Of a stretch of 64,000 nucleotides of DNA, positions 1 to 64,000 are shown piece by piece. Positions within the stretch are counted from its first letter, which is position 1. Each line of letters opens with the position of its first letter. The stretch is from Raillietiella orientalis. Taxonomy: Eukaryota. The DNA is taken from contig JAYWIR010000013.1 in NCBI GenBank assembly GCA_036172245.1, positions 1,364,001 through 1,428,000 of the forward strand, read 5' to 3'. Both the position numbers and the translations under genes were made by a program. The notes under the pieces are model-generated. The model saw only the letters and a program-made list of their open reading frames with translations. It was not told the origin of the DNA and made no database searches.

Positions 1-1100
1 CTTTCACCATAACTACATTAATTTTCATCTTGCGCTTCCAATGAAACCTCTGTTTGCATCTCTTGACTTCTCAGCCGAAGGACATCGCTTGTCCTAAAAT
101 AGACTAAATATTTATTTAGCACTCCATATTAGAATTACCAGTGAGGGTTCCGCCATTTTTTGCAAGTTTCATGCTCATGGACCTATTTTTTCTGCTGAAT
201 TACCGAGCTATTTCTATATTTGCTTTTTATCTGCACGGTGTTTGGACAGCTGCATGCTTGGAAAGTCTGATGTATTTTGGAAAGTGAATGCGGATGTGAA
301 TGATTCAAATCCTTTCACATAGGAATTGTGTAAATAATTCATAGCTGGGATGATGACTTGGAATTTCAAAAGCGGATGCTTAGTAATGTTAATAAGTCAC
401 TTGATTGTTCCTAATGATGAGCTAGGTTCAGGACTTATGTAAGCTTGATTGCTCCAGAAAGTTTTTTTTATCAAGAAAACTCTGGGTTCCTTAATAAGAA
501 CCCAGGATTTTCTTATTATGAACTAAGTACCTTGTAATTTCGTTTAGTTTATCCATCTCCTCTGCGTGAGGCACGTCCGTTGGCTGACTATGAGTGTGGA
601 ACTACCCGTGCTCATCGGTCAATGAGCATGATCTGGGCTTGCAGGCGACCATGTGAGACATTCATGATGCTCTCCATCTTACGGTCCGTTTGGGACAATA
701 GGATCTCCGTCTCCCCTGACGCAAATAGATGAAAATTTTCCTTCTCAACTCTACTTCCTTTCTTCCCCGAGAACGAAACCATCCCATTGTCATCCTTACT
801 GTGCTAGACGAACAACTGGTGTTGGTACTGGTCACCTCCAAGGAAGCTGAAGTCAGACTAGTCATGTCCTGTCGCATTTGTTATTGGAGAGAGTCCCATT
901 CACTCATGCAAAGAGTGCACTATGTGGCATGCCTCGTGGAGGAAGCAATCTCTCCTCCTCTCTCGATCAACCAGATCAACCCTGGTTATATGGAGTTTCC
1001 AGCATCAATCTTACCTGAGGTTACAAAATTTCCACTTTTCCTGCGTTTTCAAAGCGCGTTTTTCCTCCATGATCAGGAGCTGCACAGCGGTCATAAACGA

Positions 1101-1134
1101 GCGCCACAGCCTAGGTGAACCTAGGCTGTGGCGC
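1101..1134. repeat. Perfect 16-bp inverted repeat with 2-nt spacer
   Basis: GCGCCACAGCCTAGGT-GA-ACCTAGGCTGTGGCGC read directly from the sequence; the arms are exact reverse complements. Confidence 0.95.
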
Positions 1135-4100
1135 CTAGGTGGTGGAGAGGAAAGCTCATCACTTCCACGCTGTTTCATACAGGACCTGTTGACATCCTAG
1201 CTCCTTTTCTCTTCAGGATGCAGCTCGCTCTTCTCAGACAATGACCAACTACTTACTCCCTTACGTCACGGAGCCTTGGCAATGTACATGCGAGCGCCCT
1301 CACAAAGTCGAAGAACCTAGAAAGATGGGTTTTCACCTGCCTGTGGTCTTCAGGTTTTCTGCTTGTTATGCAAGTCATATTTCAAACGACGGCAATGGAG
1401 GTTCCTCTCGAAAAGCAGCAGCAAAAGAGGAATAAAGCTTGTTTTGGGTGGAATAGACGACGGAACTCACCATTGGTAAAAGCAGTACAGACTTTTCCAA
1501 AAGGAATCAAAGGCAGGATAAAGGGAGAGGAGCAAGCTGCGATAGGGCAGGAAACCAGCTGCTGTGTTCATGCTGACCACAGCTCCGCTAAATGAATCTC
1601 AAAGCAGTGAGATGACTGAAGCAGCGTGCAGAAGTGCAATCCTCGGACCTGGTTTCTTGAAAATCTGAGTGCCCGATTTCGGTTTTCTCTGAGGAAGGAA
1701 ATGTGAGAGCACTCCTTCCGGGAGAACACAGGTCGCTCTCTCCCACTTTCCTTGGCAACCAGGAGAGAAGCTAGTTACGTATCCAGGAAAATTCTCTTGT
1801 TGACGGAGACAACTAAGAACTCCAAGATGTGGATAGAGAAACGAAAGGAGAGAAGGAAGGGATGCACACAGGACGTAACACATTCCTCCAACGTTTCAGA
1901 AGCAACAAGGAGTGTAATGACACAGTGTCCGAAGGAGAAAGGTGAGGCTGTAGCTGAGGCTGCTTCAGCACAGCAGCTGGCAGGTATGTCGAGAGAAGAG
2001 ATCAGTCTCAAAATGAAGATCTGCCTGCTTTCGAGTAAAAACACTCTGAAGAGTGGCAAGCATAGAGGAGTTCCTTGAGAACTCTCTCAGTCCTTTCCAC
2101 TCTCCCTTAGGAGGTAGGAGATCATCCGAGATGGGTAGGAAGAGGAGGAGGAGAAGACAGAAGAGAAATCATTCATGATGGACCTTGTCCTTAAGAGAAC
2201 ATGAAGTTCATAAAGAGCAGGAAGATAGCTTTTGGACTGGGAAAAACAGGAAGTCTGCTCACTTTCCATTTGGTTATTGTCTCTTCTGACTTTATCAAAA
2301 GCAACTCCATTGCCCCCAAGAAGAAATAGGAATTCAGAAGTGTCTTCAACTCTGGTCAGTCCGCTTACGTGACTTCACTATAAAAGGAGGAACTGTCATG
2401 CCTCCATTGAGGCCATCCGTAGACACGCTTCCGCATCATCGCTAGTTCGGCCCTCTACGTGTCCAATGCATCATGCCATCTTTTTGGTACGAAAAGCAAG
2501 GGTCGCTTTCGTTGCTGAAATACACGGGAAAGACCAAAGAGAAAGACGGCTTAGACCAAAGAGGCTGTGTTCTCCTTGGATGTCACCAAATCTTTCCTTC
2601 AAAGCACCCTTGCACCAGAAGGGTGCTTTTCTACGCACGAACCGAGCCAGTCAGCAACTGTGTGGTTCTGTTGAACCGGAAACCGGAAAGGTAATCTGCG
2701 GATACAGGTACCATTTTTGAAAGGAGATAGATTCTCGAGGGTTTGGATACCAGGGTGCCGTGGTTTTAGGGGCAGCAGCACACCTGTATCGTGGTATCCA
2801 ATTCCATCTTAACCGGGCTTTGCTGAACCTTCCTCTAATGAGTCTGAAGGATCTCACCAGAATTTCGAGTATCGGGCTTGAGGAGCTATGGATCTCGAGA
2901 GCCCGCATCATCTGAACGGAAGTCCATGGTAATCAGGGCTGGCTCCTCTGCTGAGGCTACGGCGGCCTAACTTCAGAAAATACATCTAAAAGTTGATGAA
3001 GCAATTCGGAAGAGAGTAGTAGGTGGAGCTCGCCAAAGCAGGAACTGCGTAACGAAAGTAGTAAGCACGACGCCATCGACAGCGCCACTTGTCAAGGCGA
3101 TAAGTGGTTGGCATACGAGTTAATGTTACATATGTTAAAACAATAGGTGTTCAGTGACTTATGAATGGGTTTCTGAAAAGCAAAGGCACTCGGACTCTGC
3201 ACCACTAATCAACAGTTCTTATATTAGATTAGAAAATCCCATTGGACACTCTCGATTGGAGGAACACTCTCGACTTCCCTGAATTCATCCGTTGAAAACA
3301 ACATTGAAAAATGAAAGATTCCTGATGGTGTCCATGCATCCTCAAGTAAAGGTCATTTTGTCTAACTAGTTTGAATCGTCATGGTTCAGAAGTATGACTT
3401 TTTGGTGATCGCTTCAGTGAAATTACATCCATAAATCCATTGTTAACAAAACCTGTGGACAGCACGATTAGCAGCAATTGGCATTCAGGAAGTTCCATGC
3501 CTAGTTTGCTAGCAACTCTAACAAAAAAGGTAATTAGATAGGAAGAATAAGAATTCTCCTTAATTCAGGCAGCATATGTTCTGAGCTTCAGATACAGCGG
3601 GTCAACATTTGGAATGACGTAAATCAAGTTTGTCACTCCCTCATGCAAGGCACTGACACTGACACTCAGAACGAACTAAATCATGAAAGTCTCCCCCCCA
3701 CCCCACCCCAAAAAAAAGGCTTGCTCCACTAATCAGAAGAATCAGAGCCAGACATTCATATTAACACGTTGATGTTTTTAGTTTTAATTTTCCATGTTCT
3801 ATGACTTTAAAAGTCTCTGTGAACAATAAAGCATGATTCAATTCCTACAGTTTCTCCAACTGAATTCTTTTGGTAAAAATTTCACATGGAAGCAATGTGT
3901 GCAATGCTGCGCGAGAATTCTGGATACCAACGGAATCCAAACAACACAGTGAGAACACTTTTGTACTCGAGGTTCAGTGAGCACAAAAATCTCAAACTCA
4001 TCAAATGGAATATAATTGTATCAAAATGTATAATTAAATCAGATTCTCTGTAGTCTTTCATGAGCACGATTGATTGTTCGTCATCAATGATTATTTTCCA

Positions 4101-4934
4101 GTTGCAGTCTGAATATACATAAATGAGTTTACTATGAAAGGGAATTCAAACGAAAACATTTTCATAAAAAGTAATTAACCGACATGTTTCAGTATTCGAT
4201 GAAATATTTACTCAATCCTTGAAAATTTTGCCTTAAATCGAATTATCCCTACTCTGATCAATAGTAATAGTAACTATCCTTACATTTGCTTTAAATAGTC
4301 GTCAGTCTATCTTTAGTGGTGAGGTAAAAATTGTCTCAATGGAGGTAAAAGATCAAAATATCAAAAATACGATTGGAAACTAGACTGCAGCTCAACATGG
4401 TTTTCCGAAAAAAAAAAAATTATAAGACTGTAAGGAAACTTCTCGAAACCTCTTTCACATAGTAGAATTTTGGAAATGAAGATGAAATAGTTACAAGCTG
4501 AAAAGTGGGCACATTTTTCAGCAGCTGAGGGTTTCAGTGCAATTTCCTCATGAGAAACCAAATTTGAAGAAATCATTTTCTTACATCTTATAGGTAAAAG
4601 TGCTGTAATGTCATATCTGTTTCGGATTTGTTTTTGTATCAGTTCCCACCATCCAAGTGGGGCTCTTTGAGCTTGTGTGTGACATCCCTTTCCCAAACTG
4701 TTCCTGGGACTTGCTCTGCAAGTTTGTGCCGACGAGCCATACACAGATGGATGAAAATAAAAGGGAAAATTGTCGAGGCAGGAATCAAAACGCCTCCCGG
4801 TTCCTCGAGGCGTTTGTCGGTATATGAATCGAAGAGCCTATATAGTTTTGGAGGCACTTTGGTTTCTAAAGGTATCAGCTGTTCGGCTCCCACGCTGCAG
4901 CAGCAGTATATAAGCAAATTTCAGAATGGAACCT

Positions 4935-5035
4935 GGAAAAAAAAAATCCATCCATCCATCCCCCCCCCCCCCCCCCCAAAGGAAAAGAAAAGAAAAAAAA
5001 AAGAGAAAAAGAAAATGAGAGAAAAGGAAAGGGGT
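4935..5035. repeat. Low-complexity tract: A-run, (TCCA)n, C18 homopolymer, then a purine (A/G) tract upstream of G-alpha-q
   Basis: C run at 4960-4977 followed by aaaggaaaagaaaagaaaaaaaaaagagaaaaagaaaatgagagaaaaggaaagggg. Confidence 0.85.
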
Positions 5036-5380
5036 GGCTGTGTTGGAGAATGATGTGCACATCACTCACGGTGCCCTTCCATGCATCCGGGGGAGGGGGG
5101 GAGGGTATTTCCGCGGACGGCCCCTCCGAAAGGAGGTGAAATTCCTATTTCGAGGAGCCGATTACATGCGCACGACTCGTTTCACCACACCCTGCAGTCG
5201 GATGTTATGAGCTCGTGCGGCTTCTCTCGGATATGTCCTTAGTTGTAAGAAATTGGCTGCAAAATGCTAGCAGATAAACAGTGGGAGCATTTGGGAGAAT
5301 TATAGGTGGCAATAGCCGAAGGGGACTTCGAAACGGTGATTTCACAGAAAAATCACCGCGAGGAAAAGATCCAGTGTATA

Positions 5381-9682
<4,302 letters not shown>

Positions 9683-9724
9683 CCGCAGTGCCTACTGCTT
9701 CTTGTTTCAGCACTACTTCTTGTA

Positions 9725-9730
9725 AATAAA
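9725..9730 (+). terminator. Candidate polyadenylation signal for G-alpha-q
   Basis: AATAAA about 40 nt after the stop codon; its use is not demonstrated and a longer 3' UTR is possible. Confidence 0.4.
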
Positions 9731-12716
9731 GATCATATCCTGATTGCACTGAGTGCTACGCTATTGGGAAGACTTCTACAAAGAGGACACAATATTTAAT
9801 TGCTGTTTGATGTACAATTGTGGGTCCCATTCATGTGTATCCAAGTGATGCAAACAGTACTTTTTGTGAAGCGCTTCCTGTTACTTCCGATTGTCAATTG
9901 CTGATGATAAAATGAGGAAAATTTTCGAAAGTCATTTATAAAACATCACCCCTTTGAAATGCTGGCTGCTCCTGAAGTATATAAAGTGTGCATTTTGTCT
10001 TTCATTCGCCTTCCCACTGATAATGCCAGACTGTTCCTCAGAAATCTGCTTTCAAAAGTAAAGTCTGTGAAGAATGTCTGAACACTCAAGTAGTGATGGT
10101 AGCATGATCATATGCAAATTGAAAGCTATACCAAATTGAGGTTGAAATCATTGAAGAATGTAGTGTGCTCATTGTTGTTCTTTTGTGTGATTTGTATATT
10201 GTAAAATGTTGAAGGAAATTTTGTATTGTATTCTGGTTCTGTGAAACTGGCAACTGGAATACTAAATATGGTAAAATACACCAACTACACAATTTTGCTT
10301 GAAAGCAAAAAAAAAAACTGGTAATTCACTTTTGTTATCTAATTAGGTTGAGATGGTACTACTTTTTCAGTTAGAAAAACAAACGTACATTTCTCCTAAT
10401 CTTTTTTGGAAGAAAAAGATTTAAACAAAAATCCTTATTTGAAAATTAAAAAAAAGAAAAAAGATACGTATTCAAAGTAGAAATTTTACAGTGTTTGGGA
10501 ATCATTAATACATTGCAAATATGAAACACAGGAGCAGCATATGCTTGAATTACTGGCTTGTTTGATCTGCATATGGTAAAATTCCTATATTAAGTCAGTC
10601 GGAGACTACCATGAAGTAGACCATGGTTTTCTTCAAGCAAGAAACAACAAAGAGCAGTATTGTTGAGCACTGTTGTTTGGACAGAAGAGCAGCAATCAAT
10701 GAGATTAAGAACTGCAACCCTCGGTTTTAACTTTACCATAAATCATTTTATGCAAAATCGAAAAAGTTCTGTAATCGTCTATCTTCAGTGACAGTCCCTT
10801 CCTATGATCGTGGAATACGAATTTTTGCAAAAGCGGTATTTTAACAGTAAGATTACAATCCATTGCTAATATGATGTTAAAATCAATTTGTTTAAATCTG
10901 TTTCTCATGCTTGTTACTTTAATCTTTTACTTCATTGCAAAATATAAGTTCCTGCTGTATTATATTCATTAAGTTTAATAACAGACAAAACTGAATTTCA
11001 CACATCATTCCAAAAGACAAATTAGAATAATCAAAATGTGATTGCAGAAATTTAGTACAAAATAATAAGACAGCATCAGCAACCCAAAGTGATGTCATGA
11101 AAAAAGGTGCTTAGTGTTGGGTTATGATAAAGATGTATGAAGACTTCAATTTTCTTTTAGTTGGCACCAATCTTCATTTTTAATAGTTTCCTCACATTTA
11201 AGTGGTTATTTAGTCATCATGAGAATTTGAGAGGGAAAACAGGATAAAACAGGATTAGAGTTACCAGAAAGTTTTGAAAAAACACATGCCAACAGTACAG
11301 GGGTCAAAAACCCAAGGACATTATGGAGTCAGATATGATTAAGAGTTGTGGAAAATTAGTGTGGAAAATTAATTCTGTTTTGTCTTGGAATTCATGATAC
11401 AACTCTTCACATTCTTTATGGGCTTTCCTCTTGTATCCAATCTAGAGCTTCTACAAAATAGATTCCCATCAAAACAAAAAATATAAATACCAGGAATATT
11501 TCAAAATTGATAATGCAAGTCTTACTCCACCGAATGTTAACATGTTACTCATGAAACATCTCCACTTATCACATACAGACTGAGATATCCAACAATTAAT
11601 TGCTTCCTTCCCTACCTACCAATGCTCCCTGAATCCACATTTCTGTCTCCAACCTCTTTAAATTAATTTAAATATGTTTTCTCAGGTAAGATTTTCTCTT
11701 GTTAAAGTTCCACATTTATTAAGATGGAACTCTTGTTTATTGTTTTCAATAGTAAGGGATATATTTAACTTTCTTTCCAAAATGTATGTTGATTTACTAC
11801 TAAAAACTTGCAATTGCAAGATACTAACTGCATGTTAATTTTCAACATGATCACAGCTAAAATCTATTTTACAAGACGGAATTATAATGTAAGCGCACAT
11901 TCTAAAACAAAATTCAACCTTTGAACAAACTCCCGAAATTATTCCTTCATGTTGTGTCCTTCTGATGAAGTAATTAAGATTGGCACAATTTTACCATTCC
12001 TCATGTTTGGGTTACAGATTTGAACTTTTTTATCTGGAGTTGACAAGTTTAAAATAAAAACACGATTGCCTGCTAAGCCACAATGAATAGATGTACATGA
12101 GAATGTTCCACTGATAAGGTAAGGTATCAATATGGAATAATATTTTATACATAATTCACAGCAACACTGCAACATTTTGTGATATAATATGAAAACAAGA
12201 TTTTACAAATTCTTCCTAATTAAGTATTTCAGCAGATTTCCACATTTTGAAATCATCTAAACAAACCATAATGTCCAAGATGTTCTCTAAAACACTTCAA
12301 AATAAATTGAGGCAACCAATGTTATGGCAACAATGAACTGTTCATGTGAGTAAAGTCTGACATGAAAGATCAGGTAGATATTATGCTTTAAAATTCTAGC
12401 TGTCAGCTATGAATTTGAATACAAAGACAATGTGCTGAGAGATTTTCTTCAACGTTTTTGTTTCAAGGTTACAGATAAAGGTATCATAAATCTTATGAAA
12501 GAAAACAGAACAAAAAAAAATAAATTTTTTTAATGCCACCAAGGGCTGATTATGAATCACTGAAGTCATACAAGACTTTGCAAATCTGCTGCGCTTGATG
12601 AATGTAAAGGCATATAAAATTCTGATACTCTTCTCCTGAAGGTGAAGTTTTCATGCAGAGCTTTCTCTTGAATGTATTGATACATGACTGAAACAAAAGC
12701 AGATCCAATCACTTCT

Positions 12717-14671
12717 CTAAGGCACTATCCTAGCAAAAGACGGATTTCCATGCCAAAGTGCTTGCAACTCTCTCCTCCACCCTCCCACGGAAACAGCAGC
12801 AAACAGCACACATGGCACAATGTATAACAGTGCAGGCTGTGCACTATCCATCAATTCCATTGCCAGGAAAGTTATTGCTAATCCCAATGCATATGCTATA
12901 GAAAACATTAAGTGGCTTATGACATCATAAGTAAACATTACCAATAAGCTGCGTCCAGTAATACAGCATGTAGGGAACTTGCAGAATCATATCAAAACTA
13001 AACATGTAGGACACAAGCAAACCAGGTAACACAACATCACCAAAACCTAGCATGTTGAATTTGGGGTAACAAAAATCCAGGGCTCGCAATTCAGGAATTT
13101 TAAAAACAAGTGGCAACATTTCTTTTGTACCACCACCAGTGGCCACATCTCCCATAATACTGGATCCACCCAAAAATAATGGAGTAATAAATACAAAAAA
13201 AACATCATAGAATAAAAGCAACACAAGCAAAACTGTGCAAATACGTAAAGAGGGCAGTCGAATGCTATGCATCATGTAGCAGCTAAAAAAGAATTAGATA
13301 GTGCCAGTCTACATACTCCTCACCAAAGACAAAATCCCAACACATTTTGCAATATCCAAGACCAATCAGCATGACGAAATACAAACCATGTGCTAATTGT
13401 GGATCCTGCACAGATTATAAGAATTATGTCAATCACAGTCACATGGATCCTCTCAGTTGCAGAGTTCTGAAGCCTGGATACAGGGGACCGGAAACTGAAA
13501 CAGCTGAGGGCAAGTGAACAAACTTATGAAATGTACTTATCCCTACTTGCAATCAGGTACTCTAAGAACATTCAATAATGCCTTCCCACAACTGTACAAG
13601 CTAATTAAACAAGCCAGTCCAAATAGAGCTAAAACAATGAATACTGGATTGGAAGCAATATAATGAAATGACATTCTGTGTTAAGCTTACCAAGATATGA
13701 ATAAAAATAATGCAATAATATAAGAAATACACAAAGAATGATGAACCACCATACAGGCAACCAGATTCCAACTGGGATAGATTCTAGAGGCTGAGTTTTC
13801 TCTTCAGTTCTCCCTTCAGTCAACATTGCTTGCTGCTGCACTTTTTTATGACTAATATATGTCATGTGATTCAGTTATGATGCAACAAAATAAATCATAT
13901 ACATTTCATATCTAGTTGAAGCACTCCAATAGCTGCCTACAGCTATAGTGGCAATGGCAAGAACAAAAATGATGATTAGATTTGGATCAAGTGTCTGATC
14001 AAAAACTAGTGAATATTGTGAAACCACTATTTCATTTTTTAGACTCTACATAAAGAATTGTAAATTAATTGAGAAAAAAGGACGAAATTTAAAATTCTTA
14101 CCCTCACAGCCAACCAGTCAGAGTACAGTATTATTGATACACTGATGTTGGTAGTAATGCTGCAACTAAAATGCTGTTTCCCTGCAAGAGAGACTAACAA
14201 TATGCCAGAACCATTCATTCCCTATTCAGTGTAAGAGAATTTAACAATCTGAAATAGTGCCATTTGTTTACTTGCACATGAACCGCCTTTTCCTTTATAC
14301 AACATGGCCCACTTCCATCAACAGCAATCAAGTTTCCAGAAATTCCATGATAAGAACCATTTAAGCTTGAACATGCATCCCATTCGGTATGAACTGCCAG
14401 CTTACTTGTAACCTACAAAACATATGAAGAACACAAAAAGAACTTCACAAATCTAAATAGCTAAACAACAGGCAGTTAGTAAATAATATACACTTCACAT
14501 CCAATTAATACATACAGCTGACTCTTCAGGTGGTAATTGATACACTTCAGGCACATAAAGGATGCATTTCTTGACAGAGTGCGTTCCATTATCAGCTCTC
14601 AAGACTCCGAGCCTATATTCTAACAATTGGACACCTGTCCACAAACATGATATAATGAATATAATTTTCAT
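12717..14671 (-). CDS. SPPL2: Signal peptide peptidase-like 2 (SPPL2A/B family GxGD aspartyl protease); exons 14671-14516, 14412-14272, 14221-14102, 14045-13903, 13851-13691, 13643-13547, 13494-13324, 13282-12942, 12895-12717 (possible extra exon 12687-12550)
   Basis: N-terminal signal peptide (MKIIFIISCLWTGVQLL), PA-domain-like segment (GPCCIKEKAVHVQ), DPNLIIIFVLAIATIAVGSYWS, WILQNVLG, catalytic LFYDVFFVF and LGFGDVVLPG, and QPALLY. GT-AG introns, with phases closing correctly. Confidence 0.96.
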
Positions 14672-15399
14672 TTTCGAAAATGTCTTATTTGGCTGCTTGT
14701 GCTTGAAGATGTCACATTTCTCCCTTAACTCAAATTAGGTGACTTAAATTTCTCCTTTCAATTTATCTTTTCTGACCTTAAATAAAACACAACACTGCAA
14801 AAATAATGAACTACTGATAAGAAATTGGCTGATTATTGTTGATGAACATGATAATCACATTCTATGAAACATGCAAACAAAACACTTGAAAATTTTTGTT
14901 TTTGATGCAGTACATGCATTTTGTCAAATACCTTATCCAAATAGTACAGAGTGTGGGCAATCCAAATAAGACAATTCCATCTTTATTATCATTTTTTTTT
15001 TTGTCCCCACTAATTTCCTTCCAAAGAGAAATTATTTCCGGCTACCCTCTTGCAGGGCACAAATATGAAATTTAATACTACAATGCAATTCTATGGGAAT
15101 CTCGCTGATTATTTCTGCAGGTGCAATTCAATGAGCATGTAAATAAAGTTACGGACATGCACTTCATCCTTGGGAAAACTACACGAAACAATTCTACACT
15201 ACGGTGGCTCAATATGGCAAACGCGAGCAGAAAGGGCAAATACAAATGCTTAACGCGTGACAAACAAAAATATGAGCGTAGTTTTTTTTTTTTTTTTTTA
15301 CTGCTGCTTTGAGGAGAATGTTCGATTTGCTTTTTCTATTTTTGTCCGTCTGATACGTTCAAACATCAAATGCAAGAACGCTGGCACCTCGGAGAACGC

Positions 15400-15900
15400 A
15401 ATTCACTTCCCTGCTATCCCCGAAATGCACGCGCGTCCTCGACATTCGTCCACTTAGGAAAATCGAAGTGTCCTTCTTCTGCAGGAGAGGCAACGCAAAC
15501 GTCGACTTTGAGAGAGAGGGATGAGTGGGGGATAGGTTGAGAATCCGTCGTTGCCGACAGCACCTGCGATGGCCAAACCCACGAGTTTCTGCCCGCCCGG
15601 CGCAGCCGCCCCCGCTTTCAAGCCCCTCCCCCCCCACTCTGCCCGTTCTTGCGGCTGGAAGTCTCCCCAGGAACAGCAGCAGCACACTTGGGAAAGCCCC
15701 ACGCCAGCACGATATCTTCAGCGATAAGGAAGCGATCTGAGTTCTGCCCGGCACGAAATCCCCTGAATCATCAAAGCAAGGGTGACGTGAATTTTCTGCG
15801 ACAGACGTAGGAAACAAGGACAGGGCGAGGTCGTCGTTCAGCTGGAGGACCGCGTGGCACCCCCGTCCTGTGGCGTTTTATGGTTCACGTGTGCGTCATC
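15400..15900. promoter_or_regulatory. Local GC/CpG-rich island upstream of SPPL2, candidate promoter or 5' region
   Basis: An abrupt CpG-rich patch (cgcagccgcccccgc, gcccgcccggcgc) in otherwise AT-rich DNA, about 0.7-1.2 kb 5' of the SPPL2 ATG. Function is inferred. Confidence 0.4.
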
Positions 15901-18517
15901 CCCGCAGTGTCAATTCTGTTCCTCTGATGCAGCAAATTCAGCTTTGGTTGTGTTGCAATATTCAACCGAGCAAGGTATAAGGGTTCAGCGTTAACTATCC
16001 AACGAATGCTCTCTAGATTAAGCTCCTGTTTGCTCGTGAGTACATCCGTTACAGCCAAGTTTCTCAAACAAACAAACTCGAGATCCATAGCATAGATAGA
16101 CAACTCTTGCAGTACATTATCACGCATAAATTAAATTCAGGCATGCCAACTAACATGGATTCCATGATGTTGGAAACCAACTCGTGGTGCTTCAAACTCT
16201 TTTAGTTTAACCCTGTTGCATTTAAGTTGGAAATTGTATCCTATTTTCACAGCATAAGCAGCCTCTCGTGGCTCAACTAGTTCTCATTTTTATCAAGTGC
16301 TTTACGCAACAGGAATCAAAATCAACTGATACCTCATGCAACCTGATTTATTTCTATCACTTTCTACCACTACCCATGGTAAGGATCGAAAGCTGCAGCC
16401 AATTGCTTGCAATGTACTTGCTCGGGAGAAAAATCACCATCTCCGGTTCATTCGTCCGGATATCTGAAATTCAACATCTCCTCTATCCACCCAGAACTCG
16501 CTAAATATTTAGTTAGATATATTTACCATGCCTCTGTAATTCCTAACTGTAATGCACATCTCTGTAAAGTATTTTTTTTTAATTTCATTATAGCAAATGA
16601 GATGGAGTTATCGGTCGTTACAGTCATTCCACTAACTTGTGTACATTTAATTGATTGAAAAGAACTATATTATATTATAGCCATAGCATATTATTCCCAA
16701 TGGTTAACTGGTTGAAAACGAAACTTACTAATATAATAAGCTGTTGAATCTTTTGTTTGTTATGCTATGTAGCATGCATATTCGTTTTTGATAAAGTTCC
16801 TGTCTAAAGTAATCGTTGACAATCATCAGTCACTGAACAGTCGACGTACAGTGATGCATGTGGAGTTTGCAACTTACTATCGACTCAGGTTCCAAAGTAT
16901 CAAAACAAAAAAAATGGAGCAGAAATGGAAATAAAGATTTTTTTTTGGAGGTACTCGACCCCTAGAATCAGTTTGTTTTAGTTCATCGTTCTTTCTGACA
17001 ATCATTAATACGGATTGCACGCTGTCTCCTTCAAACAGAAGGAGCTTTTGGATTCGAATGCATGCAATTCCCGTTAGAAATTCGTTAAAAGCGGGCTGAT
17101 TCTATCTATCTACAAAATGTCCTGACATGCGGAACCATCTCTTGGAATTAACCCCGGATGAAACTTTTTAAAGACAATGAATCAGAGATCCTTGGTTTGG
17201 GGAAAACTCTCAGCATATCAGAAAAGCAAGTAAGGGAAACTTTGTTGAACCCAAGCTCCTAACAAGGGGGCAACTCGGATTTTGTTTGCAAATCACGAAA
17301 TGAAGTTTGTCGTCTTGAAGAATACCTTTGCTGATTCATAAGATGCTCACACGCATCGCAGGTTTGGTACGTCCTAGCTCATCGATACTGGATGTTCTGC
17401 TCTCCTTCCTGCAACTTTACACAGGAAGCAGCTTGCTGACTAGAAACATTCTTTGCAGGGAAATTTCTACATCTGCCACGTTTCACAATCGCATCTCGTG
17501 AGATACTCGTAGACTCCTGACTTCCTCCGGACGAATCAGCCGAAGAGGTTCGTTTGTGTCCCGAATCCTGAAGAGCAGTCGTTGCCATCTGTCTGATGGC
17601 TGTTCACTTTTTCAATACATCCACTGTGCAGCATGCTCCTCTGCCAACAGAGGAGTCTTACTCTAGGAGTTGGTAATTAATCCCGAAAACTTGTTCTCTG
17701 GTCATGTAAAAATAAAATTCCCTGTAAACGGATGTGACACGAGTAAGTGTGGGTTCCTCTGTTGATGGATTTATGCCATTCTGTTGAGCGATGTTTCGAT
17801 AATCCGTCTGAAGCCCAAAAAAAAAAATGTAAAAAAGAAGAGGGTGTAACCTTTTAACTTCGGTGCCTTCACTAACCCCAACAAGTGGTGAGAGTTTTTC
17901 GGAGCAACAGTTGGCTGGAATGAATGACCAGATGGAGGAAAGCAGCGAATGATCAAAACACAGTCACGATGTCCCACACACAGTGTCCTGCCAACGTCAG
18001 CGGTGGTCCATGTTGTTGCCATCGACTGAGGAGTAGAACCGGAATAGCAATATAGATACCCGACGCGTAGAATCAGAGCAGGAAAACCTCTTTCCTCTCC
18101 AGTTCCGTAAAATTATCAGACACGGATCTTTCAACTTGACTTCGGACCATGCCAAGAAGGCTTTGCTGGGTTCAAGGTCACTCGACGTAATCCTCCGTGT
18201 CATGTCATGTTACACGACCATACCGACTCTCATAGGAGTGTGAACCAGAAATGCGAAAAGGAAAGAGTGCCGAGAGGCTGAAAATCAGAGAAAATTGCAG
18301 TCCTCATCCCGCCTTACCGAAAAAGGTTAGTAAGAAACCGAAAGAGTAATCTGAAAGAGTATTGAAAACCTTGGTGAGTAAGCGAAAGATCTAGGGAGAA
18401 CGTGAAAAGCCACGGAGAAGCGTCTGTAGGAAGTCAGAAGAACGGTCGCAAAGGACTGACTAATCGAAAGACGTATCGCAAAATTTGTCAGGGACTGGAA
18501 AGTAAATGATTGCTGAG

Positions 18518-18660
18518 TGATGGACGAATAGTAGTGGGTAAAGGCAAAATATCAGTGACTGATGGACAAATGCTAGTAGTTGATGCGAAAATCTTAATGG
18601 GTAGTGGTAAATGTTAATGAATAATGGAAAACATCATCATTTAACTAGAAAAGAATTGAT
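18518..18660. repeat. Degenerate ~21-bp tandem repeat, about 6-7 units
   Basis: Units tgatggacgaatagtagtggg / taaaggcaaaatatcagtgac / tgatggacaaatgctagtagt / tgatgcgaaaatcttaatggg / tagtggtaaatgttaatgaa / taatggaaaacatcatcatt. Confidence 0.55.
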
Positions 18661-20430
18661 TTTTTCTTGTTGCTTGTTGTTGTGAGAGTTAGTGAACGGC
18701 ACGGAGAGGCAGCAGCAGATAGGGACGCTTGCCTTCCTGTCGCTTCAAGAAGCTGCAGCCGTCCTCTTGCAGTCGAGGGGATCTTTCGAGGAATCGGAGT
18801 GAACCGTCAGCAAGCTGCACGCCCCTCCTTCCTCCGCACAGTTTCCTCGGCGGGGGCGCGGGGACTGCTGCAGAGACCACGCTCGTCGTCAATGGAAGAG
18901 GAAGAATCTCTGCCTACGCGTCTTAGAGCACTCGACTTTCGGAGAGGGAAAGAACTGGGAACAGCCGTCGCCTTGCCAGATCCTGCCTGAGACGGGACAC
19001 AGAAGTCCTACTTTCGGCAGTGTGCTCTGTCCGTCTGCAGTTCTCGGATTACCCCCCTCCTTTTTCCGTCGGCACGAAAGACCGTGGAAGCTCTCTCCCG
19101 CTCGAGGTGTCGCGCAGCTCCGGAAGTCAGCTCGGCGCTGCCGAGCTGACTTCCCGTCAGTCGCTGCACGTCGATGAGGGGCGGAGCCACGCGTGACCCT
19201 CAGCCCCCTGCAGCTCACGCCACGTTCTCTTCCTTGGAGACAGTTGTATCTTCCGTATCTGCCCGTGATCCCAGGTCCCCTCAGGAGCTTAGGAAAAGCT
19301 CAGATGCCCATCAGAGGTGGGGAGAGGAGGAGGGAATGCAGAGCGGTCTCGTTTACGACTCATCAGGGACGCACCCGGAAGAATGGTGTCCTCGAGGGTC
19401 ACTCAGTCCGGAGGGAAGGAGGGAGGTGAGGGCAGAGTAGGAAGTCGCCAAATAAGGTGCTCCCTTTGGCACCTTCTCCCAGCTTTCATGAGCATCCCGG
19501 AACGGTAGTCTTCCAGTTCCGCTTCGATGTGCTTCCTGGTCCTCCCGAGAGTAAAAAAAAAAAAAAGCCTGTCAGAAAAAATGGTCTCTGCCCTCTCTCA
19601 GCAGGCCTTGGAAGCTCAACGTCGCAGGAGCGTCAAATGGACTGACTGCTGCTGGCTGGGTGCGCACTCCTGCAAAAGTCTCTTGGAGACCCTTCGGTGA
19701 CGCGCCAGTACTCCTCTCTGGGGACTGAATGGACCCGCCATTGCGGCGCTATCACTCGCGAGAGTGAGGGGGGAAAGAAGGGGTGCAGTGGAGAGGGGGG
19801 AGAGAAAAAAGGAAAGCCGCCGGCCCTCTGCCGCCTCTGCACGAGGCGGAGACGGAAAGAGGAGCAACAGGGAGCCGAGCCGAGCTGTTTTCCTAGGAGC
19901 GCAATCGTTGCTACACCCCGAGGAAGATGCGTGCAAGCAGCGGCGGGATCCGGAAGCGGCCTGGGTGGCCTCCGAGAGCTGCCCTACGGAGAAATTCGAA
20001 GGTCGTGTGGCTCTCTCTTCACAGTTGGCTCTTTCCCACGTGGTCGCTCCGCATCGGTTTGACCACGTCCACCCCCCAACTCCCATCTCGGAGGGAGGAG
20101 GCACCTGGAGCAGGGGAGAGCTCTCCCGGGCGTTTCAGAAAGGCAACAAGCGAGGCGCCGGAATGGAGGGTAAAGGGGGGAAGTGCTCTCGATGTTTACC
20201 TTCCTTGAGACACAGAGTGGGTTCGCCCGGGGATTGCTGAGTCTCCTGGCCGGTAGCGGGAGGCCCGTAGGGCTAGGAAACCTGGAGAAGGAAGTTGAAG
20301 AATGAAGGAAAAGAGGCCACCTCTGACAGTTGTCCGGTGCCCCCCACCCCCACCCTTTCCGCTTTCTCGTTGCCGTGGATACCGGAATTAGCTCGAGGTG
20401 GAAGGAGGCCCCCTTCCACTGCGTTCGCCA

Positions 20431-21267
20431 ATGGAAGGGCGTGGCCGAACAAGCTGGATGCAGCAGCAGCCGCGGCGAGGGAAAACCCGGAAGACGCGCC
20501 GCGGCCCTTCTCGATCGGGGGCCGGTGGCGGGCCGCAGGAGAATACGGCAGCGAAGGCCGGGTGTCCCCAGCGCCCACGGGAGGCCTACGACGGCGGAGG
20601 CGATGGCAGCGACAGCCACGCGGCCATCACCACCTTCCTGCAGGTGCGCGACGCCGCAGCTGGAGCAGACCTACGCGAGGCGCGTCCCGCCACGGGCGGT
20701 GTGTCCCCTGAAGAGCTGGGCTGGAGCCGGCAGTGGGTGGAGGAGGAGAACAGCGAGCTGCGTCGGAAGCTGCGGTCCCTGGTGCGCCAGGAGCGGCTGG
20801 AAGGCGAGCGACTGCTGAGGGAGGAGAGGCTGCTGCGCCACCGCCTGCGGGCAGCATGCGAGGGTCTGGAACGTCTGCGCGTGGAGCGGCTCGCCGGCGT
20901 CCATTCGCTTCAGGAGGTCTCCCTCAGGGCCGAGGTCTGCCGCGAGCGCGTCCTGCACTCCAGGAGCGAGCGCGACGGCGCCAGGGAGCGCTGCGAGAGC
21001 AGCATGAGGAGGATGCGCTGCCTGAAGACGCGCCTGCGCGATGAGATTCGCTTCCGCGCCGTCGCAGCGGAGGTGGCCGCCGCGCGCGGATGGAGCGACC
21101 ATCCGCCTCCCGAGGGCGCCTTGCGCGCCTCGGGAAAGCCGCTGCTGCTGCTGCTGCTGCCGCCGCTGCTCCTCCTCCTCCTCCTGGTTACCGTCGCGAC
21201 GACGGCGACCGCCCTCTGGAGCCTCGGGCTGATAGCCTCGGAGCAACCGGACGCGTCCGAGCGGTGA
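20431..21267 (+). CDS. Putative orphan coiled-coil protein with C-terminal transmembrane helix (tail-anchored); 5' end uncertain and may be the last exon of a spliced gene
   Basis: ORF 20398-21267, first ATG at 20431. About 115 aa E/R/L-rich heptad-like stretch (EEENSELRRKLRSL...LKTRLRDEI) with strong CTG/GAG/CGC codon usage, then LLLLLLPPLLLLLLLVTVATTATALWSLGLI and a short tail. Acceptor-like ttcctgcag ends at 20643. Confidence 0.6.
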   Translation: MEGRGRTSWMQQQPRRGKTRKTRRGPSRSGAGGGPQENTAAKAGCPQRPREAYDGGGDGSDSHAAITTFLQVRDAAAGADLREARPATGGVSPEELGWSRQWVEEENSELRRKLRSLVRQERLEGERLLREERLLRHRLRAACEGLERLRVERLAGVHSLQEVSLRAEVCRERVLHSRSERDGARERCESSMRRMRCLKTRLRDEIRFRAVAAEVAAARGWSDHPPPEGALRASGKPLLLLLLPPLLLLLLLVTVATTATALWSLGLIASEQPDASER

Positions 21268-23409
21268 AGTTCGAGTCCAGAGGAGTCCCTCGGTCGGAAG
21301 GAGCCGACAGGCAAGAGACGACTACCACCGACCGCCGTTTCCCGGCACTCCGTGCCTCTGGAGCTCCCCCTGCCTGCGGGAAGAGAAGCCGTCGCTCGCG
21401 CCCCACCCGGCACGATGCGGCACGGCGAGGCCCGATGGAGGGAGAGGAGGAGAGGCAGGAAGGAACGGATGCGCGCGCACCACCACCAGCGGAAGGAAGC
21501 ACCGTGGGGGTGCTGAGGACGAACCGGCTGCTCACTATCTCGGCGGCAGAGGAGCTCGAAACCCGGAAGACGGACGGCCCACTGCCCGCCCGCCCGCCGC
21601 GGAGGGAGCGCTGAGAATACAGATGAGCTGCTCCGCTGAAAAGGGGAGAAGTCGAGGCAGATGCATCCCGGGAGCGGGGAAACAGCTCCCGGGATCGTCG
21701 CGCACCTGCGCGAGCAAGCGCCATGGTTACGAGGAAATGGAAGCCGGGGGAGCCGGCGAGGGGCGCACATCGGGCGGATGACGTGCCTGCACATCAACCA
21801 GGAGAGGCTCTGCCGCTCCTTCCCCGCAAGGGCCGCGGGAAGGAAGGAGGGGAGGGGAAGAGGAGGAGGGGGAGGCGCCTCCCGCATTCACCCACTCGAG
21901 CTCTCTTCCTGCTTCTTTCCTTCCGTTCCCTGAGAGGGCTGCCTGCCTGCACCTCCTCACTTCGCAGGAGGGAGCGGCAGCGCTCCCTTCGAGTGTTGCC
22001 AAGCGGAACTTGGCCAAGGTGGCCGAAGCAAAACCACATGCGAAAGCAAAAAAAGGGAAAACAGCCGAGTGGGCCGCTGGCTGCGATGGCTGATCCTCGC
22101 GGGAGCGCGCCAGGGCCGCGAGAGGCACAGGAGAGCAGGAGCGAGCGGCTGCCGCGAAGCGAGAAATTATGGAGGGGGAGGGGCGGAAAGGAAGGCGAGG
22201 GAGCGCGCGTTCCCTCGAGCGGCCAGCCAGTGAAAGTGGAGGGGAGGCGAATCTCCCCCCCTTCCTTGACCGCCAACCCGGAGACGGGCGCGACGAAGTG
22301 TCCGTCGGACGAAGTCAGGGAGAGGCGGAGAGGCCGCTCGGGGACACGACATCCCTTCTCTCCTCCCCCTTCCCTCATCCTCACGAAAGGACCACAGAGG
22401 GCGGGCACTGCGTAAGAGGAGCGGCGGCGGAAACGCCGCCGCAGTTCCTTCATTCAGGCTGCGCCGACGTCATCGTCGCAATCAACTCGGTTGCTGCTGC
22501 TGGGATATTTCAAGGTCGCCGCGGACGTGGTGGCAGTTGGAGAGCGCACGCGCCCTCAAGACGGGAAACGGAAGGCGGTTGCCTGGGAAACGGCTTCCGG
22601 GAAAGGTGTCCACTCAGCTCTTCACCACACCCCCTCCCTTCCTCGGAGAGGAGACGCGGCCTGGAAGTCGAGGGAGAGCGCCAGTGGAACGGGAGGATCG
22701 GAGGCAGACGTCCCAGGCGGCGAACAGGCGCCGTCTCTCCGGTCTCTGGCACCCAGAAAGGACATCGCGGCGGCCGCCGCTTCCCGCAGTGACTCAGGGA
22801 CGACCGGGGGAACAGTTGGGGCGCCCCAATCCCCGGCAGCTCCCTGGAGGAAATGAGGCGGCGAAGGAGAGGCTGCAGCCCGGGTAGCAGAGGAAGAGGA
22901 AGTCGAGCGCCCGAGGCTTGGATCCGCGCTCTTCCCGCTGCTTCACTCTTCACCGTCGGTGCAGCGGTCATTCCGCGCGGGGAAGCGGAAGGGGAAGGGT
23001 GGCGCGCCCCTCATAGGGCGGGGAAAGCGGATTTGCCCACGTATTCCTCCCTCCAGACCCCTCGCGTGGACCTCCCTCAGACGTGCGACGGACTTCCGCG
23101 GAGAGAGCCCACGCCGCAGACCAGTGTGACGAGGTTCCGAGGAGAGCGGCGAGCGAGAAGGGGGGCAGGGAGAGGGGATCCGCTCGAGAGAAGAGCGGGG
23201 AGAGGCTGCTGCTGGGAAGAGAGGAGGAAGGCCCTTCCCCGAGAGCCGCTCCGAGGGGAGCTCTCAGCGAGGACCGCTGCTGCCGGACAAGTCTCGGAGA
23301 CGGCGACTACCTTCGCCCCTCCCCCTTCGAGACCAGGGTCGAGGACGTAGCCTGACCGCCTTTCTCTGGCTCAGAAGGACTGCGCGAAAGCTCACGGAAG
23401 GCGCGAGCT

Positions 23410-23790
23410 CCAATGATGATAACGACACGCCTCCTGCTCTTTGCAGCGTCATGACGACTCTCTCCCCAAGGTGGTGCTCCTTTCCACCCCTCGTCCTGAC
23501 GACGATGACGACACCCGCTCGTTCTTGCGATGATGACTCGCTCCCTGATGAGGAAGACCATATCCTTGATGGTGGAGACGACCCTCATCCTAGTGACCAT
23601 GGCAACGCCTGCCCATCCCCAAAATGATGACTGTCCGTCCGACGATGACGGAGGTTCTCTTCCTGAAGATGATGATCACTCTTGTCTTGGTCGCCGTTAT
23701 TTCTTGGAACTCCCAATTCTCGGTGGCGACGGATTCTCGTTCCTATGAAGGCGGCGCCCCTGCTCTTTTCGGTGGCGACCCTGTCCCTAC
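23410..23790. repeat. Highly degenerate tandem repeat region (cct-gat/gac-gat-gac type units, roughly 20-25 bp)
   Basis: Recurrent cctgacgacgatgacgac, cctgatgaggaagac, ccttgatggtggagacgac, tccgacgatgacgga, cctgaagatgatgatcac and tcggtggcgac (twice). Confidence 0.45.
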
Positions 23791-24196
23791 GCTTAGGATG
23801 CCCATTCCTTCCAGTCCTTTTGCGAGCTGCGGTTCGATAGTTCGAGACCCGTAAGGCCCTTGAAGGAAGAGGCGTTCTCCAGGGAACGCGCGTTTCAGGA
23901 GTCTCGTGTAGGCGGGAGCGGAGTGCAAATGGCTGGCCAGGTAGTGGACGGTCGCCGGATGGGTAGGTTTCGCCTCCAACGGAAATGCGGCGGGGGCGAA
24001 CCGGCGGTGGGCTCGCGCCGTCTAGTGCAACGGAACACCGAGGATCGGCGGCGGCATACTGATATGCGAGGGTCGACGCGAGCGGTTCTCAGGATCCTCG
24101 GGATGCGTGGGAGGCTGTGTCGGAGGGATGGAAGTTGCCAAGGTCACCCCACCTCATCTCTTTCCCCCCCATTCCATTCCTCGCGGAAGTCGAGCC

Positions 24197-24964
24197 ATGG
24201 ATCCCTCCGGAAACGTTCTCCCCGGAGACCCCTGGGAGCGAGCTTTTCGTCTGGCGAGTGGCGCTGAGATCAGCACGCAGGCGAGCCACCCGCGACCTCC
24301 CGACGCCCGCATCCTGAGGACTCCGCCCTCGTGCCCAGGCAATGTGCTCGCACTTTCGTGGTCTCCCCAAAGTCCAACCGCGTTCCCTGAAGAATCCGTC
24401 CGTTTCCGTGGAAACGCCGGAGAGAGAGAGTCTTCAGGTCTCCACCTGGAGACACTCTCTCATGCACACACGAACCTTGTCGCTGCAGAGAAACGTCTGG
24501 AGCTGAAAAGTCTCCTTCCAGATGCACTGCGTTTTTCCACTGGCACGCCTTGGACGAGACCCGGATTCTCCCAGACGGACATGCGGAGGCCTCTCTGCGG
24601 TCCGGTCCGGAGGAAGGGAGTTCAGCGCAGACCCAGGCTTCGGTCGACGCAAGGGTGCCGAGGAGGTAATCGCTCCCGTCCGGAAAGGATCGCCGAAGTC
24701 CGTCCTTCGTTCCGTTCCTCTTTGCGCGTCGCCTACTCGGCGAAGCCTCAGGGGTTCCCTTGGATCCGATCTCCAGTCCCATGGCCACGCTCGAGGCATC
24801 GGTCATGGCAGAGCTCGTTTTCGACGGCTGCGGAGAGGTCCCGCAGGGGGGCGGCAGCAGCAGACGTTCCAGAGAGAAGATGTGATGGCAGAAGGGGAAG
24901 CCTTGACGATGGCGGTGGCAGCGAGAAGCCACGACCACCGCAGAAGAGGAACAAGATTTTTTGA
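24197..24964 (+). CDS. Possible orphan ORF (Arg/Pro/Ser-rich, no recognisable domain)
   Basis: Part of the 285-aa ORF 24107-24964, with an ATG in good context (gccATGg) at about 24197. An equally long antisense ORF overlaps it, so it may be a GC-content artefact. Confidence 0.2.
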   Translation: MDPSGNVLPGDPWERAFRLASGAEISTQASHPRPPDARILRTPPSCPGNVLALSWSPQSPTAFPEESVRFRGNAGERESSGLHLETLSHAHTNLVAAEKRLELKSLLPDALRFSTGTPWTRPGFSQTDMRRPLCGPVRRKGVQRRPRLRSTQGCRGGNRSRPERIAEVRPSFRSSLRVAYSAKPQGFPWIRSPVPWPRSRHRSWQSSFSTAAERSRRGAAAADVPERRCDGRRGSLDDGGGSEKPRPPQKRNKIF

Positions 24965-27542
24965 GGCCGTCCGCCCACGCTCTGAGAAAGGCGAAACTCC
25001 AGCCACTCCAGTCCTCTGCTGCGTCGGCGTCTTCCAGATCCCAGAACTGAGGGCTGCTTCGGAGTGGTGGCGGTGGTGGGAATCTTGAAGGATCTCGGCA
25101 GCGCTTCACATCTCCCGATCCCAGCTCTTGGTCTGGAAGGCCTTTCTCGGTATCACCAGGAACTGACAACCACCTGCTGATGATATGGTCGATTCAAATC
25201 CAAGGGCACTTCGGATAGTGGGAAATCGATTTTTGCGTGGTTCTTTTCCCCGCCTTCCTTCGGATGCTGGGATCCTCTTGACACGAAACGAACGCCGGTC
25301 TCCAGAAGTTCCTGGAGGCGTTCCGATGGACAGGAAGCCTTGGGTCGGGCGAGTCTCTCTGTGACCGCTCCTGGCAAGAGCGGTGTGCCGGCTTCCTCGC
25401 GTGCGTGACGGGCGCTCTCGAGCTATCCGCTCTTCTCGCGTGTGCTCCGGTTGCGTTCCTGCCTTTCGCTCGTTCGGACCTCTGTGTGCTCCTGGCATCT
25501 CCGGGAGACCGCACCGGGACATCGTTCCGCGCAGAGAGGAGCACGTGCCTTCCCTCGACACGTGAGGCGGAAATCTTTCTCGTGTTGTTTTCCTGCACAC
25601 TTCCCAGAGCTCAAGATGTGCACCTTTATAACTTGAACGCGATTCGAGCGACACGGCGAATATTCCCGAGGCGGGATCACGTGACCGGTTGCCATAGTAT
25701 CCTTTCCCGAATGTGTAAACAAGTTCCCATTGTCATTTATTGATGACTTGGGAGTGTTTGTCGCGTCATGTAAATTGGCTTGTAAATCATGCTGGTGCTT
25801 TGTACCATGCACATCCAGAGAGTGTTTTGGATACTTCAGATAATCAAAGGTGTTGGCCACAGCAAAGAAGACGCTGAATAGGAAGCAAGAGTTTTGAATT
25901 GCAGTATGTTTGAGACGCAGTTCAGCAGGAGGAGGAGGAGGAGGAAGAGGAATGTTGAGGCGTTATTTGTGAGTCGCATTGAATTTATTTTACAGAAATG
26001 AAACTTCTCAAACTAGCTGATGGTTTTCGAATCGTTTCATTAGTATGTTGGCGTTGGCGAACCAACTTGCCGTCTGGTACCATCTGGACTGCTCGCAGCT
26101 GTTGGTCTCAGTGCCTTTTACAGGCGTTAAAGGCAGTTTGGAAGGAAGAAGAGTATGCTTATGACCTGTGTTTCTCCTTCTGTCTCTCCGTTTCCTTTTT
26201 ATTTCATTTCAGCTCTGTTACATCCGTACACTTAATCGTTCTCTTAGAGTATGCCCGAATAACAGCGACTCCGCGGATATGTTCCCTGAAGCGTTCCCCC
26301 AATACTGCTGATGTTATTACATTCCACCTTTCTGACAGGCATCTAATTTTCCAAAGTGAACAGCACGCTCTCCCAGGATATTTAGATGTAATGGAGCACA
26401 CATCCGTATCGCAAAAGGTGGAGGATGGTAACCAACAAACTTTCATATAATGTATCACTATTTTATGTAGAGCCATGTTACTGATAGTACTGATGCTGAA
26501 TAGCAATCCACTTGTCATCTGATACGGAAAGTAGAAGCAGTATCAATGGCGGCTGGCATTCGCATGGAGTATGATTTGAAGGGTTCTGCCTTCTCGATTT
26601 TCTTGCGTCACGTGCACTTTCCATCGGTAGCACCGCTCCATTTACGGCTACGCTGCTGCTACCCATTCTCCAAGTGTTAGCTGTTAGTGTTCGAGTTCTC
26701 TCTAATTTCTTTCTGAGCTGGGCTTGGCCTTCGCGCAAAGTGCAGGCGTGTCTTCTATAGAGCCTCGTCGGTCGGCAACTTCAAGACGATCAGGCACGAT
26801 CAGCTTCCAACTTTTTCGATCTGTCCTTGAAAACTTTGCAAAACTTACTCGTCTTGTACGTTCCTTCTTCTTCTTTCTTTCTTTTAAGATACAGAATGTT
26901 CAAGATTTCCTTTGCGAAACACTAGCAACATATCACTCTGGGAATTCCGCGAGGCAAAAACAACCCCCACACTTTAAGCTCTTTCCGATGACTCTCGCTT
27001 AGCTTACACGCAGTTTAGAGATTTCCGAAGGACTTCTTGGGACTCAAAAGTTCTCTCATGCCAAGTGGCCACAAAACATCCTGTATCTCCGAGATAAGAC
27101 ACCATCCAGGCACTTTATCTACCGTACTTTTAAAATGCCCAAATCCACGTGGCCGTGGAAGACCCAAATTGCTTTGCTTTCTCCTCTTTCCTTTCTTTTC
27201 TTCCTTTCTCTTTGGTAATCTTGTTTCAAAGTACTGTACAAGATCCAAAATATCTCGTACAAATGACTTGTCGTTTCGCTCGCCCCTTGGAAGAAAATAA
27301 TCTGCACTTGAAAAAGAAGGAATCACCATGTGTCACATCCAACACTTACAGTAGGGGAAACGTCAACGGAAGCGTACATTTATAGAAGTCTCAGCTCCGT
27401 AGTAGCGCACGCATTTCTCATCCACAGTGTCATTCCGTCTAGGAATCCCTATTGTACAGACTTTTCGTTCTCTTTCTCCTCCTCTTCCATCTGCTAGTTG
27501 CCAAGCGAGTATTCCCCTGAGTAATTGAGTAATACGTCCGTT

Positions 27543-27555
27543 CACACATGTATGC

Positions 27556-27589
<34 letters not shown>

Positions 27590-27595
27590 ACGTAC

Positions 27596-27685
<90 letters not shown>

Positions 27686-27702
27686 GCATATACACACACA
27701 TG
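27543..27702. repeat. Compound microsatellite (TA)n(TG)n-TACGTA-(TA)n-TACGTA-(CA)n(TA)n, quasi-palindromic
   Basis: Read directly: about 160 bp of uninterrupted purine-pyrimidine alternation, with ATGCAT near both ends. Confidence 0.95.
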
Positions 27703-30700
27703 AATGATGGATGGATGAATTGTTTTTTTTGTGGGCCCATAATCACCCAGTGCCTCTCCACCAAACCCAGCTTTGCGGATGTCACTCTGCTGGTGTTTCG
27801 CCAATGCGACAGTATGTGACTTCCGATTTCCACGTCGAAGAGGGGGGTTTGGGAGAACGAATGGCGGCATTGCACGCAACGGAAGTTTCGAGAAGAGCTG
27901 CAATGACTCCTCTGTTCGCATGGGGCTCATACACCCTGGTCTTCCGAGGGCAACACCTGAAAGATCCGATCAGAAGAGGCTCTTCCCATCTTCTTTTGGC
28001 AACGCCCCGGGCACACAAATCATTCTGGGACCAGAAACCGCTCGAACGGGCCAGTCAGCAGCTCCTGAACTCCCGGAAATAGTCGAGGAGGAATGGACGC
28101 TGCTTCGTGAATTGTGGCCGTGCCATTCTTCGAGAATGTCTTCATGAAGCGCGCGCGACGAGTGCTCTCTCTGCTAGAAGACAGCTGGGAAAATGCAAGA
28201 GAGAAAGAGCAAAAAAAGAGAGGGAGGAGGGGAGAGTAGCCTGGACTCTGTGGAACTAATGAGACACCACGCCGCGTGCAGCAGAACATGCGGCTGGAGG
28301 CGCAACTTTGAAGCTTCGATCGATGTGCACATGTCTTAGGCATCCAGCAGCAGATGCGGCAGCAGACTCGTCCCAGCAACAGAAGCTTGAACTCTATACG
28401 AGATTCTGGCTGCATCCGTCCACTTGCAGAACTTCGCTGCATCCAGTGTATTCAGTGACGATTAGTTCTCGTCAGCTGTGCAGATAGCGAGAGCGTCGGA
28501 GCCTTTTCTCTTCCTCTCCCTCTCCTGAGAAAGGACGAAAAAGAGGAAACGGGATTAGGAGGCCGTGCGCGCCCTCGCTCAACTGAGTTCCCTCCCCTCC
28601 TCTCCTCTTCTCTCTCGGGGTGGAAGAGCGTCCTTCCAGAGCAGCCACTCGCGGCTTCCAGACATGCGATCGGCGGAGAGAACTCCCCCCTTTCGTTGCG
28701 TTGCAGCAGCTGGACGGGCACAGTCGGAACCCTCCAGGGCAACCGGGCACGTAGGCAGGAGCGTGTAGACAAAGAAAAGGATACACGGAAGGTGGGTGGA
28801 CGACCGCCATCGTCCTGGGTTCGTTACCGCAAATCGCACAGAAAGGAAAGGCCGCTGTTCCTGCGGCTGTATCCGGCGAATGGTATCCGGTGCTCCCGAG
28901 AGAGCAACCAGGAGATGCGCCATCTCTCCTTCCCCCTCTTGCCTACTGTCCCGCTGAGGATCTCCGGATGTCCACGAAGTGTGTATGGAATCGAACATCC
29001 CCTCGTACGAGTTTCTTAAGAGTCTCGCGCGCGCGCTCTGGGAGTGTAGGAGGTCAAGGCAAGGCGGCGCACAGTCGGTCTCTCGCTTTTCCTCCTCTTC
29101 GCAGCGCTGCCATGAGAAAAATCTCTCCGACCTTCCTGCGGCCATCCGTCTGCTTCTTCCACGCCCTCATGATCCAGCTCACAGGCGGGCGCCCCTTTGC
29201 AGGTCCGTTGTTCTGGGACAGGAGTCCTGGGGCGGAGGGACAGGAAGAACTCCTGGAACGTGTCTAGAGTGAACGACTGGCTCCTCAGGAGACTGGCTCC
29301 TGAACCACCTGGCGCAGCATCAGCAGCACGCGTGCCGCCTGATTACCTGCCTTTCCAGCTCATCGTGCTCGAGAGAGCTACTTTTTCGACTGGGATGCCT
29401 CTTTGGTTGACCGACCGCATTCTAGATGGCGGGGCGATCTCCAGCTGCGTCCATCAGGATAAAGCGACATCCCGGAGCCTCTAGTGAACCCTCCGGAAGC
29501 AGAGGCATTGCCGTGCAGCGGATAATGGACGAGGGCTGTTTGTTCCTCCGTGGACCAGTTTTCTCCATCCCCCCCGGAGAAACACCGGCATTTCCGTTAC
29601 ACCGCTGCTAGTCTCCCAACGGGTTTGATCTCCAGAAGGGGGTAGTCAGGTCTTTGGTCACCTCGACTCTCAATGAGGTCTAGCCGCATGCAGCCACACC
29701 CTTTGCGAATTATCTTTGTCTCTTTTCTAACAAGGACATTCGAGCTTCATGCATCGAGTTGCACGCATGCGCCAGCCATCATCACGTGGCGAGGCGCGCT
29801 GTGCTGCCGCGTTGGTGAGATCTTGTTCCACTTTTCTTTTCGCCTTCCCTATTCCCCTTCATTCGCCCAAAACGGTTCTGTTTCCGTCTTTCCAAAACGT
29901 CCAGAACACTATCTCTGTTCCCGGGAAATGGGTCTCGCGATCTGCAGCCAACGAGTCCTTTTCACTCGCAACCTTTGTCGACCCTCATCCAGCTGTAAAT
30001 TCCTCCATCTTAAACACTTCTTCCTTTTTACTGAAGTCGTTCGTTGAGATTCATTGGTTCATGGTAAGTTAATTCCTGTTGTAGACGGACTCGAAGGAAA
30101 AATTAATGGATTGCAAAAAAAAAAAAAAAAAAAACGCATAAAAGTGAATTCAGTCTCCTTAGCATTGTTTTTATTTGTTTGCTTTTTGACTGCATATCTT
30201 GTCTTCCTTCCTCTATTTCTGATCCCTCTTCTCCCCTCTAATTTTTCACAGCTTCAAAGGAAGTTACATGGCTCACTTGGGCTTTTCCCAACTGTTGTCC
30301 TGGTATCAAACACGCTACAAGGAACCACGGACCGTGCTTCCGATTCAGCACATGCAGTTGAAACATCCGCAGATAAGCTCTCGGTTGCCAACATTTGCCG
30401 AAACTTGAGGGAACACAAGACAGTGTCCCTCTGCCGTCCCCTCCCCTTTTCCTTCCTACCAATTTGCTTCCCGCCAGCAAATTCCCTCTCCTCCCCTGCT
30501 TGGATGCACGTAAGGGCAGCACGAAAACCCACCTGAGAAAAATCCATGAAGCGAGACACTTGAGATCACATCAGTAAGTTTTTCGTCAAGACGAAGCCGG
30601 ACCCGGAAGGGGTAGCCATGGGGGCCTAGCCTGTTATCGTGGGCACCTACCCAGTCCCAGTGGGTTCAACACAGCGTTGTTGCGCACATGCGACTCTTGT

Positions 30701-32489
30701 CCCGGCATCTGAACAGTGAATTTTGCAAGCCAGTGCGGTGCTCATTTCGCCGGAGCAGTGTGCAGAGCGTGTAGCAAGTGTCCACCCATCTACTTGCTCG
30801 CTGTCGACGGCGACCCTTGCACTGCAGGTTCCGACACGATCAGTTACGATACATTTGCAGTTACGATTCACTTCCCTGGCACCTCTTGGGAATCGATTTG
30901 ACACGCCATCACGTACTTCGGATTTTCTTCCTTCTTTATTGCCATACGGCTCGCGAAGCGCGTCCAAAGAGCTCCATCCTTCCTTCAGGTCTGATTTCGG
31001 TGGAATCTCCCAGTCGACTTGGCAGAGGGAAGCTCACCTGCCCGCGCGTGTATGCTCGTCACATCGTCTGATCTGTTTGCTGGCTGGTGTTCCCTATCGT
31101 CTTCCACTTTCCCGGTATCCCGAGTTTGCCAGCACGTCGATTTCTCGTTCGTCCACAATGATTGTTTTTTTTGGCATGCAGAGTATTCCATAACTAACGA
31201 CGCGTGCATGTGTGGTGTGCAGCAACTCACTATTCGGTGCATCCCATCACCGGGTCCCTCGTTGCCATGAGTTGTGGTGTACCTCGTTGCGAGCTCTACG
31301 CAAAAGCACGGGAGAGGAAGACACTCGCGAATCGCCGTCGCGCATGCGATTCGGTGGGTTCGGCCTCCCAGGAGTTGTTATCACACTTCTCTGCCCCCGT
31401 GTGTGTGTCACGTTTTGTTTATTATTATTATCATTTTTTTTTTTTCTTTGAGGACCTGGATATTGCGCGGACGTTACTGGGCACGAAACCCACCTAGCGA
31501 GTTCTCTCTCAAGCTCCAGGCATCGTCGTGCTTACCCATCATCGAGGATTCGGGACCGAGTTGGGTTTTCGCCATTCTTTTTTTTTTTTTCTTATATGGA
31601 GGAGCAAAAGGAAGTGTGTCTCTTCTCCAAAGAGACGATTCTCACCGAGATTCGGATCGTGAGCGACGTCTTCTCATGTGTTGGACCAGCACCACTCCTG
31701 CTACCACTCGAAGCGTTCGCACAAGCACTCGTTTTTCTGGCTTGCCCACGTTCCGCTCGAATGGAATTCGGCGTGAAGGTCCGATTCCCGCTTCCTCGTT
31801 CCCATCGTCCTCCATCCAGAAACGGAAGATGTTGTTGCCCAGTACGCCTCCTTGCAGCTGCGAACGGCCTCCTCGCCGTCTCTCGCTTTGAGGTGGCCCT
31901 ATTGACGGCGATTCGCTCTTGACAGCCAGCACCGCTCCCGGAGTCCCATTTCTCAGAGCTCGCTTCCCTCCACGGGGGGGGGGGGAATTTCCGGGTCATT
32001 GGCATCCTCCCAATGGTTCTCCAGTTCAGACGGGCAGCTCGCCACCCCAGGTCTTCGCGAAGAACCACTCTCGGGAAGTTGCTGCCACTTTTTTTCGGGT
32101 AGTTCGTCGAAAGAATGATCATTCCTTCCGCCTTTCTTTCTTTCTTTCTTTTCTCAATTTGTTTTCGATCTTCTTTTCTTTTTCTTTGATCTTCGTGCTT
32201 CGAACTGCAATTCGTGTCTCTTCCCTGCTGGTCACGCCGCTGTCAGTCCCTACTCCAAATCCTTGCTCATTCCGCACGTGAGCGCCCAATCCGGCAGCTC
32301 TTCCTTCCTTTTCCTCTCTTGGGTTCTTGCGTTCTCTCGTGCACCGCTGTGCTCACAACCGCCCAGGGATCGGCGACTCCCGTCGCTTGAGGTCACTCAT
32401 CGTCTTTTGCTCAGAGCTCGGGCCATTCACAGTCCTCGACGGGGACCACGGCAGCTGGAAAGGGAAGTTGATCTTGAAGTCATGGGACC

Positions 32490-32572
32490 TGCATGCATGC
32501 ATGCATGCATGTGTATGAATGTGCGTTATGAGTGAGTTATATAAGCATGTGTGTGTGTGTGTGTACGCATAC
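32490..32572. repeat. (TGCA)n and (TG)n microsatellite patch
   Basis: tgcatgcatgcatgcatgcatgtgtatg...gcatgtgtgtgtgtgtgtgtacgcatac. Confidence 0.8.
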
Positions 32573-35500
32573 CTGTTTATGGGCACGAGCGTATATGAGC
32601 GTGCACACTATGTGCTTGTGCAGCGGTAGGTGGCTGCGCCAGGGAAACGCTTCGCCCTCAGAACTCTCATCCCACGAAGGACTCCTGGGGAACGCGCCGG
32701 GAAAAAAGAACAAACAAAAAACGGCCGAGAGGCCGCCGTGGTTAATGCGAGCCTTCGGAAGCGTCGGGCCGCTCCCCCAACGGAAAGTCCAAGCGCACGC
32801 GCGTAGTCCTTCGGTCAGGCACGAGGCGCATTCCAAAGGCCCTCCCTCCGCAGCTGAAGGAAGGTCGGGCGCGCGGCCTCTGACGCCGTTACCCCTTCGG
32901 GTGGTTGGGCGCTTCCCTTATCCCCCCTTCTTTCCCCCCGTCCGGCTACGAGACGACTGAGAGGTCACGGTGGCTCTGAGTGCCCGCTGATCCCTCCCAC
33001 CCCTTGGCGACGGCGGCAGAGTCCAACTAGGAGTCCAAGACGGTTCCTCGGGCCGGAAACCCTCGCCTCTCCCAAAAACACGTGACTCTTTCGAGCCCTT
33101 CCTTCCTCCCCCATCTCCTTCCCAGGCGGTTTCCCCCCAGTGTTTTCTGCGAGCGCCCAAGCTCTTCACCCCGCCAGTTCCGGAAGTGCCTCGCAGTATG
33201 CGTTCGAGCGGGGTCCAGTTCTTCCTCCTCACCTCCAAGGACTGCTGACGCGCTTACGACGGGAGTCTGGGGAACCGGGGAGCGCCTTCTGGAAGGAGCT
33301 CAGGGGATGGAGCCGGCGTCGCACGAATGCTTCACGGCGAAGAGCACATGCGCTCCGACTGACTTCCTGCGTGATGATGACTCCCTACGAATCTACGAGG
33401 AATGGCTCTTCCAGAGCGACCTCGTCCACCGCTTCCTCGTGGTCACCTCAGAGGTCCGCCGCTCGTTACGGTGTTGGTTACCTAGACCCGATCTCCCCGT
33501 CAGCGGACCCCGGAAAGTCGGAAACTACCCGCGGTCGGTCGGTGTCTCCTCGGGCTGGAGGCAGGTGGAGACGATAACACGGGGCACGACCGAAATCGAG
33601 ATTAGGATGAGAAGGAATCCGGAGCCGGTCTCGGAGCGGAGGAGTCTCCACTCTCCATTCCTTTGCCACCGTTCTCCCGGGCGATCCCATCCACGGAAAC
33701 GGGCTGGAAGAAGCTTTCAGGGAAGGGGAGGAAGGTGGGATTGGAAACTCAGCGGGACTCCTTTTACCCCTCTGCTTCCACTCCTCTGTTCCCATGACGG
33801 GAGAAGGTTTGGGAGCCATATCCCATCGGTATCAGCGTCCCCTCCCGTCCGTCCTCCCGCAGGTGGCGGTGGGCCCCGTGGACTGCACCTTGAGGCTCTT
33901 TCCCGACCCCATTAGTTACTTCTGGATGCTTCAGTGGGGAGGCAAGAGCGCAACGGAGGTCACGAGGGAAGAAGGTCGTCCCCTGGAGGTCGCAGATCGC
34001 ACTGATCCCTGGTCAGTCTGCTGAAGAGCAAGACCGCAAGGGATTCGAATGGTCCGGCTTCCTTTCCCCCTTCCTTCTCCGGCCCCTACTCCGCCGCCGC
34101 ACCCGAGGCATGGATAGAGGACCCCCCGGCACTCGGGAATGGATCCAACAGCCGCAGCGTACTAGGGCGGGTCGACAACAGGTTCGGAGGGCTCACCCAC
34201 GGACACCGCTGCCGAGGTCTTCCTCTACTCTCGAATCACGTCAGAGCCGGTGAGGAGGTAAGGGGAGAGAGATGACTGCGCCCCTTCCGTCCAAAGAGAA
34301 TGTCTGAGAGGCGCGAGCTGAACCTGTTCTCCCTGCATGTACTGGTGTCCACCTTCCTCTCGGGAAGAATCCACCCGCCCCTAGCGCCGCCGACGGCAGA
34401 GCACCGAAGGTTCCGGATTGAGGCAGATTGAAGCAGCTTACCGGAGTGAAAGACAGATGTGGCACCCTCGAACTCTTCGAGGTCAGCCAGGCCCTACGCA
34501 CCAGCGCGCGTGTACCTCCCGAAAAGTCCGTCGAAGCCAGCATATGCTCTCTCCTCTTGGGCGGCGAATCTCTATGGGAACCTTCTCGGTTCGGGAGCGA
34601 AATCTTTCTGCGACGTCGAAGCGGCAGGACGAGGAACTCGCAGTTCGAGGCGCTCGCTCTGTCGTCCTCCCTGAGGAAACGAGGAAATGCTCGAGCGTAG
34701 TGGAATGCGAGGACGATGCGGAAGGCGGAAGGAAGAAGAGGAGGCACTGCACAGTAACCAGCATCCCGGACGAGCGCTGATCATCTCGTAGCATCCTCTT
34801 TCCGGGAACAAAAGAGACGGCAAAGGACAACTGCCGTAGGGGGCGGAAAAGAAGGGGGGGGGCAGAGAGAGGTAAACGACCCACTGCTTCGCGGCTATGT
34901 GGACAGGCAAGGGCCACTAACCCATCCTTCAGCCTCTCCACTTCTGTCCCCTCGCGCTCACAGTTACACCTTTTGTCCGCAATCCCGAAGTCCCATCAGT
35001 TTCTTCTCGCGACCTCGAGGAAGCGACGGGCTCCCCATCCTCTCTGTGATTGGTGCTCGTCTATTATTGGTGATTCTGGCATTTAGGAAGTCCCTCCGTC
35101 ACCCGGAGCTGAAGCCAGATGGTGTGCAAAGTGGCATCGTGTGTGAACCTCCTCACTTGTGAGGACCTCCGGGTGGGAAAGTGCGGACACCACGGTACTG
35201 CCGGCGTACCGGAAGAAAGGAAAACCCCACGGAACCTTTCTCCTCCGCTCCGCGCTGTGGCTTGCATGTAAAGCCGTGAGGGATCCATAGCACAGGGTTG
35301 GCGTTCATCTCCCTTCCTCCGGGGGTGCTCGCGATTTCTACTCTACGTGTCCGTCGACGAGTAGCCGGGGCAGGGCGCTGTTTTCTGCAGAAATGGGGCG
35401 AGGAGCTGCCGCAGAGCCCCCGGCACTCTCCACAGCCCTCCTGAACGTCATGTCACAGAGATGGAACTTTCACAAGCTGCCTCAGTCTGAGAAAACGGAC

Positions 35501-38500
35501 GCTCCCTGCCAGGATCCATGTGTAGGTATCCCAAGACTAGGTGTCCCCGTCCCCTTATTTGCTGACACTGCAGCTCACGGAGGAATTATTCAAGCCGTTC
35601 TGTCGGGGGCATCCTTCCGACAAGAGAATGAGGCCAATCAGGTCGCTGCACGTTCATCTGCGGTGGCGGCGCACGACCCACACAACCCGGAGGATAAGAA
35701 GACTTCCCGCCTTCCCCCCCATGTGCTGAAGGTGGGACGAGCGGAATCTCCTCATGATGATCCCCAGAGACCTCCTGTTCTTTTGAAGATGAGGGGAGAA
35801 GGAAAAGGGTCTCGTGGGGACCTTGGAATATCAGCAAGCTACCGAGATCCGGATCCTGGGGACAATTGCCTTCCATAGGGGAGCCAGAAGCCATTAGGAA
35901 TTGCCTCTCGGCCTATGCTCAGTCGGAGTGGGGAGGCCTTCTCTACGGCCAGAGAGCCATGAAAGGTGCGATGGGGATAGATTACAGTGAAGAGGATTTC
36001 TGAAGAACAGTCCTGTGGCCGCTTCTATAACTGCTACTGGAGAAAACCGTGTGAAGACCGCCTCTCTTGAGCCACGTTTTGCACCTCGAGCTGCCGCTTC
36101 CTAGAGGAGCTTTCTCACGTTCTTCAACAGCCTGATCACCCTCTTCTCCTCCCCTTTATGAAGGTCCGCAGGAAAGGGGTGAGGCGGTAGAAATTGACGG
36201 TCTGCCCTGCTTGGACAGGAAAGATCGGTATCAGGACCTGGTGCCATGAGCGAAGCACGACCAGGAAAGGAAAGACTGGTGGCCTAAAATCGCCGAGAAG
36301 GGAAGGGAAGGGCAGAGGAAACTGGAAGAGGGATCATTCACCTTCTCTGGAAAATGCTTCCCCGGGGAAACGGAAGAACGCATCTCTGTTGAGTGTGCAC
36401 TTGCTAGAATCTGCGCCGGCTCGACACGCAGAGACTCTTCTGTGCGTTTCCGGACGCGAAAAGAAGAGGAAAAAAAGAAGGAGAGTGGGAACACGCATCC
36501 TACTGGAAACGGAGAGTTCTTACTTCTTCCTCTGAGGGCATGTGGGTAGGACATCGTTGACCAGCCAGAGATTGCCTCGCGCCTGCTGCCGCCCCCAGGA
36601 CGGACATGCCAGGAGACTCTCACGTGAGTCGAGAGTGTGGACGTACCACATTTCCAGAATAGCATTCCTTTCCCTTCCCTTTCCAGGTCCTCCACTTCCT
36701 GGATCGCTCGGAAGCCGTAGCGAAGCGGTCTTTTCAGTCGCTCTAAATCCGCAGTGTCGACGACGACGGTGCCTCCTTGCGGGAGGGCTGCCCGTCGACC
36801 CCTCCAGCGCAGTTTGACCTAGCGACAGGGATGACTCCTCCCTTTGCCACAGGGACAGATAGATGCTCCTTCAGGTTCAATGACTTCCAACTAGCAGCAC
36901 GGCTGCCCGCGGGGGTTTCGATGCTGCCACGGCAGGCGGTCTCGTTCTGGCATCGCCTCCAGGTACTTTCCCTGTGTCCTTTCAGCTTTATTCCTGGGAC
37001 GGCTGCTGCTGACCTATAGAACCTGAACACAGGGCAAGGCGAAGCTCATATGTGCGATGCCTTTCGGAGTTTAAGGGAAACATGATAAGGTAAGGAGGGG
37101 ATGAGGAGCATTGTACCCCTTTGGGTGATTTCCCGTTAGCTATCCTTTCCCAAGCTTAAGAGAGAAATGGCACGACTCGAGGCGACAGGGCAACGCACCG
37201 CAGCTGGAATCCCTCCTCCCCCACACGATTTCCGCGAGAACCCGGGAGAATTTGTTTTTATGAATTTCGAGACCCTTGAAGGGAAGGGGGGGGAGAGGAA
37301 ACAAAGAGTGGGGAGGGGGTGCAAATCCCCTCCTGTTGGCATTGGCTGTAACACAGCCCTTTTTTCGCACGGAGTAATCTTGGAAATTTTGTCCTCGTTT
37401 CTTTTCGTAGGGCACTCGCATTGGCTGTTCAAACAACGAAGTTTCCACAGCGCAAGCAGACAGGAAAACTTGGTTGCGCCGTAAGCATTTTATCAGCTGT
37501 TTTTTTTTCTCAAACAGCTGTTTAAAATCAGCTGTTGGAATCAGTCCACAGCAACAACGCGAGGGGTGATGCTGCTTCCGTAGGCAGATCCCAAAGTGCT
37601 GATGACTGGCTTGATTGTAGATAGAAGAACCAGATCGAAATCCCAGATAGATTGGGAAGCTTGTAAGCATTATTTATGAGAAGAAGAAAAAAAGGATACC
37701 ACAGAGAAGATTTCAGAGCAGAATAATTACAGACTTTTGTAATCAAACAGGATTGCTGTAATCCCACAAAGACGGTAATGTGTAGCTTGTCAGAATTCAA
37801 ACCACTTAATTTCATTTAAAGTTATCAAATTGGTTTTACCAAAATGCAAAGCTGCAAACAAATAATTGAGTGCTTTGGCTTTAACTAGGACAGAAGGAAT
37901 TTTGAGAACTGTCAAGGTTTCTTTGGTTCCTAGAATGCAGTGGTTTTAACTCCATGAGTGCTAGATTAAGGATCTAGAAAAGTAGAGTACCTGTGTCTTT
38001 TTGTTTTTGTGTGTTTGTGGTGTTTGTAGATTTTCGTTTTTTTTTTTTTGAAACACTCGATTTTTATTCTCCAGAAAGCTTAAATGTACTGTTTAAATGA
38101 TCAATTTTTGTTCATCTTTGGGGAACAAGATTTCACATGTTGTAGTATCATTGCTTTATATTTTGGATAATTCTTTAAAGTATTTTCTGGAAACATAGGT
38201 TTCACTGTTTATCATATCAAACTTTTGTGTTCTTTACATATTATGAAAAAGTTTCCTGTGTGTATTTTAAGTCTGACAGTAAAATAAATTAGTAATATCA
38301 TACTTAAGTATGCAACATATTAAGATGTCTATCTGCACTTATTTTTTTAAGCTTCCAACCAAACTGTGGGCAAATTAATGATCTGAGAAATCTTTCATCA
38401 AGGATTCATAAGCAGTTTGAAGGTGTCATTGTTTTCTGTTGTATAATCTTTACTGTTGCCATAGTTTGTTCCTGTTTTGATCCCACTTACCATATGCAAA

Positions 38501-39297
38501 GCTAAATGCATTTTTGATATATTGATCAGTAGCCACCAAAGAAAAAGAACAGTGGTGGACGAAACTTGACAGCACTTATTCATAAATCCTTGAAGTGATA
38601 TCCTTGATTCTTGATCCTCTTTTTAACATCATATTTCTGAAAAGCAAGCCAAGACGACTTTTTTTCAGCAGGGATGTATTTCAAATGCTAAAACTGTAAT
38701 GAGCTTTGGGAGTGGATCCAGGGTCTGCCCCTTTTCAGATGAAGTGATGCCGTTTTGCATTTATCGATGTGAATAATTAGGATGATATTTATTTGTGACG
38801 AAAATCGTGGGTGTTCTTATATCAGAAAGCCATTAATCTTAAGGTAAAGGAGCCTGGAGTGTAACCAAAAGTGAAGAGCGTAGCTGGATGCCGGTGTTTT
38901 TTTTTTTTCCTGTTGTTGTTGTTGTTGTTTATAAATGTTCGTATACGTTCGCATTCGTGTGCTGAAGTTTTTGCGATTCGTTGAACAGAATTTTATCCCC
39001 CACAGTACATGCCTTCGGGAAATTAAAAAGGGTTGCGTCTGCAATTCTCTTTTGTTCTTTTTTTCCCCCACTCTGTCTGTGTTTCTCTCTACCTGCATAG
39101 ACGCACTTCTGCCACCGTGCATGTGCTTTCGTAGTCATTGTTGGCCGTTTGGCAGTGTCTGCACACCGCCGTGGCTTCTGGTGTGCAGTTTTCCACAGGA
39201 TGTGGGCAAGCCTCGGGAATTCGGGGAACAAAACAATCCGTGCGTGTGCCTGCCCTTTTGAGCTTGCGTATGGTGGCGAACGTCAAACTCCCCTGCT

Positions 39298-39366
39298 TTG
39301 ACGTCTTGGGTGTCACGTGATCCCCGGTTTTATATCCACCTGACGATCAGCTGTGCCATCAGCTGG
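39298..39366 (+). promoter_or_regulatory. Candidate core promoter of Atos: CRE-like TGACGTC, E-box GTCACGTGA, TATA-like TTTATAT, Inr-like TCAGCT about 30 nt downstream
   Basis: Motifs seen at about 39299, 39312-39320, 39329-39335 and 39359-39364, at the start of the CpG-rich block leading into Atos. The TSS is not demonstrated. Confidence 0.35.
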
Positions 39367-41240
39367 CTATTGCAGAACTAGCGCGGGCGAAGCTGCGTGC
39401 AGCCATTGTTATATTCCCCATTGCTGCGTGAGAACCAGTGTCGAAATGCATGCGCAGTTAGCGACGGGAGCTGTGTGTGCTCTTGCTGGCTTGTGAAATC
39501 CGTCGAGTTTCTGCTTAGCTGGGAGCATCCCTCCTCTCCGAGCAACACGTGCACACCCCACGGATCAATCGACGATGCGAGTTGCACGGTGGTGATCGCC
39601 CCGGACTCATGCTTGCCCTCCCCCCCCTTCCCCTCCCCCTTCCCCTCCTTCGCTCCCCTCGATCCCGCTTGCGTCCCGTGTGCTAATGGCAGCAGCGGAA
39701 ATCAATATTTTTATGGATCTGCTCGTCGATTTCTTGCACGGATCTTTCCACTCCCATCCGCATTTCCGATGTATGCCCCGACGGGACATCTGGCCGCGCA
39801 CGGGGGCTCAACGGAGTCCGTAGGGAAGAAATGCCCCGCTCACTGGAAACGGGTAAAAAAAAAAAAAAAACGCGACATCTAAGACTTGGTTGCCCTTTTT
39901 CTTGGTTTGTTTGCTTCAGGTGATCCCCCCGCCCTAGTGGCAGCCTCGCTGTTTTTGTCGTCGTGTTGGGTGCTTTTTGTTTCTGCGTTCAGCCGCCGCG
40001 AGGGGCTGACTGGCTGGCTGCCTGGCTGGCCGAGCTCCATCTCCCTGCGGGCTCGGGACGCGGCAGCGGACGCAGGGTGGGGGGGAGCCATCCTGACCTT
40101 CCGGGATTAAGGGAGAAGAGAGAGCCACCGCTGTGCCTTTTTTTTTTTTTGTTCCTTTCTCATCCTCCTCCTTTCTTGGTTCTTGTTTTGTGCGTGTGTG
40201 TGTGTTGGCCCTCCCCTTTGTTTGCTCGTTCGTCTCGACCTCGGACTTCGCCATCACCTGGATACGAGCTGCGCGTATTTTTAGGGAGACGAGATATCGT
40301 GTCTCGGAGACCTGGCGGCCGCATCCGCTAAACATCGCTCGTGCTCCCGCCGGAGGAGGACGGTAGCGCTGAAAAACATTCTTCTCTCCCCTCTTCCCCT
40401 TCCCCTCATGTCTGTCCTTGACGATGGCTGCCGGTGGCGCTGATCCAGGAACCAGCGGGCGCCGTTTTGTCGTCGTCGCCGCCGCCACCGCATTCCTTTC
40501 CCCCAGCCACGTTCCGCCCTTGGCGGGCAGGCACGCTTTGCCCCTCCCCCTCCCCCCCCACAAGTAAACGAGGACCACGCGTGAGCACGTGGAACGCTTG
40601 ATGTCTTGGGGACCGTAGCGAGCGAAAGTGCGCAGTTTTTCCTTTCATCCTGACGTCGATTCTCCTTTCACGAGCGCCGTGCGGAAGACGGACTCCGGTC
40701 CTCGCAACGCAGACGCGTTTCCAAGGGCAACCGTCTTTCCCTTTCCTTTTTTTGCTGCTTCTTGCTTGCTGTTTTATTTTTATTTTGGGGTCTGTTTGTT
40801 TGTTTGTCTCCTTCTCCACTTTGTCCTCCTTTTCTTCGCACCTTTTCCGTGATTCGCTTCTTCTTTATCCTGAGATAGGACGTTGTGCGGAAGGGGTCGC
40901 TTCTCACTACCTCCCCTTTTAGGGAGATCCCCCGACTCGGTGGCCAACCGAGTACAGCCCCCTGTTCTAGGGGCGGACGGTTTCCTTGCCCAGCTCAGGC
41001 GCCACTAGTATGTCTGAGAGGGGGGTCGGCAGGGGACTTCTCCGCTGTTACGCCAACAGGCGGCCTCCTCTTCCAAACGCACCCCTCCACCGCCTTCGGC
41101 GAGGAAAAAAAGGGATTCCCAGGAAAGGGAGGGGACAGTGTCTACGGGGCATGGACGTCGCGTGGAAGGGGACGGGCAGACGTGCATTCGGCAGTCTCAA
41201 CACCTCACGCGCCTTCTGCTCCTCCTCAGGTGCCGCGCCG

Positions 41241-43960
41241 ATGACGTGCAATGACCTGGAGCCAGGAGAGATGTTTGTCAGCGTGGGGCTGCTGGTGCTG
41301 GAGCAGCGCATGCGCGACGGCGAAGCCGGGGGCTGCGTCGAGGGTCCCCACTGCCCTCAGCTGCACGCCAACTCCATCACCTACAAGGCGCACGACTGCG
41401 ACCCCGGCAGCTTCCCGGTAGGCGCCGCGCTTCCGTTTCCCTGGTGACTACGCGCGCCGTCGTGTCTGTCCCCTTGCAGTGCCAGCGCTTCTACAACTGG
41501 CAGAAGTACATGCTGCTGCTGTGGCGCAACAGCGTGCCCATGTCCATCGAGGTACTGCAGTGCCCCGACTGCCACCACGGCACCGAGAAGGTGAGCGCTG
41601 CGGAGGCTGGCGCAGTGCCAGACTCTGCGCACCTGCTGCTGGAGCAGTGGACAGTGCAGAGCACGAACAGATGGTGAGTCTCCGCGCGCGAGAGGGGAAG
41701 GGTGGGTATGCATGGATAGAGGAGGATGGGACGCTGAAGGAGAGGGGGAGGGAGCGGGATGCGCGTCCCCGGTGTGTTTGGTAAGGTGGGCGTGCGGAAG
41801 GTTAGGAGGGCGAAAGTGGGTGATGAATGGTGCAGCTGATGTGAAATAGGGTGTTGGGAGTAAGTGGAAGGTGGTGCAGGCGTAGAGTAGGGGGTGAGGT
41901 AGATAGAGATGGAATGGATGGGCAATACGCGTTGGTGAGAGGGCAGGACGAGGTGGGGTTGGGTGAACGTGGAAATGGATGGGTGTCGTAGGGGCAGATG
42001 GAAAGTGGGTTTGGGGTAATGGAGAGAACGGAATGGAGAGTAAGGTAGGAATGACCGAGTTGTGCGATCACCGTTATCTTTTCTGACGAAAGCCGCTGGC
42101 AGCTGTTTATTTCCATCCCATCCCTCTCTCCTTTGCAGTCCGCGTACGACCTCGGAGAAGCAGGAGGTGCCCATCCTGGGACTGCTGCAGGCTGTGCGCT
42201 CCTTCCTGCACTTCTCGCAGCTTCGTGCATGGTGGAAAGCCAGTGGCGGCCGCCGCCCAGCCAACGTCCTCTTTCGTCTGTCCGTCCCCGGGGACAACTT
42301 CTGCACTCAATTCGCCTCTCCCGCGGAGGACCACGTGTTCCCACTGGCCTGCGTCACCCGCTCGGAGGCCCTCCGGGTCAGCGTCAAGTCCCTGCCTCGC
42401 CGCTATCGGCTTGCCCCGGAGGTTTCCTGCGCTGCTCCAGGCTGCTCAGGGGTGGTGCAAGGCGACGACGGACGCCTTCCGGAAAAGCCACTGCCCAGGT
42501 GAGAGCGAGGCTTTTCCCGCATCCCCTCCGTCTCTATCGCATTTCTTCCCTCACAGAGAAAAGGATCTGCGAGTGCGCCTCGCCCGAGTCAGTCTCCGCC
42601 GAGACTTTCTTCTGGGGGAGGGGCTGATCGATCCTCCGCCCAACCTCGAAAAGTACCCCAAGCGCTACCAGAGCCCGTCCCGCGGCGGCTCGCCCTCCAG
42701 GGAGGTGCCCGAGCGCCTGCTTTTCGGCACTGGGGGCGAGGGGGCGCGCGATGCTCCGGCCTCGTCGGTTCCAGTGGAGTTCGCTCCTCCTCATTTCCCA
42801 GATGGGAGGGGGAGGAGGAGCCCCGATATCGATGCCGGCGCCACGACCCGGGACGAATGCTCCCCGACGCCTGCGGATGCTCCCGCGGCGGAGGACGTTC
42901 GTCCCGAGTGCCGCCGATGCCTCCCCTCGTCAGGAGCAGGCAAGAGCGGGGCACAGGAGCCCCTGCTGTCCAGGAGTCGCTCGGAGCGGTGCTTCGTCCC
43001 GGGCGGCGCCGCGCACCTGCGCCACTCCCTGGCAGGCGGCGACGCAGCGTTCCACCGATCCACCGGCCTTCCGCTGACCTCAAGCCCCGCCCCTGTCCGC
43101 CGGGGCGGCGCCTGTGCCGGTGCCTTCCACTTCGACAATTCTCTCACCTCCACAGAGGCCATCCGCAGGTACATACGAGAAACGCAGGGGGGAAGGGGGG
43201 GAGCGGCGGATTCGGAAGCGGACGACGACGACCGGCTGCTTTCCACAGTGCCCTCTTCCGTGAGCCCCACCACCACGACCAAGACGAAGATGATGATGAG
43301 GAAGTCCGACCCTCTCTCCATGCTCCACCACAGCTGAGTTGCTCTGCGCCCGCCGCTGGACTGCTGGGTACCTTCGAGGAGTCTGTGCTTAATGGGCGTC
43401 TGCCTCCCACGAGCACTGTCGAGGGCTTCAGTGCGGACATAGGTGCCTCTGGAGAGTTCTGCCCTCGCCACATGCGCCTGCCCGTGACTGTCTTCTTCTA
43501 TTCGCTGCTGCCCGACTGTGACCGCACTGGGGGCGGCGGCTCGTCCCCATACCTTGCCCATGTGGGTCTTGGCCCCCGAGGCTACCGCGTGCCTCCCCGC
43601 GGCACCCTCCAGGTGACGCTCTTCAACCCGCACAGGACGGTGGTCAAGATGTTCGTGGTTGCTTACGACCTTGCCGATATGCCCCCCCAGTCAACCACCT
43701 TCCTCCGGCAGCGCACCCTGTACATGCCCGTGAGCGCCTCCGAGCACCATCCAGACGCGCGGCAGTGGTTGCGCTACCTCATCCACCTACGTTTCTGCAG
43801 CTCACGCACCGGACGCGTCTCCCTGCGCGCTGACATCCGGATGATCGTCTTCCAGAAGTGCGACGCCGATGTCGCCACCCTCCTGGACCATGCTAAGCCC
43901 TACGAACTGCGCTCCTTTGTCAACTTCCCGGACAAGCCCAGGTACTCCCCCCTCAAATGA
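41241..43960 (+). CDS. Atos: Atos/FAM214 family protein (Atossa homolog), about 684 aa; exons 41241-41417, 41480-41673, 42139-42498, 42557-43168, 43249-43960
   Basis: Motifs EGPHCP, LLLWRNSVPMSIEV, LLLEQW, LLQAVRSFLHFSQL, FHRSTGLPLTSSPAP, LLGTFEESVLNGRL, EGFSADIGASGEFCP, GTLQVTLFNPHRTVVKMFVVAYDLADMP, TFLRQRT, LRYLIHLRF and the end PRYSPLK*. GT-AG introns with closing phases. An acceptor at 41229 implies a further upstream exon that was not located. Confidence 0.95.
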
Positions 43961-44112
43961 GCGAGGCACGTCCTCAACTCCTCCCATACCCGACCCAGCC
44001 CAACTTTGCCTCCCCCACCCCACCTCAACTTCCTTGCAAGCGGCGTCGGCAGCCAAACTCTTTGCATACGGGATGAATCTACCCAGTGTAGGCGGGACTG
44101 TTGTGATGTATG

Positions 44113-44118
44113 AATAAA
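44113..44118 (+). terminator. Candidate polyadenylation signal for Atos
   Basis: AATAAA about 150 nt after the stop, followed by A-run/(CA)n/A-run. Confidence 0.55.
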
Positions 44119-44777
44119 AAAAAACACACACACACACACAAAAAAAAAAAGGTGATAGTGTGTAGATGAAATATCTCGTGAAAGATTTTAGTGTACCACT
44201 CCCGCAGCAGTGGTGTGCGATCGCCGCTACTGAGCCAGGAGATTGCTGAGCGGACGCTCCCGGCACTGCGTCCCTCCCCTGCCGCATCAGACAACCAGTG
44301 AACACGGCACGAAGTGTACGTTGCACACCGAAACGGATAGGTCTTGAGGAGCCTTTCGCCTCTGCGACGAGAGAGTAGCTCGGAAACCTTGCCTTGCGTG
44401 GTCCGCTGGCAGGTCTTCCACAGTCGCGGTAGCAGCCACGAGCCCGTAACCCACGGCTGGCGACCGTGCTGCTTTCGCTTGCCGCCGCTGTGACATCCGT
44501 GGTGCACGCACCACCACCAGTCGCAGCCCGCCAACTCCTTCAACCGACCTATTCGCGAAAAGCGCTTTCCTGAAGTGGAATCGCATGTGCCTAAGCAACC
44601 GAAAACATCCCCTCCCGCCCACCCAAGTTATGTAGAGTGAACGCATGGAACACGCACATTCGTGTGCTTATCAACACATCAACGGAAGACTGAGTTCGCT
44701 TCCAATTGCAGTCAAGAGCTCATTCGCGAAAAAAATTCACAGCAGAACGGCGGCGGCATACGACGCTCAAGGAGACC

Positions 44778-45290
44778 TCAAACACCGCTGGGTTCACCCT
44801 TCTTGTTCTCAGTCTGTTCCTCGCAATCGCAGAATTCCATGGTCTGCCACGACTGCTCCACGATCGTGGCCACCCGCTTCTCGTACTCGCGTCTGTTTTC
44901 CTGGTACAGTTGAGCTGCCAAAGAGTTGGCTGGAGAATTGGGGTTGGGAGAATCCAGAAGCGATTGGATAGACGTCAGAATGGCAGCGACGTCGTACGTA
45001 GGACTCCAGCGATTCTGGAGGATATCCAGGCATATCCCACCATCAGCGTAGACGTTGGGGTGGAACATCTTGGACAGGAAACGCACTACAGGGGGCTTGT
45101 GAGGATAATCTTCGTTGAACTCCATGATAAGTTTGAAGGTTCCTCCTTCGAAAGGCGTGTCTTCGGGACCAAATATAATAGCATTCCACCTCATTATGTT
45201 GTCCTCCATGGGGGCTCCACTCACACCAATTGGGGGTCCTTGCTTAAGAAGTTTGAAATCACGAAGCAGTCTACGCTGAGCATTGGACAT
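44778..45290 (-). CDS. Rad6: Ubiquitin-conjugating enzyme E2, Rad6/UBE2A/B family, intronless, 170 aa
   Basis: [13 protein letters not shown]...GVSGAP...[18 protein letters not shown]...[27 protein letters not shown]...[26 protein letters not shown]. The catalytic Cys is intact. ATG at 45290 (the ORF track start at 45296 is a TTG). Confidence 0.97.
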
Positions 45291-45580
45291 GTTCAACCGA
45301 GTAACCCTCGATGTTCTAACAGAAAATTTTCTGTAATTAAATAAATAAAACGATTACGTCAACTCTGGCTCTACTGCTCGGATGTTATCACACTAACACT
45401 TTTATGGAACAACTAGACTTTGACACATGCGAATCATTCTTTCCTTCGTCAAAGAAGAGCTGAAACGATGAATGCCAGGTGGTACCAAGGACAGTGACTG
45501 ACTACACTTCTCCCACCTTTTTAAACATTTTTTTTTCGCTTGTCGTTCTAAATTTTTTTTTTTTCAAAAAAAAACTCGCT

Positions 45581-47974
45581 TCATCTGAAATTTATACGGA
45601 GTCGCTTTTTATCCAGTGGTCGCAATAACTCCATGCCATCCATATAGGGACGCAAAGGGGCTGGAATAACGATACTCCCATCCTCCTGCTGATGGGTTTC
45701 AAGAAGTGCAATAAGCATTCTGGGAACAGCACAGGCTGTGGCATTCAAGGTATGCGGGAATGATTCGCCTGAACCACAAGTGAGAACAATAGGCAAACGT
45801 CTACTTTGGTAGTCAGTACAATTGCTGGCTGAACTGATTTCACCAAACAAACCACACCCAGGCATGTACGCCTCGATGTCGACTTTCTGGTAGGCTGCAT
45901 TGCCTAATTCATGTGCTGGCATGTCAAGAACACGACCAAAGAGTCCCAACGAAGCGAAAAATTCTTTCTGCAACCTCACCAAGTACTCAAAAACAGTACA
46001 ACTATCCTTAGGCGGAGTCAGTGCAAACATCTCAACTTTATAGAATTGATGAACACGATAAATGCTCTTCTCTTCCCGTGTTGAAGACACTTCTGCACGG
46101 AAACATCGTGAAAAGGCAGCTAGAAACTTCGGCAAATCACTCTCAACCCATTGCTGGGCTTGACAAAAACTTGCCAGTCCCATTTCTGCTGTTCCTGATA
46201 AGCAGGAATTTCCAAACATCTCAGGATCTAACCAATATACCTGAAAAAGAATATGTAAAATGCTTGAACACTAAATAGCTCGCAATAGTAAGTACACACT
46301 CCAGAAAAATAGGGTTGGCGAGCAATGCAGCTGACACAACAGCAGCAAAAGTACATATCTATGTAACATATGCAAAAAAACACGCTGCAAAACTGCTTAG
46401 TTAGGTCAAACCTATGACCTGCTTCATCATTAAATGGGCTTTTGGAGGAGATACCACAAACCAATCAGCATTATGACCAGCACTTTTTATGCACATTTAA
46501 GAAACCTATCACAACTTCTTTTGATAAGATTTGTCGTGTGTCAGATACACAGCAACCTCTTGCTAAGCATTCAACAAGCAGAAGCACCAAGTTCCCTAAG
46601 CAGGGTGAATATTTGCCGAATGAGCTTTTTGAAATGCCTACGTGCAATTTTCAAGATTTTTTTTCCCTCTGTGCTGGAGTGCCCCAACTATTTTCTAGAA
46701 ACCACGATGAATGCATTTTAAAAACAACATATCTGGGTAACTGCACGCATTTCTATTAAAGAACTCACATTCCCACTTATCTACCATATCAGCCAACTAC
46801 TACCTGCACAGCATGTCTTTCCATAAGTTTAGAAAAAAACTGACTCTTGCATTTAGATTTATTCACAACTTCCAACTGCATGTATCTAAGATCCACATCT
46901 GAATTTAACCTGTCAATGCAACTAATTCCTAATCCTATTGAAATAATGTTCACTCTGGAGAGAATTATTGAATTCCTGCATTAAAGGGTTCCCCCAAAGC
47001 CAGAACGCTATTCATGTACTGGTGATGTTGGAGGACGAACTAAAGAGAGTCATTTCAAAATCCACTTATTCTGCAAGATTTTTCAAACTGAAACTACTAA
47101 ATTTGATTCTCATGGAGTAGCTAGCTCTTCATTCTATTGTATGCAACAACATAGCTTTTGTATTTGACTCATATTCGAATTTCCACTCTGAGGAGCTAGA
47201 AACACTTCTGTACATTGCATGCAGCATAAATACTCGAAATCCTACACCTGCTCATTTTCACAGCTGCCAGCATGAAAAATGCACAATTCTTAGAAGGAAA
47301 AGACTGTAATTGCAAAATTTCCACATCATGACGCTGTCCTTACTCACCTGTGTACGATGGCTACTAGTACTCATACCACAACTCTCCAGAATTTCGGGAG
47401 TAACTATATCTGGGACAGATACCAAGCAAAATTTACGTGCTTGTAAAAACTGCACAGCATATTGAATGAGTGCCCATTCTAAATGAGCCAAGAGTCCCAG
47501 CAAATAATAGCTGCGCCTCCCAGTAAAATGGCCTATTTTCTTTGTACGCAGTCCTTCAAGAAAGGATGCCAGAAGTTCAAAAGGGCGTGGAGTGAAAGAA
47601 AAACTCTTTTGTTGCCCAAAACATTGAAGCAAATGCGAATCCTTCCCATATTCCAAGGTCTGAAAAACAGTCATGCATTCAATCACTGAAAACCTAAATT
47701 ATACCCTGGGATGGATTCTGTTGGGAAAGGAGGCACAATAATTGTAGAATGTCTGATATGAATCAGAAGCTACATTTTGAAATTTCAGCTGACTCCACAA
47801 ATGGTTCAATTGCTCCAGACTTACTGGGCTTTGCCGAGCTTGAATATTTTTCTGGATGTCAACTGCATTCTGAGAATCCAGCAAGTAATCAACATCCAAG
47901 TAATGCAACCGCTGATGCACACTTCGTGCAACTTTGGCACAGCAAAACACTTTGCGACAAATAAGAGGCTTCTG
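45581..47974 (-). CDS. SARS2: Mitochondrial seryl-tRNA synthetase; exons 47974-47705, 47659-47348, 46240-45581; initiator AUG not found
   Basis: FPNRIHP, GHFTGRRSYYL, LEWALIQY, SVPDIV, CLSGTAEMGLA, SRCFRAE (motif 2), IYRVHQFYKVEMF, ELGNAAYQKVDIEAYMPG, GEISSASNCTDYQSRRL, HTLNATACAVPRMLIALLETHQ, IPAPLRPYM. GT-AG phase-0 introns of 45 and 1107 nt. Confidence 0.95.
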
Positions 47975-48035
47975 CTACAAAAACAAAAAGAAAAAAAAAA
48001 GAGAATCATTTTTTTTCAGCATAACGACGAACTCC

Positions 48036-50066
48036 CTATTCCCAATTTCCCCTCTGTTGCTTTTGCACATCTACAAAGTCTTGCAGTGTTGCATGGTCCA
48101 CAGGAATGTGCACCATTTCCATGCCATCAAGAGCCTTGCGCATGCGCAGCAACTTATGATCACAGAATTCAATCAACTGAGCTCTAAGAGTGAGTTCTGA
48201 GTTGACTAGGAAGGCCTCCCGGCAGATTTCATAAAACACAGCCAAACTTATTCCTAGGAAGATAACATTCTGGCATGCCTGTCACCAGCAACACATACCT
48301 GATTTCATATCTGGTTGTAGGAGCTGCTGCTCAGCCAACAACAGAAATATTTTTTGAGCATTCGGAGTTAAAGAGGGGAGTACATGGTCCAACGATGAAA
48401 TAAACAAGGACGTTTTACATGACGCTAATACAGAATCTTCAAATTCTAGTTCAGATGTATATGGAAAGAATGATGTCACATCATAGAAAACAGGCTGCAG
48501 AAGATGATACTTATGAACATCCCACACTAAAATTATAAATCAATCAGTTTCATAGCAACAAATGGAGAATTGTGTTTAAGGTAAATTGAGCCTTTTTGCA
48601 TCACCAAAAGCAGAGTTGCATGCATTACTGCACACTTTACAATTAGATGTTATGCAAAACAAACAATCAGTTTTTGGAATCATCACAAATTGCATTATTG
48701 GCTGTAGTCATGAGTATAATACAAAAGTAATTCAATTAGATACTATGAGGAATGCCTTTTCAAAAACTGAAGCTGACCTTCTACAAACATGTAATGTTGA
48801 ATGAAACAACCATCAACTCTATTCCCATGATTACCACTCACACATATTTCTAGATCAGATGATCAGATGAAAGAACCTATTATTTGCAGTCATGTACAAG
48901 ATATTTTCATTAATGTTGTACACATGATTACACATAACTGATGAGAGAAAAATTACCTACCACAGATGAGAAGAAAATTATGTGCTACAGAGAATGGTAT
49001 GGTACTTACACAAAAATGCATTCACATGGTCCAGGCTTGCTACTAAGTGAACCCTCTCACACTGAACAAGAGAACAAAGGAATTGCTGTATTCTATCATT
49101 TCGCAAAGCCTGACCATCAATATTATGAATAATTAAAAAAAAATGAGACTTCAATGAATTAAAGGTTTCCATGATATAATCCAGTTGCATTTGCAAACTA
49201 GCAAATCGTTCATCACAATCCAAAACCTTTTGCGTAATCGCATCTAGGAGCTAAAATTAAATGATTTTTAACAATGAATAACATTTCATGCTCTAACCTC
49301 TTTTAATGATATACTAGGGATAAAGCCATGGATTACAAAGTGGGTATAACTTTTTAGATACTGAGTACAAAAACGATCTATTATGCACTTTTTGGATCCA
49401 AAACCATATAAAAATACACTGAATTGCTCTCTAGTTATTACAATAAATGCAAAAGAAAATAAAAATAAAAACAAAATAAATAACATGAACTGAAGGTTCT
49501 CATTTCATTACTTTAGTAAAAGGATCCAATGAGGAAACAACATTTCATGTTCTCGCATCAATTTGGATTTTTCTTTCCAGTGGGTGATTCGTTGTTGTTT
49601 TTGACAATCAATAACAAGATCTGATTGCAACTCTGATGCTGTAAACTTTGGAAACAAATGTTTTGATGTTTTCTTATGACTCTTTTGCCAAAAGCTTGGA
49701 CAACTGCCATCATAATTTTCATCTTTCTTATTATCATTATTTTTTTTTTCAATTTATACATTAACCTAGAAAAGCATATACTTACCTTACATTCATATTC
49801 CAAAACTGTACTTGAAGAACCCAAAGCACTGAGAAATTCTGAAATAAAATAAGCACACACAGCATTAAATTATCCACAGTTCTCATCTTACCTCTACCAA
49901 AACCTTCATCCTCATCAACACTTTCATGAGATGACATACCACTCCAGCTATCTTCTGAGTTATCAGAAGATGAAGTGGACAAACAGGAGTGCAATGCTTC
50001 ATCTGTTTCCTCTTTGTGTTCTGCACTTCCATTTATTATTAATTCATTAGAATCTAGAATTTCCAT
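48036..50066 (-). CDS. ORC2: Origin recognition complex subunit 2, about 7 exons; the junction near 49720-49790 is ambiguous
   Basis: LFPHWILLL, FSVFLYGFGSKK, VIHGFIPSISLKE, FLIIHNIDGQALR, HLVASLDHVNA, YDVTSFFPYTSEL, LDHVLPSLTPNAQKIF, CREAFLVNSELTLRAQLIEFCDHKL, preceded by an acidic low-complexity N-terminus. Confidence 0.95.
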
Positions 50067-53000
50067 AATTGAATTTTAAAAAGTGAATTTATTCCAGCAC
50101 GTAAGTATTCTTGCTTGAATGTAAAATGCATGAAGTTGGCTTTTAAAAACTAGGAATCGGTGCAAAAGTCAAAATGCTCGAACGTTACGCTTTTAAGCGA
50201 TGAATGGTGCATCACCAGTTAGAAATACTGTTTATAGATTTTGCTTGCTACGTTGTTTGGATGCAAATTTCTAATTTAGCATGTTTTGTAGTCACTTTCA
50301 AACTACTTTCGATGTTTAATACGGCTATTCGTGTGTCATAAGCATTATTGTTGTGGTTATTTTTTGGTTTCATATTAAGTACATGTTCTGCAAATACGTA
50401 ACTCACGATAATAATTCTAAATTAAACTACACACCTGGTTTCAACCTTTTTCTTAGATTGTAAGGCATTTTTATGGCTTCAGTTTGTACCGACTGCTAAT
50501 GAGTTAATGTAGTTCAGCGTGCCTCGATTTCAACAAAGAATCCTCACCCAGTGCACTAGATTGAACTCAGATGCAAGGCGTCCTTAGATATTTCTCACTT
50601 ATATTCTCAAGAAAATAAACAAAACAAAAATCACATGCCGCCGCTTCCTTGCGACATGAACCAGCATGCACTTTCCGTTCGGGCAGCGGCAAACTGTAAT
50701 TTAGGACGCATGTTTTCAATCTTTAGATGTAAAATCTCAATTCCCCTTCTTTGTTTCTTTCACCAGTTTACTGTGACTGTGAAACAAAACTGGTTGGAAG
50801 GAAGATAACTGCGAAGGCTTAACTTATAAAATACCGAATCTCAAAACTAGACCACGAACTACGAGACTGCCTACGAATTATGACTTCCAGCTCAATATAG
50901 AGCTCATTGAATTCTGGATGAAAAAAAAAGAAAACCAGCATGACAACAAGGTTCTACATCTCCTATACCTTTGCCAATATCAAATAGTAAAGTTGCTAAT
51001 TAATGTTAAATGTCCATTATAGATTTTAACAAATCTTGGTCATAGATCAAACGCAAACTGCACAGCAGAAACGTAATTACATATATAAGTGAAATAAAAA
51101 AGAGCTTCCCCGATTAATCAAAACGTGAAATTGAAAAAAACTTTTTTTTCAAGTCTCACTGCATTTGACACTCTTTCGATTCCCAATCCGTTCTCTTAAG
51201 GAACATAAAATATTGGTTAACTTAAGGATGTACCCTAGCTAGAAAACAGTTGTTTCTATTGGTAAACTCAGTATCCAAATACAAAAAAAAATATGCTTGA
51301 GACACGTAGCATCACTCATCTCTAAGGATTTTAAATCTAACAACAAGAGAATCTTTCTTAATATTATGGGAAATACTTGGTACAAACATTATGGGAAAGT
51401 AATATAGTATTCAGACAGGAATTTTCCATACCAAGACCTTCAAACAATGTTGAAGGTCACGGAAAGCAAAATTCCATGTGAACTGAAATACAAAAGATAT
51501 CTTTTTATTTGCTCGTTCGTTCTGGACCCTATAATCTATTTGGAACCTTATTGTTTACTATCTCTGTTTCTTTTCTGGACTCGTTTTGTGTACCAATTAT
51601 CAAAAGCATAAAAGTGAACATCAGAAAAACTTGGAATTTCACTAAAGATCCCAGTGATTCATCTGATGAAAAAAAGTCAGCAAATAAAACAAGAGAATAT
51701 AACAAGAAATATCTAAAAACTTAAAATGAAATCCTTCACTCTAAAACAAAAAAAAATGCTGATGTCATCGCGGATTTCTATGAACTCTTTGAAGGTTCAA
51801 GATCGGATATTTCTCTTACATCTAATCAAAACATTGTATCTCGAATGAGCTCTGTGATATAAAGGTTTTTGCCCCTTCAAAGCTTTGGCTTCTTAAGTAT
51901 CTTGAAAAAATACACATGAATGAAATCAAAATTTCCCCATCAGAAGGTTCCCTCTTTAAAAGTTTGACCGCCTTCAAAATTCACATCATTGCAAAGTATG
52001 GTTTTCAAAACTTCCAGCTATATTTGATTCCAGGAACGTTCTTTCAGGAACGACTTTTTCAAAAACGAACTATATTTTATTCCCAGAGCATAAATTCTTA
52101 GATGTGTACATCACCTGATTGCAGAATACTGCTAGGAAAAAACACTAATGCTCCATATAGTAGTCTCGGAAATTTTTGGCGTCTTTTCTACTGTTTAATG
52201 GTACATTAAACATGAACACACGAAACTAGATAGAAAATTATCTTTTAAAAAAAAAAATACACGTGATAAGAAAAATAGAAGATTTGTAAAGTACGTCCAA
52301 CAGGTAAAAGATACCATCTTGGATAATATTATAGTATAGAAAAAGTATTGCTCAGGCTCAAGAAATAATCTTTCTATCAAGAATAGAGATGTTTTTTGTA
52401 ATTTACAATAGCAAACATCAATTTGACTTGATATTCAAATCGTCTGCTCAACTGGTACCGACTACTAGAACAGTTATCAGTGCTAACTCAGTAGAGATTA
52501 ATTTGTGTTCAATGTTAAGTTTGGTTATGCTAATGGATGGATGGGCTGACTCTGGAAGCAAACTCGCTTGATACTCAACGTGATGAATACAACAGAAGAT
52601 AATGGAGAATGACATGGCTGAAAGATATGGAAGAAAATATCTCAGTAGTTCCTATCCAAAGGGAATAGTGAAGAGAATCTGACTCCTTATATCATGGGAA
52701 AGTTACTGTTATTAAAAAGAAAAATAAAGTCATTTCCGTCATTTATATAAAAGCAAAGTAAAAGACAGCAAGTCTAGATGAGATGCTGTCCTTCTAAAGG
52801 AATCCTTAGGTGTTAAGGGGTGCTCACAATATAAACCTGCTTTCAACTGCTACTTCATTGCAATTGCTTTTCCAAAGAGCACTCACTGTTTAATTTTCAA
52901 TATGGAACATATCAATTGCGGAACTAGGGTGTGAAGAGACATAGTTTTTCAAACTCCATTTGTCTTGAGTATGATGCAACTAATAAGCGGTAATCGTTTT

Positions 53001-54129
53001 GAAGAATTTCAAGAACTTCAAGATGTTTTAATGAATTTTTCAGAGTTCTCTGGGTTTGGGCTCAGTAGATGTCAGAAGCCGTCTCAAAAAGGCAATGTTT
53101 TGAAAGATTTCAAAATGTGTTTGGAATCACATTTGAAATCCCTGGAAAGAGTGCTGAAGAAGTTAGGCTTCACTTGCAATTCGAAGAGTATATATAAGCA
53201 AAAATGGTATGCAACTAGGTGGGTTACTGAACAACGAAGATTTTTGCGAAGAAAATCTTTGGTAGTACATCAAAGTGAAAACCAAGTAGTATGCGCGTTT
53301 CAAGAGTTATTAAGAATGTGAGTCGGGTTCCTGAATTACTAATGGAAGTTTCCAGTGGACACACTTATTAAGGGACTGGTACAGTATCATACCAAGTAGA
53401 TAGTCTGATCTCTTAATAAAATAGCAATGAGACAATAAAAGATTGAAACATATATCTGTGGTCGTCTGTAGGTATGTAATGGATAAAAAAGACGTATTCA
53501 TTATTTACACCTATATATCAGTCTTCAATGGAACTAACTTGTGCTTTATTGCTATTCATCTTCCAAACTAATACTGGGCATGTTATTCCACCCGAAAATC
53601 AACTGATACTTTGCGTTCTTTTGAATGCTGAAGATACAGTGTATATTTTCTGAAAATGCTTCAATTCATAACAGATGAAAATTCTTCTTTTGGAACAAAT
53701 ATTAGACTTTAAAAATATTCCTCCACTCAAGTAAACACGATAAATCTTTGCTTGCTAACTTGACTGGATTAGTGAAACGTGTATGACCATGAATCATAAT
53801 CGGTAATGGTAATAGTTCGAATTCAACGTTACTGAAGGTGATAAGCAAATTAATGGCCCAAATCGATTCTATATAAACGTTTAGAAAGCATAAACAATCA
53901 GAAATTAATAATTCGTCGGTGTTTTATATTATCAGGTATTTACACTCATGAACATGAAAATTTATTAAAAGTACAAACTTTTGTATGTGTCGGAAACGCA
54001 AAACCTGTACGCTTATTGAATTTGATTAATGAATATTAGACAGAAGTGCAAATACAACGCCACCGAATTTACAAATAACGTACTATAGAGTACCGTAAAC
54101 TTATTGTCTGGTGAAATCCTACTCAATGT

Positions 54130-55955
54130 CTCACTGAATAAAACTACAATTGCAAATTTTCATTTCAAACAATGTATTTGAAGAAATTGAAGTTTTAAAA
54201 AACCGCAAAATTAATGGACCAGAAAATGAAGTAAGCATAGAGTTTTTATTGAAGAAACTATACTCAAAGTCGCCGCACCATGGAAGTGTTTCAATAGAAT
54301 GAAACACACTATATAGATCACTCTTTCTGCGTAGCAAGAAACATAATATCACTGAAAAGAAAGAGATGCAACCTCGGCATCAGGCAGTAATGTACGTTTC
54401 CAAAGGGTTTTGTGCAGCTCATTTTAAAAAACCGTCACAGGTCGAAGCTTGCGTCTGGATAAAGAAATTGCCCTACCTGAGTTGCTGAGCAAGGAAAACT
54501 TTAAAATAAGTTTGGAAGCAAAAAGCTGTGAACCTATATTTAGGGATGTCTTTAATGATACTGATGGGAACTTAAACCTTGAGAACTTGAGAACTTGAGA
54601 ACCCCACACGAAGGTCCACATGGAAGTCTAAGATGATAGGATGAAGGAGACACGTTTTTAATCTTTGAAGGATTGCATGCAAAACTGAAAATTGAAAAAA
54701 AGGGACATTAAACTGACAGGGCTTGTGTGAAGGAAAATTTTTTAAAATGTTGGCGCGCATGTGCAATCTGCATTGACATGAAATATGAACTCTTTTGATG
54801 TGAAAAACCGAGGCTAAATTGACAGTACTTGAAAAGAAATGAACCTAATGTTCTAGTATTCTTTCATTTTTTTTTTCCATTTCGTACAGATGAAACCCCT
54901 TTGGTAGATTTGCTTCATCCAGAATAGTGTGGATTTCTTTTTCTTCTCTCAATAAATAAATAAGAATTCATGAAATGAAATACTTTTTCAGTTAACAAAA
55001 AAGGACTATTTCAGAGATACGCGAAACAGAAGATATAATGAAGTCAGAATAAATTTTCAGCCAATGAATATTCAGATTTGAGTAGTTTTCATGTAATTTT
55101 TTCAAGGGGAAGTACAGAATATAAGATCTTTAAAATGATGGACTTAAAAGAAAGTTATAGATTTTCCCGGGAGCAAATAAAACACAATTAAGTTCGAGTA
55201 TACAAAGATTCTAGCTATAGCATTTTGTGGAAAGCATCACAAAATATCAAAATCGTATTGATCAGTCTGATGGTAGAAGAACAATTCATGTCTTAATCAT
55301 TAAGTAGAATGAAACTAGCATTGAACATTGCAAACAAGAAATGGAAACTGTAGCTCTTCGTTTTTCTCATATTGGTCCATTTCACACACACTCCGTAGTT
55401 CAAAGTGATGGATTCTTTTTCTCAATATTTTGACTACACACTAAAAGTGAAAAAACAACATGCACTGATGATGCAGACGTCACACCGATCACATAGAGAC
55501 TTTCAAAGTGGCTTAAACAAATGCAAGCCACTTTAAGGGCATTGTATGCTATTAGGTATTTTATTATCCGATGCTTCACTAAATCGAGTTCAATTATACG
55601 AAGCTTTTCTCATAACTCTGCAGTTTAATTTTTGTATATGTTCATCTCGTGTTTCTTATTCTGCAATCAATGAAGATTGTTTTCTTAAAAACTGAAATTG
55701 ACACTGTGAAGGAAGTCAATATAGAATCAACGAACTGACACGCAACAGAAACCTTAGACTTAGTGTCGTATAGTCCGAACTCAACCTAACAGTCCTTTAT
55801 CTCCTTTTGTATTCCAATCTTTCATCTTATGCAGAGTTGAAATCTAAATTCTCGAATATTCATGAGAAGTTAAAGAACCTTGAAAAAGGAGCTTAAAAAA
55901 ACTGTGATGCAATAATAGGAAACACAAAGGAACAACAACACTTAGCACGTTGAAA
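54130..55955 (+). pseudogene. Possible decayed gene remnant (K/E/L-rich, coiled-coil-like fragments interrupted by stops)
   Basis: Fragments such as VFEEIEVLKNRKINGPENE, ITKYQNRIDQ, EHCKQEMETVALR and LKSKFSNIHEKLKNLEKGA* lie on one strand with some splice-like borders. No family recognised. Confidence 0.2.
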
Positions 55956-58549
55956 TAATCCGTAGGTGTTGATAATTGCTGGTTCCACTGAAAATTCATC
56001 AATGACAAATGAGGAATGCCATTCTTGAAAAATAATTTGGATGGAGGGAATTCATGCAGACACTCAGAACAAATCGATATGGAATATTTTTCCGTGGGAA
56101 CCTTAAAATTCTTGGTAAAATTTCATGAATGCAGAATATATCAGTCTGAGAAAAAAGATACAAGCAATGACTTTCAGTAGCAGTACTCGCATTGATAAAT
56201 AAAATATAGGTTGCTACAATATTCTGAACCTTGGTATTGAGCTTATTCACTTGTAAATTACTTAAGATTTCGTCGGCAAATACGTTATTTTAAATTCTGA
56301 ACGGCTGTTGGCATGTTAGTAATTAGCAGTATTATAGTTTGTGTGCTATGATAACTGAATTGTATGTATTGGAACTCTGTATTCTAAAATGGGCGTTTCC
56401 AACTATTGTAATATGTGCTTAGAAACCATCTAATTTACAGCGGGTTGTTTACTGCTAAGCCGTACGATGATTAAGTTGAAATCATTTGCATGACAAGCCG
56501 AAGTGCGTTTTCTATCACAAGGCGAAGCGTTGAAGTTACTCGCATGCCTTCCTGGGTGACACGGAAAAGGAACAAAAGGGAGCAGAAGCCTTTGAAAAGA
56601 ATTGAAGGAGGATGGAGTATTAAGTGGTAATTGTAAGCCAACGCCCGCTGTAACAAGGGTTCTTTGTAATCACATCAACTTGATGAGTACGACTGCTGGT
56701 ATCATTTTGGGCAATGGTGACACTTCTCGTATTCGTTGTTTTGAAGCTTGAGGTGAATTTTGGACCTGCTAAAAAGAAAAGAAAAAAAAAAAACAGCGGA
56801 TGGGACGAAAGCACAAATCATTGTTCGGATGCTCTAAAATTCTCAGGAATATGGAATTCGATTGAGTGATGGAGCCTTTTCACGATATTCATTCATGTGT
56901 ATTCATGAGACATATTGGTAGTTAATGCCAAAATAAGACTGCAAGAAAGTATTTTCATGAATGGTTCTTAAATTTGGAAGATTAAAATAATAACCTTTCA
57001 ATATAACTTTGTGAATTTAGTCTATAATTATGAAACAGAAGTCACCATAATGCATAATGCAGAAGTATCATTGATTTTGGTAGAGAACTTGATCATGTTG
57101 GTAGGTATGGAATTCTAACAAAAATCTCCCTCATTTTGTGGATAGGTGATCGGCGATGTTGCTACACTTGTGGTCTAATGAGTTGAATGAACATTCACCT
57201 GCGAACACTAATAAAATAACTACGTACTTTTAAGCATCTTTAAAAAACTGCTACAGTATTTTGAAGGTACTAAACAAATAATAACTTAATTTTTCGCACA
57301 ATAAATGGGCATGGTCAGTTGCTAAAGGTGGAATAGCACAGTGGGTGGACTACATGGTGTATTTTTTTTTTTTGAAGTTAAACAAAGTCAGTTTGTGGTT
57401 TGGCAAACTAAGTTGCAACCACAACTGCTTGCAAGTACACTTGGATTGTCATCCAAATATTTGGAGAATCACATTGGGAGCTTCAATCCTTTAGCCATGA
57501 TTAGTTTATATTTTTCACTCTGTGTGTCTTACAAAATGTTACTGAGTTCTGATTAGAAGTCATTTTGGAAATTTCATTAATATTTCATTCATACAGCTCT
57601 TGCAAGTAATATCCATGAATTTCCTAGTATGTCATTTCTAAGTGATTACCATGACCAAATTTTATGCACTTGTTGAACAGATTTCTATATACCAAGCAAC
57701 AGCAGCCCTAAGTGTTTTCCTGGAATGCTATGTGGTGCACCATCCATGATCTGAGGGATTTTGCTTCCAAAATCTCTCAGATTAGCTTTTCTGTACTTCA
57801 AAATAGGATGAAACCTGGGAATATGTGATTGATCATTTATGACATTGAGTAGCCCTTTAAACAGAACTGCCTACAAAATTTGCTTTATCAATTATTTCTT
57901 CCACTGTAACAATATTGGACACATTTTTCCAACAAACTATATAAGCTTGCAGATGATACTATTAATGAATTTATTCCAGGAACATAATCACTCTTTGTAT
58001 CACATTTTCTAAGGATTACAACAGACGTGCAAATAATAGCAAAATACAGATAGTATGAACAATCAGATACAAAGTACACACAGTACAATCCTAAGAATAT
58101 GCCTAAAAATTGTAACATGAAACCACCAAACACCAGCAATAAAAAAAAAAATTTTTTAGTTATAAAAAGTTTTTGAAGTGTTTATCGTCTTCATGTTCTC
58201 GTAAATTACAGAACAACTGTATGTAAAAGGCATTGTATAAAAAAATTCTGGAATCAGATTTTCATCCTATGCAATTGAAAATTGCCATCCATTTCATTAG
58301 ATTATCCATCAAACTCCCATTCTGTTGAAACATTCAGAGTTAAGTGCAATTTATAATAAGAAAACTTTTATTGTGATGAACAAAAATTTGCAAAATACAC
58401 CTCTGATAGTTTAAATATTCAATCTTATCATCCTAACATAAACATTTATTAGCTCTGATAAGCATGCATATCTGATAATTTCTTATTTAAGATTGCATTG
58501 GATGATGTACTGTGTGTACTACTTTGGCAGCCACTCTTTGACATTAGTT

Positions 58550-59756
58550 CAGTCTTTCCTGCAGCCAATCTGTTTGTTTTGAAGGTATAATCTATTTCAA
58601 TTTTTGATAATCTTACCTGGAAGTGGAATCATTAGCGGTACCTGCTAAACTTGGAAAATACTCTTCAGAGAAAACAAATGGTGCTGCTTTGCCTCTGTGT
58701 CTGGAACCTAAGCAGCAATTTAAAGTTAAAGTACAGTACTTGTTTAGAACTACCTGTAAATGGTTTTTGCTTCATGTGAGGAGGTACATATTTGCCACCA
58801 ACAACAGGTGGCTCAGGAGCAGGAATCTCAGGTTCAGGAGTAACTTCTAGAAAAGCTCATAATTACAACACAAAAATATACTTTAAACTCCTGCATTTCT
58901 ACAATTTCCAGAAGACCAGCAGAGAATTATCATGGCATGCCAATGTGATTCCAAAGATTATAAAATCAAGAAACCATATTGTATATAGCACAAAACAAGT
59001 AGCTGTCAACAGATTAAGCTTCCCAAAATCAAAATTAAAAATAATTATCCACAGAATCCAATCAAATTGGAGATATTAATACCATTCTATCTAAATGTAC
59101 TATACTGTTCACCAGAATTACGTGAAAACATACTTAAAATATGAGGTACAAAATAAAGTGAGCTGCACTTTGGAATTGTAATTATGCCAATGCACTTAAT
59201 AAAGTGCACTTTTAATGCTATTTTTATTTACTTTATTACTTACTAGGTTGCTCTATCTCCTGTTGTGGAGTTATGCTTATCCTGTTCCATGGACCAGAAT
59301 GGGCTTTGTCACTTTTATCTTCCTGGTCCTCCTCATTTGAGATAATAGCACCGTTCTCATCATCATTATTATCCTTTAGTTTCAGCTGCTGAATTTTCAA
59401 GCCAGAATAATCTTTTTCCTTTTCATCTTCAAAGTCGGCCCAGCCTTCCTCCTCCTATGAAAGCTAAGTAAATAAAAGGAATTGGGACACACTATCCTTA
59501 AGATAACGTAATGTTTGGAGATTGGTTATCTATATATGAGCACAATAACTACAAACTGCATCCCAATGAACTCAAGAGGGAATACCTCAAGATTTACTTC
59601 TGTTTTTAAAGTCAAATTAGCATGTTTATCTTTCTTAATATTTTTATCAGATCTTTTGTTATCCTCTTCTAGATTTTTGGCAAGCACATCATATGTTGTA
59701 AACTTTTTATTTTTTTTCTTATCTTTTTTAGCAAAGAAACTATCTAGATCTGCCAT
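58550..59756 (-). CDS. CDV3: CDV3 homolog (about 5 exons; 3' end approximate)
   Basis: MADLDSFFAKKDKKK from ATG 59756; exon about 59454-59245 EEEGWADFEDEKEKDYSGLKIQQL...SGPWN; exon about 58846-58755 GKYVPPHMK; exon about 58707-58617 APFVFSEEYFPSL. These are all CDV3-family motifs. Confidence 0.9.
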
Positions 59757-62700
59757 ATTCAGTATATGTATTGAAAATTTTATCCATGCTAAAACATAAA
59801 CCAGTGAATAAATCAAGTGAGGGTTATATCAACAGATGATTCCAATAAATTTATGAGTTTGACACAAAAAAATATCGATTCAAGCACTTCATTCAAATTG
59901 GAAATTTACTTCTAAACATTTATATATGTTGACATTAGTAATGTTGCCTTCTCATTTGAATGTGACAAACATCAATCGAATTTAATGTGACTGTTTGGCA
60001 CTTTAATAAATCTGCGGCAGTAACACATGCAAGAGTTCAAAAATTGCATACAGTATTGACAAAATAATAAATGTAGGCATCGACAAAAATGAATAAATGC
60101 TTTGAAAAGTTTGAAGCATTTTCTTTTAGAGAGAAAATGCATTTTCAACAATTTGTTAATGCATTGAATTCACCCAATATATCAGATGGTGTAAATTTCT
60201 TCTGGTACAATGTGGAGCCTACATGAAACAATCTTGCATCAAAAATCTCGGCTTGTAGTGCACGTTTGTGATTCTTTTATATTATAACACGTGTTAAGCA
60301 AACAACTGAGCCACTTCGAAAGCAGCATAAATGCCTATCTGCATTTCTACCTGATAAACCCATAAATGAAATATTTCGATCAAAACATTTTCCAAACTGA
60401 ATCTAGCCAATAATTAGTAGTGGGGCAAACTAGACATACGCTCCTCAAGAGAATGAACAATTATGAAATTATCTTGTTCCTCCCTCTGTACTTTCAATCT
60501 CCTTCTTTATTAGCATTACATGGGATATCTATTTCAAACTGAGAAACGAGGAAACTTCTACAGAGTAAGACAAGCACGTGGATGAACTTTCAATATTTTT
60601 CCTGGCAGAAAAAGAAACTGATAACTTCTTCATTTTTTGTATCATAAACGACTACAACAAGCACTTGCTGTTCACGAGTTCAGCGCAAAAAAACCTCATT
60701 CAGTTCCGATTGCATGATTGATACATACAAATGATATAACAATGCTTAGGGAACTAACAGAGAAAATTCGATGGAATGATTATTCATTTCAAAATCAATT
60801 TACACCTTGACTGACATCAACTTAAGAAGAATGCATTGTGGCACGTATATGTACATAGTTACGATCATGTACCAACTCGATACGAGTGACCACTTCCCAA
60901 CGTAAGGTCTGATATTAGCAACCATGTTACTATAAAAGATAAAAACAGTCCGTTTTATCCACCATGTTCTAATGTGTTTGTCAGCATGCATTCTAGTAAG
61001 ATTTTAACTAGTTGTTACGCTTCCATAATCTTCTGGATAATTGTTATTTAGAAAAAGCATGTGTTTTACCAAGCAAATGCTGTTGCCAACAAAAGTTAGC
61101 ACTTGAAAAATTCATATAGTATGGATTCTGCGAATGCTTATTACTTCTACGATTAATTAATAAATACTAATTAGATAGCATTCTAAGTAATTCTTCCATT
61201 TACGACCTTGAAACCAATACTTTAATACCATAAATATTTTTAGGAATTGTAAGTAAAGTATCGATATGGAACTGACCCATTTTAAAGTAAAAGGTAAAAG
61301 AGAAATGAAAAGTTGCATACTAAAAGTTCTGAATGGTTTGAAATGAAGAGGAAAAAAACCTGAATAAACTCTGTTAATAGTTCACTTGCAAAAAATCTAT
61401 GTATTTTCAGACCTGTCAATTAGCCTTCCATGGAAGTTGAAACTTTCAATACATTTGAAAAAGCATTAACAAAATTAACTGCTAAGTTTTTTCATACTGT
61501 GTCGCTCAACTTGAATTCATTCGATAGAAAGCATCACTTTCTGGAATAATTATAAAGAATGCACAATATCCAAGAAGTTGAACAATTATTTGATAAATTA
61601 AATATTCTTTGAGGTAAGAGTAGTTCGAGGATGCGCATTTTCTCTCAGAGGTAAATTTGTCAGATATTGTGATCATAGTTGATAAATTTCACATTTCCTT
61701 TCATGTTTCGCCTTTTTTTTTTAATCTAAATTCTCATAAACTTGCAGTTTTTAATTTCTCTTCTCTGCCTAGCAGACAACTCAAGTTAACAAGAAATGCA
61801 ACTTTGGCATTTACGCTATTTACAAACATTTATTTGTTCATTTGAGTGTTTGCCAATTAATCCCGTTTTAGGTACCTCAACGAATACTGGAAAAAAAAAA
61901 AAAAAACTTATTAGAAAAATATAAAATATACCTTGTTTCTTTTTGCTTCTACTCATTTTTGTGTTTAATTGAATGTCTAATTTATTTGAGATACATTTAA
62001 TAATTCCGTTATTGAATGTTCTTGTTTTTCTTTTAAGAGATACAATTTCCTTTGTGCATCAGTATACACATTACTGAATATCGTGCATGCTTGTCTTCAG
62101 TCTTCAAGCTCCACAAAAGAAAAACTTCTCCTTTCCCTCTTGTTATGATGAAGTTTCATGTAATTATTTGGTTAGAATTTCCATTTCATTAAACTAACGA
62201 AATTTCCTGAGAATCGTAATCATGGTGTAAGTTCCATTAAGCAACTGCTGGTTATCCAGAAACTGATCATAAATACCTCAACCGCCAGAAAGTTTTGTAA
62301 TAAAAAAAAAACTGGTGCATTTCTCTGCGTTCGATCGCTCTACTTAACGATAAATGCGTTTGATTATTTTAAAGCAAAATGCCAGTGCTTTTCCACTAGT
62401 TGAGCGCAAGTTATGAAATCGAGTCGATAGCCATGATTTGTGGCTTGCCGAGCACGTGAAATGCTGTCAGCGGATCCACATGCTGATGACGTGATTGTTC
62501 TTCACCATTGAATGTTCACTGAATCTGATAATTTAGCCTGATACCTAAGCTTAGTCCCGAGCATTGCATTGAGGTTGGCCTCTGATACTACACGTGGCAA
62601 AACCAAAAACTCATACGAAATTGACGGAAATAAGCATTTAGTGGCAAACCCTTCCCTGAACTTCCTTTCAGTATAGCGACTTTCTGTGAGGATAATATGT

Positions 62701-64000
62701 TGGTTCATTGGTATACATAGGAAACTCGAGCGAAGGATGGTTCATGACCAACTTGAAAACCAAAAGATTGCTTTTATTATTTGTAATTTTTTTTTTTGTT
62801 TAAAAAAGGTGTCTTATCCTCAGTGGCACTGAATCAGTGCAAACTACTGCTCTAATAGATGTTTTTATGTTTTTACGCTATTTTCTCGCATGTCGCAGCC
62901 TTATGTCAGCAGGATCTCACAAAAGAAAGGTACATATCTAAATGCTCGCACAACTGGGGACTCGGACTTCAGATTGCAATACCAATGGAGTGTTCCGAGC
63001 AAGCTGCGTGGATTTTATGCACCTTTGATAAATCAACTTTACACCTCATCTAGTCTACAACACTTAAACACCGTCACGGAAGGAGTTTGTGGGATTTGGC
63101 GTGTTTGTCCCTGTTATAGGAATGCATAATTCATTCTTTTCTGAAGGACTTATTCGCCCTGTAGGCACGGAATGCAAAAGGTGAAGAACAGTTACATTCC
63201 TATATTGTAACCACACCAGGAGTGGCTCGTAAATGAAATGATTAGGCAGGGGAATCGGCCTGGAACAAATACAACCCTGTGCATTTGAAACGTTTGGGTA
63301 TGATTACTGCATTTTCAAATTAATCGTTTGGTTTGAAATTAGAGAATTTGAGGACGGCACAATTTAGGGTTTGCCATTCTTCGGAGTTGCCGAGGGAATG
63401 AGCTGTATCCTGTAACCTTGTAAATGAGATCTTGATTGAGCAAGGTAAAAACCATTAGTTCCAATTTTGGGCATATCAGAATTAAAGATTCCATTTCCGG
63501 AGCGTGAACTGAGCTGCATGTTATGCATGCCATGTTAGATTGTGAGGATGAAACTGTGATTGTACCACTTTATTGTGATGTGGTTGTATCCAATAATTAA
63601 TATTTCTCTCTTTCTGTAAAAAAACGAGTCATCCCAGGGTGTGTTAAGAGTTCCATGTCCAAAAAAATAAACATTTAACAAAATCTTCTAAGCATCCTAA
63701 GAATCTATGTGATTTGACAGATATGGAAACAAACCTTGTTTTGTAAGATATGCATATAAAAGGGCTGCTGTATGATTCATACGACGTGTTCTGTGTCCAG
63801 GTGAACTGAACAACTAAAGATTTTATATATTATGTAAATACATCATTTGATGCCCAACAGAAACAATTTCAAAACATGGGCTTTCTGTGCATGTAACAAT
63901 GAAAACAGTGCAGAATTCTCTCAGTGAATTGAAAGTTTGAACAAAATGACAAACTTTAATGAAAAGGCATCCATGGTTTTTATGGAACAAGCATTTGTTT

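What the first reader, a model, noticed from the sequence alone, without database searches (positions are those of the whole stretch)
47705..48115. Mitochondrial SerRS has no usable start codon: AUG must be spliced in from a leader or from inside ORC2
Seen on the minus strand: ORC2 stop TAG (48038-48036), then ggagttcgtcgttatgctgaaaaaaaatgattctc(t-rich)gtag|CAG AAG CCT... The first SARS2 exon (90 codons) contains no Met. The acceptor TAG is an in-frame stop that blocks the in-frame ATG at 48022, and homopolymer miscounts cannot fix this. The exon begins QKPLICRKVFCCAKVARSVHQRLHY, basic and acid-free like a mitochondrial presequence lacking only its Met, in phase 0. Established: flatworm spliced leaders end in AUG and can supply the initiator. 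Inferred alternatives: (a) an AUG-donating trans-spliced leader, which I do not know of in arthropods; (b) an overlapping first exon in a shifted frame of the ORC2 last exon (MCKSNRGEIGNREF(V), weak donors gtcgtt/gttatg); (c) an ORC2-SARS2 fusion via in-frame donors ATG|gtgcac or TTT|gtagat; (d) non-AUG initiation at GTG 47950.
Basis: partly seen in the sequence, partly recalled or inferred. Interest (0 to 1): 0.8.

Follow-up and report, generated by a model that had tools for sequence, protein, structure and literature searches.

The report
Start-less SerRS exon abutting ORC2
The first recognisable exon of a mitochondrial seryl-tRNA synthetase gene really has no start codon and opens at a splice acceptor only 61 bases after the neighbouring ORC2 gene stops, so its AUG must be spliced on from elsewhere: most likely an ordinary upstream exon, less likely a trans-spliced leader.

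Summary
On the minus strand, ORC2 ends at TAG 48038-48036. A 61-nt spacer ends in an unusually long T-rich tract and TAG|CAG. A 90-codon exon without Met (47974-47705) then opens an otherwise intact 413-codon mitochondrial SerRS. Only the Met, or a Met plus a few residues, is missing compared with arthropod homologues. Both ATGs in the spacer are unusable. So the AUG must lie on another exon joined at this acceptor.

I could not determine which exon. No genome is held, no RNA run was listed, and exon 1 has no relative in any database I could search. My best reading (about 0.55) is a cis exon from the transcription unit that also carries ORC2, with a shared or internal promoter. A scan found 192 possible ATG...GT exons, and 37 have donors at least as good as a real weak donor here. 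None stands out.

An AUG-donating spliced leader (about 0.15) fits the operon-like packing, the missing ORC2 poly(A) signal and the long T tract. However, published copepod and amphipod leaders do not end in AUG, and only flatworm leaders are known to. The lineage is an unresolved long-branch protostome, so "arthropod" is not shown. Interest is moderate, and the question can be settled with RNA reads.

The parts
48036..48253 (-). ORC2 last exon, with stop TAG at 48038-48036. It encodes the complete winged-helix domain and C-terminus.
   Evidence: Pfam WHD_ORC2 at E 2e-20 on ORF 48039-48281. Acceptor ttcctag|GAATAAG and the stop were read. The upstream ORC2 exons hit RecA-like_ORC2.
47975..48035 (-). 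61-nt spacer between the ORC2 stop and the SerRS exon. It has an A-rich stretch, then a roughly 30-nt T-rich tract, then the tandem acceptor TAG|CAG (AG at 47976-47975, second AG at 47973-47972).
   Evidence: Read. In the pyrimidine-tract ranking, 41 of 8030 AG sites reach its pyrimidine count and 5 of 8030 reach its T count. No AATAAA or ATTAAA lies here; the only AATAAA on this strand between 48300 and 44000 is at 46863.
47975..48022 (-). Dead-end upstream ORF: ATG 48022 is in frame with the exon but is closed by the acceptor's TAG after 15 codons.
   Evidence: Reading and arithmetic (48022-47974 = 48).
47821..48009 (-). ATG 48009 in a different frame. Its 64-codon ORF overlaps exon 1 out of frame. 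It would act as an upstream ORF on any unspliced leader.
   Evidence: ORF 47821..48015; no Pfam hit.
47705..47974 (-). SerRS exon 1 as recognisable: 90 codons, no Met. It comprises a 25-residue basic, acid-free presequence remnant followed by the N-terminal arm.
   Evidence: Translation. Alignment A1 to eight homologues. Presequence statistics.
47660..47704 (-). SerRS intron 1, 45 nt, with the weak donor AGG|GTATAA.
   Evidence: Exon ends fixed by homology. Donor score -2.02 on my rough matrix.
47348..47659 (-). SerRS exon 2, 104 codons.
   Evidence: It continues the homologues' sequence through ...SVPD...CGM...RTQ.
45581..46240 (-). SerRS exon 3: 219 codons plus TGA. This is the class II catalytic core.
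   Evidence: Pfam tRNA-synt_2b at E 2.2e-26. 51-61% identity to mitochondrial SerRS of many animals.
44778..45290 (-). Intronless UBE2A/RAD6-like gene, 290 nt after the SerRS stop. An acceptor-like ttatttatttaattacag ends at 45331, 40 nt before its ATG.
   Evidence: Pfam UQ_con at E 7e-51. Coordinates.
49892..50066 (-). ORC2 first coding exon (ATG 50066, donor GAG|GTAAGA at 49891). Its +1 frame (ATG 50032) would be in phase with SerRS exon 1.
   Evidence: The basic alternative frame is a by-product of the acidic ORC2 frame (inference).
50635..50667 (-). Candidate cis start exon: ATG...CAT|GTGATT encoding MLVHVARKRRH, phase 0. It lies in a slightly GC- and CpG-richer patch about 570 nt upstream of the ORC2 ATG.
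   Evidence: Scan (donor score 0.54). GC profile. Presequence statistics. This is a candidate only.
48114..48143 (-). Candidate cis start exon inside the ORC2 last exon, in ORC2's own frame: MRKALDGMEM|GTGCAC. It would give a 139-nt intron to the acceptor.
   Evidence: Scan (donor score -1.21). Reading. This is a candidate only.

Best explanation
Exon 47974-47705 is not the first exon of the mitochondrial SerRS mRNA. The AUG, alone or with up to about 15 codons, sits on a separate upstream exon of the same primary transcript. Ordinary cis-splicing joins it at the strong TAG|CAG acceptor.

ORC2 ends 61 nt upstream on the same strand and has no poly(A) signal of its own before SerRS. That upstream exon must therefore lie inside ORC2 or just upstream of it. 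On this reading the two genes form one overlapping transcription unit, with either a shared promoter and alternative splicing or an internal promoter in ORC2.

Shown:
- The exon lacks a start codon.
- The acceptor is strong.
- The gene is otherwise intact.
- Only the extreme N-terminus is missing.

Inferred:
- The join is in cis.
- Which exon supplies the AUG.
For: 1. The spliced model of 413 codons has intact class II motifs. The conserved LDVDYL motif lies 25 residues into exon 1. A motif search places it 30-47 residues into the eight homologues. So one to about twenty residues are missing, which fits a short upstream coding exon at least as well as a bare AUG.
2. The pyrimidine tract plus AG ranks in the top 0.5% of 8030 AG sites, so this is a genuine acceptor.
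3. Unspliced use is excluded. The in-frame ATG 48022 is closed by TAG, and ATG 48009 opens an out-of-frame 64-codon ORF.
4. Cis candidates exist. The scan found 192 ATG...GT phase-0 combinations in 47978-56000. Of these, 37 have a donor scoring at least as high as the homology-proven weak donor of SerRS intron 1. Several would give basic N-termini.
5. The other four genes whose 5' ends I checked all carry their own ATG: G-alpha-q, signal peptide peptidase, CDV3 and UBE2. Nothing suggests that this genome generally relies on donated AUGs.
6. Known crustacean spliced leaders end in ...AAG, ...GAG or ...CTG, not AUG (PMC4664967 and PMC5111886, passages read).
7. A start codon on its own small exon is commonplace in animal genes (general knowledge).
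Against: - No candidate exon stands out.
- The strongest donors upstream are 50434 CAG|GTGTGT, 50547, 49785 and 48298. None of them closes a phase-0 ATG ORF.
- The one strong-donor solution is the alternative frame of ORC2 exon 1. It lies downstream of ORC2's own well-placed AUG, and its basic composition follows automatically from the acidic ORC2 frame.
- A same-strand nested or overlapping layout, with ORC2's stop only 61 nt from the host acceptor, is awkward for forming ORC2's 3' end.
- There is no AATAAA or ATTAAA between the ORC2 stop and 46863.
- The T tract is much longer than at the two SerRS cis acceptors I scored (18-22 of 32 pyrimidines against 27).
- About 6 kb with no Pfam hit lies upstream of ORC2, while ORC2, SerRS and UBE2 are packed at 61 nt and 290 nt. 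That contrast is what an operon would look like.
Confidence: 0.55

Rival explanations
1. ORC2, SerRS and perhaps UBE2 form an operon. The polycistronic transcript is cut in the 61-nt spacer. A spliced leader whose last three bases are AUG is trans-spliced at TAG|CAG and supplies the initiator Met, as in flatworms.
For: - Same-strand spacing is 61 nt, and 250 nt to the acceptor-like site before UBE2. Both are within the <=250-300 bp used to call operons in chaetognaths and flatworms (PMC12460157 and PMC12582326, passages read).
- No poly(A) hexamer follows ORC2.
- The T tract before the acceptor is exceptional.
- The exon is open in phase 0 from the first base.
- M plus exon 1 gives a 26-residue presequence with 6 K/R and no acidic residue.
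- SL-donated AUGs are established in flatworms, where more than 40 S. mansoni cDNAs need one (PMC9851317 passage, citing Cheng et al. 2006, which I did not read).
- The SerRS sits on a long branch of unresolved protostome position, so a trans-splicing lineage is not excluded.
Against: - No leader, SL RNA gene or trans-spliced read was seen. There were no Rfam hits. The SL-gene-like pattern ATGGT...Sm-site occurs at chance level, 3 against 1.6 expected. Copepod and Parhyale leader motifs are absent.
- The best sequence matches are pancrustacean, and published copepod and amphipod leaders do not end in AUG.
- Only flatworm leaders are reported to carry a 3'-terminal AUG (PMC12582326, PMC9851317).
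- The other genes checked in the window have their own ATGs.
- UBE2 has promoter-like sequence of its own upstream (reading; motif identities recalled).
Confidence: 0.15
2. The true first exon and promoter are missing from this sequence. Either a deletion or collapse occurred in this haplotype or assembly, or this is a recently disabled copy with a functional copy elsewhere in the genome.
For: The 61-nt gap leaves no room for a promoter, a 5' UTR or ORC2's 3' UTR. No genome or reads could be consulted to exclude this.
Against: All 413 codons are open, with conserved catalytic motifs. The strong acceptor immediately in front of the exon is a designed-looking feature, not what a random deletion breakpoint would leave. 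A single-base error cannot create a usable ATG upstream, because of the in-frame TAG.
Confidence: 0.07
3. Translation starts at a near-cognate codon inside exon 1, such as GTG 47950 or 47920 or TTG 47908, on an mRNA whose 5' exon or leader is non-coding.
For: In-frame AAG, ATT, GTG, GTG and TTG codons lie within the first 23 codons. Mitochondrial isoforms of some yeast tRNA synthetases start at non-AUG codons (recalled, not checked here). SL-linked non-AUG starts are reported in nematodes (PMC9851317 passage).
Against: - This would be the only start for an essential enzyme. The next AUG is at codon 186.
- Contexts are poor, with T or C at +4.
- Starting at GTG 47950 leaves a 17-residue presequence with 3 K/R, shorter than in any homologue.
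- It still needs an upstream exon that has no AUG.
Confidence: 0.05
4. SerRS is made only from ORC2 read-through RNA. This could be a fusion through an in-frame donor in the ORC2 last exon (ATG|GTGCAC or TTT|GTAGAT), or the second cistron of a bicistronic mRNA.
For: In-frame donors exist. ORC2 lacks its own poly(A) signal, so read-through RNA is likely to exist.
Against: A fusion would place the presequence behind about 380 ORC2 residues and delete conserved ORC2 C-terminal residues, which is implausible for mitochondrial import. A second cistron without an AUG cannot be reinitiated. The donors are weak (-1.21).
Confidence: 0.05

Closest known systems
Flatworm spliced leader with a 3'-terminal AUG used as initiator (Cheng et al. 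2006, cited in PMC9851317 and PMC12582326; I read passages of the citing papers only)
   Same: A Met-less ORF opens in phase 0 directly at an acceptor. The gene lies close behind an upstream same-strand gene. The product would gain only its Met.
   Different: No leader was observed here. The best protein matches are pancrustacean, not flatworm. Membership is untestable without RNA or the genome.
SL-resolved operons of nematodes, chaetognaths, tunicates and flatworms
   Same: Housekeeping genes lie head to tail at 61 nt and 250-290 nt. A U-rich tract precedes the downstream acceptor.
   Different: No poly(A) signal was found for the upstream gene. The lineage is not known to have operons. SLIDR/SLOPPR (PMC7986045, one passage) states that operons had not been reported in copepods or amphipods.
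Copepod and amphipod spliced leaders (PMC4664967; PMC5111886, citing Douris et al. 2010)
   Same: These are the only arthropod groups with SL trans-splicing in the papers I read. 5' UTRs after the leader are short.
   Different: The listed leaders end in ...AAG...GAG or ...CTG and contain no usable in-frame AUG, so they could not start this ORF. Motif searches in the window were negative.
Loci with a shared 5' exon or a nested gene in the first intron, such as the cholinergic VAChT/ChAT locus (recalled, not checked here)
   Same: One gene lies between another gene's first exon and its first coding acceptor, on the same strand. Alternative splicing chooses the product.
   Different: Here the nested gene would fill the intron to within 61 nt of the acceptor. 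No shared exon has been identified.
Non-AUG initiation of mitochondrial aminoacyl-tRNA synthetase isoforms in yeast (recalled, not checked here)
   Same: It concerns a mitochondrial tRNA synthetase whose presequence lacks an AUG.
   Different: In those cases a downstream AUG makes the cytosolic form. Here there is no AUG for 185 codons, and the gene is a dedicated mitochondrial paralogue.

Membership tests
Mitochondrial seryl-tRNA synthetase (SARS2-type class II aaRS) | Class II core domain with conserved motifs 2 and 3 | tested here: met
   Pfam tRNA-synt_2b at E 2.2e-26. FRAE...YRVHQF.KVEMF and TACAVPRMLIALLETHQ align with the homologues.
Mitochondrial seryl-tRNA synthetase (SARS2-type class II aaRS) | Closest relatives are annotated mitochondrial SerRS, with comparable length | tested here: met
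   Best hits are named "serine--tRNA ligase, mitochondrial" at 51-61% identity over exon 3 and are 420-453 aa in arthropods, against 413 codons here.
Mitochondrial seryl-tRNA synthetase (SARS2-type class II aaRS) | N-terminal mitochondrial presequence starting with Met | tested here: inconclusive
   A 25-residue basic, acid-free stretch is present but has no Met. No targeting predictor was available.
ORC2 | RecA-like ORC2 domain followed by the ORC2 winged-helix domain | tested here: met
   PF04084 on three exons and PF24882 on the last exon.
SL trans-spliced operon | Same-strand genes separated by at most about 250-300 bp | tested here: met
   61 nt between ORC2 and SerRS. 250 nt to the acceptor-like site, and 290 nt to the ATG, between SerRS and UBE2.
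SL trans-spliced operon | A common leader found on the mRNAs of the downstream genes | not testable with these tools
   No RNA run was listed. No genome is held.
SL trans-spliced operon | SL RNA gene (leader, GT donor, Sm site) in the genome | tested here: inconclusive
   Only the 64-kb window could be searched. There were no Rfam hits, and the pattern occurred at chance level.
AUG-donating spliced leader (flatworm type) | Leader ends in AUG directly before its GU donor | not testable with these tools
   No leader is known for this organism.
AUG-donating spliced leader (flatworm type) | Recipient ORF is in phase with the acceptor and has no AUG of its own | tested here: met
   Phase 0 at 47974. 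The first Met is at codon 186.
AUG-donating spliced leader (flatworm type) | Organism belongs to Platyhelminthes | tested here: inconclusive
   The tree places it in a 99/99 protostome group, outside the insect and the annelid+mollusc clades. No flatworm row was included. The best identities are to pancrustaceans.

The most novel reading that the evidence does not exclude
This long-branch, arthropod-like protostome runs an ORC2-SerRS(-UBE2) operon. It resolves the operon with a spliced leader that ends in AUG, and the mitochondrial SerRS depends entirely on that donated AUG. This would be an independent second origin of the flatworm trick, and the first operon with a start-codon-donating leader outside Platyhelminthes.
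Probability: 0.13. Interest if true: 0.8.

Novelty: new member of a known kind. Interest (0 to 1): 0.4.

Why it matters
If the AUG comes from an ordinary upstream exon, this is mainly an annotation trap. Gene finders will truncate SerRS to Met186 or fuse it to ORC2. The locus would then be a tidy example of two housekeeping genes sharing one transcription unit.

If the AUG comes from a spliced leader, it would show that AUG-donating leaders and operons evolved outside flatworms. It would also show that an essential mitochondrial enzyme can depend on trans-splicing for its start codon.

A handful of RNA reads across 47975 would decide between the two.

Tried and rejected
- **Whole genome:** none is held.
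- **Earlier findings of this scan:** nothing for this genome, for its relatives, by sequence or by words. The one item returned, a phage intron, is irrelevant.
- **Rfam on the whole window:** 0 matches at gathering score.
- **Relatives of exon 1:**
  - The word-indexed search for longer proteins gave 9 candidates, none with E <= 10.
  - phmmer against 1.84 billion representatives gave 2 hits with E <= 0.001. Both are long proteins of 771 and 728 aa matched on 28-residue stretches. I did not take them as SerRS and did not examine them further.
  - The metagenome scan matched a pattern in 164 stretches, and 1 passed tblastn. That contig carries bacterial-looking ORFs and shares only LEQLNHLW, so I rejected it.
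- **ESM Atlas:** uninformative for exon 1 (scores 0.90, unnamed clusters) and for exon 3 (generic bacterial tRNA-synt_2b clusters).
- **Exact look-up of the UBE2 protein:** not in the collection.
- **Tandem repeats at score 80 or more:** none.
- **Leader motifs:** the Parhyale and copepod motifs gave only chance-level near-matches. The ATGGT...Sm-like pattern gave 3 against 1.6 expected.
- **Stop-codon readthrough of the acceptor TAG, or TAG read as sense:** considered and rejected. The N-terminus would then be coded by the T tract (FFFF...), and ORC2 itself stops at TAG.
- **Frameshift repair joining ATG 48009 to the exon:** this needs an indel inside exon 1, where the longest run is four bases. 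It would also give a hydrophobic, not presequence-like, N-terminus.
- **Lineage:** I could not identify it.
Full report
**What is there.** I read the minus strand of 47300-48700. The ORC2 reading frame ends ...AAT TGG GAA TAG, with TAG at 48038-48036. Pfam finds the ORC2 winged-helix domain complete in this last exon and the RecA-like ORC2 domain on three exons upstream.

Sixty-one bases follow (48035-47975): ggagttcgtcgttatgctgaaaaaaaatgattctcttttttttttctttttgtttttgtag. Then an open frame starts with CAG AAG CCT at 47974. It runs 90 codons without a Met to AGG|gtataa at 47705/47704.

With a 45-nt intron, a 104-codon exon (47659-47348), a 1107-nt intron and a 219-codon exon ending in TGA (46240-45581), the model gives 413 codons. 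Exon 3 carries the class II core (Pfam tRNA-synt_2b). It is 51-61% identical to proteins named mitochondrial serine--tRNA ligase. In one search, 1107 proteins reached E <= 0.001 among 1332 candidates. In one search, 1521 reached E <= 1e-40 among 8000 scored candidates, with the best 120 listed.

Exon 1 has no Pfam hit, but it aligns with the N-terminal arm of eight arthropod homologues. Identity is 20-31%, I40, R47, P84 and N85 are invariant, and the LDVDYL and PN..HP motifs match.

**The start-codon problem is real.**
- ATG 48022 is in frame (48 nt upstream), but the TAG that forms the acceptor closes it.
- ATG 48009 is in another frame and opens a 64-codon ORF across the exon.
- Any indel in the T runs upstream leaves the TAG in the exon's frame.
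- The first Met of the model is codon 186.
- The conserved LDVDYL motif sits 25 residues into exon 1. A motif search puts it 30-47 residues into eight homologues.

So only the Met, or a Met plus up to about twenty residues, is missing. With a Met added, the presequence would be 26 residues with six K/R and no acidic residue.

**The acceptor.** Of the 32 bases before the AG, 27 are pyrimidines and 24 are T. Among 8030 AG dinucleotides on both strands of the window, 41 reach that pyrimidine count and 5 reach that T count. Those counts include this site and its NAGNAG twin three bases downstream. The two SerRS cis acceptors that I scored have 18 and 22 pyrimidines. This is a strong and unusually long 3' splice signal. 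It is not coding sequence.

**Surroundings.** Downstream on the same strand, 290 nt after the SerRS stop, lies an intronless UBE2A/RAD6-like gene (ATG 45290). An acceptor-like ttatttatttaattacag ends 40 nt before its ATG.

On this strand between 48300 and 44000 the only AATAAA is at 46863, inside SerRS intron 2, and there is no ATTAAA. ORC2 therefore has no canonical poly(A) signal before SerRS begins. The probable ORC2 ATG is at 50066. Upstream of it lie several kb of AT-rich sequence with no Pfam hit. The tight packing of ORC2, SerRS and UBE2 is therefore local, not a property of the whole window.

The other genes whose starts I inspected all have their own ATG:
- G-alpha-q (MACCLSEE...)
- a signal peptide peptidase
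- CDV3 (MADLDSFF...)
- UBE2

**Which organism.** No genome is held and nothing in the window is a taxonomic marker (Rfam: none). I built a maximum-likelihood tree of the spliced SerRS with 30 named homologues. It places the protein inside a 99/99-supported protostome group of 24 rows. It falls outside the supported insect clade (12 rows) and outside the annelid+mollusc clade (4 rows).

Its terminal branch is 2.51 against a median of 0.63. Its best overall identity is 46%, to Daphnia. No flatworm, rotifer, copepod or amphipod row was in that tree, because none was among the 120 listed hits.

**Search for direct evidence.**
- No RNA run was listed.
- Exon 1 has no detectable relative in three searches. 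The word-indexed search gave 9 candidates, none significant. phmmer over 1.84 billion representatives gave 2 weak hits to long proteins that I did not take as SerRS. One metagenome hit proved to be a bacterial-looking contig sharing an eight-residue word.
- The exact UBE2 protein is not in the collection.

No transcript or orthologous locus could therefore be compared.

**Cis candidates.** I scanned the minus strand from 47978 to 56000. I looked for every ATG that runs without a stop to a GT in phase 0, and I scored donors with a rough generic matrix written from memory. There are 192 such combinations. Thirty-seven have a donor at least as good as AGG|GTATAA (-2.02), the homology-proven donor of SerRS intron 1.

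The more interesting ones are these:
- **ATG 50667 ... CAT|GTGATT.** It encodes MLVHVARKRRH. It lies in a slightly GC- and CpG-richer patch about 570 nt upstream of the ORC2 ATG. That patch also holds TTTGCCGC at 50693-50686, which resembles an E2F site (consensus recalled).
- **ATG 48143 ... ATG|GTGCAC.** It encodes MRKALDGMEM, in ORC2's own frame, and would give a 139-nt intron. TCAGTT at 48180-48175 upstream resembles an initiator element (consensus recalled).
- **The +1 frame of ORC2 exon 1 (ATG 50032), using ORC2's own strong donor at 49891.** Its basic composition and openness follow automatically from the acidic GAN-rich ORC2 frame. It also lies behind ORC2's own well-placed AUG.

The strongest other donors upstream (50434, 50547, 49785, 48298) do not close a phase-0 ATG ORF. 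Sequence alone cannot pick the exon.

**The spliced-leader reading.** Its attractions are listed above: spacing, no poly(A) signal, the long T tract, and phase 0 from the first base.

Passages in PMC12582326 and PMC9851317 state that all reported flatworm leaders end in ATG. They also state that more than 40 Schistosoma cDNAs need that AUG (citing Cheng et al. 2006, which I did not read). Operons are called at <=250 bp in a chaetognath (PMC12460157) and <=300 bp in flatworms (PMC12582326).

Against it:
- The calanoid copepod leader and the caligid-type leaders listed in PMC4664967 end in ...GAG or ...AAG.
- The four Parhyale leaders in PMC5111886 end in ...CTG.
- None offers an in-frame AUG.
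- PMC7986045 (one passage) says operons had not been reported in copepods or amphipods.
- A literature search for newer arthropod cases (114 papers held at least 3 of the 4 terms, 25 listed) showed none in the listing.
- Searches of the window for those leader motifs and for an SL-gene-like pattern were at chance level. A 64-kb window would rarely hold an SL gene in any case.

**Weighing.** A donated AUG needs a lineage with trans-splicing and a leader ending in AUG. In the papers I read, only flatworms are reported to have such a leader. A cis exon needs an awkward but known overlapping or nested arrangement. My estimates are:

| Reading | Estimate |
|---|---|
| Cis exon | about 0.55 |
| AUG-donating leader | about 0.15 |
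| Missing first exon in this haplotype or assembly | about 0.07 |
| Non-AUG initiation | about 0.05 |
| Read-through fusion or bicistronic use | about 0.05 |
| Unassigned | the rest |

These are judgements, not computed values.

**Verdict.** The inference that the AUG is spliced on is supported. Its source is open. As it stands this is a new member of a known kind: a gene whose start codon lies on a separate exon, inside a tightly overlapping gene pair. A minority reading would be remarkable. A few RNA reads across 47975 would decide it.

Noticed in passing
window 18000-44000: A block of about 26 kb at 0.44-0.68 GC lies between flanks of 0.32-0.40 GC. Long ORFs are open in all six frames, and none of 78 ORFs scanned hit Pfam. 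The one exception, scanned separately, is the Atos/FAM214-like ORF at 42503-43960 (+), with DUF4210 and Chromosome_seg domains. GC rises stepwise across ORC2, SerRS, UBE2 and Atos.
   Followed up: partly
window 44778-45290 (-): The UBE2A/RAD6-like gene is intronless and more GC-rich than its neighbours. Its tail after the UQ_con domain looks longer than I recall for UBE2A (recalled, not checked). It might be a retrocopy. Its exact sequence is not in the 15-billion-protein collection.
   Followed up: partly
window 47971-47977 (-): The SerRS acceptor is a tandem NAGNAG (TAG|CAG|AAG). Using the second AG would drop one Gln and keep the frame.
   Followed up: no
window 56765-56800 (-): A second very T-rich acceptor of the same form (t12 c tttt c ttttt ag|cag|) ranks with the SerRS acceptor for T content. 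What follows is a short ORF of unknown meaning.
   Followed up: partly
window 5382-9682 (+): A G-alpha-q gene. The first exon encodes [14 protein letters not shown]..., a 2.8-kb first intron follows, and then short introns.
   Followed up: partly
window 12720-14734 (-): A signal peptide peptidase-like gene (Peptidase_A22B on two exons), with an apparent signal peptide exon starting MKIIFIISCLW.
   Followed up: no
window 59243-59747 (-): A CDV3-like gene (Pfam CDV3 at E 7e-14), starting MADLDSFFAKKDKKK. ATCGATA lies about 100 nt upstream and resembles an insect DRE element (consensus recalled).
   Followed up: no
window 45291-45580 (-): The SerRS-UBE2 spacer has no AATAAA. It has only TATAAA and GATAAA just before the SerRS stop, and CATAAA at 45406. 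It also holds tgacgtaa followed by a T/A-rich stretch just before the acceptor-like site.
   Followed up: no
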